Positions 1-64,000 of a DNA stretch of 64,000 nucleotides are shown here, in pieces. How positions within the stretch are numbered: the stretch's first letter is position 1; each line of letters begins with the position of its first letter. This DNA is from Entomortierella parvispora E1425. Taxonomy: Eukaryota; Fungi; Mortierellomycota. A program made the translations under genes and the position numbers. The stretch is from positions 682,001-746,000 of the forward strand of contig BQFW01000013.1 of NCBI GenBank assembly GCA_020891255.1. The letters run 5' to 3'. Under the pieces are notes generated by a model that saw only the letters and a list, made by a program, of their open reading frames with translations, made no database searches and was not told the origin of the DNA.

Positions 1-290
1 CAATTGCTGGAGGAACCTTTCATCTGAAGAACAGTCAGTCTGCTCCAGTGCAACCAACCCCTCCAGCAATGGTCGAACAGCAAACGGCAACCATGGTTGC
101 TGCTCAGCTTACCGACAAATAAGGACGCTAGACAGGATGAAACTATGATGGAGCAATTTCCATCAAGATCTGGCGAGTCGATTTCAACAATAGAGGCGAT
201 CACTGGAATACATCCAGGACAACCAACCTTTGTATATGAATCAAGCCCCACTCACAGGATATCACCCTTTGTGCTGTTCTCTCAATGTAG

Positions 291-930
291 ACTAAGGGTA
301 CCTCCTCGTTTGGTAAACGCCACACCAAGTCGCACACTTTGTGCCGTCGGTATGTTTGAGTATATTTGCTGGAGCAGATCGCATGGGAGACATACACAGC
401 GGAGGATGACACTAACCCTCCTGCCTCATTTCCCTGGGTTTATTCTTTTTTCGATCGTAGCTGTGGACGTCGCTCCTTCCACAACCAGAAGAAGACCTGC
501 GCTCAGTGCGGCTACCCCGCTGCCAAGCTCCGCTCTTGTAAGCATTCTACGCTATATCTTGTTTTCATACCAGGATCAGAGGTCTTTAGGAATGGCTTTG
601 GGTCAACGGTTTCAACAGCTTTTTGACTTGGACCCTATTTTGAACCGACTCTTGTACAATTTGAAACCTTTTGGAGGATCAGTGGCTTTTGAGATGAACA
701 GGAGCTGACTACAAGACGATGGGACAAAAAGCACGAAAAGATCAAGACTACTCACATCTCGATATGTCATTTTTTTTATTGTAATAGACAACTGGAGCGA
801 GAAGGGCATCCGCAGAAAGACCACCGGTACCGGTCGCATGCGCCACTTGTCCGATGTCAACCGTCGCTTCAAGAACGGTTTCCGTGAGGGCACCCAGGCC
901 AAGAAGCAGGTCAAGGCCGTCGTTGCTTAA
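291..930 (+). CDS. RPL37: 60S ribosomal protein L37 (eL37), 5'-partial; exons 291-349, 461-537, 788-930
   Basis: Spliced exons translate to [66 protein letters not shown]...KAVVA*, with the eL37 CxxC..CxxC zinc motif and GT-AG introns. The ATG exon is not identifiable: candidates at 69 and 93 have weak donors, so it may lie upstream of the window. Confidence 0.97.
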
Positions 931-1900
931 ATGATGAACTTCATTTTCACACAACGGAAATTTGATCCAAACGATTGAAAAGAAATAAACATTTTAGCGC
1001 AATCGATCCCCTCCTTGTCCCCATGGTCCTTGTTAATGTGTTGTATTTCTAGTAGAACAAATTTTACTTTTACATGGAGCCTGTCCATGAACAATATTGC
1101 AATTGAAGAAGAAAAAATTGAAAGTATTTGAAGGCCAGAGTAGGTTCGATTCCCGAACGTGGCCCAACCGCCAAAGAGATGGAGGATCCTTCTTGTGCAA
1201 CAAGGCGGAGGATCTTGCTGCAATGAGCATAGCAATGCTGCTTGCCTGCCTACACATCAAAATGCCATCTTTGTTTTGTTTAATGACGATGGAGGACCCC
1301 CAGGCGCAGAACGTGCTTGCATCTGATCGACGTTGCCTTTTGATCTCCGTCCAACGATAGTGTATTAGTGGCTGTCTCCCACCCTCTCCTGTGTTGACAG
1401 TAGCAAGAGGCAGTCATCAGGCAAGGGTAAACATCAAAGATCAGGACCGAGAGGAAAAAGACAAAAGACAAAACGAGCGACAGAACAGACCGAGGACACC
1501 AAGGAAGGAAATGAAATGCATGCCCCTGCCCCCCTGGCTCTCTCCTCGCTGACCAGTTGCCCAACGGCCGTTTTTTTTTTGTCTCTTTTTGCCATCGAAG
1601 GGCAAAATAGAAGGCAGTCACGTTTATTTTTTTTCTTCCAAAGCAAAGAGGAACAAAGGTCTCTTCCTCCCTCTCTTCTTCTTCTCTTCTTGCATCTCTA
1701 TCCTCATCACACTCGACTTTGCCCCACCTCTTTGTCTTTGTGCCTTCTCGGTCTCCAGTTGCCATCTGTATGTTAGCCTTTGCTGAGTTGAATCTCATGG
1801 TCACTCATCGCTGACATCGAATCACTAGCTAACAGCCTCCGCTCATTTCAGATTCAGTCGCCGTCCTTTTAGACCTCATCGAGACGGACCGTTGTTGGAC

Positions 1901-4085
1901 ATGAACAACTCTTCGCAACAGCAGCCTCAGCTGCAGCAACAGCAACAGCAGCAGGACCAGCACTCGTCTCCTACTGCCGCCAAGCAGGAGCCAGTCATCA
2001 AGCAGGAACCTGCGCAGCTGACTTCCCCTCAGCACACCTTTGCTTCTCTCCAGCAACAGCAGCAGCAGCACTTCCAGTCTGCACCCTACCATGGTCAGCA
2101 GCAGCAGCAGTCAGGTAGTCAGACCCCCTCCTACATTCCTGGGTCGTCAACTGGACCCATGAATGCCTTCTCGGGACTACCACCCAACCCCTACAGCCTT
2201 CATAACCACCTTTTGGGTCTCAGCATGCACGGCAGCGCTTCGCCTTCCTCGGCACAAGGACTTGGTTCTCCACCCTTTGCTCAGTCAGCAGCCTCGGGCA
2301 TCGTCAGCCGTGGAAATAACAGCGGATCGACAACCCCCTCGATGGCCCATGCTTCAGCCCCTTCGTCACCAGTGATGAACAACATGCAGCAGCAGCAGTT
2401 TGGGAACGGTAACGCTCAGTACAGCCACAACGGCGGATCGAGTCTTTACCATCACTCAGCTGTGCAGCATCAACAACACTATCATAACCAGCATTCCTCG
2501 CAGCATCAGCATCAACAGCACCAGCAACATCAACATCAACAACAGCACTCCACCCAAGGTCTGCCCTCCAGCAACTTGGCCTCGGGCTTTTATCCCACAT
2601 CCCCTCCTCACCAACATCAGCAGCAACAATACCAGCAACCACAGCAGACCGCACAACATGTCTCCCACCCTCAGTTTAGCTCTGTGCCCCCAGCGCCTCT
2701 TCGCCAACAGCAATCGCTTCAGTATGCTCCTTTGGTGCCTCCTCTCACGGATGCTCAGTATGCCCAGTATCACCAGCTGCTTGGATCGCCTTTCAGCTCA
2801 GCTGCCTCTACTCCCTATCATTCAAACCAATCGACCCCTTACAGCTCCATGCCTCCGTCCCCTACTCTCGATTACCAGCAGCTTGCAGATCCTAGTCAGG
2901 CTCAAAAGCCCAAGCGTCGCCAAGTGAAGAATGCCTGTGGTAAGTACATTTTTTTTTCGTCAAGGCTCGTTTGATACACCCTTCAGTGCAAGAGGGAGTA
3001 CGATCCAAAAGAACTGTGTCCGAGCGCATGCTTAGACGTGGGACCCGGGCTGCAGTTGTTGGTCAGGACCCACAGTGTGGTTTTTTTCCTTTTCTTTTTC
3101 CTTTTCTTTTTCCTTTTTTTTGGGACAATGTTGGTGCGCTACTCGGGTTGAGAGGTGGAAGTAAGATAAGTGTCATCATAGCAAAGGCGAATCGGTTCGA
3201 CCCAGTGAGTCTAACGGCTGTCCAAACGTGGCAACAACATGGATTGTACCCTGGGAAAAAAAGAAGTGGATAAAAAAATTTGAGTGGGAGGGAAATGGGC
3301 AATATTGAAACTCTAACAGGCAGCCACTGGTGCAAGCAAGATACGCCATATATACATGAGAGCCCGCCAATGTCTCGTCTCTTTCTTTTTCCTTGGATTG
3401 TGGCATGCTACGGTTTATATCCCTCACCTCATACTTCCGCCATTGGCGTCTATGGCGACACGGGACAGACCGGTTGAGCCATCTTTTCAAGTATGGGCGC
3501 CATCGATATCAAAGTATAGACACTAACTCGACTCTTTATTTGTTCATAGTGAACTGTCAAAAGGCATGCAAAAAGTGTGATGAAGGACGACCCTGCACCC
3601 GCTGCATCAAATATGGCCTGACAGATACCTGCGTTGACTCGACAAGAAAGGTGCGCAAAAAGGGTGTTAAGCGTGGCCCTTACAAACGCAGACCACCACC
3701 CACCCAGATCGGATCCGCCTCTGCATCAACGACGCCTACCCTCAGCCATGCCGTCCTTGGTGGACCAACAGGGCCAGCAGGATACATGTCAGAGCCTGTC
3801 ACCGCTTTGAACAGCCCAACGCAATCGCACATGCTCCCCTTCACCTCGTCTGCCATGGGTCACCTGTCTGGACAAATCGACTTTGGGTATGACGCGGGGC
3901 AAGGATCCAGCAACGGAGGAGGCTATCAATTTCAGTCGTCAAGAATGGAGAACAACTACGCGCCTCCATACACCACCAGCTACTCAGGACCAGGCCTTTA
4001 TTCTTCCCCCTATGGAATGACTGGCGGTAACCAGAACGGTGGAAGCACGGGCAACAGTAACGCGCCAAACAACAACCTTTCTTAA
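1901..4085 (+). CDS. Zn(II)2Cys6 transcription factor with long Q/H-rich N-terminus (524 aa); exons 1901-2939, 3550-4085
   Basis: Splicing the 610-bp intron (GTAAGT...CATAG) rebuilds KRRQVKNACVNCQKACKKCDEGRPCTRCIKYGLTDTC, a six-Cys binuclear cluster resembling the Rds2/Ert1/Gsm1 type. Total length 1575 nt is in frame. Confidence 0.93.
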
Positions 4086-4349
4086 AAAAACAATCATATT
4101 TCGAACAACATCCCCACACACCTCCTTCATCTTTTAGCATTGAATCCCACGCACATTGTAATAAAAATTTCGTCCTCTCTTTGGCATGTTGAGTTCTTGA
4201 CCCTTTTTTCTCAACTTCGTTTGTTAGCTCTCCCACCCCTGGGTCGGAATTAGGCTGTCCCATTGCTCGGAAGTCTTCATTTTCTTCCTTCCTTGCTCTC
4301 TTTTTTTCATCCCCTCTTAATTCCTCATTCTAAACTTATACAACTGACT

Positions 4350-7289
4350 ATGGGCACACGAAAGCCCATATGGATGCTCTCACTCTCGATCATTCTCATC
4401 TGGATACTGGCGGTTTTGATAGATGCTCGGCCACGCTCAGAGCAACAGCAGCAGCAGCTCTCGATACCCCATCACAAGAGCCACAGTGAAGATAAACATA
4501 GCAAAGCAAGATCCCAACAGCCGAATCAAAAGAATCGTAAAAAGGACAAGAAAGACGACAAATGCGGAAAATCCAAGAAAGATGACAAGCACAAAAAAAA
4601 CAAGAAAGCGGGCAAGAAAGACAGCAGTGACAAAAAGAAGGGGAAACACAACAAGGGGAGACTACGAACGAAAAAGCACCACTACAAAAAAGGCACAGAC
4701 AAGGCCAAAGGATCCCATGGATCGAAAAGGCCACCACACAAACAAAAAGTTGGCGGTGAAGGAACGCAGCACAGTTTTGAAATCTCGGATATCTCGTGCG
4801 GACCAGGACGGGACGTGATGAAATGTCCTGAGGAGAGACCTTGCTGCTCACAGTGGGGCTACTGTGGGAACGATGGTGATTACTGTGCTGCGGGCTGTCA
4901 GAAAGCTTTTGGTGAGTGCGGTTTTGGTGATGATACAGTCAGGAAGCACAAGCATCGTCATAGGAAACACAAGCCATCCACAAATGCTCAGCATGGATTT
5001 ATCAAAGGAAGACAGAGCAGCCTGCCGGGACAGGACGGTCGACAGTTCAGGATCTCATCCAATATACCCAAGCTACCGCCGAATGGCACGTTGGTCAACA
5101 TTGCGTACTTTCCAGGATGGACTCAATACCGTGGCCAGGGACGAAACAACTGTCATCAACGACCCTACTTACCCTCGGCCATCCCCTGGTCCTCATTGGA
5201 CTATGTCATGTTCGCGTTTGTGTACTTTGACAATGACTATCAGCTATATCCGGCAGACCCTAGCGACGAAGCGCTGTATTTTCAGGTCAACCAATTAAAG
5301 ATGCCCACCAACACACGAGTCATGATATCAATCGGAGGCTGGAGCTTTACACATCCAGAGAGGCGTCGGGAGGAGGACACACGGCATCGATTCGAGAATA
5401 TGATTGCCTCTGTGGATTCAAGGAAGGCGTTCATTGAGAGCTGTATCGAGTTTTGTCAGTTTTATGGATTCGATGGTGTCGATATTGACTATGAGTACCC
5501 CGCTGCCAAGGACCGTGACCTGGTTACAGCTTTGTTCCAAGAGATGAGGGCAGCCATTGATGCAGAGGGGAGCGGATTGGTGCTTTCTCTTGCAGGCGCG
5601 TCTTTTGTGGATGCCATCCAAGGATTCGATCTTGAAAAGGTCGCAGCTGCCGCAGATTTCGTCATGATTATGGCCTATGGTGGGTAGAACAGAAAGAGTG
5701 GAAGCGTCATCAAGGATATCCCTTCAAACCCAGAATTAACATTCCTCCCTACCCCTGAATCCCCTAGATCTGTACGGCTCGGACGACTTGACCCATCTCG
5801 TCAACATCCATACAGCTCTGGTACAGATGCCGACTGAAAACCATGGCGGGCATAGTGTCCAAGGGGCGGTCGAGCTTTACCTCGATCGAGGAGTTCCTCG
5901 TCAGAAGCTTGTCCTTGGGTTGGCTCTCTATGGAAAGACGTTCCTCCTTGCTGATGCTCACCAACAGCAGCCCGGTCGCGCCTTATTCACACAAGGTGGT
6001 GACCCTTCAAGTTGCATTGAGACCCGAGGCGACATGGCTTACAATGAGATCTCGACTCTGCTTCACCCGACCTCGCCTCAGCAACCCGCAGTGGTACCAA
6101 GATGGGATCCGGACGGAAAGGTATTTTATTTCGTCTACGGGCACGGTGACAACAACTGGGTTGGCTACGATGACAGACCAAGTCTAGACCTCAAACTACA
6201 GCTGGTCACGGAAGCTGATTTGGCAGGCGTAATGTGGTGGAGTTTGGATCAGGACTTGGATAGCACCAGTGAAGAGAGCGCTCTTTTTACAAAACAAAAA
6301 CCAAAGAATGAAAAGAAAGGTGGTAAGAGCAAGAACCTTCGCCCTAGAGGCATACTTCAAGTCCCCTTCCTGCCGCCTCAAGCCGAAGAGAGAATTGAAG
6401 AGCCCACAACCAGCACCTCTGTTGTACCAGGCGATGAACTGTCAAGTCAGTTGGCTGGCGCGACTGACCCCTCTATACCCAACGTGCCTTCTCCATCAGA
6501 GCCAACCCAGATTCCTTCTGCTGATTATCTGGTATCAGCCTCGCCGTCCTCGGAAACCGCAGGAAAACCAGTAGAGGGGTCGGTACCAACTTCCTGCCCA
6601 CCCATTCATTCACCTCCATCTGATCTATCTTCTATCTCACTGGATATCCTGGGAAGACCTGGTCTTGTTCCATATATCTCTTCGAAACGAGAACGATGCA
6701 ATATGGTCGTTAATTACCCACACGTCTTGCCTGACACACCAGTTGGTAACGTGGTTATGACTCGCTGTCTTGGTCCAGATCATTGTCCTGAGAGTTGGAG
6801 GGCCTACACCTGCTCATCATCTGGCTGGAGCGATGCCAGTCCTTGCTTTGGTAAGAGAGAAATGAACGGTCTGACTGCAGAGATCTCTTTTTTTTTCTAC
6901 ACCACGTATCGCCTGCAGACTGCTTTACTGAACGGATGTCCCTCCTTGCAATATCCAACCCTTGCATGTTTTTGCCCTTTCCCTTTTTTTTTTCTGCAGC
7001 TAAGTCGCAGTTGTCCCCATCGCTGTACTTTTACGGGGAGCTGGACTTGATCCGTGTATCAGCTCGAGATCGCGATATCAAGGACGTCGCTGGACCGGGT
7101 ACCAGCCCTTCCCTTATCTCTTCCAAGTTGAGCGCCCAGATCGGATCCAAGCGTCCAGAATATATTGAGCATTACATGAAGCTTTCAAAGCTGGAGGAGC
7201 TCATGGCCAAGGCTGAGGAGGCTAAGGCAAAGAAGAAGGTCGCAGGCGGCAAAAGTAAAAAGTCAAGGTCAAAAGCAAAGCTCCCATAA
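4350..7289 (+). CDS. Secreted GH18 chitinase with hevein/CBM18 chitin-binding domain (900 aa); exons 4350-5679, 5768-6850, 7000-7289
   Basis: Signal peptide, CBM18-like CG...CCSQWGYCG...YC..GCQ..FG.C, GH18 catalytic motif FDGVDIDYEYP, MAYD and GVMWWSLDQD. Spliced length 2703 nt is in frame. Confidence 0.93.
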
Positions 7290-7604
7290 AGAGCAATTGC
7301 ACCTATGGGCGATAAGTAAAAAGATAGTCAGTTGCTAACGAAAAAAAGGGAGTGGAACGATAAAAACATGGTCTGGACGACGGACTTGGTCAGGTTAAAA
7401 GGTATCTCAAGAGCAAGGAGTTCTAGGAGATACCACAACAAAAAAGGCACGCGGCGTGCCATTAATTTTTTTTTTTATTCTCTTCTATTTGAGGAATCGG
7501 TGTCGATAACGCCAGAAAAACCATTAGGAATGTAATAAGTGTAATAGGGAGTTGACCTTGAGGTATGCTGGAGTGAAAGGAGGGTATACTAGAGGGGTTA
7601 GGGA

Positions 7605-8408
7605 TCAGTAATCATCCGACTGTGAAACCTTAGTCTTGAGTGAGGACCGATCTTTGCTCTGATTCGACTTTGACTTGCCAGAGATCCTCATCCGAATGGC
7701 CTTCTTGTCGACTTTGTCTGTCTCCTCATCCAGGCACTTTAGAGCTCGCGCAAGTTCGCGTCCATGATGAATGGCCACCCTTGTGTTCTTGATCTTGGAC
7801 GCACTCGTCGATTTCGCAAGTTCGTGCTCTGTCATGGACATGTACAGAGCCTCGTCCTCGTCTTCGTCAGAGGCCGTTTGCATCGCAGCCATGGGCCGCT
7901 TTTCGGACGCTTGCGTCGCTTGATCCATTGAATTTGACGTAGAACTGGAAACGGAACGTTGGGAACGTTTTTTCTTGTTTACTTTAAGCACCCAGGTACC
8001 AGGTTTGGAGGTTGACAACGTGCTGTTCGTGCTGTGAGCTGTTTGTGCTTTGCTGATATTCGTGAACCCGTCTTTCAGATTAGAGAGCGTCAAAGGTGTC
8101 GCGAGCTCATGTGTGTTTTGCAAATGTTCTTTGCTATCTGTGTTGTTGGTTGTACGACCGTCATAAATTTCATCATCGTCATGGTCTTGAGGATCGTCTT
8201 CGTCTTCGTCGTCGTCGTCAGAAGGGCAGGCTGAATTCACAACAGACCAGCTGCTAAGATCCAGATCGTCCTCGTCTTTATTGTCGATGGGAGACTCTTC
8301 TTCTTGGACAATCAAGCTGTTGCTGTTGCTTGGTCGCGCAGCGATGCATTCGAGAACTGAGAAGGGGTTGCAGAGGGTAATGGGCGACTGAGAAAGAAGG
8401 GTCGACAT
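7605..8408 (-). CDS. Hypothetical acidic, largely disordered protein (267 aa)
   Basis: Intronless ATG-to-TGA ORF with a CT-rich leader upstream on the minus strand. No recognisable domain. Confidence 0.7.
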   Translation of the reverse strand: MSTLLSQSPITLCNPFSVLECIAARPSNSNSLIVQEEESPIDNKDEDDLDLSSWSVVNSACPSDDDDEDEDDPQDHDDDEIYDGRTTNNTDSKEHLQNTHELATPLTLSNLKDGFTNISKAQTAHSTNSTLSTSKPGTWVLKVNKKKRSQRSVSSSTSNSMDQATQASEKRPMAAMQTASDEDEDEALYMSMTEHELAKSTSASKIKNTRVAIHHGRELARALKCLDEETDKVDKKAIRMRISGKSKSNQSKDRSSLKTKVSQSDDY

Positions 8409-8855
8409 GGCTGGAGGGTGTTTCTGAAGGTCGGGGTAGTGGTGGAGTGGTTATAGTGGTGTAGGAGTATGAGAGGCTGGGAGAGTAATATTTGTGGACT
8501 TGGGTAAAAAAAGAAAGAAAAAAACGTCGAAGGAGGCGAGGAGTATTTCAAGGAACAAGATTCATAAAGGCACATAGATATATCCCTCCCATTCCTTCCC
8601 TACTATCATTTGACCCCACGTCATGGTTGCCCAGACTTGTTGGATGATAAAAACACCCGATCATTGTGAGGTGATAGACGTCGTTATCTATGATTTGCAT
8701 TTCAGCTGACTCCCTCTGTTTGTTCGTTCCTGACTGGATGTCCTCTCCCTCTGACGACAAGATAATTTTCACCTTGACTCTGGTGGGCCCGCCGCGTGCG
8801 ACCACAGCATGCTTTTTTTTGCAGCATTTCATTTGCTGGCGAGCGACCTCAGCAT

Positions 8856-8905
8856 GCACGTGACACTAATATAATCTCACGTGATCGTATTTATCGTCAC
8901 GTGAT
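8856..8905. promoter_or_regulatory. Cluster of three CACGTG E-boxes (8857, 8878, 8898), Cbf1/bHLH-type sites
   Basis: GCACGTGAC, TCACGTGAT and GTCACGTGAT spaced 21 and 20 bp apart, between a divergent ORF and a tRNA gene. Confidence 0.6.
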
Positions 8906-8976
8906 AACGCATGAGTATAGAGAACCCATAAAAAATAGGAATATCGAAATCAACCAATCACTTTGATCGATTTCTT

Positions 8977-9059
8977 GGAGAGATGGCCGAGTTGGTCTAA
9001 GGCGCCGCGTTAAGGCCGCGGTCTATTCGTAGGCGTGGGTTCAAATCCCACTCTCTTCA
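8977..9059 (+). tRNA. tRNA-Leu(AAG), copy 1
   Basis: 83 nt. Acceptor GGAGAGA/TCTCTTC, D-arm with TGGCCGAGTTGG, anticodon arm CCGCG-TTAAGGC-CGCGG, long variable arm, T-arm GTGGG-TTCAAAT-CCCAC, followed by T-runs. Confidence 0.96.
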
Positions 9060-9740
9060 CATTTTGCTTCCATTGCATTTTTTTTTGGATCCACCACCGC
9101 TAAACGGTCTCGCATACTTCGGGGCCCTTGCAATGATGAGGTCCTTCTGTTTTTTCCTGCCAAGGATCCTCGAAGGTATGCAAAAGGTGCCACGACTTGC
9201 ACTTTCCGCCCAGGGAGCAACAGACAGAAGCCAGCCGAGCTCCTTTTTGCCGCAGTGTTTTGGGCGCCAATCCAGTTGGTTTTGAAAAATGGTTCCCCTC
9301 TTCTTTCCTACCCATACCCACTCCTTTTTCGTATCCTTTGAGGTGCCAGGTGAGTGCTCGTTTATCTGACAGCATCACCGTGCAAGAACATCTATATGGA
9401 GAAAAAAGGACACATCTCCAATAGTGTATTCGACGTTGGGGCCATGACGAGTTGAGAATGAAATGTAGAGAGAATTTGAGAATAGTAAATGGCATTCTTT
9501 TTATTTCGAAAGGAGTGAACAGAAGCATGAACAGACAGCAGGGGCATGAACAGGCCGAGGGACCCCTGGTTTCGTGGTACGCGACCTCCTACAGTAGACC
9601 GTCGCCCAATCTCATCTTAAGGGGTACACATCACATGATACGCCCTTTATTGGTCACGTGATTATCGGCAGAGCTGAAGTATGAAGGTCCTGAGAAAAAC
9701 ACCGATATCGAAATGAGCCAATCATCTTGATTGATTCCCT

Positions 9741-9823
9741 GGAGAGATGGCCGAGTTGGTCTAAGGCGCCGCGTTAAGGCCGCGGTCTATTCGTAGGCGT
9801 GGGTTCAAATCCCACTCTCTTCA
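9741..9823 (+). tRNA. tRNA-Leu(AAG), copy 2
   Basis: Sequence identical to copy 1, with a T5 terminator immediately downstream. Confidence 0.96.
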
Positions 9824-10179
9824 TATTTTTGCTTCTATTGCGTTTTTTTTCCCTCGGGATCAAATTGGTCAATCCGCCAACCACCTTTTTGGGCCGCGTA
9901 TCTGCTGACCCTATGCCATTTTATAACCATCGACCTCTCTTCGTCGCTTAGAACGCATATCTATGTATGTAGGCAACTTGAACAAGATTCTTGGTGAATA
10001 AAATCTTATGTCCAGATAGAGGTGCGATTGGAGCGAAAGACAGGGGGATGGGAGGAGGGTAGGTCGACGACAGTGTTTAGAAAATGGCACAGGGTCAGCA
10101 GATACGCGGCCCAAAAAGGTGGTTGGCGGATTGACCAATTTGATCCCGAGGGAAAAAAAACGCAATAGAAGCAAAAATA

Positions 10180-10262
10180 TGAAGAGAGTGGGATTTGAAC
10201 CCACGCCTACGAATAGACCGCGGCCTTAACGCGGCGCCTTAGACCAACTCGGCCATCTCTCC
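10180..10262 (-). tRNA. tRNA-Leu(AAG), copy 3
   Basis: Exact reverse complement of copies 1 and 2. Confidence 0.96.
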
Positions 10263-11357
10263 AGGGAATCAATCAAGATGATTGGCTCATTTCGATATCG
10301 GTGTTTTTCTCAGGACCTTCATACTTCAGCTCTGCCGATAATCACGTGACCAATAAAGGGCGTATCATGTGATGTGTACCCCTTAAGATGAGATTGGTCT
10401 GAGCAGCACGCAAACAATGACAAGATTGGTCCATATGCCCAAGACCCTCCACGGCTTTCCGCTGACAAGTGCAAGGAACACATGGTACAGTACATGATAG
10501 GTTCGGACAAAACACAGAGCAAGCAGCGCCCGCTGTAAGCAAAGAGCCGTGGCCTAACGGATAAAAGGGGGGATTAGGAAAAGTTGATGTCCAGGGACAT
10601 CAAGTGGGCACTCAAAGAGAAAATAGTTTATTAAGAGTGTAAAGAAGAGATGAATGAGACACGATAGAGCAATGTGTTGCCATGGGCATCCAAGCGGCTG
10701 CGAGGAAATCGTCCAAAATGATGCCATTGTGAGCAAGGTTGACAGCAATCGTGCACTTTTTTGTTGTTTTTTTTTTATACATGTATTTTGCGCGGAGTTA
10801 ATCTTCGCGTCGCGTCGCACACGGTTCAATTGTGCAATGCAAGGCATCACACAGAGCAACAATCTTGCCCACTGCCGCTGGTCCCCTTTCAGCCATCAAT
10901 GGGATGGTTGTTGATACTTTTGCCTACTTTTGGTTGATGTGGCGCCTTCACGACGCCCTAGTTTGTTTGTTCTGTAGACCATCGCTCTGTGTGGACAAGC
11001 TTACCCGAGATGGGATATTTCTGAGTGGAAAAACCTCTGTAGTGGTGGTGCTGAGTCCATGTACAGTTACGGTACCGCAGCACCACCAGCGCACCGTCGG
11101 GTAATAAAAGGAAAAACAAAAAGAAATCTCATGTTTGTCGGTAATCATATAAAATGGCTACTCCGACCGTGGGCGTTTGTCTTTTCCCCTTTTTTTCCGT
11201 TGGCAATTCCATGATCTTTGTCCCGCATCTCTGTCTTTCCCCCTTTCCTTTCTTTCCCTCACCCGTCTGCACCTCCCACATAACGATATTCATCTCAGAC
11301 ATCCTACTCTGCGCTCCACAACTCCTCCACTACTCCAACCTACTACGAGAAACGGTT

Positions 11358-12716
11358 ATGAGCGCCTCTTTAATCGCCACCTCTATCGACATCGACACCC
11401 TAGTCGGAGCTCTTCTGGTTGGGGCATCATTAGTCCTCTCGACCCATTCTCTCTCCCGAATGATCTTTTTGAAGAGAACGGCATCGAAGCTCCACCTCTT
11501 CCCGATCATCAACGTCACCCAATTCATCAACGAAATCGCGGTCTTTCTCTTAATCACGACAGCCTATGGAACCATATCCTTTCAAACAGCTCTCTGGCTG
11601 AACGTCATCAACAATGTCGCCTACTTTATTACCAAACCCACAACCATGTACCTGGCCTATCTCCGCTGTTCAGCCGTATACCCAGCTTTTAGAAAACTTG
11701 ACTGGCTTCACTTTTTCTTGATTGGGTTCCGAGCTATAGAGCTCTTTGGGATCGTCATCGTCAACATTATCCAGAACCAACTGTGCGATGGGTCCGTGGC
11801 CGCGGGAACACGGTGTGCACATTTGGCAATTGCTTGGACCTTTCGAGACGCTGGCGCACCCATTTTTCGGTTTTACTACATCATCTGCGAGGCCATCTTT
11901 TACTACAAGCTGTTCAGGACGCTCAAAGGGATGAGCCAGGGCAAGAACATTGAACTGATGCAGTACCGACGCCTCCAGACTTCTCTCTTCACCTTGGACC
12001 TGATCCTGCTGAGTTTCATGTCGATCTACCGCATCATTGGCATCTTTGACACTCACCTTCCGACCTATGTCTACTACGAGCTGTTCTCGTCGACCTTGAC
12101 CATCTTTAATCTGACAGAGTTTGGTCTGAATATCCGAATGCTTTTCAACACTGTCAGCGATGCTCGTGTCCAGAATGGATCCGCCCCAGGTGGACCGTCC
12201 AAAGGGTCAAGCACACACCCAGGTCAACTCGAGATGGGCGAAACAAGCCGGCATTCATCATCGAGCCGTCCTCGACCCTTGACCAATACCTCCAGCAGCC
12301 CATTGGCCAGCAACGCGGCAGAAACTGCTGGCTTTAACAGCTCGGGTGAGTTTGATATCGAGTCCTCGAAAGAGCACCTGGATTACGTCCCCTACCCGAC
12401 CTCCCCGATTCTCAAGCAGAAGCAGCAGCAAGAGAGCAACAGAAGCAGAGGCCAAAGTAGTCTTCATTCAAGCCCGAACGACTGGATGCAGCAGGCTCCC
12501 CCAAGACGCGACATTGATATTGCGACCGATAATGAATACAATCCTTATGCAAACATATATGACTATTCGATCCCACCATCGAGCCCTCGCACTCGGCACA
12601 TCAGCGTCGACCCCATACTTGGAAATGTCGCGCCTCTTCGATCTCCCACAGTCCCAGGGAGGGTCGCCTTGGCAGTCCCTGCTCGGTCCCCCGCCCGCCG
12701 ACGCACCGATGTGTAG
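11358..12716 (+). CDS. Orphan seven-transmembrane (GPCR-like) protein with long disordered C-tail (452 aa)
   Basis: Intronless ORF with about 7 hydrophobic segments in the first ~265 aa, YLAYLRC at the end of TM3, a C-x9-C loop between TM4 and TM5, and a Ser/Pro-rich tail. Confidence 0.8.
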   Translation: MSASLIATSIDIDTLVGALLVGASLVLSTHSLSRMIFLKRTASKLHLFPIINVTQFINEIAVFLLITTAYGTISFQTALWLNVINNVAYFITKPTTMYLAYLRCSAVYPAFRKLDWLHFFLIGFRAIELFGIVIVNIIQNQLCDGSVAAGTRCAHLAIAWTFRDAGAPIFRFYYIICEAIFYYKLFRTLKGMSQGKNIELMQYRRLQTSLFTLDLILLSFMSIYRIIGIFDTHLPTYVYYELFSSTLTIFNLTEFGLNIRMLFNTVSDARVQNGSAPGGPSKGSSTHPGQLEMGETSRHSSSSRPRPLTNTSSSPLASNAAETAGFNSSGEFDIESSKEHLDYVPYPTSPILKQKQQQESNRSRGQSSLHSSPNDWMQQAPPRRDIDIATDNEYNPYANIYDYSIPPSSPRTRHISVDPILGNVAPLRSPTVPGRVALAVPARSPARRRTDV

Positions 12717-13027
12717 TACTTTCTCGTGCTCGTGCTCTTTCTAATACCTAGCTGCCCCAGACTGCATCTATGCAGGACGTGCCGCTGTGCTTTCTTTTGG
12801 TTGGTCCCCATGAAATAACAGAGTTATATACCCCCATTACCCATACTCCTTCTCTCCTCTTCAGGATGGCCATGTAAATTATATAATCGTCATGAAAAAA
12901 AAAAAAAAAATTAAAAAAAAAAAAATGCATGAAAATGGAGAGGGGTGGAATAGGACCATGCATTGCATGCACGGACGCACTCTACTTTATTGGTATCACA
13001 AAAGGTACCGTCTGGAACCTTTTGCCG

Positions 13028-14608
13028 TTACTCTGGGAGACGTGCCTCCCGTCCCTGAATAAAGATTCTTTCATGGTTGCGGTCATCGCCCACAAAGAGA
13101 TACTTTTCGAATTTCGTCTGAACTGTATCGCGCCCGAAGCTATCCAGGGGCGAATTCTTGACGGCTGTATTGACGAGCACAGCATCGAAATCCTTTCCAA
13201 CTTCAAAAGACCCGATCGTCTCTCCCAACCCCATCACTTTTGCGCCTCCTAACGTTGCGAGATAAAACAATTCAGGGATCAAAAGCGATTGGGTCGGGTT
13301 CCTGGCAATGGAGCAAATCCGAGAGGTTCGAATTGCGTCCAGGATGGAGGGAGAGTATCCTCCGGCAACATCAGTCCCTAGACCCACTTTTATATCCAGG
13401 TCGAGCATCTTGCGTACATCAGCCATTCCGGATTTGATGTTGAAATTGGACCCCGCGCAGTGCGAAATACTCGCCCCAGCGTCCTTCATGAGCTTGAATT
13501 CCTCGTCCTTCATGTGAACACAATGTGCCATAATCGTCCGCTCTTTCAATAGTCCGTGGTCAGCATAGACTCCAGTATAAGTCGTCGAGTTTGGGAACTG
13601 AGACAGGGTCAGGTCAATTTCCTCAAGATTCTCGCAAAGGTGCGATTGAATCGGGATCTTGAACTCTTCTGACAGCTTTCCAAGTTGAATCATGAGGTCT
13701 GACGTGCACGAGAGAGCAAAGCGTGGCGTGATGATGGGTTGAATCAAGGGTGGTGAGACTGAAGTCGAATCGGGATCCATGGTCCTATTGACAGCTTGAA
13801 CATATTCAATAAAGGCTCGCGTGTCGGCAATGGAGGCAGCTGTTGTCTCTATCAGGATATCGGGTGAATTTTGGTTCATGTTGACTTTGCCGATATAAGC
13901 CCGTTGACCTTGTTCTTGGATGGCTTTGACTAGTTCCTTGGTCGCCTCGAGATGAATGGTGGCGAACCAACAAGCCGCTGTGGTCCCGTTTCGAAGAGAT
14001 CTTGCGACTGCTTTGGTATATACCTGACGAGCGTAATGATGGTCCTGAAACATTGCCTCCTGTGGGAAGGTGAGTGTATTGAGCCATTTTAGCAAAGGCA
14101 TGTCGTGTCCGATGCCGCAATACGCGTACTGAGGAGCGTGCTGTTAACATGAACAGGGTTTCAACAGTAATAACTGAACAGATTAGAACACTGACTGCAG
14201 CTGACGCGTCTTCTTTTGTTTCCATCTGTTTGTTTGCGTGAGAACTGATGTGGTTCCGCTTACAATATGAGTGTCGATATATCCAGGGACAAAAAACTGG
14301 TTGTCGTTCAGAACGGTGGTCTAAGTGGAGGTTTGGTTGTTGATTAGAAAAACGACGACCAGCAGAGAAACATTGTATTAAAGAGCGCGAGCCATCTCAA
14401 TGAGAGGAGGAAGGTGGCGAGGCCTATTCACCTTTGAATTTTCAAGAGCCCTAAAAGCCGCTTGTGCCTGCTCAAGGGACTGGTCCGGCGTGATGGAAAC
14501 GATCTTGCCGTGACGGTCAAGGACGAGGACCGTGTTCTTGAGAAACACTAGCTGTTTGGTGGTGGGTGCGTGGACAAAGGTCCCGTAGAAGGCCTGGGCA
14601 ATGGTCAT
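13028..14608 (-). CDS. GUD1: Guanine deaminase (448 aa); exons 14608-14432, 14320-14264, 14140-13028
   Basis: Amidohydrolase motifs PGYIDTHIHAPQY, PIITPRFA, IQSHLCEN, MAHCVH and VGLGTDVAGGYS. Spliced length is in frame. Confidence 0.95.
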
Positions 14609-15602
14609 GAGACAAATGGATGCAAAAATGGAAGGGATGGAATAAAAAAGAATGTGAATCGCTCGACATGTCCAAAGGCCTAAGTCGCATTCAGTGCTTG
14701 CGTTCTCTCGACCTGGCCGCCCCTTTTTTGGTTTTTGTGCACCCACATATTTTGGGCAAGCTAGGACGTCCTCGTCGTGATCGTCAGGAACGGGCGGTAT
14801 CCAGGGCTTCTGAGCTGTCAGTGCCTCGCCTGACTTCCAAAAGTGCCGCGCTATTGCCTCCTTGGAGGAATCGGTTTCGTGGTCCAGTGGGGTCGAGACA
14901 ATCCTGTTCGATGCACAGTGGCGTCAGGAAGGTTGGATCCAAGATTCATCCGCTGACCAAAGCAGTAAAGTGGGAAAGAGATTTTGCCATCATCCCACCT
15001 GTCCCTTTCGTGCTTTTGTGTGTGTTTGTGGTGTGTGAAAACAACTGTTCCTACGTCGTTTGAAAACATTATTATTCATCTCTTGGGCTTTGGGGCTTCA
15101 GGGCTGGAATGTGCTCTTCTAAGGTCACTCGCTTGTTTGCATTGGTCGAACGTGCCAGTGTGCGCTAGCAGACGGCGGCCAATTGTTGAGAACAAGACCA
15201 CAGGGCGAGTGAACGTGCTTTCCCCAAGGGAAGAACCACTTCCAGAGCCTGTCGATCGTGGACATGCGGAAACAGCGAGCAGGTAAGCGTCTCGATTGAC
15301 GCTTGGTTGGCAACGAGGGTGTCAACAAAAGAAAAAGAGATGGCACAGAGGGAGAGCAATCCCCATCATATTTGTGCAACAGGAAAACGCCCACTGAGGT
15401 CCGCCCTCCACTTTTTTTACGCGCCATTTCAAACATCAAGCAGTAATCGTTTCGCCAGTTCACCAAAAGCCTCCCGGTCGTTTTCCCCTCCCGCTCGAGG
15501 TTTCTTTTTTGCCGTTGCTTCTGCTCTTTTTCTCTTTTTTTTCTTTTTTCTTTCTTTCCTCACCTCCCACGCTCTCTTCATCCTCACCTTCTCATTTTCA
15601 CA

Positions 15603-16868
15603 ATGGCTATCCAGTTTCATCACTGGCCCTCCAAGGTCGCCAACATCCTTGTTTACATCCTTCTCCTCTCGGGTAACGTTTACTCGACCTTTGGAGGAGA
15701 CAAGGACACTGACAGTCCCTATGACTCGGAGCACAAGTCGTACATTACTCCCGCCAACTTCACTTTCTATATCTGGTCCTTGATTCATATCTTGCTCGGA
15801 GGTCTTGTCATCTTCCAGTGGTTCACGGATAAGGTCCACCAGGCTATCGGTTGGCACTTTGTTGCTGCCACCATCTTCAATTCCATCTGGTTGGCTTTGT
15901 GGGTAAGTGGTCCTTTGCTTTTCTTTGTTTTTTGTTTCTGTTTGAGGTGTGGTACTTCTGAGAGTATTGGCGGGAGATGGGACAAAAGCGTCAGAGCCGA
16001 ATGAAAAAAAAAGTACCAGCCCCTCAGTAGATGAGCCCTCTTGTTCAGGGTCTTCGAACTGCCAAGCACATTACCCCGACGTCAACGGTTGTCTCCTGTC
16101 GCCTATCCAGTGGATACCCACCCATCTTTGTCATTCGCATGAATATCTTTGCATGACCCAAGGGGCTGATACAAGTCTCGTCGGAAGAGAAAGCGTTGGC
16201 AGAAACGACTGCAAGATGACGACGGAGAGAGGGGTGCGAGATTCGCTTTGAGATACCAAGACGCGTTACCGCGCGTGAGAAAAATTTCCGCGGGGTGAAT
16301 GGAGGGGTTTTGGTTTTCTGTGAGATCAAGATGTTGTACACAAATGGACTAAAGCACGTTTTCTCTGTTCTTCACGATCGATTAGGCCAAGGGTCACACC
16401 ATCCTCGCCTTGATTCCTTTGTTGTTCGCCACCAGCGGTGTCTCCTACATCTACTACCGCTTGAAGGAGCACCACGCCTCGGAGACTGTCTTGGAGAACC
16501 TCTTCTTGCACTTGCCCTTCTCCCTCTACCACGCCTGGATCTTTGTCCTCTTTGTCATCAACATCTTTGCAGTCATCTCCCCCGCTCATGATGATGGCCC
16601 CTCGACGTTCCAGGTTATCTTGGCCGTCGTTGGTCTGATCTTTGTTGGTGCCACCGTCATTGGTTACATCGAGTACAAGAAGGGCGACATTGCCGGTTCG
16701 CTGGTGTTGGCCTGGTACTTGTTCGGAGTCTTTGCCCAGCAGGAGGAGGCTGTCATCCACTGGACCTCGCTTGGTCTTGGTATTGCCGTCGCCGGCTACA
16801 CGCTCAAGCCCGTCGTTCTCGGCTTCTTTGGTCGCCAGTCCGGCGAGTCTGCCCCTCTCTTGGGATAG
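15603..16868 (+). CDS. Multi-pass membrane protein, TspO/MBR-related fungal family (260 aa); exons 15603-15902, 16386-16868
   Basis: Motifs ITPA.FTF.IW.LIH and HLPFSLYHAW, about 7-8 hydrophobic segments, and a C-terminal ESAPLL. The 483-bp GT-AG intron restores frame. Family assignment is from memory of motifs. Confidence 0.85.
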
Positions 16869-16923
16869 ACCGGGACAACTGTGCTTGTTGAATCGAAATA
16901 GCAACAGATACGTAGTCAGAATA

Positions 16924-16948
16924 AAAACCTCGGATAGTCCGAGGTTTT
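16924..16948. other. 25-bp palindrome AAAACCTCGGA-TAG-TCCGAGGTTTT
   Basis: Perfect 11-bp arms with a 3-nt loop. Contains CGG-N5-CCG. Confidence 0.8.
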
Positions 16949-17386
16949 AACTTTTATGCTCGAATAGCCGAAAGCAGCTCTCCGAGAATCGAATAATTCT
17001 ATTTTCGGTGCGACCGCTGTCTATTTTCGGTGTGGCTTTGACACAGGTCTTTGACTTTTTTCGGTTGCACCTGGACAGCGCGCTGGACAGACGTGGACGG
17101 GCAGGGCTGCTGGCACAAGTGAGACGGGCGCACATCATCCATCATCAGCTCACATGGTCTCTTCTCTTCTCTTTTTTTCTTCTACTCTTCATCAACCTCT
17201 TACCTTCGCTTCCCTTTCCTTCATTGTAAGTCAGCAGTGCCGTGCTGTCCGCTTCAGTCCCGCTATCGCCACCACAACAACCACAACCACCACCGTCGTC
17301 ATCTCAACGCATTCCTTCCTTCCTTCTCTCGATTCAACTATTGACTTCTTCCCTACATTCTACTTTTAGAATATCTTCCCTCCGCC

Positions 17387-18118
17387 ATGAGATTCTCCAC
17401 CGCTGCCTTTGGCGCCCTTGCCACCTTGGCTGTCTTCATGCCATCAGTCAGCGCCTGCGAACACGTTTGCCAGGTCAATGTGTCGCGCGCCTTCTCGGAC
17501 AAGTACGAGATTGTCTCCAACAACTACTTTACTCTCCTCACCAACAAAGTCAAGGATTCGGTTTTCTACGGCTTGCCCAAGGATACCTTGACCGCTGATG
17601 AGACCACAGCTTCTATCAAGGTCATCACCGACGCAGTCGCTGAGGCTGGAAAGGCCTGGTCCGCTACCCTTTTCCAGACCGTCTTCACCAGTATCTTTGC
17701 TGACGAGCCAAAGTTCAAGGGCGACTGCAACAACCCCCACAGAGTCACTCAGCCCCCCAAGGGAGTTTGGTGGAAGATGGCCGATTGCCACAACATGGAT
17801 TACATCTGTGGTAACCCTCCATCGATCTGCCACTTCATGCCCATGATCAAGACCCGCATTGTGAAGAAGCTGATTGGACAGCTCCAGGCAAAGGTGGATG
17901 GCGACGAGTCTGATGTGTATGAGGGTTATATCGAGCCCGCCTTGCAGACTGTCCTCACTCAGCAGCCCAAGCTCGTAGAGTTCACCCCAATCTTGCACGG
18001 AAACTTGAACCAGATCCTCGAGTCGATTAAGTTGAGCTTGGTCAACTTTGCGGATGAGGCACAATGGAACAAGGACTGGGACTTGCAAATCAAGGAGATG
18101 TTGTTGACCTTCCCGTAA
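17387..18118 (+). CDS. Secreted Cys-containing protein of unknown function (243 aa)
   Basis: Intronless ORF with strong codon bias, signal peptide MRFSTAAFGALATLAVFMPSVSA and 6 Cys. Confidence 0.9.
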   Translation: MRFSTAAFGALATLAVFMPSVSACEHVCQVNVSRAFSDKYEIVSNNYFTLLTNKVKDSVFYGLPKDTLTADETTASIKVITDAVAEAGKAWSATLFQTVFTSIFADEPKFKGDCNNPHRVTQPPKGVWWKMADCHNMDYICGNPPSICHFMPMIKTRIVKKLIGQLQAKVDGDESDVYEGYIEPALQTVLTQQPKLVEFTPILHGNLNQILESIKLSLVNFADEAQWNKDWDLQIKEMLLTFP

Positions 18119-18751
18119 GAAGTTAGACGCTTCGTTTTCTTAGACGCCCAATTGATGACAAAAAAGGAGGGACGAAACGGCCCTGCGGAGACTTCTGTAT
18201 TTGTGCCCCTTGGGAGAAACAGCAGGATTCTTTTCTCCAATGGATATCATGTACGATCTCATTCTATTGTCGACCGTTACTCCCCCATTGCCCTATTCAT
18301 TTTGTATTTCTTCTACACACTCGAAAGTATTAAAAAAATCTGTTCAACATCATCTTCGACTGCTTCTTTGCGCTGACAGCAGTAGTGAGTGATTGAGCCT
18401 AGTCGTGCTTCTTTCTTTCTTTCCTATTGTCAGCCGACTAATTTCCACACCCGAAAACGGTTGCAACTATTGTAGCAACGAAAGATTCGCCGTAGGTTGT
18501 AATTCGACAAAGACGCCAAAAAAAGCATTTATCCACAGGAGCGACAAGGTCATATGAATTGGAAGGATCGCCTATTTAAGCTGAGGTAGTAGCTCTTCGG
18601 AAAAGACTCGTGTTTTTTTCTTCTACTCCCTCTCTTCTCCCTCATACTCTGCTTTTCAACCCCAAAGACCCGCTATTTCAAGCCGGCCCCTTTTCCTTAT
18701 TCGTATCCTTGTTATCGCAGCCTATTGAGTTTTGGTCAGCTTTACTTTGCC

Positions 18752-21352
18752 ATGAAGAAGGCTATTCGATCGCTCTTTGGCAAAAAGAAACCGCCACGAG
18801 ATGCGGAGCAGCACAACAGAATCCCTTTGACAGAAAATGTGGCGATCGAGCACAAGGACTCCTCGCCTTCGTCTTGCTTTGATCAGGATGGATCCTCTGG
18901 AGTTACCCGTCGAAAACTTGAAAGTGGGAATGAGCAGATTTCAATAGACAGCGGCCTGGATGACAGATCGTCTGTAGTGATCCATCACAATCGGCTAGAG
19001 CCTTACGACCCAAGATCGGTGCGGGAGATCTTTCAGTTACAGCAGCGTATCCGTGAACTGGAGATGAAAGAACAGGAAAACACGCAGTCAGCAGAACTGC
19101 CGTCGAAAATAAGCAAAGGACATAATCGTGGACGAGGACAGGAAGCGCCCAATGTCGTTGCTTCTGTAGAGCCGAGTCACCACCATCCTTTGCAACATAC
19201 CCCAAGGACCACAAATCTTCTATCGAATGCGCTTCCTGTGGTCCGCCCGCCTGTTGATCGGTCTCGTGTCGGACTGAACCACACCTCAAAAGAGTCCCCT
19301 GCTTCACATGTTGCCGATACTCATGGTCCACGTCGACTCTATTTTCGAGATCCAGTCGCCCCAGTGCTTGGAGGTTTGATATCAGACAACTCCAAAGAAT
19401 CCACATCCAACAGCCAATACGAGCAGGCGAGGTACAGACAGTCGGCACCTGCTAGCTCTGTCGCTTCCAGGAACATAGAAGAGAGGTCTCACGTTGCCGT
19501 CACCAATCGCGACAGTTGTTCAACAACTCACTCCTATCTCAGCAAGAGCATTTACGGGAGCGGCAATCCATATGTTTACTATGACACTATGTCCAGAGGG
19601 ACGTCTCTCTTAGCAGAGCCAAGAGAATCGCCCTGTGTTGGTTCCCATCCTGTACACCTGCGCCAACCTGCCGACATGCTGGATCAAGGAGCATCGCCTG
19701 TTCGTGGAAAAGCTGAAGAGGCCACTCCTTCATCGCCTTCACCCTTGATGGGTGGTGATCATGATCCGCCCTCTGCGGGCACAGCGCCATCATTGCCGCA
19801 AGGACCTCTGCAAATTGGGGAGGGCAATATGAACTGTACTCGCGGGAAAATGATCCGCAAAACTCTTTCTATCTACTGGAATTCAAAGGAGAAAACGATG
19901 TCTTCTAAGATTGTTCTTCCCGAGGCCGATGAAAGACCTGGTCAGACTGAAATCAGAGCCGCACCAGGACCAAAAGATGCTCCTTCTTCGACCAGCTTTC
20001 TTTCACGCACTGATTCAATCACGTCCAACAAGAATGCGACAAAGACAGTGGGCTCTACAGCTCCCGCCGTGCGGGGCCCTCGCCCCATGCCAGAGATCCG
20101 TGGAGGTGGCTGCGAACCTCACGCCAGAAAGACTCTTCCTCAGCTTCCTCAAAAGAAATCGCTAATCACTAGTGCATCTACGACATGTTCGCAGTCTGTA
20201 GCTCCAATGATTCTATCCTCACAAGGACGAAGACGGATCTTCAACAGGGTTAGTGTTGAATCTGAAAACGGCATGAACACCACTACGTCGACCTCAAGAT
20301 CTGGGTCCTGCTCTGAGGAAGAGGGGGGTGGGGGAAGAGGAGGAAGAGACTCGACCATTGTGTCGTACACCCAATTCACAGCAGGACGTCATCACAAACG
20401 CCAGCATCACCGCCGAACCTCCTCACCAAAGCTTTACTCTAAGGCTCTTCAACAGCAGCAATTGCAGCAAAGGATGACGACGGCTTTCCAGATGGAGGCG
20501 TCCTTGGAACCATTGAGCAGCCTACCACACTCTGGTTTCCAGAGTAAAAAGCAAGGAAAAGTGTTGACAGCCATGGATGAATTTACGAACGACACCGAGG
20601 AGTATATTCAAAAGCATGAGAAGTCAATCGAAAGCAATCCATATCCTGCTCTAGCAGAACAGCATCTACGGGAGCAAGCATTCTTTTACGCACAGAAAAT
20701 GGCCAAAGAGCGGAGGATTCTGAGAACTCAAAGCCAGGAGGATGCTCAGTCCCCTGTTCTGTCCGCCGCACAGATTTCAAGCCAAAGTAAGCCCAAGCAA
20801 GTTGTTCGATCCTCAACAAATTCAGCTGCATCCGTTGCAAACTCGATCTTGAAAAAGATCTCCACTAGTTCCCGTCTTGTTGGCCCCATCAAAAGGCCAA
20901 TCATGGATAATGTTAATAGTGGCAGCATCAACGGGTCTCGATCCACTCCTGTCTCAATGGTTCCGACAGTCAAACGAAGCTCCAACACCTTGTCCAATTC
21001 CAACACAACCGCGTCTAGAGGAACGGCTAGGCGCATCATTTACAGTGCAGACTTGGAACAGGGCCTTCCAAAAGGACGCGTCGCTAGAGAAGGAAACTTT
21101 GAGATCGTGCCTCAAGCTCGGGGCTCAGGCCAGTTTTCAGCGCACTCTGTAGGTCGCTCAAGTGCAGCGGCACGAGAGAAGCAACTCTCGGATTACGAGA
21201 CAGAGATATATCCGGACTTTGCACCAAAGGAGGAAACGTCTGACGAAGAGGCGAGGAAGGTCGTTGTTGCTCGTGGGACTGTCCTGGCACCGAGGCAACA
21301 TTCTCGAGCACAGGAAAAGTGGCTGGACCAGCAACACGAACAGTTCTCTTAG
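18752..21352 (+). CDS. Large low-complexity, disordered hypothetical protein (~866 aa)
   Basis: 2.6-kb open frame, S/R/Q-rich, no recognisable domain. Confidence 0.75.
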   Translation: MKKAIRSLFGKKKPPRDAEQHNRIPLTENVAIEHKDSSPSSCFDQDGSSGVTRRKLESGNEQISIDSGLDDRSSVVIHHNRLEPYDPRSVREIFQLQQRIRELEMKEQENTQSAELPSKISKGHNRGRGQEAPNVVASVEPSHHHPLQHTPRTTNLLSNALPVVRPPVDRSRVGLNHTSKESPASHVADTHGPRRLYFRDPVAPVLGGLISDNSKESTSNSQYEQARYRQSAPASSVASRNIEERSHVAVTNRDSCSTTHSYLSKSIYGSGNPYVYYDTMSRGTSLLAEPRESPCVGSHPVHLRQPADMLDQGASPVRGKAEEATPSSPSPLMGGDHDPPSAGTAPSLPQGPLQIGEGNMNCTRGKMIRKTLSIYWNSKEKTMSSKIVLPEADERPGQTEIRAAPGPKDAPSSTSFLSRTDSITSNKNATKTVGSTAPAVRGPRPMPEIRGGGCEPHARKTLPQLPQKKSLITSASTTCSQSVAPMILSSQGRRRIFNRVSVESENGMNTTTSTSRSGSCSEEEGGGGRGGRDSTIVSYTQFTAGRHHKRQHHRRTSSPKLYSKALQQQQLQQRMTTAFQMEASLEPLSSLPHSGFQSKKQGKVLTAMDEFTNDTEEYIQKHEKSIESNPYPALAEQHLREQAFFYAQKMAKERRILRTQSQEDAQSPVLSAAQISSQSKPKQVVRSSTNSAASVANSILKKISTSSRLVGPIKRPIMDNVNSGSINGSRSTPVSMVPTVKRSSNTLSNSNTTASRGTARRIIYSADLEQGLPKGRVAREGNFEIVPQARGSGQFSAHSVGRSSAAAREKQLSDYETEIYPDFAPKEETSDEEARKVVVARGTVLAPRQHSRAQEKWLDQQHEQFS

Positions 21353-21979
21353 GACAACCGTGTTGGAACTACCGTCTCCAATTCTGGCAGTTAATCTTTC
21401 TTCCTTCCTCGCATCTGTCACTCAAAACTTCGGATGTTTTGGTCACCAGATGGCTTTGGTATCGACTATTACAAGTTTTTTTTATCAAAATAAATGGCAG
21501 ATATTATAGAAGTGGAGCCAGTGAAGAGGCAGTGGAGCTCAATATCTCGACCGTCATACCAGGAGATTTTCTATTCCGTTAGCTGGTAGAGTTGGTAACC
21601 CTCTACCTCGAGAGGAAAACGGGAGGAGCAAAGTGAAAATGAATCGCTACAATTCTCACTCACCGGTTTAGATCAATGGACTGACACCAGAGGAGCTGTT
21701 GAGCCGAGTACGATACGAAGGTAATAGTGAAGGCTCTTTTTGGTACCATTACAGCCGTCAGGAATGGCAAAGTTATCGGTGAAGGCGACGGATAGAGAGG
21801 GAGGTTTCCTAGACATTTGACGAGGAGACTTCGATGTTGGGAAAATCCTACGATTCCGGTGGCTTGTGTGGACCGAGCACCTGCCTTTTGTTCTCCTGAA
21901 CACGATTCGTTGACCGAAAGTAATCAATCGACCGCCGCCACCACCGCCACCACCACCACCACCACCACCGACGACACCC

Positions 21980-23928
21980 ATGGCTGCCAACAGAGAGAGG
22001 CGCTCCAATGCGGGAAACCGGTATGGATGATTTTAGCTGGAATCTTGTTTTGTTTTCGCCACCGGCCTGCATTGAACTAATGCCCTACAATTCTCCAATA
22101 GGCTGCGTGCGTTGTTGAATCAGGAAGAGGAGATGGAGGAGCTCTTTGATGACGAGGGAGTGGATGAGGAGTTCGAGATTGAGGGGAAAGGTAAGCAAGG
22201 GCATCAGAATGGTTGAGGGTATGCCATTTGGGTGCATTGCTGACACTAGATTCTTTTATTTCCAAATGCTTTCAGAGCAGGAAGATATTGTCGACTCCGA
22301 TTTTGATCAGTCCAGTGCCGATGAGGAGCCAGAGGATGACGAAGAGGCCAATCTAGGCGAAGACCCCGAGGAAGCAAAGGCGCGGAAGAAGCAGCAAGCA
22401 ATGCTCAATCATTTGAAAACAGGGAAATCATCCATGTCTATACCCGGAAGCAGCATTGGCGAAATAGGAGGACGTGTAAAGTCATCTCGCCCAGCCGCAG
22501 CCACAGGAACCTTGTCAGCCTTTAAAAAGAAGACCACGCCAGCCCCTAGGAGGACTTCTAGCTCTGTAGCTACATCGGCAGCAGCATCCCCAGCATCAGC
22601 CATGGAACCCGCCATTAGAATTCCGGCTGAAGTTCGAAAGTCATCTAGAAGAACCACAGTACTCAACAACCAGGAAACGGAACTCAAACTACTTGAGTAC
22701 GAGACCCGGAAGGCAATGATGCCAAAAAGGGAAAAGGTCGTGGTTCACAAGATGACACAGGAGGAGCTATTGGAAGAGGCCAAGAAGACAGAGGAACTCA
22801 ACTTGGCTTCATTACAGGCGTTCAAGGCGATGGAGATGGAGAAAAAAAAAGTGGTCAAGAAGAAGGAAGTCGTCATGGAAAATTTCGTGAGGTATCATTC
22901 GTTTGCGGAATGGATTGGTCATGGGCCTTTGATCCAAGACCTGGCAGATACAGGGGCCGCAACCCCCGGAGGTACGAGGCCATCCAGTCGACCAGGATCA
23001 AGAAATGCGAGTAGACCAGGATCAAGAAATGGGAGTAGACCAGGATCACGATCAGGCAGTGTAGCACCAGAAGTGACGCCGACACAGTATGGGCAGCATG
23101 GAGGAGGGGTTCCACCGCAAAGCCTGGCGCAGTCTTTGGCTCAGTCTTTGCTCCAACAGCAAAAACCACGTTCGATTTCAAACTCCAGAGACTCAAGTCC
23201 AAACAGGAGCCAACTCAGGGTGGAGTTTAGTGGCGCGGATAGTCCAAGTGGAGGAGGTTACCGGACGCCAGGCTCCCCCATGAGCATTGATATGGGAGGT
23301 CAGGATGTAGAAATGGGCTCCCCAATGGAGAGCGGGGCGATAACACCGGTCCAATTTGCGACTATGAACATGTCGGCCGGATCGATTGCTCGCAAGCGAA
23401 AGCGATTGCACCCAAGCCAAATGTGTGGACGAAACTGGGTCACTTTTATGGGATACGACGAGCAGGATGCCCCCTTGAACGAATGGTCCTACGTTGAGAA
23501 CTGTGAGTTTTGCGGCCCTTCATGGTTGATACTATACTTGTATAAACTGGTTTCTAACATTTCCTTTCTAATTGCATGTAGATCCAGAGCGGAAGCCAGT
23601 GTGTCCTATTACAGGACTGCCAGCAAAATACAAGGATCCAAAGAGTGGCATTCCCTATGCAAACAAGGAGGCTTACAAGATCCTCCAAAACGTGATACGC
23701 CATGGCTATGTGTGGTCTCCAGGACTGAATGCCTACTGCCACGATGTCGCCCAACCCCTGCCAAAGGGCGTGCCAGCAGGAATGGCCGAAGCCTTGGTGG
23801 GAGGACAGCAAGTGGGTGGAGGTATTGTTCTGAAGGATGGAGATTTGGTTTCCGCAGGAGTTTCGGGAGGCGGTGGCGGCGGCGGCGGCTACACGTACCG
23901 GAAGCGGCAATCCTATGCGCAGGAGTAA
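21980..23928 (+). CDS. VPS72: SWR1 complex subunit Vps72/YL1 (567 aa); exons 21980-22020, 22102-22190, 22276-23502, 23582-23928
   Basis: N-terminal RERRSNAGNR and EDIVDSDFD, central MTQEELLEEAKKTEELNLASL, and YL1_C motif CPITGLPAKYKDPKSGIPYAN. Confidence 0.94.
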
Positions 23929-24226
23929 GGAAGGCATACTTATTCCCTCTCAGGCGCCTGTATAATAAACCATCCTCTTTACCGCATCATACCACACATG
24001 CATGGCAATGATTCAGCGCCACCAATTTTTAAACTGTTAAGAGACACCCGCCAAAATTTTTGAGACTGCAAAAAAAAAAAAAGGATGTCATGTTCGCGTT
24101 CACCCCGATCACTTGCGACGATCGAACGTCTTTTCACCTTCAACTCCAACCCCTCCAGTACTCCATACCACGATCCGAACAACCCTGTTCACTCTCAGAC
24201 GTTTTGTTCCACCTTTCAGTACGACC

Positions 24227-27150
24227 ATGGTACTTGGTCCACTCTCTCTCTCGCGATCTCGCTCAAAGAAGCGGTGTATCATCCTATCAATCTCGGCGTT
24301 GATACTATGGCTCTATGCGACTTCGGGATCATCTAGTGTCAGCAGCACAGTCGACTATCTGACCCGACCAGCACTTCACTCTCAGATGTTGGACCATCTC
24401 AACAGACCACTTTGTCCACGATTTAATAAGTATGATCGACAAAAGCTGTTACTCCTTGAGCCAAACGAGTGTACACCCATTCAATCAAGCCACCCCGACT
24501 TCTCGGCCGATCTCTGCTTCTCGCCGTTTACTTGCAATGAGGGATTGGTCCGTGTTCGCCGTCGCGATCGAGTAGGTCATTGCGTTGAATGGGCTTAGCT
24601 TGTCTTTTGATACGATCTGAAGAATATTTTTGTGTTGTTCGCGTTTCTTTCTGACTCTCTTTCTATCTGCGCGGGAACAAGGCTCTTTGTCGAGAAGCCA
24701 ATTTAAAGTATCCCATCTCAGAGAACGCGACCCACGATGCTTTCCACAGACAGTTTTCTGGACCAGATTCCTTCCACGTTGTTTTTAGTGGCTCTGAAAA
24801 GTTGTCACCACCAGACTGGTACCATGCTGGTCAATGTCTCTATGTCTTTCCCTTCCATATCTCCAACCCGGGCAAGCTCACATTGGATATCACGCATTTG
24901 TACGATAATTTTGGAGCTGTGGTCGAGCAGTCGGATGGATGGCCAGTCTTGACACAAAAAAAAGTGGTCTCGAATCTTCCCCTCGAAGTATGTCGAGGTT
25001 GTCCTTCCAGAGTGGCTGCTCCAAGATTTCAGCAGGAAGAACAGGAATCAAGCACAGACGGAAAGGACACAGTACCAGTTTCTGGAGCGATTGCCAAGAA
25101 CCTGTACCTGGCCTACGCCACCAAAGGAAAAACACGCCTTGAACAGTCGGATAAAGGGCTTCCTCCCTGTTCAAAGGATTTGGCTGTCCAAGGAATCTGG
25201 CTCCCTGCCCACCCGACCGATAAACAGAGCTGGCGTCGAGCAAACTATACTTGGACACCACTGGGGTGCACTTTTGGAAAGCCATTGGATCCCGCTTGTC
25301 TTGAGCGCAAAAAGAAGGCCTCCAAAATATTGTTCCAAGGTGATAATCATCTCAGAGTCGCTATGGAGCATCTTTTGCAGCGACTCAAGGGATCGACCAC
25401 AATTCTGAACTCGAGTAAGGAAAAACTAGACGCTGTTACCGTCGCCTAAAAGTATTGTTTCGAATGGACTGACGTAAAAAAATCCTTTATTGAATAGCTA
25501 CGACTGCTGCAGAGAAGATGTCAGAGACAATAGGATCGACCACTTTGATGTACATGCACGACCCAATGTTCACCCAGACTGGAGAAAAAACCGATCTGTT
25601 GGTTGGTAACATGGGTCACGCTGCCACCGGCACAAAGTTTATGGATCAACTCTGGACCACTTCCAACTTTCACGACAGACTTCGGGATATGGTCGACAGA
25701 GTCCAGCAGCAGTCTCGCGATCTTCAAGATCTGGAGGACGAGGACGAGGATGCGACAAGGCGTTTCCTTGATGGCGAATATGGGAGCGAAGCCGATGATG
25801 ATGATGGTCACGACGAAGATGAAGAAGAGGAGGATGAGGAAGAGCTGGAGTTTGAGCACGAGTTGCTGAGACAGGAAAAACAAAAAACGCCCACAGTTGC
25901 AGAGAGTATCGAGGTCTACTGGGCAGATGAGACGGAGGAGGAGAACGTCTCAAGTCCGTTCTCGGACGAGGAGCTGGAACAGCTGGAGGAGCAAGAGGAG
26001 GAGGAACGTCTTCGCCGTGAGGCTTTGCAGGAAGAGCTGGATATGATCGAGGACCGATACAGGGTAGCAGAGCGCTATAGAGCCGAGCAGGGGGGGTACG
26101 GGGTGAGAGAACGGTACCGCGACTCGGATGCGACATCTGAGAGAGCTCGCCTTCGCTACCCAAACAATCATGTCCTGCGCCAAAGTAAATATCACAAGAC
26201 ACCCGAGCAGGCTAACTCCAACGACAGAAAGAGCAATCCTCGTCCCCGTCCATTATACCGGAACGTGGGCCAGAGGAAACCTCTTCATGGTGAAAGCGAC
26301 AAGCTGGGGAGGGCCAGCGAAGGAAAGTCTGCCGCAACGTCATCTAGCCGCCGTGTCAGAGACAGTAGCAAAACCTCAAACGGCAGAAAGGTCGAGAGAA
26401 CCATGAGGGGTACGAGCCGGCCATCAGGATCGAACGAAATCACCTCGGGTCGTTCAAGCGATTCACAGATAGGTCGACCTTCGCGTGAAAACTTCCGAGA
26501 ACCGTATGCTTACAACAACCGAAGGACTACCCAGCCTATTAACCTCAACCTTGGCGACACCAAATCAAAGGACAGCAAGGAAGAACGAGAGGAAATCCCA
26601 ATCCAATCCAAGAACAACAATCTGAACGACAAGTCAAGTGCTAGTTCCAGTACTGGATATCGTATGCTTCACAAGCGTGCTCAACATTCGTCGTCTCCGT
26701 CAGTCGATAACATTCATGATCATAAGCAGCAGGAGCTGCCACTTAAGATGGCATGGGCTGGTATGGTCGCTTACCCAGAAACCCAGCCTGTGTCCGATCC
26801 CATGCTCGGTCACGATTGGCGATCCATTTATCGACTGCGGTACTGGAATCAAATTGCAGAAGAGGTGATGTTGCTGCACAACGTGCGGTTCATGGACTTT
26901 TTTAGCATGACCTTGTCCATGCTGGACACAAGTCCAGATCGAGGCCATTACTTTGGCACAGACGGTAGGTGTTCAACTTGCGTTGTATTGAGCTTTGAGC
27001 TTTGCCCCTTTTGACCATAAACTGATAGCACAGCACTTCCCGACTCTTGCTTCATATTTACTATTAGCTGCCGAGGCCATGCTGGATGAGATGTCCTACA
27101 AGCTTGGACTCTGTGCTGAAGACGAAGCCGAGGACTCCAAAGAGCAGTAA
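24227..27150 (+). CDS. Type II membrane PC-esterase/SGNH-like protein (NXPE/TBL/Cas1p-related) with large charged insertion (875 aa); exons 24227-24571, 24682-25414, 25498-26964, 27068-27150
   Basis: Signal anchor, an Ig-like-looking segment (GPDSFHVV...PGKLTLDI), YTWTPLGC...CL...ILFQGDNHLR and C-terminal DRGHY (DxxH). Splice model is in frame. Confidence 0.8.
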
Positions 27151-27475
27151 TCATAAACTTATCAATCTAGATCGTTAATAAAGAAAAGAATAAGCAGGAA
27201 CATACTGCAAAAGAAAAAAGAAAAAAAAAAGCTATGCAAGATAAGAAAAGGCCGACGCGAAAGTTCGTTCATAATGTTTACTACTCTCGATGACGATGGA
27301 GACAGGGAAGAAAACCAAAAAAAGACCGATATCGGTTATCTGTTCCATGGCAAACAATCCAAACTGTAATTTTGTGGAGGCACAATCAAGAACAGCCAGG
27401 GATCCCCCTCCCAAGATAACAAATTGTTCAGTCTGAAGGGGCTGAGAGCCCTTTTGAATGGTCCAATACAGGATA

Positions 27476-27748
27476 CTATCGATGGCCCGCTGTTGTCCAG
27501 CACTCGTTTTTCCTGTTGACGAGGAAGGCTGCAGAGCAAACGAGATACAAAGATGGATAAGACAGACCACGACAGGTGAAATCACGAGAACAATGGCAAG
27601 GGAAAAAAAGATCTGCAGACAGGGAGCGAGGCATAATACGGAAGCAGCCACAGGTCCCCTTGATACGGCGAAGCAGAAATACGAGAATAAGGATCGGAGC
27701 GGACAGGGTTGAAAAAAAAAGTAGCGACACTTGCAGTCTGTAGTTCAT
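27476..27748 (-). CDS. Candidate small single-pass membrane protein (53 aa if the in-frame 111-nt intron 27529-27639 is spliced, 90 aa if not)
   Basis: ATG directly after CTAACTAG (acceptor of a putative upstream intron 27749-27904). A 20-aa hydrophobic stretch is followed by RRIK and CGC. No homology recognised. Confidence 0.3.
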   Translation of the reverse strand: MNYRLQVSLLFFSTLSAPILILVFLLRRIKGTCGCFRIMPRSLSADLFFPCHCSRDFTCRGLSYPSLYLVCSAAFLVNRKNECWTTAGHR

Positions 27749-28115
27749 CTAGTTAGTCGTAGATGGGTGCGGTCGATGACACTGGTGTTGATCTGCGCCG
27801 TATTGCCACGCATCGCAGGGAGAGGGCAATGGGACAGAGCACGGCCTTGAGGGTGTGTGCGGCGAGTGGGCGACAGAGGAAAGGATGAGATTGTGATTTC
27901 ATACAGAACACAGCGTGGTTCCATGGGCTGAGACCAGAAGATCAAGATAAAAAAAAAGAAGAAAAAAAGTCGGGCCACATAAAAAGACTCGAGGAGCCGG
28001 ATCCTCTTTCAGCTTCTTTCATTCTTCTCATTTCATTCATCATTCCCACTTTCATTCTCACCCTCAACCTTCCTTCTTCTTTTCGTTTCCCCTTCAAAGC
28101 AACCCTATATACACT

Positions 28116-30417
28116 ATGGCTGATATCAAGACCAACCTCGAGTGGACCTCATCCCTCGACATCGATTACCAGCCTGGAAACGTCCGCAAGACCTCCATTA
28201 TCTGCACAATTGGTACGCGATCCGGGAAATGATGGCCTTTCCTTGTCGTTCGATAACTGCCTGCCAAGAGTCTACATCACCTGAGAAACTGACCTCTGAT
28301 GTCTTTATGATGACCTCTTCTTTTCTTTTCTTAGGCCCCAAGACCAACAATGTCGAGATGTTGAGCAAGCTGCGTGATGCCGGCATGAACATTGTCCGCA
28401 TGGTGAGTTGTCCCTCTTTGATTTGTAGGAACATTGAGCGGGCAAGGGAAGGGGGGGCATGTGGCAGCAAGGCAAGGCCGGAGCGTGGGAAGAGATTCCA
28501 AGGCACAGTTTGTTGTGTTTCTGTGTCTGTGTCTGTGTCTGTCTGTGTCTGTGTCTGCATGATTTGTATCTTTTGCCCCAGTCTCTATTCCACGCTGTCT
28601 TTCAATCGTTATCCTACCTTTGGCGATTGCCTCGGACTTATCGCGTAGTGATGAGCGCGCGCGCGGCTGTTTCGTTTCGTCATTGTGCACACCGAAAGAT
28701 CGGAGAAGAGATGAAGGAACCATTCTGAAATTATTTGACTAAAACCGGCTGTCCCGCTGCTATCCTTGTCCTTCCGAATCTTGGTTATCATAGAACTTCA
28801 GCCACGGCTCATACGAATACCACCAGTCCGTGATTGACAATACCCGTCAGAGCTGTCTCGGTAAGTCATTCTGAGGATCAGGACTATTGCCCGCAATCTC
28901 ACTTGTGGGGGGGGGGGGGGAAAGAGCATAGTTCTTATTGCGGTTATACTTTGGTTCTGGCCTGTCTGTGCTTTTTTTGTCACCTGGTCCCGGCTTCTTA
29001 CGATGTCTTCCGTACTCTTACAACCCTCCCTCTTCATATGCTTGACTCGTATTAGAGCACCCTGGTCGCCCCATCGGAATTGCCTTGGACACCAAGGGAC
29101 CCGAGATCCGTACCGGATTGATGAAGGACGACATCGAGGTCCCCGTTACTGCTGGCCACAAGATGATTATTTCCACCAACGACAAGTACGCTGAGGCCTG
29201 CACAGGAGATGTCATGTATGTCGACTACAAGAACTTGACCAAGGTCATTGTCCCCGGCAAGGTCATCTATGTCGATGATGGTGTCCTTTCCTTCAAGGTT
29301 CTCTCTGTTGAGGATGATCATGTCAAGGTCGAGTGCATCAACAACGGCAAGCTCTGCTCCCGCAAGGGTGTGAACCTGCCAAAGACCGAGGTTGATCTTC
29401 CAGCTTTGTCAGAGAAGGACAAGAAGGACCTTGCGTTCGGTGTCAAGAACAACGTCGACATTGTGTTTGCTTCCTTTATTCGCCGCGCCGACGATGTCCG
29501 TGAGATCCGCAAGGTGTTGGGCGAGGAAGGCAAGCACATCAAGATTATCAGCAAGATCGAGAACCACCAGGGAGTCAAGAACTTTGACGAGATCTTGGAA
29601 GTCACTGACGGCATCATGGTCGCTCGTGGCGATCTTGGAATCGAGATTCCTTGCACACAAGTCTTTGTTGCCCAGAAGATGATGATCTCCAAGTGCAATT
29701 TGGTCGGAAAGCCCGTCATTTGCGCCACCCAGATGCTCGAGTCCATGACTGTAAGTGGCTCACCAATTGTTTGCTCATACCAAGCTTGATGTTTGTAGTT
29801 AATTAACCGTTGCTCTTTTCTTTGGACAGTATAACCCTCGTCCCACTCGTGCTGAAGTCTCTGATGTTGCCAACGCTGTCCTCGATGGAGCTGATTGCGT
29901 GATGTTGTCAGGAGAGACCGCAAAGGGTTCATACCCCCTCGAAGCTGTTCATACCATGGATGAGACCTGTGTCCTCGCTGAGAGCGCCATCTGCTACCCA
30001 CCATTGTTCAACGAGCTCCGTCAGCTCCAACAGAGACCCACCGAGACCACCGAGACTGTTGCATCCTCCGCTGTGTCTGCAGCTCATGAGCAGGATGCTG
30101 GCGCCATTGTTGTTCTCTCAACTTCGGGAGATTCCGCACGCCTCGTCTCAAAGTACAGACCCAAGGCCAACATCATCATTGTGACACGCAAGGAGTCGAC
30201 CGCTCGCAACATTCACCTTTCTCGTGGTTGCTATCCCTTCCTCTACAAGGAACCCAAGGTCCAAGACTGGCAGGAGGATGTTGATAACAGATTGCGCTGG
30301 GGTATGGACCAGGCCATCAAGGAGGGTCTTTTGAAGTCTGGCCAGTCCGTGATTGTCATCCAAGGATTCCGTTCCGGATATGGCAACACCAACACCATGC
30401 GTATTGTTGTCGCTTAA
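28116..30417 (+). CDS. PYK1: Pyruvate kinase (504 aa); exons 28116-28212, 28335-28402, 28794-28860, 29056-29750, 29830-30417
   Basis: Motifs [63 protein letters not shown] and MLSGETAKG. Confidence 0.98.
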
Positions 30418-30808
30418 GAGAACTGTCCGTTTCCCACTCAGATAGCCCTCCCATCTCCGCGAGCACATGTCCGTGCATGGCGTGGTTCGCATTTGTATAA
30501 AGTCCTTTCTAATCCTTATCAAGCTATCACTCGAGTTTGATTGCAGCCCTTCAACGTCATTGCTTTGCTCAAACAAAGGTCCGCCACCCTCCTTGGAACG
30601 AATCGGATCAAGGAGAATTTTTTTTGGTGGCGCCTGTCTTTTCAGGAAATGAAATTTGAGGGTGTACTGCTCGCATCGTACATACATTTTCCCGCTCTTC
30701 TCCATCTGCCTTCACTTTCATTCCCAGTCCATTCATCCCGTCCCAATTCCCATTCAACCACTGCCCATTACCTCCACGCACTGTACGGATGACCTGAGCA
30801 CATAGCAC

Positions 30809-32890
30809 ATGGGTGTCATCGACCTGAATTGCCTTGCCCTCAATGGCACCCGACTTGTTGGCCTCTCGGTGGAGGTGCCGGAGGCAGACTTCCTGAAGAA
30901 CAGCAGCAACAGTTCCGCCGTTATCTTGGTCGAGACATCCATGGCGAATCCTTCGACCCTCAACGACCTAAAATCTCTATCTGTGATATCTGTATGGAAG
31001 CGGAATTTGTCGAGCATACAGTTCAATGCCATGGAGTTTATGTGTCATATCGATCCAACTACAGGGATATTCTCTGCTATTTATTCGTCCAACCTTGTCA
31101 TCCCAGACACAGCGAGTGCTGCCCATCCTGCTGGAGGGTTTCAGTACAACCCAGCAACATCTACTTGGTCAAACATCGCACTCAGTCCAGATTACACGTG
31201 GGACCAAAAGCCACAGACTTCATTCACCATCTTTACTTGGCCAAACACCACAACGCTCTATCAGGCGACCATTGGAAATTCGAGCGCGATCAACATTGGG
31301 GTGCTCTCTCCTGGTAGCACCAATGGAGCAAACGCCACATTAGTCAATTACTTCAACTGGACTTTGGTAAAATTCGTTGGCTTGTTTGCAAGGGGGGTGT
31401 TGTGCTGTTGCTGCGGAACCCAAGACTAAACAATTTGATACTTGAATCTCCTAGGACCCAACTCTTTATGGGTATCCTCGACAGCTAGCTTACGGCAACA
31501 ATGCGATATATCAGATCGGAAGCATTATTACAAACACCAACACTGGAGCCCAGGATGTCATGATCGCCGTGATCCCTCTTACTTCAGACCCGGATACCTT
31601 TGTTCCACCAAAGTCCCCTGTCTCAATCAGCTCGTCGGCTCTGGACCAGTGTGGCCCAGGATTACCAACGGCATCATCAACATTTTACGCAGATTCGCTC
31701 TACCTCTTTTGCTCGGTAAGACCTCTTCTCTGATAGTTTGGGAATACATTGTTGGTTTGGTGTGATGACAGCGATAGTTCTGTGCTTGTATGAGACTCTC
31801 GTGACTTATTTCGGGGATTATTGTTGCATTGTATCCTACCTTTCTTTAGAATTATACCCTCAACCAAGACAACACGTTCCCAGGAGATGGAAACAATGGA
31901 GGTTTTGTTTTCAAGTACCAGCAAGGAGGAAATCTCACAGGCATTTTCAACACGATGCTCGACATCCGATACGAATTTCTTGGTCCTTACCAAGCCATGC
32001 CCCGAGGCGGAAACGGGAACGACGTGTGGTGTCCATCACTCAGCAGCACCGAAATCATCATCGTGGGCTTGGACGATATCAATCTTGGAAACGTGACCGT
32101 GGGACAGGGTCTTAACAGCATTGGTGTTCCATACGGCATGCCAGAGAGTTTCCATGAACCCAATTATAAAGCTATCATTGGAGGGTCTGTGGCCGGCGCC
32201 GTGGTACTGCTAGTGCTGATAGTTCTTGCTGTCAGACGCTGGTGTTGGCAAAAATGGAGGGACGCTTACTGGGCACCACGACGGGATCGATTGAAAGCAA
32301 AGCTGGTGGAGATGCTGACAAAGGATGAACGGCCTTCTGGGGAGCACAGTGAGACCAAGGTACTGCATGGCGGTGAGGATAACGAGCACAAGGTGGAGGA
32401 AATCTCCATGAACTCGTTTGAAATGTATGATCAGGGCAAAATCTTGGTGACGGACGATATGGAGTTGGACGGGAACATTGTTGATCTCAACACTGCCTAT
32501 ATGGGAGGAGTAGTGCTGGAGCATCATCCTCGGCCAAACATTGTCACGGTTTTACAGGATACTGGCTCAGCTCCCCCTGATGTCGAACGGTCAAGATTTA
32601 ATCAATCGCACCCTTTACAACAAACCAGCATTGCAGACAGGAGAGTTCGGGGTCCTCAAGCGCTTCCTGTTAACTCAGCGATGCTGTCAGAAGAACACCA
32701 ATCTCCTGAAGTAGAGGGCGTTGGAGCCAGCAGCAGCCACAACAACAGTCACCGCAAGTCTGAAGAAGCGGAAGACGCAGCACTACCGGCCTACGAAGAT
32801 GAACTATCACCACCGCCGACATTCCAAGCAATCGAACCTCCATCGGCGCCACCCAACCCTACGAGGGATAGCCCAGAGAGTCCACTCTGA
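30809..32890 (+). CDS. Single-pass receptor-like membrane protein with N-glycosylated beta-rich ectodomain (619 aa modelled); exons 30809-31366, 31455-31715, 31850-32890
   Basis: Splice model is in frame. Many NxS/T sequons, TM IIGGSVAGAVVLLVLIVLAV followed by RR, cytoplasmic LPAY. No clear signal peptide, so the 5' end may be incomplete. Confidence 0.8.
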
Positions 32891-33303
32891 GACGCGACCA
32901 CAACTTGTATATTTTTGTACCATCAATAATAAAAAAAAATAAAAAAAGAATAAAAAGGCAGAGCGAGAATCTACCAAGGAAAAGGAGGCCATCAGTGGTG
33001 ACGCGGTCGCTCATGGGGCCATCCCTCAGATGTGCGATAAAGACTGACGGCGGCATCGAATCTGCAGCACTGTTTTTTATTTGGTCAGATCCGTCCAACG
33101 GTCATGTTGCTCTCAAACATTGAGGTCATGATCGTCCTTGAATAAAATAAAATCCAAAACAGACCTTGTGAGGCACAAGCGCGTCATTGCGCATCATGAT
33201 CATTTGGTGCCGTCGCTGACCCATTACCTTTTGATATAAGAAGGCGGGAGGCTCATCTTTTTCTTCATCATCCCCATAACCCTTTCATAACCAACTACAA
33301 AGA

Positions 33304-34252
33304 ATGACCACGGGTAAAAAAAACAAAGAAGAGACTACGCCTGGTTTCCTGCATGAACAACCTTCAACAATTCAGGCTAACGGCGATTCCTTCTTGTCCT
33401 TGTCTCGAGAGTAGCATCCAACCAAACACACACAAAAACGACGGAGGAACTTGACAAGTTCCTCCAGGAGCGTCCTGCACCCGAAGAACTCGTCGAAAAG
33501 AACATCCTCAAAGGTATGTCCTTGACGTTTGGAGTAGTTATGTTCTTGCGCTGATCCTTAACTTGGAACTCAACATCTGATGACCGCCCGTATTTTTGAT
33601 TGTCGTCCTTTAGAGCCTCACGTTGCCCCGGCGTTGCAGGCTCAGGCTGAAGAGCTAAGGCGATCACAACTCGAGGATGCACTCAACACAAAACTGGAGC
33701 ATCGACCCCCGATTTCAGAGCTGGTAGAACACAATATCCTGCATGAGCCCCACGTTGCCCCCACCCTGCAGGCGCAAGCGGATGACTTGAAGAGGTCTCA
33801 GCTTGAAGACACCCTGAACACCAAATTGGAGCACCGTCCACCCGTTTCCGAACTGGTGGAGCACAACATTCTTCATGGTACGAACAGAATACTAACAGGA
33901 CAATGTAGAAATGGAAAAGAGAATGCTGATTACCGCATCTATCTTTGTGGGGCCTAGATCCCACTGTGTCGCCTGCACTTCAAGCCCACGCAGACGAGTT
34001 GAGGCGACAGCAGCTCGAAGACAAGCTGAACGCAAAACTGCAGGATCGACCCTCCCCTGGCACTCTGGTCGAAAAGAACATCCTTGGTAAGCGCAATGCT
34101 TTTTCGCTATGGTGCACGTCACCTAGTCGCGACAAAAACGTGGAAATCCCATAAAGAAGAAAGCGAGGCCTTTTGATCGTAAAGGCCCCGTAGTTTGATT
34201 GATGCTTTTCACATCTTCAGGGCTACGATGCTATTTTCGCCTACAGCCTTGA
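33304..34252 (+). CDS. RPEL-repeat (G-actin-binding) protein with four repeats (~177 aa); exons 33304-33313, 33415-33513, 33614-33877, 33958-34086; last exon uncertain
   Basis: Four L..KL..RP...ELVE.NIL motifs. The final acceptor could be 34220 or 34246. Confidence 0.9.
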
Positions 34253-34651
34253 CGGCAACTTTGCTATTGAGAGAGATAGCCGTGTTTAAGGGTATTTTTG
34301 TAACCATGTCGCAATGGCAGTCTACTTAAGGGTGTATTGTACCTTCCTGGCCATCAACAGCCCAACGGCCAGGGCCACCAACGCGTTTTTGTTTCGTGTC
34401 CTCGGTGTTGATTCTTTTCTTCTCCTCGCTGTCCCGTTGACTCAACCCTTACCACAACACAGACACTTCTGCACTCCATCAGCTTACTCGTCTGTCACCA
34501 CTCAACTTCCCCCGTCAACTCATAACATCGGTATTGCATCTCGAGCTCGCTGCAAGCACCTTTTTTTCCCTTGGGCTGCAATAATCTCTGCAGCTTCTCT
34601 GACCTTGTCTTTCTTGTTTTCCTTTTCATGACAACCTTTATTTACTGTAGT

Positions 34652-37600
34652 ATGGGTGTCGTCAAAGCCTTCGAGACGCTCAAAGACTGTGAGGCAGTCA
34701 AGAGAGTCGACGTCAAGTCCCTTGGTGGGTGCCACATTGATGGCTCAGCCGTCTCTTACATGAGACTCAAATCGACTGAAGGACGTCTCCTCCTACGCGC
34801 TCTGAAGACCCAAGCAAAGAAAGGAACCATTGCTACAACGGCCTCCCTGCTCCCGCTTGGTCGATGGGTTGGAGGACTGTGGTCCTTTCCTGTCCCTGTC
34901 TCGGATTATGGGTCAATCCACTTGGGTATGTCTCCTTTCCACCCGAGCACAGCATCAACCTCTAGCAACAATCCACCGATCAACAATGCTGCCCTGCAAC
35001 TGTCCCCGTTGCCATCCACATCGCCTTCTTTTGGCCCAGTCTCGTCTTTGCAGGATTCAGCCTCAACATCGGATACACTTCCTGACTTCTCTGACCTGCA
35101 TAATGCACGTATGGAAGCTTGGCCGCTCCTTACCAGATCCATGGACCGCATGTTTAATACACATTACAACAAGTCGGCAGACTTTATCCACTACGATGGC
35201 GGACCCACCGTGCAGAAGGCCTTTGCACATGATCGACGGCTGAAGGCCAATGAAAAGGCATCGATCAAGATGTCTGAGCTTCTTGCCTCTACTGACGTAC
35301 GACTTTCTGTGATGGAGTCAAAGTCAACTCTTTCGAACAAACAATTGTCTCGGCTTAAAAGGCACCTCAACTGTGTTGTTTTCCCCCATTGGATGAAATG
35401 CCGTGGGGTGGATCCTCGGGCTACCGTCTTTGTCTCTCGTGAACTTCACACGTCCCATGGATGGAAGTCCCATATATGCCACGGCCAATTTGATATATGT
35501 GCAGGAAAATTGGCTAAAAAGGACCCAAACATCACCGTTGTCACCACTGACAGTGACCTGCTATTCAGTGGAGTCAAAGAGTGTGTCCGAATTCAGCTCA
35601 GGGGCACCAGCTTTTACTCATACCCGATTGAGGGCATCTTAGCCCACTGTAAGCTCCACTCCCATGAGCAATGGGTGGCAGCGGCGGTCGTTAGTCTCAA
35701 CGACTATGATCCTAGTGTTGGGAGGACATCGTTTAAGACTGCGGTCAAGGAGATGGAAAAACTCCACAAAACTTTTCCCCGCAACTGTCGCACCAATCTC
35801 AAAGCCAAGGATTATGTTAAAGAGTTCTGCAAAGGCAAACATGTCGACATCAACTCGGTCGAAAGGTCCTTGGAGAGTTTTGTCGATTTGCTTGAGACCC
35901 CTGTTGAGCAGCTCAATCCGCAAAATGATGTACTCGATGACTCGATACGTAGGATCGTGTACCGAGTGGAGATGCTGACACAACGGTAAGAATGCAATAC
36001 AGAATTGACCTGTTTGCCGGATATGGCACTCATTAAATCAATCATATTCCCTTCGCCACTGCACTAGCTGTCGTTCGTCACGCAGGCGTCCAACAAGCAG
36101 CGAGCCAATCTCATCGTTGGCCACGTTGGAAGTTGACGACCTTCGGCCTGTATCTTTATCAAAGCGAGGAAAGAGGGAACGTCGTCCAGGGTAAGTTCGA
36201 CGAGCCAGAGACTAGCTGGATCGAAAGGCCTGGCACAAAGCTGACAAACTCTCATTATTTCTGCAGATTTCGTGGATACATCTCTGGTCATGTCTTTCGT
36301 CAGAAGGCCTTCGCCCCTGTCTTCACTCATCCAGACAAAAATACAGACCCCATCGGTTGCAAGAACATGACCATTGGTCGGCCTGTTCCTGGAGCTCCGG
36401 TCTTGGTGGCCGATGAAGAAGATGACTTTCCGGACGATGACGATCCCAAGAGTCCCATGCCTGCGCCAGTGCCTGCCCCCGCGCCTTCTCCCGCGTCAGC
36501 TTCTAAGCCTACTCTCAAGCCTGCCCCGGAGAAAACCACAGCGCTTACTACCGGAAAAGCATCCAAAAAGAGGGCAAGAGCAGCTATCGTTTTTGCTCCT
36601 GCCAAGAGGCGTAACCGAGACGCAGAAATGAAACAGCGGGAGGACACAAAGGCAAAGGCAAATGTTCAGCAAGGAGAGGAAGTGCAGGCAGAGGACGAAA
36701 AAAAGCGACGAATGACAAACCCCACCAATATGATTGGCGATGTTGTCGCGTCTCGATGCCAAATGGCCGCTATGAGGCCAGGACGACTAGAATCGTGTCT
36801 ACGATACAGTCTCAAGAACTCATTCCCAATGCTCTCTAAAGAGCAGCACGAGCTTCTATTGAGGCACATCACCGGCATCATTCGCACGTTGGCCAGGGTC
36901 CACTCTGATCTGTTGCGAGAAGGCCTCTTGGTGACAGAGCTTTACATTGCCAGCGTCTTCAAGGAATTCCCAGTCGTGGACGGTGACCTTGGGCAAGATC
37001 ACGCCGGAGAGAGAAGTGGCTTGTTTAACAACATCCTGTTGAAGAAACATCGCGACCCCTTCTTCCAACGGCTTCTGAAGCGACTGCTCAAGTGGGACTG
37101 GGATTCCAACAGCACAAATGCCACAAGTCAAGGCTCCATGGCCGCCGACAAAATTTTTGATGATTATTTCAAGCTCACCCAAAGCCAGCGCAAAGAGGCA
37201 CCTTTCAAAAAAGAGGACCAGGACATTTGCGATAAAACATTTGTTGAACAGTGCGCAAGAACACTCTCGGATATGGTGGGGGAACACGTATTCAAGTACA
37301 CCCTGGAGCTGAAATCGAGAGTAAGCCATCATCGAACAAAACTATCGTTGCTCGAAACTCTGGCAAATTGATCTTTTCGTTTAATAACGTGTTTATTTCG
37401 ATTGCTGGTGGTCCTAGGTCATCCTTCATAACCCTTCTTGGTCTTCATCAGCCCGAGGAAAAAAATTTCTCGACTCCGTCAACGAGAAAGGAGTCTCATT
37501 GATGCACGACCGGTTGAGCCTGCATGCAATAATGAACTGGTTGATTCCTGCTGGAGCCCAGATCAAGATTCTGCCCCAAGTCGGATTCACGGATGGTTTT

Positions 37601-39782
37601 TTTGCATTAACGGAGCGCCAGCTGGTGAGCTGCATCTTGAAAGGCATCCGAGTGGCTAATCCGATGTATCGCACCCTCAACAAGGTGTTCGGGAATAAGG
37701 GAGGGGCGGAAAAAAACACACAGGACGAGGTCGGGAGATTGTCTTTTTTCCTCTTCCTCAACGGCCGCAACACATGTTATCGACAAGGGACCAACGTACT
37801 TTGGGCCAAAGACTACTCAGGCACTTCGTCCTCGAACCCTCTACCGACTTTACAGCAGTTACCGCTCCGAGATATGATGTTCTTCGAGTCTGACGCAATT
37901 GCAGAATTCGAGCAAGCTTCCGAGGGTTTGGGTACCAACGCCAACGCTCCTGGGTATGAAGACCTCAAAAAAATACTCAAGGATGTTATTGGTAAAGGGA
38001 TCCATAGCCCAGAGCATTATCAGCACCTGATTGACATTGCGGCTCCCAAAGTCAAGCGGCCAAAATACGTCCTCACTGGAGACATATCCACCAACGGCTA
38101 CGACCTGCGTGTTATGGCGTACAAGTTGACTGAGAAGAAGCGTAGAGCTCTGCCAGCGGCTTCTTCTACTCCGAACGTTGCTGACCCTGCCACCTCGTCT
38201 CTGTTGGCAATTGAAGTCGGTGCGAATGCCTCTAGCGAATTGTTCACCGATCCTGACCTCATCTCAAGAACACCTGCTCTGGATCTACCTCCATCCGTGG
38301 AAGGGCAGTCATCGAGCGAAATGCTGCCGTCCGTGTCAATGCCAGATGTCGCTTCAACGGCTGCGCCTGCCTGGTCAACAGCCCCTTCCATTGAAGGGTG
38401 GCCATACGTTGCAGAAGCGTTCAACTCCCAAGAGAAAATCAACAAGCTCTACCGAGACAATGCTGGACCTCAGACCGGTATCCGGGTCCTCTGTCTAGAC
38501 CCCGGGGTTGCATGTACAGCCACGGGCACACTTGTCCACTCCAATTATCCAGAAGTCGCCATCAACCTGACTATCCCTCGCGGCTCCCGAGATATCATCG
38601 ACAATAGGTATCGAAAGGAACAGAGTGCTCGTAAGATTAAGGAGGGTATTCCGGATATCGAGGCAAGGCTAGTGGCATTGAAGCCTGTTGAGGCGAGGCT
38701 GGTGCTTGTTAAGCCTACTGACGTCAAGACAACCGATCCCAACAACTTGGACCAAGGTATGAAGGACGTGCCAGTCGCTGCCAGTGTGAAGAAGGACACA
38801 GATTCCTTGAACACAGCGATGAAAGCAGCGGTGCATGAATATGAAGAAACTGTCAAAGCCCATATCATCAGCCAAGCAAAGGAGTCCTCCGCCCTCCGCA
38901 ACTTCTACGGTACCAAGAAGTTCAAGAGGGACAAGTACGACTACCGAGAAGCCATTCGCCATGATCTCGACAAGTCCTCGACGGCTATTCTCAATATGAG
39001 ACACTGCGTTCCTCATCCCCAAGCAACAGATGCCGATCTGTTGTCTATAATCTCTGCTGTGCAAGAGGATTTCGAAGGAGCCAGGCATACAGTCTCAAAG
39101 CTTCCGAGGGGCAAGCAGTTCGACTGGAACTCATATTCTAGAGTCATGGATAATGCAGACCGGTTGCAGGGGGATGAACGCAGCACGTTCTTGGCATCCG
39201 CTAACGCCACTAAGGATCTAGTCAAAACAGCGCAGTCCTTGTACAAGGTTGGCTACATGAGCAAGAATCAACTCTCGGATGAGGCTCGTCGAGAGTTCCT
39301 AGAATCACCACTCATTATCGGAGTTGGCGACGGCGACTATCGCAAGTGGAGGGGGCAGAGTCGGGGATGCGGACAATTGATAAAAAACTTGATCAGACAG
39401 GTAAATAAGTGTTGTCGCTCTTGTGTTGTGTAAAACTATAATGTCGATTCTAACCAAAAAGTTTCTATGGTATGATTAGAAGCGGGACCTCGTGAAGGAT
39501 CTTGCCAGGGGCAACACAAAGTCTCCTGTTATCGAACTGGTCAAAATTCCCGAATTCAGGACCTCAGTCTTTTGCTGCTCGTGTTTATTCCGCGGAAAAG
39601 AGGAAGGCCGATCCATCGTTTGTAAAGAGTGCGACAAGAGTCGCGATCGAGACCATAATTCCGCAACCAACATGTCGAACGCAGTGCTAAACTTACTACG
39701 CGGAGAAGAGTGGCCTGCTCCACTTGATTTTGCAAAAGCAAAGTTCGTCGACAAGTTTTCAACAACGACGCTTGAAGTATGA
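34652..39782 (+). CDS. XPG/FEN1-like (PIN) nuclease fused to Fanzor1 (TnpB-like RuvC) endonuclease, 1598 aa; exons 34652-35985, 36068-36190, 36267-37320, 37418-39400, 39480-39782
   Basis: Four GT-AG introns give a 4797-nt uninterrupted frame. N-terminal motifs: MGV, HIDGS, HYDG, GQFD, TTDSDLL, LNDY. C-terminal motifs: ISTNGY (Fanzor1 TDG-like), LCLDPG, IIGVGDG, IPEFRTS, CCSC...CKEC, RDRDHNSATNM. Confidence 0.88.
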
Positions 39783-39916
39783 CTTCAAGCCTGGGTATCC
39801 CCCTTACGGTGTAAGTCTACAAGCCATTCTGCAAAATCAGTCTTCAATTTCTGTTTACTAATTAAGGGTGACTTATGCTGCGACTAGGTGACAGACACTG
39901 TAGTCTGAATCTGTTC
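39783..39916 (+). ncRNA. Candidate omega-RNA (Fanzor guide scaffold) region
   Basis: Position directly 3' of a Fanzor ORF, where omega-RNAs are known to lie. Short complementary segments seen: CTTAC/GTAAG, CCCTTA/TAAGGG, TAAGTC/GACTTA, CAGAC/GTCTG. Not validated by folding or covariation. Confidence 0.35.
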
Positions 39917-40059
39917 CGTCCTTCTCCCCACACCCTTCTTTCAGTCTAAGTTTTTTTTTCTGAAAACGAGCGAACAGCGCGAATGTCGCCTGAGATGTAA
40001 TAAACCGTCGAGTGCTTCCCCCTCTTTATTGTATGCCCTTTAGTATTATTATATCGTGG

Positions 40060-40137
40060 TTAGTTGGGGCCATCGATCAAGACGAATGCCTATCCAAGAG
40101 AAAAACGACTTGTGTCAGTTCTCATTCTGCAATCGTT

Positions 40138-40175
<38 letters not shown>

Positions 40176-40611
40176 AAGCACAAGAAAGCAATGCTACTCG
40201 TACGGGTGGTTCCCTGGCACCATAGATGGATGTAATCTTTGGGATCATCTGCATGTAGTGCATCATCTCACTCCAAGGGCAGGCGACGCCGGGGTCCAAG
40301 CACTTGTCCCAGAGCGTTGCCCTGTAGTGGATGATATCCCACATCAGGGAGACCATACACTCAAACACAGCAGGCTCCTCCACGCGCATCTGCCCTATTG
40401 TCTGGTAGACTTTTTTGCCATGGATCAAACTGTCGAGCCCGGTCAATTGGGTGGGCGTCAAGGTGGTGCAGTTGGTCACCTGGGGGATCGCATTCTGGAT
40501 ACACTTATGGCAGTTGGGAGATTGAGCAGAGACAAGGATGGAGAGGAGAGAGAGAAGGGTGAGACAGGACAGGGCGAGTGCCTTGAAGCTGATAAAAGTG
40601 CTTGGACGCAT
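40060..40611 (-). CDS. Small secreted Cys-containing protein (145 aa); exons 40611-40204, 40089-40060
   Basis: Signal peptide ending VSA-Q and 6 Cys in the mature part. GTACGA...TAG intron containing a microsatellite. Confidence 0.8.
40139..40170. repeat. (AC)16 microsatellite
   Basis: Read directly; lies in the intron of the gene above. Confidence 0.95.
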
Positions 40612-41078
40612 GGTCGGCGCAAAAAAAATTCGTATGTTTGTTCAGAGAGAAGACGGAAGGATGGGGATGGACGTAGTATGCAGATGAATGATGAATGCAG
40701 TGGAGATTGAGATGTGAATGTGATGCGGGAGACAAGTGATCAGTGTTGTTCCCCTCCCTCTGGTTTCGCAAGACAGGAAAGTAGCACCCTTGGACCGACC
40801 GACTGGAACAGAATCTCTTCTCTAGAAGGTCCGCGATATCTTTTTTTACAAAGTCGCGCTGCAAATCGTCAGCCTAGAAGCCGCAGAGGGCCAGATTGAA
40901 ATTGTCCGCTTGGGGCGTCATGACTGCTTGGACTGGGCTCAGTTGTTTTCGCCTCAATGTTCAAGACAAGACCCTTCCAGGGGTTGGAAGTCAAGTCCGT
41001 TCAACTACTTGCCTTTTTTAATTGTTGCATCGAGATCCTACATATCTGTAATGTGTTTTGCTCGCGGATATCATCTTC

Positions 41079-43122
41079 CTAAGCAGACGCCAGCTTGACG
41101 CTTGCTATCGCTGCTTCATCCAGATCGTCCCTCAAGGTCAGGTTGAGTCCAGAGCGTCGGAGGCATTCCTTGGCCTCTGCAACTTGGTTGCCCTGTAGAC
41201 GCACAACAATTGGCACCTTGATCTTGGGCCCCTCTGTCAGGGCCGTCACCATTCCTTCTGCGATCGTGAGGCAACTGGCAATGCCACCAAAGATGTTCAC
41301 GAGGATCGTCTTGACATTCTTGTCCTCTGTGAGAATCTTGAACGCTTGACCGACTTGCTTGGACGTGACTCCACCACCGACATCCAGAAAATTAGCGGGT
41401 GAAGCGCCATGTAGCTTGATAATGTCCATCGTGGCCAATGCCAGACCTGCTCCATTCACTAGATATGACAACCATTGGCCCGAGTATACACAATTAATGT
41501 CGCGCACAAAGGCAATATGCCAGGGCAGTCGGAGCTCAAGAGGACTTACCAAGGCATCCAATGTTTCCCTCCATACCAACGTAGTTAAGACCGCAATCTT
41601 CTGCCTCAACTTCGCGTGGATTCTCCTCAGTGGTGTCACGCATCACCTGTAGCTCTGGGTGCTTGAATGCTGCGTTGTCATCGAAGGAGATCTTTGCATC
41701 GAAGCAAACCACTATAGGCCAAATATAACACAAGATCAGTCGGGGTTGTTGAAGTCAAAGGTGCATCGGTTGGAAGGCACTGTACCCTGATTCTGAGGTG
41801 TAAGACCAAAGGGGTTGATCTCCACCTGCACTGCATCCACATCCAAAAACAGCTGGTAGAGGTTCTGCATCTGCTCAGAGGCTTCAGCAACGGCTTTGCC
41901 TTTGAACCCAAGTTTCATGGCCATATCGAGAGTTTGTTTTTCTGTTGGACCAGAATCGATGTCGATGACGCTCTGTATGTTCATATAAGTCATCGTTTAG
42001 GTAGATGTCGTCGCAAAATTGTATCTACACCTCTCTTGTTGTCGATTATTGCAGTAATTCATTACCTTAAAAATGTGATCAGGGTTGGTGGCAGCAACTT
42101 GTTCAATATCAACACCTCCATCAGGACTGCCGACCATAACAGGGCCACCGCTGTCGCGATCCATCAGAATGGCAAAGTATGTTTCCTTTGCAATGTCCAA
42201 TGCCTCTGCGATCATCACCTATTACCAATAGCATCGTTATATAAGACGAATGTTCATGAGTCAATCGAGAAGCCCGGTGCTGAGTATATTACCTTGGAAA
42301 CGAGAACGCCATCTTCACCTGTTTGCTTTGTCTTCAGTTTGTATCCAAGCATCTGCTCGACCAAATAAGGCACCTTTGTGGGACTGAAAAGAGGCAACGG
42401 CAACATAAGTAAAGGTCCCGTTCATCCTGCTTGTATGTACCGTTTGCACTTACTCCTTTGTCAGATGGACACCGCTCTTGAGACCGCTTGAGAATTCTCC
42501 TTTGCCTCTTCCTCCAGCGTGAATTTGGGCCTTGATTACAATTTCGTGCGCCTCTACAACGTTCATACAGAAAGACTCCTCGCAGTTAGAAAAAAAAATG
42601 CTCTCGAAGATTTCCCTTGCACTTGTACTCCCAAAGAAACATATGTCTCGTGGGTGATATGATGCCATGCAAGGCAGACAGAGCATGGCCCGTGAGAATA
42701 ATGAAAAGAAAGAGCAATTTCCTAGTCCTTTTTTCTCGGATAAAAGAGGCCCCAGAAACACAGACGTCAATTCCGAAGCAATCCTTGAGCTAAAAATGAC
42801 CTCATGCAACGTACTTAATCCAACGGCGGCATTCTTGGCCTGATCGACAGTCTCGGCAATGGCAAAGCGCTGGACGTTGATGTTGTGCTTGGCCATCAAC
42901 TGCTTGGATTGATACTCGTGAAGGTTCAAGTGCCGAATCTGGCTGGCCATTAATGCTTTCGCTGGCAGCAGCGGGAGCTTTAATTTTTTTTGTGGAGACA
43001 AAGTCAACGGAATGCATGTCAATAAAAATCCCACGCCTTTCCATTACGCTCATGAGTAGCGACTGGGGGTCAAAGTGGCAATGCCTTGGTACCTGTCGTT
43101 GCATGAGAGCTGACTGCGACAT
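41079..43122 (-). CDS. LSC2: Succinyl-CoA ligase beta subunit, mitochondrial (421 aa, 8 exons); resembles the GDP-forming SUCLG2 type
   Basis: Motifs [75 protein letters not shown] and IVVRLQG. Spliced length 1266 nt is in frame. Confidence 0.96.
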
Positions 43123-43508
43123 TCCCAAGAAGGGAAGGGTTTTTTTGATAGTTTGTCTGTACATGCTGAGCGGTGTTTCCTGTTTCAGCCAACCTTGAGT
43201 TGAAGAGTGGGGAGTATGAGTGTGGGCAGGGTGGAGAATAGGGATAACAAGAGAAAGAGGGGAAGAGGGCAAAAGTGTTTGAGTGACAAGAAAGGAGACC
43301 TCGTCGAGGTCGCCCCGTGCGTTCTATGGGAAAAAAAGTCTTTCCCTTCCAGGCCATGTCACGAGAGTCCAACATGCCTCCCCCACAACCCACTTTCCGA
43401 ACCTCGGAGGTCCGTTCGCGCCTGTCTCTTGTTTTCTTCATTGGATGGTTTGTTTCCTTATTTCTAGTCTTCTGTATTCGTGCTTCTATTGCGGGAGTGT
43501 TCTCTTCA

Positions 43509-44748
43509 TTACGACCGATGAGAGACGACAAAAGAGTCGGGAACCATACCATCCGTGTTGTTACTGGCATTTGAGTGGTTCACGTAGGGGTCAATGTAAT
43601 CCACGGGCATCTTGTCTACCTCACGGGACATCAGTAGCCTGCTCGCCAACAGCACAAACGTGGCCGAGATGAAGATGGCAACTACAAATACGTTAAAGAT
43701 ATTCATTCGTCAGTAACAGGCCATAACGAGTTTCCATATAATATAAGAGCTCCATGGCATTTCCTTACCCATTCCTTTGCGTGTTGTTTCCCACTTGGCA
43801 GCCTCCATCTTGGTCCTCATATCACCCAGCTGAGCCATGTAATGGTTGCTCATGGATTGGATCCGGATCTCCAACGCCTTTTGTTCTTCACGCACATCAC
43901 TCTTGCGACTGTTCATATCGATGGCTATGTCATTCTTTACATTGGCGATATCCTCTCGCAGCTTTTGGTTTAGAGAATCAATCTCCCGCGAAATAATCTC
44001 TGTCCTGATGGCTAACGCCGCCGCATCGTTCTTTCTCAAAATCTGAAGTTCCGTCCGAAGTTCTGTCAACGCTGCCTTGAATAAATATGACTCATTGCCA
44101 AGGTCCGCAGTGGTCAACATGCTCTTCCTGATCCTTGAGGTACTGCAATGACAAAAAAGACAAGATGATAAATTTGGTGTTAATCGAATGGCACCATTGC
44201 AGAGTGCCTTTCCACGAGGTTACTAAAGTAACGTACTGTTGTCCAATGAGGGCCTTAATTCCGCGCATGATACCCTCGGCCTGGCCTCTCTGGAATCCGT
44301 TCTTTTCCAGCTTTGAGACGATTTTGTTTGTGTTGAAGTTGTGGTTTGTGATGATCGAACGACGAAAGAGGACAGATGGCAAGCTGGCAGAGTTCCGGAA
44401 GAGCTGGGTATAGTGCGTAGGGGCAGAGAGCAAAGGGAAGCCAGCCGATCCTGAGGATCCAGTCAGATCAAGACGACTCCTGATGGATGAGGGAGTGATG
44501 ATGTCCGATTGTGATGCAGCATCCTCCTGAACATGATTGCCACTGCTGCTTGATGTATGCTTGTAGCGTGACGCGATGGAATGGGTGCATCGCTGGTCCA
44601 GATGAACTTGTTTCAAAAGTGAGGACGTGCCTAGTTGGGACGAGAGTGCATAGGTTAGCCTCTAGCACGCAATTGTGAGATGAAGACAAAGGAGCAGCCT
44701 GGGCAGGCAATTACCTTTGCAGAGGAGCTGATTCCTTGAGGTGGCCAT
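43509..44748 (-). CDS. DUF1640/CCDC90 (MCUR1/Put6-Put7-like) mitochondrial coiled-coil protein (324 aa, 4 exons)
   Basis: Head motif FNTNKIVSKLEKNGFQRGQAEGIM, long coiled coil, KWETTRK then a TM segment. Splice model is in frame. Confidence 0.88.
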
Positions 44749-45157
44749 GGGAGGGTGATGACGGGAAGTGAGTTGTGAAGAATGAAAGACAGATGGAAGG
44801 AAAGGCACCATGCGCGTCCCTGCCTTCAGCTTCACACATAAAATAAACAGTCACGCGAGCCTGGAGGAGCCTGGAGGGGCGGTGCCAACCTGCTGGCGAC
44901 TGGCAACTGCAGCCCATCCGGGAACCACCTCGGCAGCTGCGCCGGGTATCAAGGGCAGGTCGGATCGGATATGGTGCTCGTGTTGGGCAAGAGCCGAGGA
45001 TTCCTCTCTACTATTATATGGTCTACTTTCTGTCGACTCGTGACTTCTTTCGCCCATGGTGCTGCTGGTCAGCCTGCTTGCCCCCTCTTCTTCTCTTTCA
45101 CTCTCCCCTCATTCCTCCCCATCCCATACACTTGCTCCACTCACTCAACACCCTACT

Positions 45158-47260
45158 ATGGTCAATCACAGCAATGACGCGCCAGAGGTCCCTCTGGCCC
45201 TCGTCTCGAACGCATACCTAGACGAACTCACCGCCGGTCTGAGAGCACGCCCCATTCCTTGGGAGGTAATGAGACCACGGACCATTGACAGCTCATGGCC
45301 GCATTAGACCCATTGCATCGCACTTACTCTTTGTTCGTACTTTTGCCTTTCGCTGTGAATAGGGATACCAGCGTGCGACTCTTATCACCCAAGACGAGCT
45401 CACTTATATCAAGGCCGTAGACAAGAAGACAGGCGAGGATCTCTCACGCGTCGTGGACCAGGTACTGTTTTAAGGTTGAGCCCCGTCATCACCAGCAAGC
45501 TTGGGAGACGGGCGAAAAATTGACCTTCAGTCTGTCGTCCTCGTGAACATTAGCAAGGAGCTGTCTATGCAGACCTATTCATCAGCCTCCTTCAAAAGCT
45601 TGTGCGCGTGGACACCATCCAGTCTATCCTGATTCTCATTGACGACCTTCTGCTTGGTACTTTATTGTGTCTTTGGCTGTCGATGGTATCACGCTGATCA
45701 ACTGCGTCCATGCTGACCATTGAACTTGAACGCTTGCACCATAGATCACGAAGAGCGAGCCACATATTTCCTTGCCTTGTCAAAGAACGATCCAGCTCTT
45801 CCCTATGCGCCATTGCTAAAGTATTACACCACGTTTTCTTGATGACTTGAAGTTCTGATATTCATAAAAAGTGTCTGACCAGAGCCTGCCACGTTTTACT
45901 CCTAGGTGTTTGAGAAGTGAGGATGAGTTTGTGCCATTGAAGGCGAGCAAGATTCTCACAATCCTTCTTGGAGCCAGCCCAAAACCAAGAAAGGAGGCTG
46001 CGCAAGAACTCTTCCGCTGGACTACCGCACAACTTCAAAGCAACAATCAGGCGGTCGTGGATTTGGCAGTCCAGGTGCTGGAGTCAGTTCTTCGTCAACG
46101 GGACCTTCGGCTTGTCTATTGGGATACCCCGCACGCTATGGATGCCCTTGTCCGGATTTTGAAAGCAGCCTCGCCATCACCCCAGATGCAATATCAGGTT
46201 ATCTATTGCTTCTGGATCTTGACTTTTGATGCCGAAATCGCAAAGGATCTTAACAGGTACGACCGCCATTGATTCCAACCACCACAAGATGTACTGTTGC
46301 TGACTTGTTCATTCTTTGTAGAAAATACGAGGTTATTTCTCATCTTGTCGACATTGCCAAATCTGCCATCAAAGAGAAGGTTATTCGTGTCATTGTCTCC
46401 ACTCTTCGTGTAAGTAAGCATTGCTGCTGAATTCTCGGTGAAACTTCAAGTATATCATGTAGTCTCAACCTATCTTCTTTGTCAATCTGTATAGAATCTT
46501 GTGGAGAAGGCACCCGAGGCAAACTTGGCCGCAATGGCAGCTGCGAAGCTGTTAACCTTCACCGAGAACTTGTCGACTCGAAAGTGGTCAGACTCTGAGA
46601 TCCTGGAAGATGTCAACTACTTGAAGGCAGAATTGGAGGAAAACTTTCAGACATTGACGTAAGTACAGGACTGATGAGTCTCTATCAATATTACTACTTT
46701 GGCGTAGTTGGACGCACTGACATTAAACGGCTGTATATGTTTAGGACGTTTGAGGTTTACCAGGCAGAGCTCCTGTCAGGACGGCTGACATGGTCGCCGC
46801 CTCACCAGTCTGATTTGTTTTGGACCAAAAACTGGAGGGAGCTGAAGAGAGAGAACTATGCTCTGCTCAGGTAGGATACCCTCTTCCTCTTTACTCATGG
46901 TCATTCGCAGGCCAATGTAATCTATACGTTCGCTAATGATTTTTATTTCAGGGTTCTTGCTCGTCTCTTGAGCACTACCAGCGACACTGTGGTTCTCTCT
47001 GTTGCAGCGAACGATATCGGGCAATACGTGAAGAAGGATCCCAGCAGCAGGAAGTATGTCCAGACAGGTCTACTAAAAAAAAAAGACTCCTAAGGCTATC
47101 CCTAACCGATCTCATGTATTCTTTTATGTATAGGTTCTTGCAGGAGATTGGTGTCAAGCAACGTATCATGGAGCTCATGTCTCATCCAGACCAGGAAGTG
47201 CGCTACAATAGTGTGAACGCGAGTTGGTCGTTGATCGGAGGTGGAGGAGGAAGGGTCTGA
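45158..47260 (+). CDS. VMA13: V-type ATPase subunit H (about 10 exons); C-terminus atypical
   Basis: Motifs RARPIPWEGYQRA, QMQYQVIYCFWILTF, KEKVIRVIVSTL, RKWSD, FEVYQAELLSGRLTWSPPH...FW.KN and VAANDIGQYV. Confidence 0.95.
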
Positions 47261-47457
47261 GCAAGAGCAACTAGCATGACAGATTAAAAAGGTGATTTTT
47301 TTATTTTGATTTTTTTTGAGAATATCTTTTATTCGCGAAATATACCGTCGTTTCCCAAGTTCAGATGGAAAAGATCTTTTTTTGTACAGGTGAGCAACGT
47401 TGCATGGAAGGCTACAACTTTGCGCTACATGGGGGATTTCTCCTTTTCAAAGAAATC

Positions 47458-47742
47458 TTAGACATTGCGCTGGATGTCGCCAAGAGCCTCGTTGGCATGT
47501 CCTCGAGCCTCCATGGACTTGTCGCCGGTCAAAGAGCCGACTCTGGTCTGTGCCTGGCCCTCCACCTTGTGTCCGACGCCGTCAGAGTGGGTCTTGGCAT
47601 CGGCGAGTCGCTGGGCAGCGTCGGCCTGGGCTTTCTGAGCAGCGCCGTCGGCGGCAAGATCTGTGAACCCAAGAGTTTGACCGATGGTCTGCTTGGCGCC
47701 TCCGATATAGGAGTTTGCGGTGTTGGAAAGTCTTTCGGTCAT
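47458..47742 (-). CDS. CsbD/LEA-like small hydrophilic stress protein (94 aa)
   Basis: G.AKQTIG.TLG and VEG.AQTRVGSLTGDKSMEARG repeats typical of CsbD-like fungal proteins, with strong codon bias. Confidence 0.85.
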   Translation of the reverse strand: MTERLSNTANSYIGGAKQTIGQTLGFTDLAADGAAQKAQADAAQRLADAKTHSDGVGHKVEGQAQTRVGSLTGDKSMEARGHANEALGDIQRNV

Positions 47743-48266
47743 CTTTTTTTGTGGTTGTTTGAGAGGTGTTTGGTTTGTGTTTTTTCAGAGGGGATGAGAG
47801 GTATTAGGGAGGCGGCGAGACAATGCGTGCTTTTATTCTGTTTCGTTCATGGATGACGGACGCAATATCATGGTGATGTCAGGTTGGGGACAGTGGACAG
47901 CATTGGGTGCACGCGCAACGCTAGAGCCCGTCAAACACATCGCGCTGGTCATGATGACCACACACTTCACAGGAGGGCCTAAAAGCAACGCCATAGCGAT
48001 GGTGCCACCGGACAGTGTGCAAAGCTTGACATGGCACACAGCACAGCACAGCACAGCACAGCACCAGCCCTGTCTCATCACCTACCTGGCCCTGACCTGC
48101 CAGCTATCGCGCGTTCGTATGGTTGCAATGGCTCTCAAACTCCGAAACAACGGCCACAGAACGCGCCTTCGCCTGCAGTCAGTGTCGACATGAAAATGGC
48201 GTCTTGCATCATCACCCTGACAGAAGTGTCATGCTTCATCCACCTTGAACATTAAGTTCGGATCCA

Positions 48267-50492
48267 ATGGAGAACATCCTGGCAGAGGTAATGCTGGCAA
48301 GTTGATCGATGCATACCATTCAACGCGACTTTTTGGTCAAAGTGTTGACCTGTTTTTGTCATTATCTCTATGTCCACCCAACTGCCCAACAACCCCAGAG
48401 TGGTCAGTCTAACCGCGACTGCCAACAGGAGTATCTCCGGCCTGACAAGAGGGCAGAGCTTCTGGGGGGGATACCCGCTGAAGCAACACTTTTAGACGTA
48501 GCGCCACCAATAGCGCTGACGCTCACAGCGCCTTTTATTGAAGGACCTCCCTTCATCCAAATGAGATCGACAACGCCGCCGACAGTCGTGGATCGGGATG
48601 CGTGGCAGGCAGACCTAAATCCGGGACCACTGGGATTGACAACAGAAATGACCCAGACCTGGTATTGCCTTTCCTCAGGAGACCCTAGCGGACAATCGAA
48701 TTTCAATGACGAAGCCAGCACTAGTGCTATTGCTAGCGGCGACGGCAAGCTAAGCTTGAGACAACAGAGCCAGTTGATTGGAGACGGGATGTGGCGGAGG
48801 TGGTCAGGGTTGAGCTCCCTGTCTTTCATGGCCTCTTCTCACGATCATATCAGACGGGATTCCTCTTTGAAAGAGCCATGGCGGCCCTGGGTCGAGGATG
48901 AGCCACGGCTGGACAGTGAGTTTGGGGCGAGTCTTGTGCAGGCGCAAATTCAAGCTCTTCAAAGCACCCCATCCTCCGTTGAAGCACCATACCAGACCAA
49001 CTCCATCCCTGCAGTTCCCAAGACATATCCTTCATACTTGCAGCCAGCCCACTCCACCTCACAGGAACCCCTTACTCTGACGACTTTATCTGACTTGAAT
49101 CAACTTCGAACGGATCCATTTGCAGCCTCATTTGAAAAGTATCTCGAGTCGTTGCAAGAAGCTTCGGTTTTCAATCTACACTTGCCACCGTTGAGCTTGA
49201 TCCTCGAGGCACCCCAGAGATTTCCGACCTTGACTGTCGACCACGATCACGGAGCCACTATTCTGCCACCAATCAAGAAACTCAACTCCTGGATTGCTGA
49301 AGAGTCAACCTCTTTCCCCATGCCGTCCGTGCCTCTGAGTCCTTCGTCTGTTCTTCTTCCAGAACTCGTCCCGGACATTCCTCTTTCAATCCTAGAGTCA
49401 GATCACGGCTCACACGGACGTCCCACCATTGAATCTCTATCGTACACAAGCATCAGGATTGCAGACGAATTGGCAAGGGAGGCGGGCGTCGAAGCATCAG
49501 CTAAACTGGAGAGAGCCATGAAGGCAAGTCGGAATGCCATCAACACCAGCAAACAAGCCGAAGAGAAGTTGCGCGCTGCTCTCGATATCTTTCGTCCAGA
49601 CCCAGAACAAGGACTATCCGATCCATTGCGTCAGCTGGGGCTGCCAGTACCCTTGTCGATTCAAGGACAGGGTGTCGCAACCAAGAATTCGCCAATCCGG
49701 ACCAAACCAGAGACGCAAGTAGAGTCGAGTGGTCGTGCAGGAAATGGACTCGTGCTATATCAAACGAGCGGTCGCGATGCCCGTCTACCCAGCGGTCAAT
49801 TCAGTCCCACCGCAAGCTACAACGGTAGCTCAGTTCAATCACATCGTTGGTCGCCAGTCAAAACCGTCGGTGGTTCTTACGAAAAGGGCCGGCCATCAAA
49901 GCGAGCCAAGCATGCAGCGAGCGACCCAGGCGAAGACCAATCATCCAGTCTACTTGAAGATGGACCAGATCTTTTCAGCCAAGATCTATTGAGTCAATTG
50001 ATGCAATCCCCTACCTTCGTGAAGACTGTTTCTCACAAGTCGCCTCAACCTCTCAGTGGACGACCCGAACTAGGCAGCTCGCACTCATCGACGGACGTGC
50101 TGATGCCTGGATCGGTGCTCACTACGAATCGACCTAGTTCTGTGAACTCTGTGAGCAAGGCGAGAGACTCGAATATGAATCAGCAACAACTCCCCGTCGT
50201 AGTGACTTCTGGAGATCCCGAAACGACAGCACTGGGAACGTCGGTACTGGATCCAGCCATTGCAGCACAGGTGCAAATCAAAACTGATGCAATTTTCCGT
50301 CAAAGCATGCAAGTGTGTCAGAGGTCTGCTGAGGAAGATCGACTGGCAAATGAAGCGATCCGACGGTTCATCCTTGCCTTCCGACAGGCGGACCATCTTC
50401 GACAAGTGTCTGCATCGACCGGAGCTTCGTTCTACAATACGGCATCTTTGCCGCTTTCGTCTCCTCCTTCGTCCAAGCGGTCCGTCTCGTGA
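48267..50492 (+). CDS. Hypothetical S/P-rich protein (~694 aa); exons 48267-48287, 48429-50492
   Basis: 2-kb open frame. A short upstream ATG exon with GTAATG donor and CTAAC...CAG acceptor joins in frame. Confidence 0.65.
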
Positions 50493-51366
50493 TCCTATGG
50501 ACTAGACAGAAAGGGCATTCTCCTTTGATCTTTTGTAATAAAGATGTAGCCAAAGGCCCACAATTTGCAAAGAGAGAAAACTTTTTTGTGCAAATGGTTC
50601 ATTTATTTCTAAACATTATCTGGAACAGCAATTGGACAACTGTAGTACCTAACTGAAAGAGGAAAGAGAAGCATGGATAGGTCAATACTTTTGTTCTTTT
50701 TCCTTTTTGTCGTTGTGTTTTTTTTGAAATGGATCTCAAGTTCATGGAGGTTGGATGGCAATGAGTCAGGTCACGAAGGAAATTATCCTCAGAAAGAGTA
50801 GGAAGTCTAACATATATATTGTGATACATCATATTGCACGTCCAAGGGATATGAACAGGAGAGGGGGAGGTAGGAGGTAGGGAAGTTTGGGCAAGAGGTT
50901 TACCTTTTAGTTCCTTTGAGGAGGAAGTGGAAGGGCAAGGAATGTGACGGAAGGGTTGATGATCCAGAAAGAAAGGAAGAAATGTGTCTTTTTATACTGG
51001 GTTGTTTTGATTTTTTTTTTTTTTGCTGGAGTTGGACTCCTTAAGAGCTGAGAGCAGTTTTTTTTTTTTTTTTTTTTTTAATGATACAGGTGGAGGATGG
51101 GTATAAAAACAGGAGAGCTATCTACAAAGCAGAAACAAAAAGGTGCTGAAAGACTGAATGGGCAGAGGGAGTGGAGATGAGATGCTTGTTCTGAACAGGA
51201 TACAACTGAAAAGACAAAAAAAAAAAAAAAGATGCTAGACTTGCAATGCTGTTGGTTGAACTTGCTGTGCTGTGTAGATGACTGTGAGTACGTGAGTACT
51301 GTGCTGTGTTGTGTGGTATTGCGCTGTGTTGTACTGCGAGCTGTATGTTTTGTTTTGTGTGGAGGG

Positions 51367-54300
51367 TTACCGTTGTGGCAAAGGTCGGGTTCGGTCTTGG
51401 AACAGTAGTTGTGATTGAGGCGACTGGAGCTGGATGGGCGTGAAGTTCGACGCAAAGGATGCTGAAGTCAACGTCCGCGTCAAGGGTGCCTTGCTGGTCC
51501 CAGTTGTTGTCGAGGTTACCACTGTGGGTTTGCTGGAAACAACAGCGGTCGCAGGAGGAGCATTCATCACCATTACCGACTCTGTCGGACAGGGCGATCC
51601 AACGGTAGCCGGAATCGTGATAGAGGAGCTCAGCGAGAGGGATGCCGCCGACATGGCGGCCGACGGGAAATGTTGGATCAATTTGGTCTGCAACAATTGT
51701 TGATGTTGTTGATGGCTCTGCTGCTGAAGCAACTGCTGTTGCTGTTGCTGCTGTTGCTGCTGTTGAGCTGCTTCGGCCGCTGCAGCCGTACCCATGATTC
51801 TCATCGCGATTTGATGAGGCGACTCGACTCGTCCATTCATCTTCATCCCCAAAACTTGCAGCGCCAAGCCCATCAAGTCGCGATCTCCTTTGTCTTCTTC
51901 GTATTCAAAAAACACTCCGCCCTTGCTGGCCATGGCCGTAGCCACGCCAAAGGCCGAGAGGGCAAGACCAGTCTCGTCCTTCTCCAATGGCTCGCGCGAG
52001 ACTGCATCTTCTCCCATCATGGCTTGGACAAGGACAGGCCCTGCAACAGCTCGAGCAGGCAACTGACAGATCACTGTCTCTGCTCCATAAAACTGCACGT
52101 TGAGTGCTGGGACACCATCAAAGACTGGGACCATCCCTGGAAAGAATCCTTTTCCCAACAAGGTGACCTCGATCCCACCCTGAATCGGCCCACGCGCCGG
52201 GATCACTTTCTGGACTCTGGGCACCACCGATGTGGCCCGACCTAGACCGGCGACAGCCGCAGACTCCATAGGATCCGCTTGCATTAACGGCAGGGGCGAA
52301 AACAAAGGCTGATTCTGCCGGGATAGGTTTGTCTGCTTGAGTTGCTGTTGTTGTTGATGAAGTAGCAAAAATTGGGCAGCGGCAACAGTTGCAGAGGCAT
52401 TGCTGAGCGCACGCGCTGTCGATGCTGTGGATGCAGTTGCAGACTGAGAAGCCTGTGGAATCGAATAAGGAGGCGGCGAAGGGGATGGGGGCATGTTCAT
52501 CGACGGTGCTTTGGGAGATACCATCGGTGAACTGGCTGCGGAAGACGTTGAACCCATTACCGTGGTCGAGACCCCGACCTGTGCCTTGCGTGGACGACCT
52601 CGCTTCTTGGGAACTGGAGTCCTTGTTCCATCAATTGAGCCTGATCGTTCTTCTTTCTTCCATTGCATACCTGAAGCTGAAGAAACACTACTTGACCTTC
52701 TGTACTGGTTTTGCTCGTCAATATCAAGGGTGTCGGCGGCTGTGACAGGGATCTGCATGAACGCACTCGAAGATGGATGGTGTGTGATGTTGGATGGCAT
52801 CCTGTACTGAAAGGCATCCATGTTTGGTGCCGGCATTGTTGCCGAGAACGGGACCCAAGCAACTGATGACATTGGTGGTTGCGAGACTGAGGTCATTGCA
52901 TGATAATTTGGTCGATTCAGTTCATGTTGTTGTGAATCTTCGAGATTGATAAAGTGGTGTTGCTCCGATCCAGGCGAGGCTTGAAATGAATCCTGGAAGG
53001 TTGACGATGATGAAGCAGAAGAGGGGAGCTGCATCAACATGTCGTTGTTGGTGTAATCCATCATGGGTATAGTGAAAGAGGCGCGTGTTCGAATAGGGGC
53101 AGGTCTTGGTGGGGGTGAACTCGCAGAGCCATCCAAAGTCGTAAAGTCCTCCATCATGGACCTTGACTCTGCAGAGAGGTGCTCATTCTCATCCTTGATC
53201 CGGCTTGGAAAGGTGTCGTTCCAAGCGTTTGCCTGGGCAGGTAAGCCCATCATCGCCTGTGAGAATGAGGGCGCAAAAACATTGTGCTTGTCATCGTTTG
53301 CAAAAGGCGAACCGGGCATGAATGGCCAGACTGGAGTTTGAGGCTCAGACTTGATCGGTACATCGAACCCAGCAGGGGTTGGCAATATGCCGTGGCTAGT
53401 CTTTCGCTTAAAGGTTTGCTGCATCTGAATGTCTTCTTTTCGCTGGTCATCATCCACCCGACGTTTGGAGGCTGCCCTGAAAGTTGCTTGTTCCAGAGAC
53501 GGGAGCATGTCAGTTTCTTTGCTTGCCCATCCTTCGTCGTTGTCGTCGTCGATATACGGCTCTGGACGACCTGCCTCAAGGTCCAGGTCATCTTCCTCCA
53601 TAACTTCGAGTTTGGGTTCCAAAGTTCGCTCAAAGTAATAGGTGTTGTCCATGGTCGGCGTGACTGGGCATGAAAGGGCGGGTGTTGATCCCGATCGCTG
53701 CGTCGTGTTCATTTCAGGAACCACAGAAGTCGGCCTAGTAGGTGGCTTCTTGCCAGATTTGTGGTCGTCCATCATCATAACAGGGTTTGTCAATGCCGAT
53801 GTTACGATTGCTCCTGTCCAGTCCCTGGCAGTGAAGAGTATCCTGTAGACATAAAAAGGACAGGGGAGGGCAGTTCATTCAAAGGCAAATGTCAGTGACG
53901 GTATCAGAGGGGAGAAAAAGTCAAAAAGGAGGTCCGTTTGGACCCTCTAATTTGACTGTTCAGTAGCATGTGCCAAAGAGAAGGCGAAAATATCCTGTTC
54001 CATAGCTGCTTGCTAGTCCTTGTGGATGTCAATCAGCTGAAAGCGAGAGTTTCCATTGCCCTGCTGCAGCTCAATCCTCCCCTGCCAAGACTATGGACCG
54101 AGCAGAGTTCCTTTTCATCCCTCGCTATCCGATGGCGATTGTCACGTCCTGATGTTGTCTCCATGCCTCCTTTAAAGTGCCTTGCACAACTGCCCAAACA
54201 CTCACCGAAATCCAATCTTTTCGCCATGATGCCTGCAGTAGCATGTGATCCGAGTGGGCAGAATGCACTCGCCGGAAGAGACATTAACGTATTGGGTGCT

Positions 54301-55024
54301 GCTGAAGACAATGATTCTGCTTCTCTCCCAAGCCTCATAAGCAGCTGGATCAGTTGGTGAAGGGGGGATCATGTCCTCGCCGCAATCGTCACCTGTTGGA
54401 CCTCCTTTGTTTGTGTCCCTGAGCTGCTGCTGCTGCTGCTGTCTTTGAAGCTGTTGTTGTTGTTGCTGCAGCTGCAGCTGCTGCTGTTGGTGCATGCCGG
54501 AGATTGGGGTGGAACCCAAAGCTCCTGGCAGCTTTTGAGTCTCCTTTCTCCGGTGTGCGCGTTTCCTTTCTCGCCCAATACAGTTCTCACAGCACTCGAG
54601 GACCTTGGCCGTATCCTGGTGACACACCAGTCGGCTTTCCAAGGTCAAAATCTCCGAGTCTGCCAAGTTCTTGTCACGACCTATGAACATATGTATACAA
54701 GTGTGAGCAAATATGTCATTCGTACATGAAGGCTGAGAACCAACTGGGACAGTCCTTATTACCATTGTACTTGGTCAAGCGGTGCTTTTCTTTTGCAATA
54801 AGGTCGCGTGGCAGACGGAATTGTTTCCACTGGCGAGCAATCTCGCCTTGAGCGTCCTTGATGCAAAGACCGATTTTGAGTTGGGTCTCGACACGACACT
54901 TTGCATTCTCGGCAGGAATGCCGGTGATCTCTATCTGGAAGCTGTTGTTGTTCCAACGAGGAGAGAAACCAAGAGTGAGTCCGTTTGTCGAGGGTGATGA
55001 CGGGAAATGTGGTGTAGAGTTCAT
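51367..55024 (-). CDS. Spt23/Mga2-family transcription factor with IPT/TIG domain and AT-hook, lacking ankyrin repeats and TM anchor (1070 aa); exons 55024-54763, 54680-54206, 53842-51367
   Basis: Motifs KCRVETQLKI, CENCIGRERKR, LPTRITCYCRHHGEKIGF, MDDHK, IPT domain (PRVQKVIPARGPIQGGIEVTLLG) and LMGLALQVLGMKMNG. Confidence 0.9.
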
Positions 55025-55912
55025 TGAGTGGTGCTGCTGAGCTGTGAATGAAAAACAAAAAACACAGAAATAAAATTGAGAGGTGTGGAGGAGGAAAGTT
55101 GCGAGATGGCCCTGTCTCGCCTGTGAGCGGGGGACTAAAAAAAACACAGAGCAGTCTGGACACTGAGCACCTTGGGTTCAGTGGAAGCAGGGACAGCTGC
55201 GTGGATCGACGCTCTCACAGATCAAATGAAAAGAAGTAGGTGGCCCGAGGAACGGACGGGTTGTGCAAGAAGTAGGCAGAGCAGCCAGTGAGAATGAGAG
55301 GTGAGGGACTGATGCACGCGGAAGGAAAGAGGAGACGAGAGGGGGAGAAGGAGGAAAGATGGAAAGGAGGAGGACATCCCACCCGTGGGATAGTAACAAA
55401 GAGAGAAGAAGAGGAGAGAGAGCGAGAGAGAGAAAGAGAGAGAGAGAGACGCATGAGGGAAACGACTGGAAGAAAGAGGACTCTCTTCAGTCAGGCGAGC
55501 AACGGGGAGGGAGAAGGGGAAGGGATATCAGGCACAGGTTGCCCCCCTCTCTCTCACATTCTGCGAGCGGATGGGAATGAATGGGCCATGGGGCAATGGC
55601 TGTCGAAAGGAAGCAATGCCATCAAGCGGGGCAGGCAGCGGAGAGCGGTGCTTTCTTGAACAAATGGCACCATCCCCGCATCGCTGCATTGGATGCCAGC
55701 CGTTGCAGAATGACCAAGATGGTGCGATCGGACATTGGACAAAACTCACCCTTCCCGAGGAGTCATGAAGGCACTCGCGGATGAAGGAATTGGGAGGAGA
55801 ATTGGACAGCGGTAAAAGAAGGTGAAGGAGGCGAAGACAGAGGATGGAGAAAGAGAAGAGTGGAGAGACAGAGACAGAGAAGTGAAGGTGAAAGACGAAA
55901 AGGTGTTGAGAG

Positions 55913-56067
<155 letters not shown>

Positions 56068-58946
56068 TGGGTCGAGTTGTCGAGAGTCAAGAAAGGAAGA
56101 AGGAAACAAAGAGAAGAGAGCAGGGTGAGGTCAAGGCTTTTTGGGTCTTCAGTCGTTACATGCGATGCACTTCCTTCCTTTGGCTTCCTTTACTCCTGTC
56201 TTGTCTTGCGCGCGCAAGCAGGCGAGAGGAGTCAACGTGGGCACGATGGCATCAATGGGAAGGAAAGGATCATCATCCTTGACTCCTCCGCGACGAGGAT
56301 GGCCCTTTCTCTTGCAACAACAAAAAGCAACCTTGCCATGCATGCATGCACATCCTCACCACCACTGACAACATGTCAACAATTACAACCGCATCACAAC
56401 AACAGCTCCTGTTCATCGTCCGCTCTCCCCTCCCTCCGTAGCAGGCAGGGAATCAAAGTACACAGCCAATTGAAGATGGTCCATGAAGGGACGACGCGCA
56501 CTCCCTGTTTCTGTCATCTGTCTTTTTACTTCTTGTCGTCGGAGCTGGTTCACCCATCTGCTCGTCTGCTCTCGTCTGCTCTGACCCCCCTTTCCTGTCG
56601 AATCGCACCTCGAGTGGCCGAAATGAAGGAGGGAAGGAAGGAGGGGGTTCAACAGTTCTTCTCCACACAAGGAGAGCGTGCGCTGACCATCTCGTCGGGC
56701 TGCACAATCATCATCTTTCTTTTCAATTTTTTTTATTCATTTCTTTTTGCAAATGGCCGGTGAGCGATGAGCGCCTCGAGGATTGCGATGGCGTATTCCG
56801 GCTGTTGAGGAACACAGGACAAAAGAAACGACGGAAAGAATAGAACGAATGGTCAACCAGCCAGGTTAGTGAGTTTGGGATGTCCTGACCGAGACACCAA
56901 AACGATCGTCCGGCGGGACTCTTCACCCCCACTCCGCCCTTTGATCTCCTTTCTTCTTCCCATTCAAACGACCCACAACTCCAAGGAATCAGATCTTGGC
57001 CTTGGGTCAACGTGGAGTCAACCATTGAGCACCTGCCTTCCTCTCTGTGCTCCTTGTTTCTTTTCGTTTCTCGCTGTTGCTCTTGCTTTGCAACACTTAT
57101 TTTTTGGTGTCTCGTTATTTCATTTCCGTTGCAGTGGGTCGCAAGCTGGCGGGCGGGGCGGGATGGGCACGGACCGAGAGCACCGAGCCTTGCATTCTCC
57201 ATTTCATTTTTTGCTCTTTGTCTCTGTTCTGTCTTGCCTCTCCAGCGGCTTGGGTGATACCGATATCCGACCCGGGAAGGAAAGGGAGAGCCAAGAAAAG
57301 AAAGACCGCGCACAGTGCTTCCATCCCCTTTACTGAATCGCGTTATCAGCGCGTTTCTGCATTGGGACCAAAAACGATCTAAACATGTGTATAGATGTGG
57401 ATTGAAGGTGTGGATTTGTGCTCTCGCTGTTGTTGTGTTTGGGTGTTTGGGTTATTTTGCAGTTGCACCTCGCCTCGTTGACGCCATTGTTCCCCCGTCG
57501 TCTCCTCCCTTCCTTCGTTCAAGGGAAAACATGGTTGTTGATGTCGGGGTGGAATGTCAATCCCCTCCTCTCCTTCTTGCTCCGTCTTCTTCTCCTTGGC
57601 CTTTAGCCCTCGTTGTCTCCATCTGCACCCTCAGCCTAGACAATAACCACATTACAGAAAGTACAACAACAACAACAAACAAACAACCACTGCCACCTCC
57701 ATCCTTGGGCCCTTTTTCGCTGCCAGTGTGTGAGCTGGGGTTGAAAAAAAGAAAAATGACTCGACACAAGGCGTGTGGGAGAGATGATGGATGACCAGAG
57801 GAAAATGTTAAAAACAGGCACAGAGAGAGAAGCCCTTTTTGAGTTCAAGGCCAATTGCGCAAGAGTAGGCTGGTCTAGATCGTTTGCACTCATGCAGTGT
57901 ATTCTCCTTTTCTCTTGCTCTTTACCACAGTTTTGGTACGATGACCAAAAAGGTGAGGCGCACTGTTCACCCTTTGGGCAAAGAGCCAGCTCCTGTGCTT
58001 GTGCTGCTATAAGGAAAGACAACAAGGATCTTCTTGTCGATGCGGCAAACTCCGCTCAAGGAAGGGCGCAGGAAAGGGGAGCAAAGGAAGGCATAGAGAG
58101 GTATTGTTTTTTCCTTGAAGAATGGTGAGATCCTGCTCACTATCGATGGATGGATGAAGATACCGATTTTTGTTGTATTTTTCTCAATTCAATAGATTCG
58201 ATAAGGGAATGAAGCCTCGCACACGCCATGTCGATCAAATCACCGACCAATGTGGGGGCGGCGTGTGCACATCGTGGAGAAGAATCTAGAAAGCAAACCC
58301 AAGTGCCCGTTGCATTCATGCACCAACAGTCTGATACCTCTAGAGAGATGTGCGGCTATTGCGCACCATACGGTTGAACACGCGAGCAATTTGTAGCAAC
58401 TATTCCTGAGCAGGGCAAAAGATTAGACTGAGGATAATACCTCCTTGGTACAAAAGGGACGTTTTTCTCCATGCTCCGTCCGGCTATTCGTGCTGGGGCA
58501 GTGGGGCAGAGACATAGAAAGGGGGCTATGCATTCCTCTACATTCTTTCGATACAGCCTGGGGCACACAGGGTTCATACACTGCCCATCCACAGCACAAC
58601 ACACAACAGCTACTGCACCTTGGACACGTCATATTTGCTCTCTCTCTGAATGGGCGACAATTACATTTTTTTTGCGCCACCTGCCACGACGCGACATTGC
58701 TCGCCTCCCTATTTTTTTATGTCCTACATTCCCCTCCTTGACCCACCTTCCCTTCCCCCCTCTTCGCATCCCTTCTCCTTCCTCATTTCCTCATTTCCTC
58801 GTCATCACCATCCATTAAAAGAACTTCCACGTTTCAAGCAGAAGGCCTAGCACGAGCACGCCATCATCCTCGTCCTTCTTGATCACCTTTATCTATCCAA
58901 GGATCCCATTTATCGAACCGTCTTAGATAGCCGATAGCTACAAGCC

Positions 58947-61900
58947 ATGTCCTTTGGAGGTTATAACCCAGCTGGGTCCTCCGATCTCCCCTTCTCAAGC
59001 CCGGGTGGATCAGGGATGAGATCCCGAGCCAGCAGTGTTAGTTCAGTTCATTCCACTCACAGCACCTCTTCTGCTGCAGGTGCTCCTCCTCCTCCTCCTC
59101 CTCCGACAAACCAACAACAACAGCAGCAGTCTCCATACCAGAGTCCTTACAACTCTCGACCCGGAACTCCTCTTGGCAAGGGTGGCGATGGATACTTTGG
59201 CGCTAATGGTGCATCTGGCTACGGCGCCGCAGGATACGATGTTGGATATGCCTCTGGATCATCCTCTCCAGCCTCTGTCGGACCCTATCACAGTCCAACG
59301 CCCCCAGCCCCGAACCAGCAGCGTCAAAGTCATTATGGGTATGGTGCCGGTAAACAGACAGCTAGCAGTGGATACGACTCTCCCGCGGGCGTCTCGAGCT
59401 CGGTTCCATCGTTCTATGGCGCTGACCTTCAACAGCAACATCAGCGCCACTCAAGGAGTCATAGCAACGCCTCGGAAACTTCACTCAATATTGATACAGG
59501 TGGATTAGGAGGATTGAACGACGGGACGTTTTCTCCAGGATTGGGATCGGGCCATTCGAGTGCTTCATCCTCCAGAAGAGGCAGCGTCTCGTCCGAGAGT
59601 GGCTCCATTGGATCCTTTTTCGGCCGAAAGATCGGAAAGACTTTCCGCCCACCTGGTCCTGAACCTCATCAGGCTCCAGAGGATTATTATGGATCTGAGA
59701 ATGATGACGGCAGTGACAGTAACCTGGATCTGGATCTAGACCATGATATGTCGGACCCTGAGACTCGAAAGAAGGCCTTGATCATGAGGACACGTATGGC
59801 AAAGTCTTCGTCGATCAAAGGGTTCCGAGGTGGTCGTGGTGGAGGCAGGATGAGAGATCTGTTCAACGATTGGGATCTTTTGCTGCCAAATACAAAGGCG
59901 GATCCATACGAGGAGGAGGATGACGACGGACTGAACGAAGATGAGAAATGGAAGAAGCGCCAGATGGTGAAGAGGGGGTGGGAAAGCCCCAGAGGACAGA
60001 TTATCTTGTTGACTCTCTTGACCCTTCTGGCGGTCTTTGTCCGGATCTGGAAACTGGCCATTCCTTCTGCGGTCGTGTAGGTGTCTTTCTAAGAGGAATT
60101 TGTATTCCCCCGACTCTCTTCATCAAATGTGCCCCCATCCCCCCTTGTTTTTGGTTATTCTGATCCGAGAAGAAAAGGGGGGTGCGGCAAGGAAAGAGGA
60201 AAAAAAATAAGGAGCGCGGGAACTTTTGCAAAGAGAACAAAAACCACAAAGGAGTGCTAACCGTAGGAGACTATGTGTATGTTGTTTAGATTCGACGAGC
60301 AACACTTTGGAGGGTTTGCAGCTGACTACATTAGAGGCGAGTTCTTCATGGATCTGCATCCACCTTTGGGCAAGATGCTCTTTGCCGCTGTAGCCTCTAT
60401 GCTTCGGTTCAATGGCAACTTTCATTTCGCTCCAGGATCGTAAGCTCTCTGTTTGTTGGTTCTGTGACACCACCCATGCAACCTTCGAAATCTGATGGCT
60501 GGATCTTTTTGATTCTGTAGCTTGTATCCAAAGACTGTCCCCTTTATTGGCATGCGGCTGTTCGCTGTCGCCTGTGGCGCAGGTCTCATTCCTGTGGCGT
60601 ACATGACCATTCGCAGATCGGGTCATTCAACTCAGGCCGCCTTCACTGCTGCTATCCTCATCACCTTTGGTAAGTTTTTCAAAAAGGGCTCAGTCAATTG
60701 GAAATTGCAAAATAAGCAACCGCCCTCCTTCTGATCCCACGGTTTCTTTTTGTAGAAAATGCAATGATCACACAAAGCCGATTCATTCTTCTGGACGCCC
60801 CCATGATGCTCTTCATGGGCTATACTCTCCTAACCTGGATCAACTTTTATAACCACCGCAACCGCCCTTTTACCCGCGGATGGTGGATTTGGTTGGTCCA
60901 GACTGGATTTGGGCTGTTCTTGTCAAGCAGGTAAAAAAAAAGAAATGGGCGCAGGGGGATAATCAAAGACAGCACAGCATAACAGCATATACCTTGGCAA
61001 AAATGCCTCGAATGGTTTCTTACTGCAGGCCCCAATGTCTATTCTCTGCTCTTAGTGTCAAGTGGGTTGGACTCTTTACGATCGCCACCATTGGTGTCTG
61101 TGTGATCAAGTATTTGCAGGAGGCCAGGACGCACCTTTACATCAGCACTGTAAGTTCGTCGAGTGACCTCTGGGAGATATATAGAAACACACGTTCAGTG
61201 GCTCATCGCACCTTCTTTTGTTCAACAACTAGCGTGAATTCTCAAAGCAGTTCATTGCATTGTTCTTTTGCCTTTTGTTGATGCCGGTGGTTCTCTATCT
61301 GGGCCTGCACGCTGTGGACTTTGCGATATTGTCCAAGTCAGGATCAGGCAATGCATGGGTCAGCCCACAGTTCCAGATGACTTTGAAGGGGCATGATGTT
61401 GTGCCAGTTATGGCAGGTAAAGTGCGACGTTTCACTTACTCAAGCTTGGGTTTGCAGCCTCAGCCTTTGATCCATCGACGCTGACTCTATTGTGTGGTCC
61501 CATCTTATAGATATTGCCTGGGATTCAAAAGTCCGTATCCGACACGCAAACACCAATGGTGGATGGATTCACTCTATGCCTGGAGAGACAACAAGAGAGT
61601 CAGCCAAAGGTGAGCGCCCGCCCAGATGGATACCCAGAAGAACCTACGGCGAAAAAAAAGGGCGTAATGAAAAATCTCTCGGACTTAACCAATTGCCCCT
61701 CTTTCATTCTATGAATTCATTTCCAGACCAAGCGATCCAGTTAGTGGAATGGGACGACGAATTGACCTGTTGGCACATTTACCCTGCAGACCCTTCGCTG
61801 AAAGAGCAGCATGCTCAGCACAAGTTTGAGCGCAAGTATGACCCCTCAATTCAATTTCAAGGTTATATCTATGACGGGGATGAAATTCGATTACGCCACT

Positions 61901-63880
61901 GCTACACCAAAGTCGCGCTCGCGACCAACGATATCGAATCGGTTGGCTCGAACAAGACGTTTCTGAAAGAGGTCCGAGGCATCAAGTGGTCCAAAAAACC
62001 GACCAAGGAGACCGTTTGGAGATTGGAGCTAGTCCCTGAAGGATCCGTGCCAGGACTAGCAGATTATCATGGCTTGGAAGGGAAAAGTTTTTCCGCTGCT
62101 AAGGGCGGCTCATCACCAAAGGTTATTGAGCGCGAGATGAGAGACCCTGTCGTCAATTCGAAGGATGAAAAGTCAGGAGCGACCCTTCCAGCCAGAGATG
62201 AAAACAAGCAATGGCATTCTATCAAGGGCTTTAGACTCTATAACGAGAAGCAAAAGTGCTATCTTCAGTCCTCCAAGGTTTTCAGGGCACCTTATTCCAC
62301 GTATCAAGAAGTTGGATGTATTCAAGGCGGGCGACAGAAGGCCAACACCATTTTTATTGTGGATGAGAACATTAACCCTCATCGTAAGTGGAGGACCTGT
62401 TTTGTCGGAGGAGGGACAGACTTTTGCATCGACCTAACTCATCCTTTTCTCTTTCTTGACCACAGTTCCAAAGAGGGCGACGTCGCTCTCGTACCGACCA
62501 TTGACATTCTTCCAAAAGTTCAAGGAGCTGAATCGCGTCATGTGGTGGACCCATCACGACCTTAGTGCGCCTGTCCATGGAGACGAGCAGACCCGTCGTC
62601 CCTCGGATGAATCTCACCCCTGGACCTGGCCTCTCATGCGCCGTGGAATGAATTACTACGCCAGCAAGGAGACCAATCACTATGTACACTTCATCGGTAA
62701 TCCTCTTCTCTGGTGGGCCGCCACCGGAGCCGTAGCTTTCTACGTCGCCAGCTGTCTTCTGAGTGTCTACCAGTTCCTCCGGTCCAAGAATATCACAGCC
62801 ACCTCGTCCGCAATGGGTCGTCATCGTGGCAAGCAGGCAGAGCGGGATCGGTTTGGGGTCACGCCGTTTTACGCGGTCGCCTCTGGAACATTCTTTGCGG
62901 GCTGGGCGATTCATTACCTACCTTTCTTCTTCATGTCGCGTCAAGTGTTTTTGCATCATTACCTGCCGGCACTGTACTTTTCCATCCTGCTCTTGGTCTC
63001 GCGTCTGGATCGTCTCTGGTCAAGTTGGCCTGCACTCTCTAATAATGGAGGCGGCAGCAGCAGCGGTGGTAGCACTCTGATTGTCACCAGTGGTCGCATG
63101 CGATTCTTGGTAGGCGTAGGCCTCATGGCTGCTATGATCATGTCCTGGTGGATGTTCTCACCCCTGTCTTATGGAACGGATTTCGCGACCAAGGCTCAAT
63201 GCCAGCGACTTCAGGCCCTCGGTGGCTGGAATTTTATCTGTCAACGGCAAGATCTGCCCTGGGCTAGACCTGATGCTGCAGCGGCAGCGGCAGCGGCCGA
63301 AGCAGAAGCGGCAAGGAAGCGGGAGGAAGATGAGGAAGATGATGACGAGAGTCATTTCTACTACAATGACGCGGATGATCATAACAGTGTTGAGGGCTCT
63401 ATCGATGACAGTCATCACGGTGCGCAACAGCAGTCAGCGCAAGAAGACAGGCGTCCTGATGAGCATGCCCAACAGCAGGGACAGGGCGATGGAAAAATCT
63501 TCACCAATACTGATCCTCTCAACGAAATGACAGCCAACGCAGACTCGAGAACTCAGGAAGCTTTGGAGAAGCAACAACTCAAGGCCGAGAAGGAGGCCCT
63601 GGAAGAAAAGCAGAGGCAATTGGAGGCGCGATTAGCGGCCCAAGAGCAAGAACTGGAGCAACAGCGGTTGCTGCAAAAGCAGCGTGAGCTTGAACAGCAG
63701 TTGCTTCAACAACAACAAGAACAGGCGCGACAGCAAGAACAACAGCGGCAGCAACAGCAACAGGTCCCATCAGAGCCTACACGCGAGATGCTGGAGGAGC
63801 AGGTGCGGATACTCCAGGCACAATTGGAAAGCAACCGGTTAAAGCAACTCAACCAGCATCAACAGCAGAATCAGGGTTAG
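58947..63880 (+). CDS. PMT1: Dolichyl-phosphate-mannose:protein O-mannosyltransferase, PMT1-like, with long N- and C-terminal extensions (multi-exon)
   Basis: Motifs VVFDEQHFGGFA..YI, MDLHPPLGKML, ENAMITQSRFILLD, SVKWVGLFT, MIR-type loop region, HPWTWPLMRRG, GNPLLWW and FLHHYLPALYF. Subfamily call rests on the GGFA and KWVGLF motifs. Confidence 0.92.
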
Positions 63881-64000
63881 GTCTTTTCTGTGATATGAGA
63901 TTATCTCCAGATATCAAAAGATGAAATAAACAACAAACGTCCGCACACTTGACGATGTTCACCTCATTTCTTTTCTCCTTCAAGGCAGGGATTGTTCAAG

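Follow-up and report, generated by a model that had tools for sequence, protein, structure and literature searches.

A transposon-borne gene of Entomortierella parvispora predicted to fuse a FEN1/EXO1-type nuclease core to a Fanzor

A 64,000-nucleotide stretch of Entomortierella parvispora E1425 DNA, hereafter the window, carries a predicted gene that fuses a FEN1/EXO1-type nuclease to a Fanzor. With a probability of roughly 0.75, the best overall explanation is that the gene is the cargo of a non-autonomous Tc1/mariner-type element, that the flap-nuclease–Fanzor fusion is intact, and that the element belongs to a Mortierellaceae family. The encoded protein begins with a nuclease core (aa 1-445) and ends with a Fanzor (~aa 840-1598); between them, at ~aa 446-840, a disordered linker that includes an NLS-like stretch leads into a helical region.

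Results

Predicted splicing of five exons on the + strand gives a 4797-nt coding sequence of 1598 codons plus TGA with zero internal stops. Chance does not account for an open frame this long, its expectation being (61/64)^1598, or ~1e-33. Introns 1-4 measure 82, 76, 97 and 79 nt, and all four are GT-AG, with GTAAG or GTAAA donors and AG acceptors. The MGV start at 34652 is kept in more than 30 relatives and lies in a better Kozak context than the alternative in-frame ATG at 34628, 8 codons upstream.

Exon 1 (34652-35985) encodes aa 1-445, the FEN1/EXO1/XPG-type 5'-nuclease core, which is interrupted by a disordered insert at ~aa 89-137, as judged from a family profile, AF2, Foldseek, VIA and the catalytic columns. 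It is followed by intron 1 (35986-36067), by a short linker exon of 41 codons (exon 2, 36068-36190), and by intron 2 (36191-36266, GTAAGT...CAG), whose acceptor CAG/ATTTC, cut after CAG, is kept in 4/4 loci. Exon 3 (36267-37320) passes from an acidic/Pro-rich linker through a basic NLS-like stretch (KKRARA...KRRNR, beginning at aa 586) to a conserved helical region; it is conserved and collinear in every relative, the distant ORFs among them, and found no match in Pfam or Atlas. Intron 3 (37321-37417, GTAAGC...TAG) corresponds to a gap of ~60-80 nt at the matching protein position in two relatives, L002 and L003. The Fanzor body of exon 4 (37418-39400), delineated with AF2, VIA and Atlas, contains a presumed REC/WED region, RuvC-I with D1198, a helical insert and the canonical RuvC-II site GVGDGD. 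Intron 4 (39401-39479, GTAAAT...TAG) has a counterpart at the matching place in L002-L006, just before E-[FWY]-R-T-S, and exon 5 (39480-39782) supplies the alternative RuvC-II Glu E1523, the TS motif, a C4 zinc finger (TNB, Pfam PF07282), RuvC-III D1556 and the stop codon. All of these features lie on the + strand.

The window copy was compared with relatives L001-L006, and 8 loci were long enough to judge collinearity. An in-frame TAA at 35987-35989 overlaps the intron 1 donor GTAAGAAT and would otherwise close an XPG-only ORF. The locus might thus consist of two adjacent genes, a 445-aa XPG-like nuclease ending at this TAA and a separate downstream Fanzor, with the single frame an artefact of splice-site choice. 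In keeping with such an arrangement, exon 1 ends right at the TAA in the window copy and in L001-L003, and prokaryote-style gene callers report the exons as separate ORFs. However, the TAA is followed by a conserved GAAT that fits the GTAAGAAT donor, the overlap of donor and TAA is itself kept in these four loci, and intron 1 is in phase 2 in 4/4. Exon 2 lacks an in-frame ATG, and its frame is kept in all four loci, with lengths of 123, 255, 210 and 252 nt that are all multiples of 3. In L001-L003 the coding frame of this exon has 0 stops while the other two frames have 4-7 each; the shorter exon 2 of the window has 1 and 0 stops in its other frames, such that the frame test does not discriminate there. 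Protein conservation begins exactly at the exon 3 acceptor, well before that ORF reaches its first Met. Moreover, distant relatives L004, L005 and L006 hold both parts within one uninterrupted ORF (1211, 1196 and 1168 aa, respectively) running from the XPG-like domain through the Fanzor body to the RuvC-I region. The collinear order of XPG-like domain and Fanzor recurs in 8/8 loci long enough to judge, and GenBank contains fused gene models (KAF9117569.1, KAK3825262.1, KAK3845023.1). We therefore regard two genes as highly improbable. The stop-free 1598-aa frame, the collinearity in 8/8 loci and the three distant ORFs bear out an earlier note on this DNA, which had claimed a single gene; as predicted from sequence, the FEN1/EXO1-type nuclease and the Fanzor are fused in one intact gene.

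Inspection of the N-terminal part recovers every named motif of the FEN1/XPG series that the earlier note had placed in the first ~445 aa: the MGV start, H-I-D30-G-S, Y-D182-G-G, G-Q-F-D281, T-D300-S-D302 and N-D351-Y. Pfam run on the window protein alone returned no XPG family, the XPG_N and XPG_I thresholds being unmet, and the XPG scores of relatives were likewise below threshold. It took a profile of the family, together with structural modelling, to establish the identity of this part. The family profile matched Rad2/XPG (E=6.7e-13), EXO1 (3e-12) and FEN1 (1.3e-11) in the PDB. The AF2 model of aa 1-445 reached a pLDDT of 88; with it, Foldseek found FEN1 at E 1e-7 and, also among the fold matches, structures 5hmm and 5hnk of T5 exonuclease, a member of the FEN superfamily. 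VIA aligned human EXO1 at Z 20.4 over 278 residues and FEN1 at Z 19.8. The FEN1/EXO1/XPG fold was thus recovered by both the profile and the structure checks, and the modeled aa 1-445 form a complete catalytic core of this type by fold, predicted to be a nuclease.

Six of the seven FEN1-type carboxylates are retained (D30, D182, D281, D300, D302, D351). K189 and R196 follow D182 by 7 and 14 residues, a spacing that we take to equal that of FEN1 D86, K93 and R100. The xxD motif reads GQFD in the window protein versus GEAD in the wider family, which means that one of the seven carboxylates is Gln in the window clade; this Gln corresponds to FEN1 E158, the Glu that opens the E-x-E motif, and may leave the 5' nuclease weaker or changed in its action. 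It is conceivable, though unlikely, that the fusion is real while the N-terminal domain of this clade, with Gln for a metal-binding Glu, does not cut and instead helps the Fanzor part by binding or clamping DNA in a structure-specific way, for example at a flap, at a nick or at the edge of an R-loop. GQFD or GQMD replaces GEAD in 7/7 close relatives; the substitution is fixed and not scattered at random, which points to selection for a changed function. Set against this loss of cutting are the 6/7 carboxylates kept together with the Lys/Arg pair matching FEN1 K93 and R100, and a dN/dS of ~0.30 equal to that of the Fanzor part.

The C-terminal part is a Fanzor, that is to say a eukaryotic TnpB, and is predicted to be an RNA-guided RuvC nuclease. 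Its claimed TNG, RuvC-I, RuvC-II, zinc finger and RuvC-III motifs were all located, at S-T-N-G (~aa 1068), LCL-D1198-PG (RuvC-I), GVGDGD (1472-1477), E1523-F-R-T-S, CxxC...CxxC (1530-1548) and R-D1556-H-N (RuvC-III). The elements E, TS, CC.C, C..C and DRDHN are invariant in 5/5 sequences, and the sole Pfam domain of the window protein, PF07282 (Cas12f1-like_TNB), scores above cut-off at 1.5e-8. The canonical RuvC-II site carries Gly, with E1523 ~47 residues on, which matches the Fanzor rule of a relocated RuvC-II Glu with Gly at the canonical site (PMC10530073). An AF2 model of the Fanzor body has low confidence (pLDDT 64), and its top VIA matches, to SpuFz1 (9cey, 9ceu, 8gkh), are modest at Z 6.9-7.2 over model residues 324-661; PpFz1 follows at Z 6.3. 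Atlas neighbours are Cas12 RuvC and TNB clusters, and a profile of the Fanzor body recovered no solved Fanzor by sequence. The TNB match, the invariant motifs and the structural match to SpuFz1 together uphold a RuvC nuclease of Fanzor/TnpB type. The narrower label Fanzor1 is suggested by the modeled matches to SpuFz1 and PpFz1 and by the Mariner/Tc1 association, as opposed to phylogeny.

The fusion is the only gene of a 5.8-kb non-autonomous IS630/Tc1/mariner-type DNA transposon at 34110-39900, with inverted ends of ~30 bp and a TA duplication. The left terminal inverted repeat (34110-34140, + strand, TGGTGCACGTCACCTAGTCGC...) pairs with 39873-39903 through a 13-nt perfect core, and the right repeat (39873-39900, - strand, ...GCGACTAGGTGACAGACACTG) was placed from inverted-end alignments with relatives. 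TA target-site duplications lie at 34108-34109 and 39901-39902, and TA stands directly outside 5/6 aligned ends overall, both window ends included. The left-repeat sequence recurs in relatives: L001 and L002 have it at their left ends, and L002 and L003 carry its reverse complement at their right ends. Identity between L002 and L003 falls from 71-73% to 54% just past the right end, which confirms that boundary. Inside the same ends, L001-L003 carry an upstream DDE_3-like (IS630/Tc1/mariner) transposase with DD135E spacing. In contrast, the 5' non-coding region of the window element (34141-34651, + strand), a presumed promoter and 5' UTR, has no transposase ORF and no coding homology to relatives, and a transposase ORF is absent from the element as a whole. 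The family is thus an ordinary cut-and-paste one, of which the window copy is a non-autonomous member, and the suggested spread without a transposase does not hold for a gene flanked by inverted repeats and TA whose relatives encode this enzyme. Cut-and-paste transposon cargo is a known setting for Fanzor1 (PMC3627910, PMC10530073).

The family recurs; it is spread across Mortierellaceae, and its autonomous members also carry the DD135E transposase. With a dN/dS of ~0.30 for both nuclease parts (L002 versus L003), both are under purifying selection in relatives. The window copy, as distinct from the family, might nonetheless be an intact-looking silent relic, non-autonomous, untranscribed and without present function. 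It lacks a transposase, and a related copy in another strain is degraded, with frameshifts and truncation. We give this low odds: a 1598-codon frame whose four introns are intact, together with the full set of catalytic motifs and both element ends, argues for recent selection or recent copying.

The 3' non-coding region (39783-39872, + strand) is where an omega-RNA scaffold would be expected by analogy with Fanzor and TnpB (PMC10530073). A search of this region gave no Rfam match, a fold z-score of -0.47 and conservation no higher than that of introns. This bears on another reading of the fusion, in which the 5' nuclease acts on RNA, trimming or releasing the guide from the long spliced mRNA or removing the RNA of an RNA-DNA hybrid. 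RNases exist among PIN-like and FEN-like folds, FEN1/Rad27 is reported to be able to cleave the RNA of R-loops (PMC10201435), and a eukaryotic guide would presumably need releasing from a transcript made by Pol II. In contrast, structural comparison places the domain nearest to EXO1, FEN1 and XPG, all of them DNA enzymes (Z 15-20), the domain retains the helical arch and the K/R pair that characterize DNA 5' nucleases, and the Rfam and fold searches for a guide RNA came up empty. An RNA-directed role is less probable still than a non-cutting domain.

Discussion

We infer expression, a guide RNA, both nuclease activities and their coupling. We tentatively propose a mechanism of trans-mobilization with guided cutting and 5' resection, which is possible but rather less than an even bet. 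The element would be moved by a transposase supplied in trans, and the Fanzor part would be loaded with an RNA whose transcription runs over the right end of the element. With this RNA it could then cut element-free sites, either the emptied donor site or an empty allele, where the tethered 5' nuclease would resect or trim the 5' strand at the break. Such resection may favour homologous recombination with an element-bearing copy, leading to retention or spread of the element.

Like FEN1, EXO1 and XPG (Rad2), the N-terminal domain has the whole catalytic core fold with N and I regions, helical arch and H2TH-like region, as well as the MG start, 6/7 carboxylates and the Lys/Arg pair at equal spacing. 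Unlike these enzymes, it has a ~50-aa disordered insert and Gln at the first Glu of E-x-E, is without a PCNA-binding or MMR-partner tail, and is transposon-borne and joined to a second nuclease. The nuclease of AcademX elements is reportedly of XPG type, an assignment attributed to Kojima in 2020. AcademX is likewise a eukaryotic DNA transposon lineage encoding its own 'nuclease' beside the transposase (PMC10045372). Set beside the window element by description only, it differs in its transposase superfamily, its 3-4 bp duplications and its lack of a Fanzor.

For Fanzor1, the comparison set was SpuFz1 and PpFz1 (Saito 2023, PMC10432273; Jiang 2023, PMC10530073; Xu 2024, PMC11423790; Bao & Jurka 2013, PMC3627910). 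The window protein shares the motif chain D ... [TS][TS]-x-x-C4 finger ... RD, a Gly in the canonical RuvC-II position followed ~47 residues later by a conserved Glu, introns and an NLS-like stretch, and its best structural matches are SpuFz1 and PpFz1; Mariner/Tc1-type cargo, TA duplication and the coexistence of autonomous and non-autonomous forms are also common to both. In contrast, its ~840-aa N-terminal extension holds a whole second nuclease, giving ~2x the length of SpuFz1, and its Fanzor body has diverged so far that sequence searches do not connect it to any described Fanzor. The searchable Fanzor literature contains no description of a natural FEN1/EXO1-type–Fanzor pairing, in line with the novelty that the earlier note had suggested for the architecture, subject to a literature check.

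A second nuclease also accompanies Fanzor1 and a Mariner-type transposase in the Mariner element PGv-1, whose transposase, GIY-YIG endonuclease and Fanzor1 are three distinct proteins (Bao & Jurka 2013, PMC3627910). In PGv-1 the nuclease has an ORF to itself and a GIY-YIG fold, whereas in the window family it has a FEN/EXO1 fold and is part of the same polypeptide.

Engineered counterparts include TREX2-Cas9 (PMC13370227) and TREX1, TREX2 or T5 exonuclease on MmeFz2 (PMC12923547). All exonuclease fusions in the study of MmeFz2, a Fanzor2, lowered editing activity, T5 exonuclease included (PMC12923547), and fusion is thus not automatically beneficial. As in those constructs, the window protein is predicted to tether an end-processing nuclease to an RNA-guided cutter; its fusion differs in being natural, conserved, under purifying selection and joined by a ~400-aa linker.

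The fusion gene and its relatives

The + strand of the window carries four long open reading frames (ORFs) and a short one in head-to-tail order at 34.6-39.8 kb. Joining exons at 34652-35985, 36068-36190, 36267-37320, 37418-39400 and 39480-39782 across four introns of 82, 76, 97 and 79 nt, with GTAAG or GTAAA donors and AG acceptors, yields 4797 nt that encode 1598 aa with no internal stop. This reproduces exactly the single intact, stop-free, five-exon frame with GT-AG introns that the earlier note had described. The MGV start, whose ATG has A at -3 and G at +4 in the window, is shared by >30 relatives. A second in-frame ATG is present 8 codons 5′ of it (34628-34630), in a poor context with T at -3.

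Whether these exons form one gene was examined by comparing relatives of the window locus. The nearest relatives come from Mortierellaceae and soil metagenomes. Those at ~45% protein identity to the window (L001, from Mortierella claussenii, L002, L003 and L007) present the N-terminal domain, linker, Fanzor body (mainly exon 4) and last exon in the same collinear order. In the window and in L001-L003, the TAA that terminates the N-terminal ORF is part of a conserved GTAAGAAT donor, with phase 2 at the exon end throughout. Exon 2 has a conserved acceptor and lengths of 123, 255, 210 and 252 nt, multiples of three in 4/4 loci. Its coding frame is open in L001-L003, where the other two frames hold 4-7 stops each; the shorter window exon has 1 and 0 stops in its two non-coding frames, such that the frame test is non-discriminating there. 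Protein conservation restarts precisely at the next acceptor, between CAG and ATTTC, 5′ of any Met in that ORF.

Inspection of the distant loci L004, L005 and L006 (22-30% identity) reveals the N-terminal domain and the Fanzor body as far as the RuvC-I region in a single ORF, giving uninterrupted fused ORFs of 1211, 1196 and 1168 aa, respectively, with the last intron as the sole intron. Fused gene models are also deposited in GenBank for Mortierella sp. 14UC, Benniella sp. and Linnemannia gamsii. The short proteins P0026 and P0028, which comprise the N-terminal domain only, come from contigs that stop directly after the ORF. Values of dN/dS (L002 versus L003) are ~0.30 for the N-terminal domain and for the Fanzor exons alike. 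The fusion is present in 8/8 loci of sufficient length to judge, and the family recurs across Mortierellaceae. At the level of the predicted gene, comparison with relatives establishes the fusion. The linker introns are free to vary, as intron 2 of the L002 copy contains a long (CT)n run (L002:4780-4840).

The N-terminal domain resembles EXO1 and FEN1

Pfam reported no XPG family in the window protein, and a single-sequence search of the N-terminal domain (aa 1-445) gave no PDB match. An exhaustive HMMER search retrieved 73 relatives of the domain, several of them just under the threshold for Pfam XPG_I. A family profile built from 36 members was used to search the PDB, where its significant matches were XPG-family structures only: Rad2 (6.7e-13), EXO1 (3e-12) and FEN1 (1.3e-11), then XPG and GEN1. 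The AlphaFold (AF2) model of the domain (pLDDT 88, pTM 0.83) is confident except for a disordered insert at residues 89-137. Foldseek matched this model to FEN1 with probability 1.00 (E 1e-7), the top matching Swiss-Prot models are all FEN1, and structure comparison with VIA returned human EXO1 at Z 20.4 over 278 residues, FEN1 at Z 19.8 and XPG/Rad2 at Z 15-18.

Residues conserved in the family include the M-G start and the acidic D30, D182, D281, D300, D302 and D351. K189, +7 from D182, is invariant, and R196, +14 from D182, is retained by ≥90% of sequences. The seven active-site carboxylates of human FEN1 are D34, D86, E158, E160, D179, D181 and D233. The D182/K189/R196 spacing is that of D86/K93/R100 in the human enzyme, where K93 and R100 are the helical-gateway Lys and Arg. 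Six of the seven carboxylates are kept in the window domain, and Q279 is the equivalent of E158. Profile matches, structural similarity and motif residues thereby sustain the FEN1/XPG-like character claimed for the domain.

The window copy and its seven closest relatives carry the motif GQFD or GQMD, in which Gln is fixed in place of one of the seven carboxylates; in the alignment, most members outside this clade have Glu instead (GEAD, GESD or GETD). This substitution lends weight to a less likely alternative in which the N-terminal domain of the Gln clade is a non-catalytic binder of DNA structures; the six carboxylates that are kept and the conserved Lys and Arg speak for a catalytic domain.

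The C-terminal part is of Fanzor type

Exon 5 matches Pfam PF07282 (Cas12f1-like_TNB) at 1.5e-8, with 35.1 bits versus a cut-off of 26.3. The C4 zinc finger of the TNB region (CxxC...CxxC), located between RuvC-II and RuvC-III, is invariant in 5/5 sequences, and the five homologous last exons share the invariant motifs E-[FW]-R-T-S, CC-x-C, C-x-x-C and D-R-D-H-N. Fanzor and TnpB proteins, whose split RuvC has a catalytic Asp (I), Glu (II) and Asp (III), are defined by the chain D-x(n)-[TS][TS]-x-x-C4-x(5,50)-RD, with 125-275 residues from D to TS in the 2013 definition (PMC3627910). This chain is complete in the fusion protein, where it comprises LCL-D1198-PG, T1526-S1527, the C4 finger and R1555-D1556; its D-to-TS spacing of 327 residues exceeds 125-275 because of a helical insert. 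At the canonical RuvC-II site the protein reads GVGDGD (1472-1477), and an invariant E1523 follows 46-49 residues on, as placed by motif and not by active-site superposition. The rearrangement reported for all Fanzors, in which Gly or Pro occupies the RuvC-II site and another conserved Glu lies "approximately 45 residues away" (PMC10530073), is matched here by the Gly site and E1523. The claim of a Fanzor-type C-terminal part is upheld by the motif chain, the zinc finger and the relocated Glu.

A weak model of exon 4 with exon 5 left out (pLDDT 64) gave SpuFz1 (Z 6.9-7.2) and PpFz1 (Z 6.3) as its best VIA matches, values that lie within the background range of the tool (Z <8), followed by Cas12 enzymes. 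Neighbours of exon 4 in Atlas are Cas12 RuvC and TNB clusters. A single-sequence search of the PDB with exon 4 gave no match, and a profile of the body produced nothing real there. Wider protein searches with the body in both forms returned family members only, reaching neither a reference Fanzor nor any Fanzor relative devoid of the N-terminal nuclease. A viral scan turned up no relative, and a metagenome scan found one short locus, L007; the family alignments are too diverged for pattern scans of collections. Judged by sequence, the Fanzor clade of the fusion gene is very diverged. Placement in Fanzor1, suggested indirectly by the Fz1 structural matches and by the link to Mariner/Tc1 elements that has been reported for Fanzor1c (PMC10530073), is not proven. 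The two nucleases are separated by ~400 aa, in which an acidic/Pro-rich stretch is accompanied by a basic, NLS-like one (from aa 586) and by a helical region that is conserved; the exon 3 part showed no recognisable family in Pfam or Atlas.

The fusion gene resides in a TA-flanked transposon

A 31-nt inverted repeat with a 13-nt perfect core occupies 34107-34137 and 39873-39903. The left end in the window reads TA followed by TGGTGCAC, and the right end reads CACTG followed by TA. L001 and L002 have the same sequence at the left end, and L002 and L003 have it at the right. Across the four loci, all six ends can be aligned, with the consensus TA followed by YRGTGCACGTCAYCTAG, and the TA lies outside the repeat in 5/6. 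Homology between loci starts at the left end and drops from ~72% to 54% past the right end. Together, the aligned ends and homology boundaries define the window element as 34110-39900, a TA-flanked unit of 5791 bp.

Within the same inverted ends, L001-L003 carry an additional ORF of 560 aa between the left end and the fusion gene (L003:175-1857; L002:~900-2630; L001:~4030-5150). Its motifs HDESIF, FDNSSNH and NFIEMYW provide D243, D343 and E479, a DD135E spacing. Pfam matches to HTH_33 and DDE_3 are weak, and every Atlas neighbour for which a Pfam family is named belongs to DDE_3 (IS630/Tc1/mariner type), the nearest scoring 0.91-0.95. The D-to-E spacing is unusually long, and a Cys-rich insert sits between the second Asp and the Glu. 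The earlier inference that the gene spreads without a transposase is contradicted by the TA-flanked inverted ends and by the DDE_3-type transposase that L001-L003 hold inside them. This ORF is absent from the window copy, with nothing similar elsewhere in the window, and the window element is therefore non-autonomous. Earlier work has described Mariner/Tc1 elements that carry Fanzor1 and are flanked by TA duplications, with the transposase either present or absent (PMC3627910; PMC10530073).

Contigs from four sequencing runs under the same species label yielded no spliced form of the gene. One run, X3, from another strain and compared over window 34400-37593, contains a 92%-identical, frameshifted copy that has lost 20 nt at 35261 and 1 nt at each of 36232 and 36717, and which breaks off at 37593 into unrelated sequence. 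Besides this copy, the contigs of the four runs hold short conserved bits only, and sampled words are nearly absent from most other runs of the same label. These data hint at presence/absence variation of the element among same-label strains, with no empty site seen. The window copy could alternatively be silent, a less likely reading that the frameshifts of the X3 copy favour and its own stop-free frame opposes.

A possible mechanism joining guided cleavage to end processing

Fanzors are eukaryotic RNA-guided nucleases whose natural role is still unsettled. Here, one conserved, selected polypeptide, carried by a cut-and-paste transposon, combines two nuclease folds whose active-site motifs are largely intact. 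We propose that the Fanzor half, using an RNA guide read across the right end of the element, would cut element-free sites. The tethered EXO1/FEN1-type half would then process the 5′ strand at the break, and such processing would favour recombinational repair off the element-bearing copy. We estimate the chance that a guided cut at element-free sites is coupled in this manner to tethered 5′ processing favouring recombination at about one in three. The fuller version, a natural RNA-guided "cut-and-resect" enzyme whose guided break and tethered 5′ resection force repair to homologous recombination and copying by homing, is likewise tentative and on balance doubtful. As a less likely alternative, the 5′ nuclease domain might serve in RNA processing; that its closest structures are the DNA enzymes EXO1, FEN1 and XPG speaks against this. 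If the cut-and-resect reading is true, the family would be the first eukaryotic RNA-guided nuclease with its own module for repair-pathway choice.

A conserved, selected fusion to an end-processing nuclease of the EXO1/FEN1 class is a pointer to the events that follow cutting by Fanzors, and it renders the idea of "homing by recombination" directly testable. The linker and domain order of the fusion protein could guide engineered designs. Family proteins stand in public databases as "hypothetical protein" or "5′-3′ exonuclease" and can now be named.

Relation to described systems

The nuclease of AcademX transposons is of the XPG type. That these transposons encode a nuclease has been described (PMC10045372). 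In the PGv-1 Mariner element, a separate GIY-YIG nuclease lies beside Fanzor1 (PMC3627910), whereas the nuclease of the fusion gene is part of the same polypeptide. The main Fanzor papers cover N-terminal variability, NLSs and a RuvC insertion domain and leave a fused nuclease unmentioned; a supplementary table of Saito et al. (PMC10432273) lists a different Mortierella Fanzor. Full-text literature combining Fanzor with XPG, FEN1, EXO1, Rad2, PIN or Mortierella contained no description of the architecture, in agreement with the earlier note, although subscription journals fall outside this scope and absence is not proof. The fusion gene is a natural counterpart of engineered exonuclease-Cas/Fanzor fusions, which have given mixed results: fusions of TREX1, TREX2 and T5 exonuclease to a Fanzor2 lowered activity (PMC12923547). 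The Fanzor with a built-in 5′ nuclease stands as a confirmed observation with a supported structural interpretation.

The right end and the flanks of the element

An omega-RNA was sought in the 3′ region, where Rfam gave no match, the MFE fold had a z-score of -0.47 and conservation was not above that of introns. A perfect 9-bp hairpin (GCTTGAAGT / ACTTCAAGC) spans the stop codon of the fusion gene at 39770-39790, and TTCAAAGC, which resembles it, occurs 3′ of the stop in L002 and L003. Further downstream, a block at window 39810-39890, L002:8618-8917 and L003:8115-8401 comprises TTACGG, a GTAAG donor-like site, an ACTAAT/ACTGAT branch-point-like site, a T-run and a TAG that sits just within the right inverted repeat in all three loci. 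By its sequence, this post-stop block could be a 3′ UTR intron or a piece of the guide-RNA region. The inverted repeat accounts for the conserved block before the right end better than a 3′ UTR intron would.

The element lies between an RPEL-repeat gene on one side and a small opposite-strand ORF on the other, with a CoA-ligase gene farther away. The RPEL-repeat gene (33580-34154, + strand; Pfam RPEL 4e-14) ends just 5′ of the element. At 34087, GTAAGC is a candidate for a further donor, and the element may lie in an intron or in the 3′ region of this gene. Just 3′ of the element is a 173-aa ORF (40090-40611, - strand) that begins like a signal peptide and matches nothing in Pfam; it adjoins a (CA)n/(TG)n microsatellite at ~40110-40140. 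The succinyl-CoA-ligase-type exon at 41079-41639 (- strand; Pfam Ligase_CoA 3e-27) belongs to an ordinary host gene.
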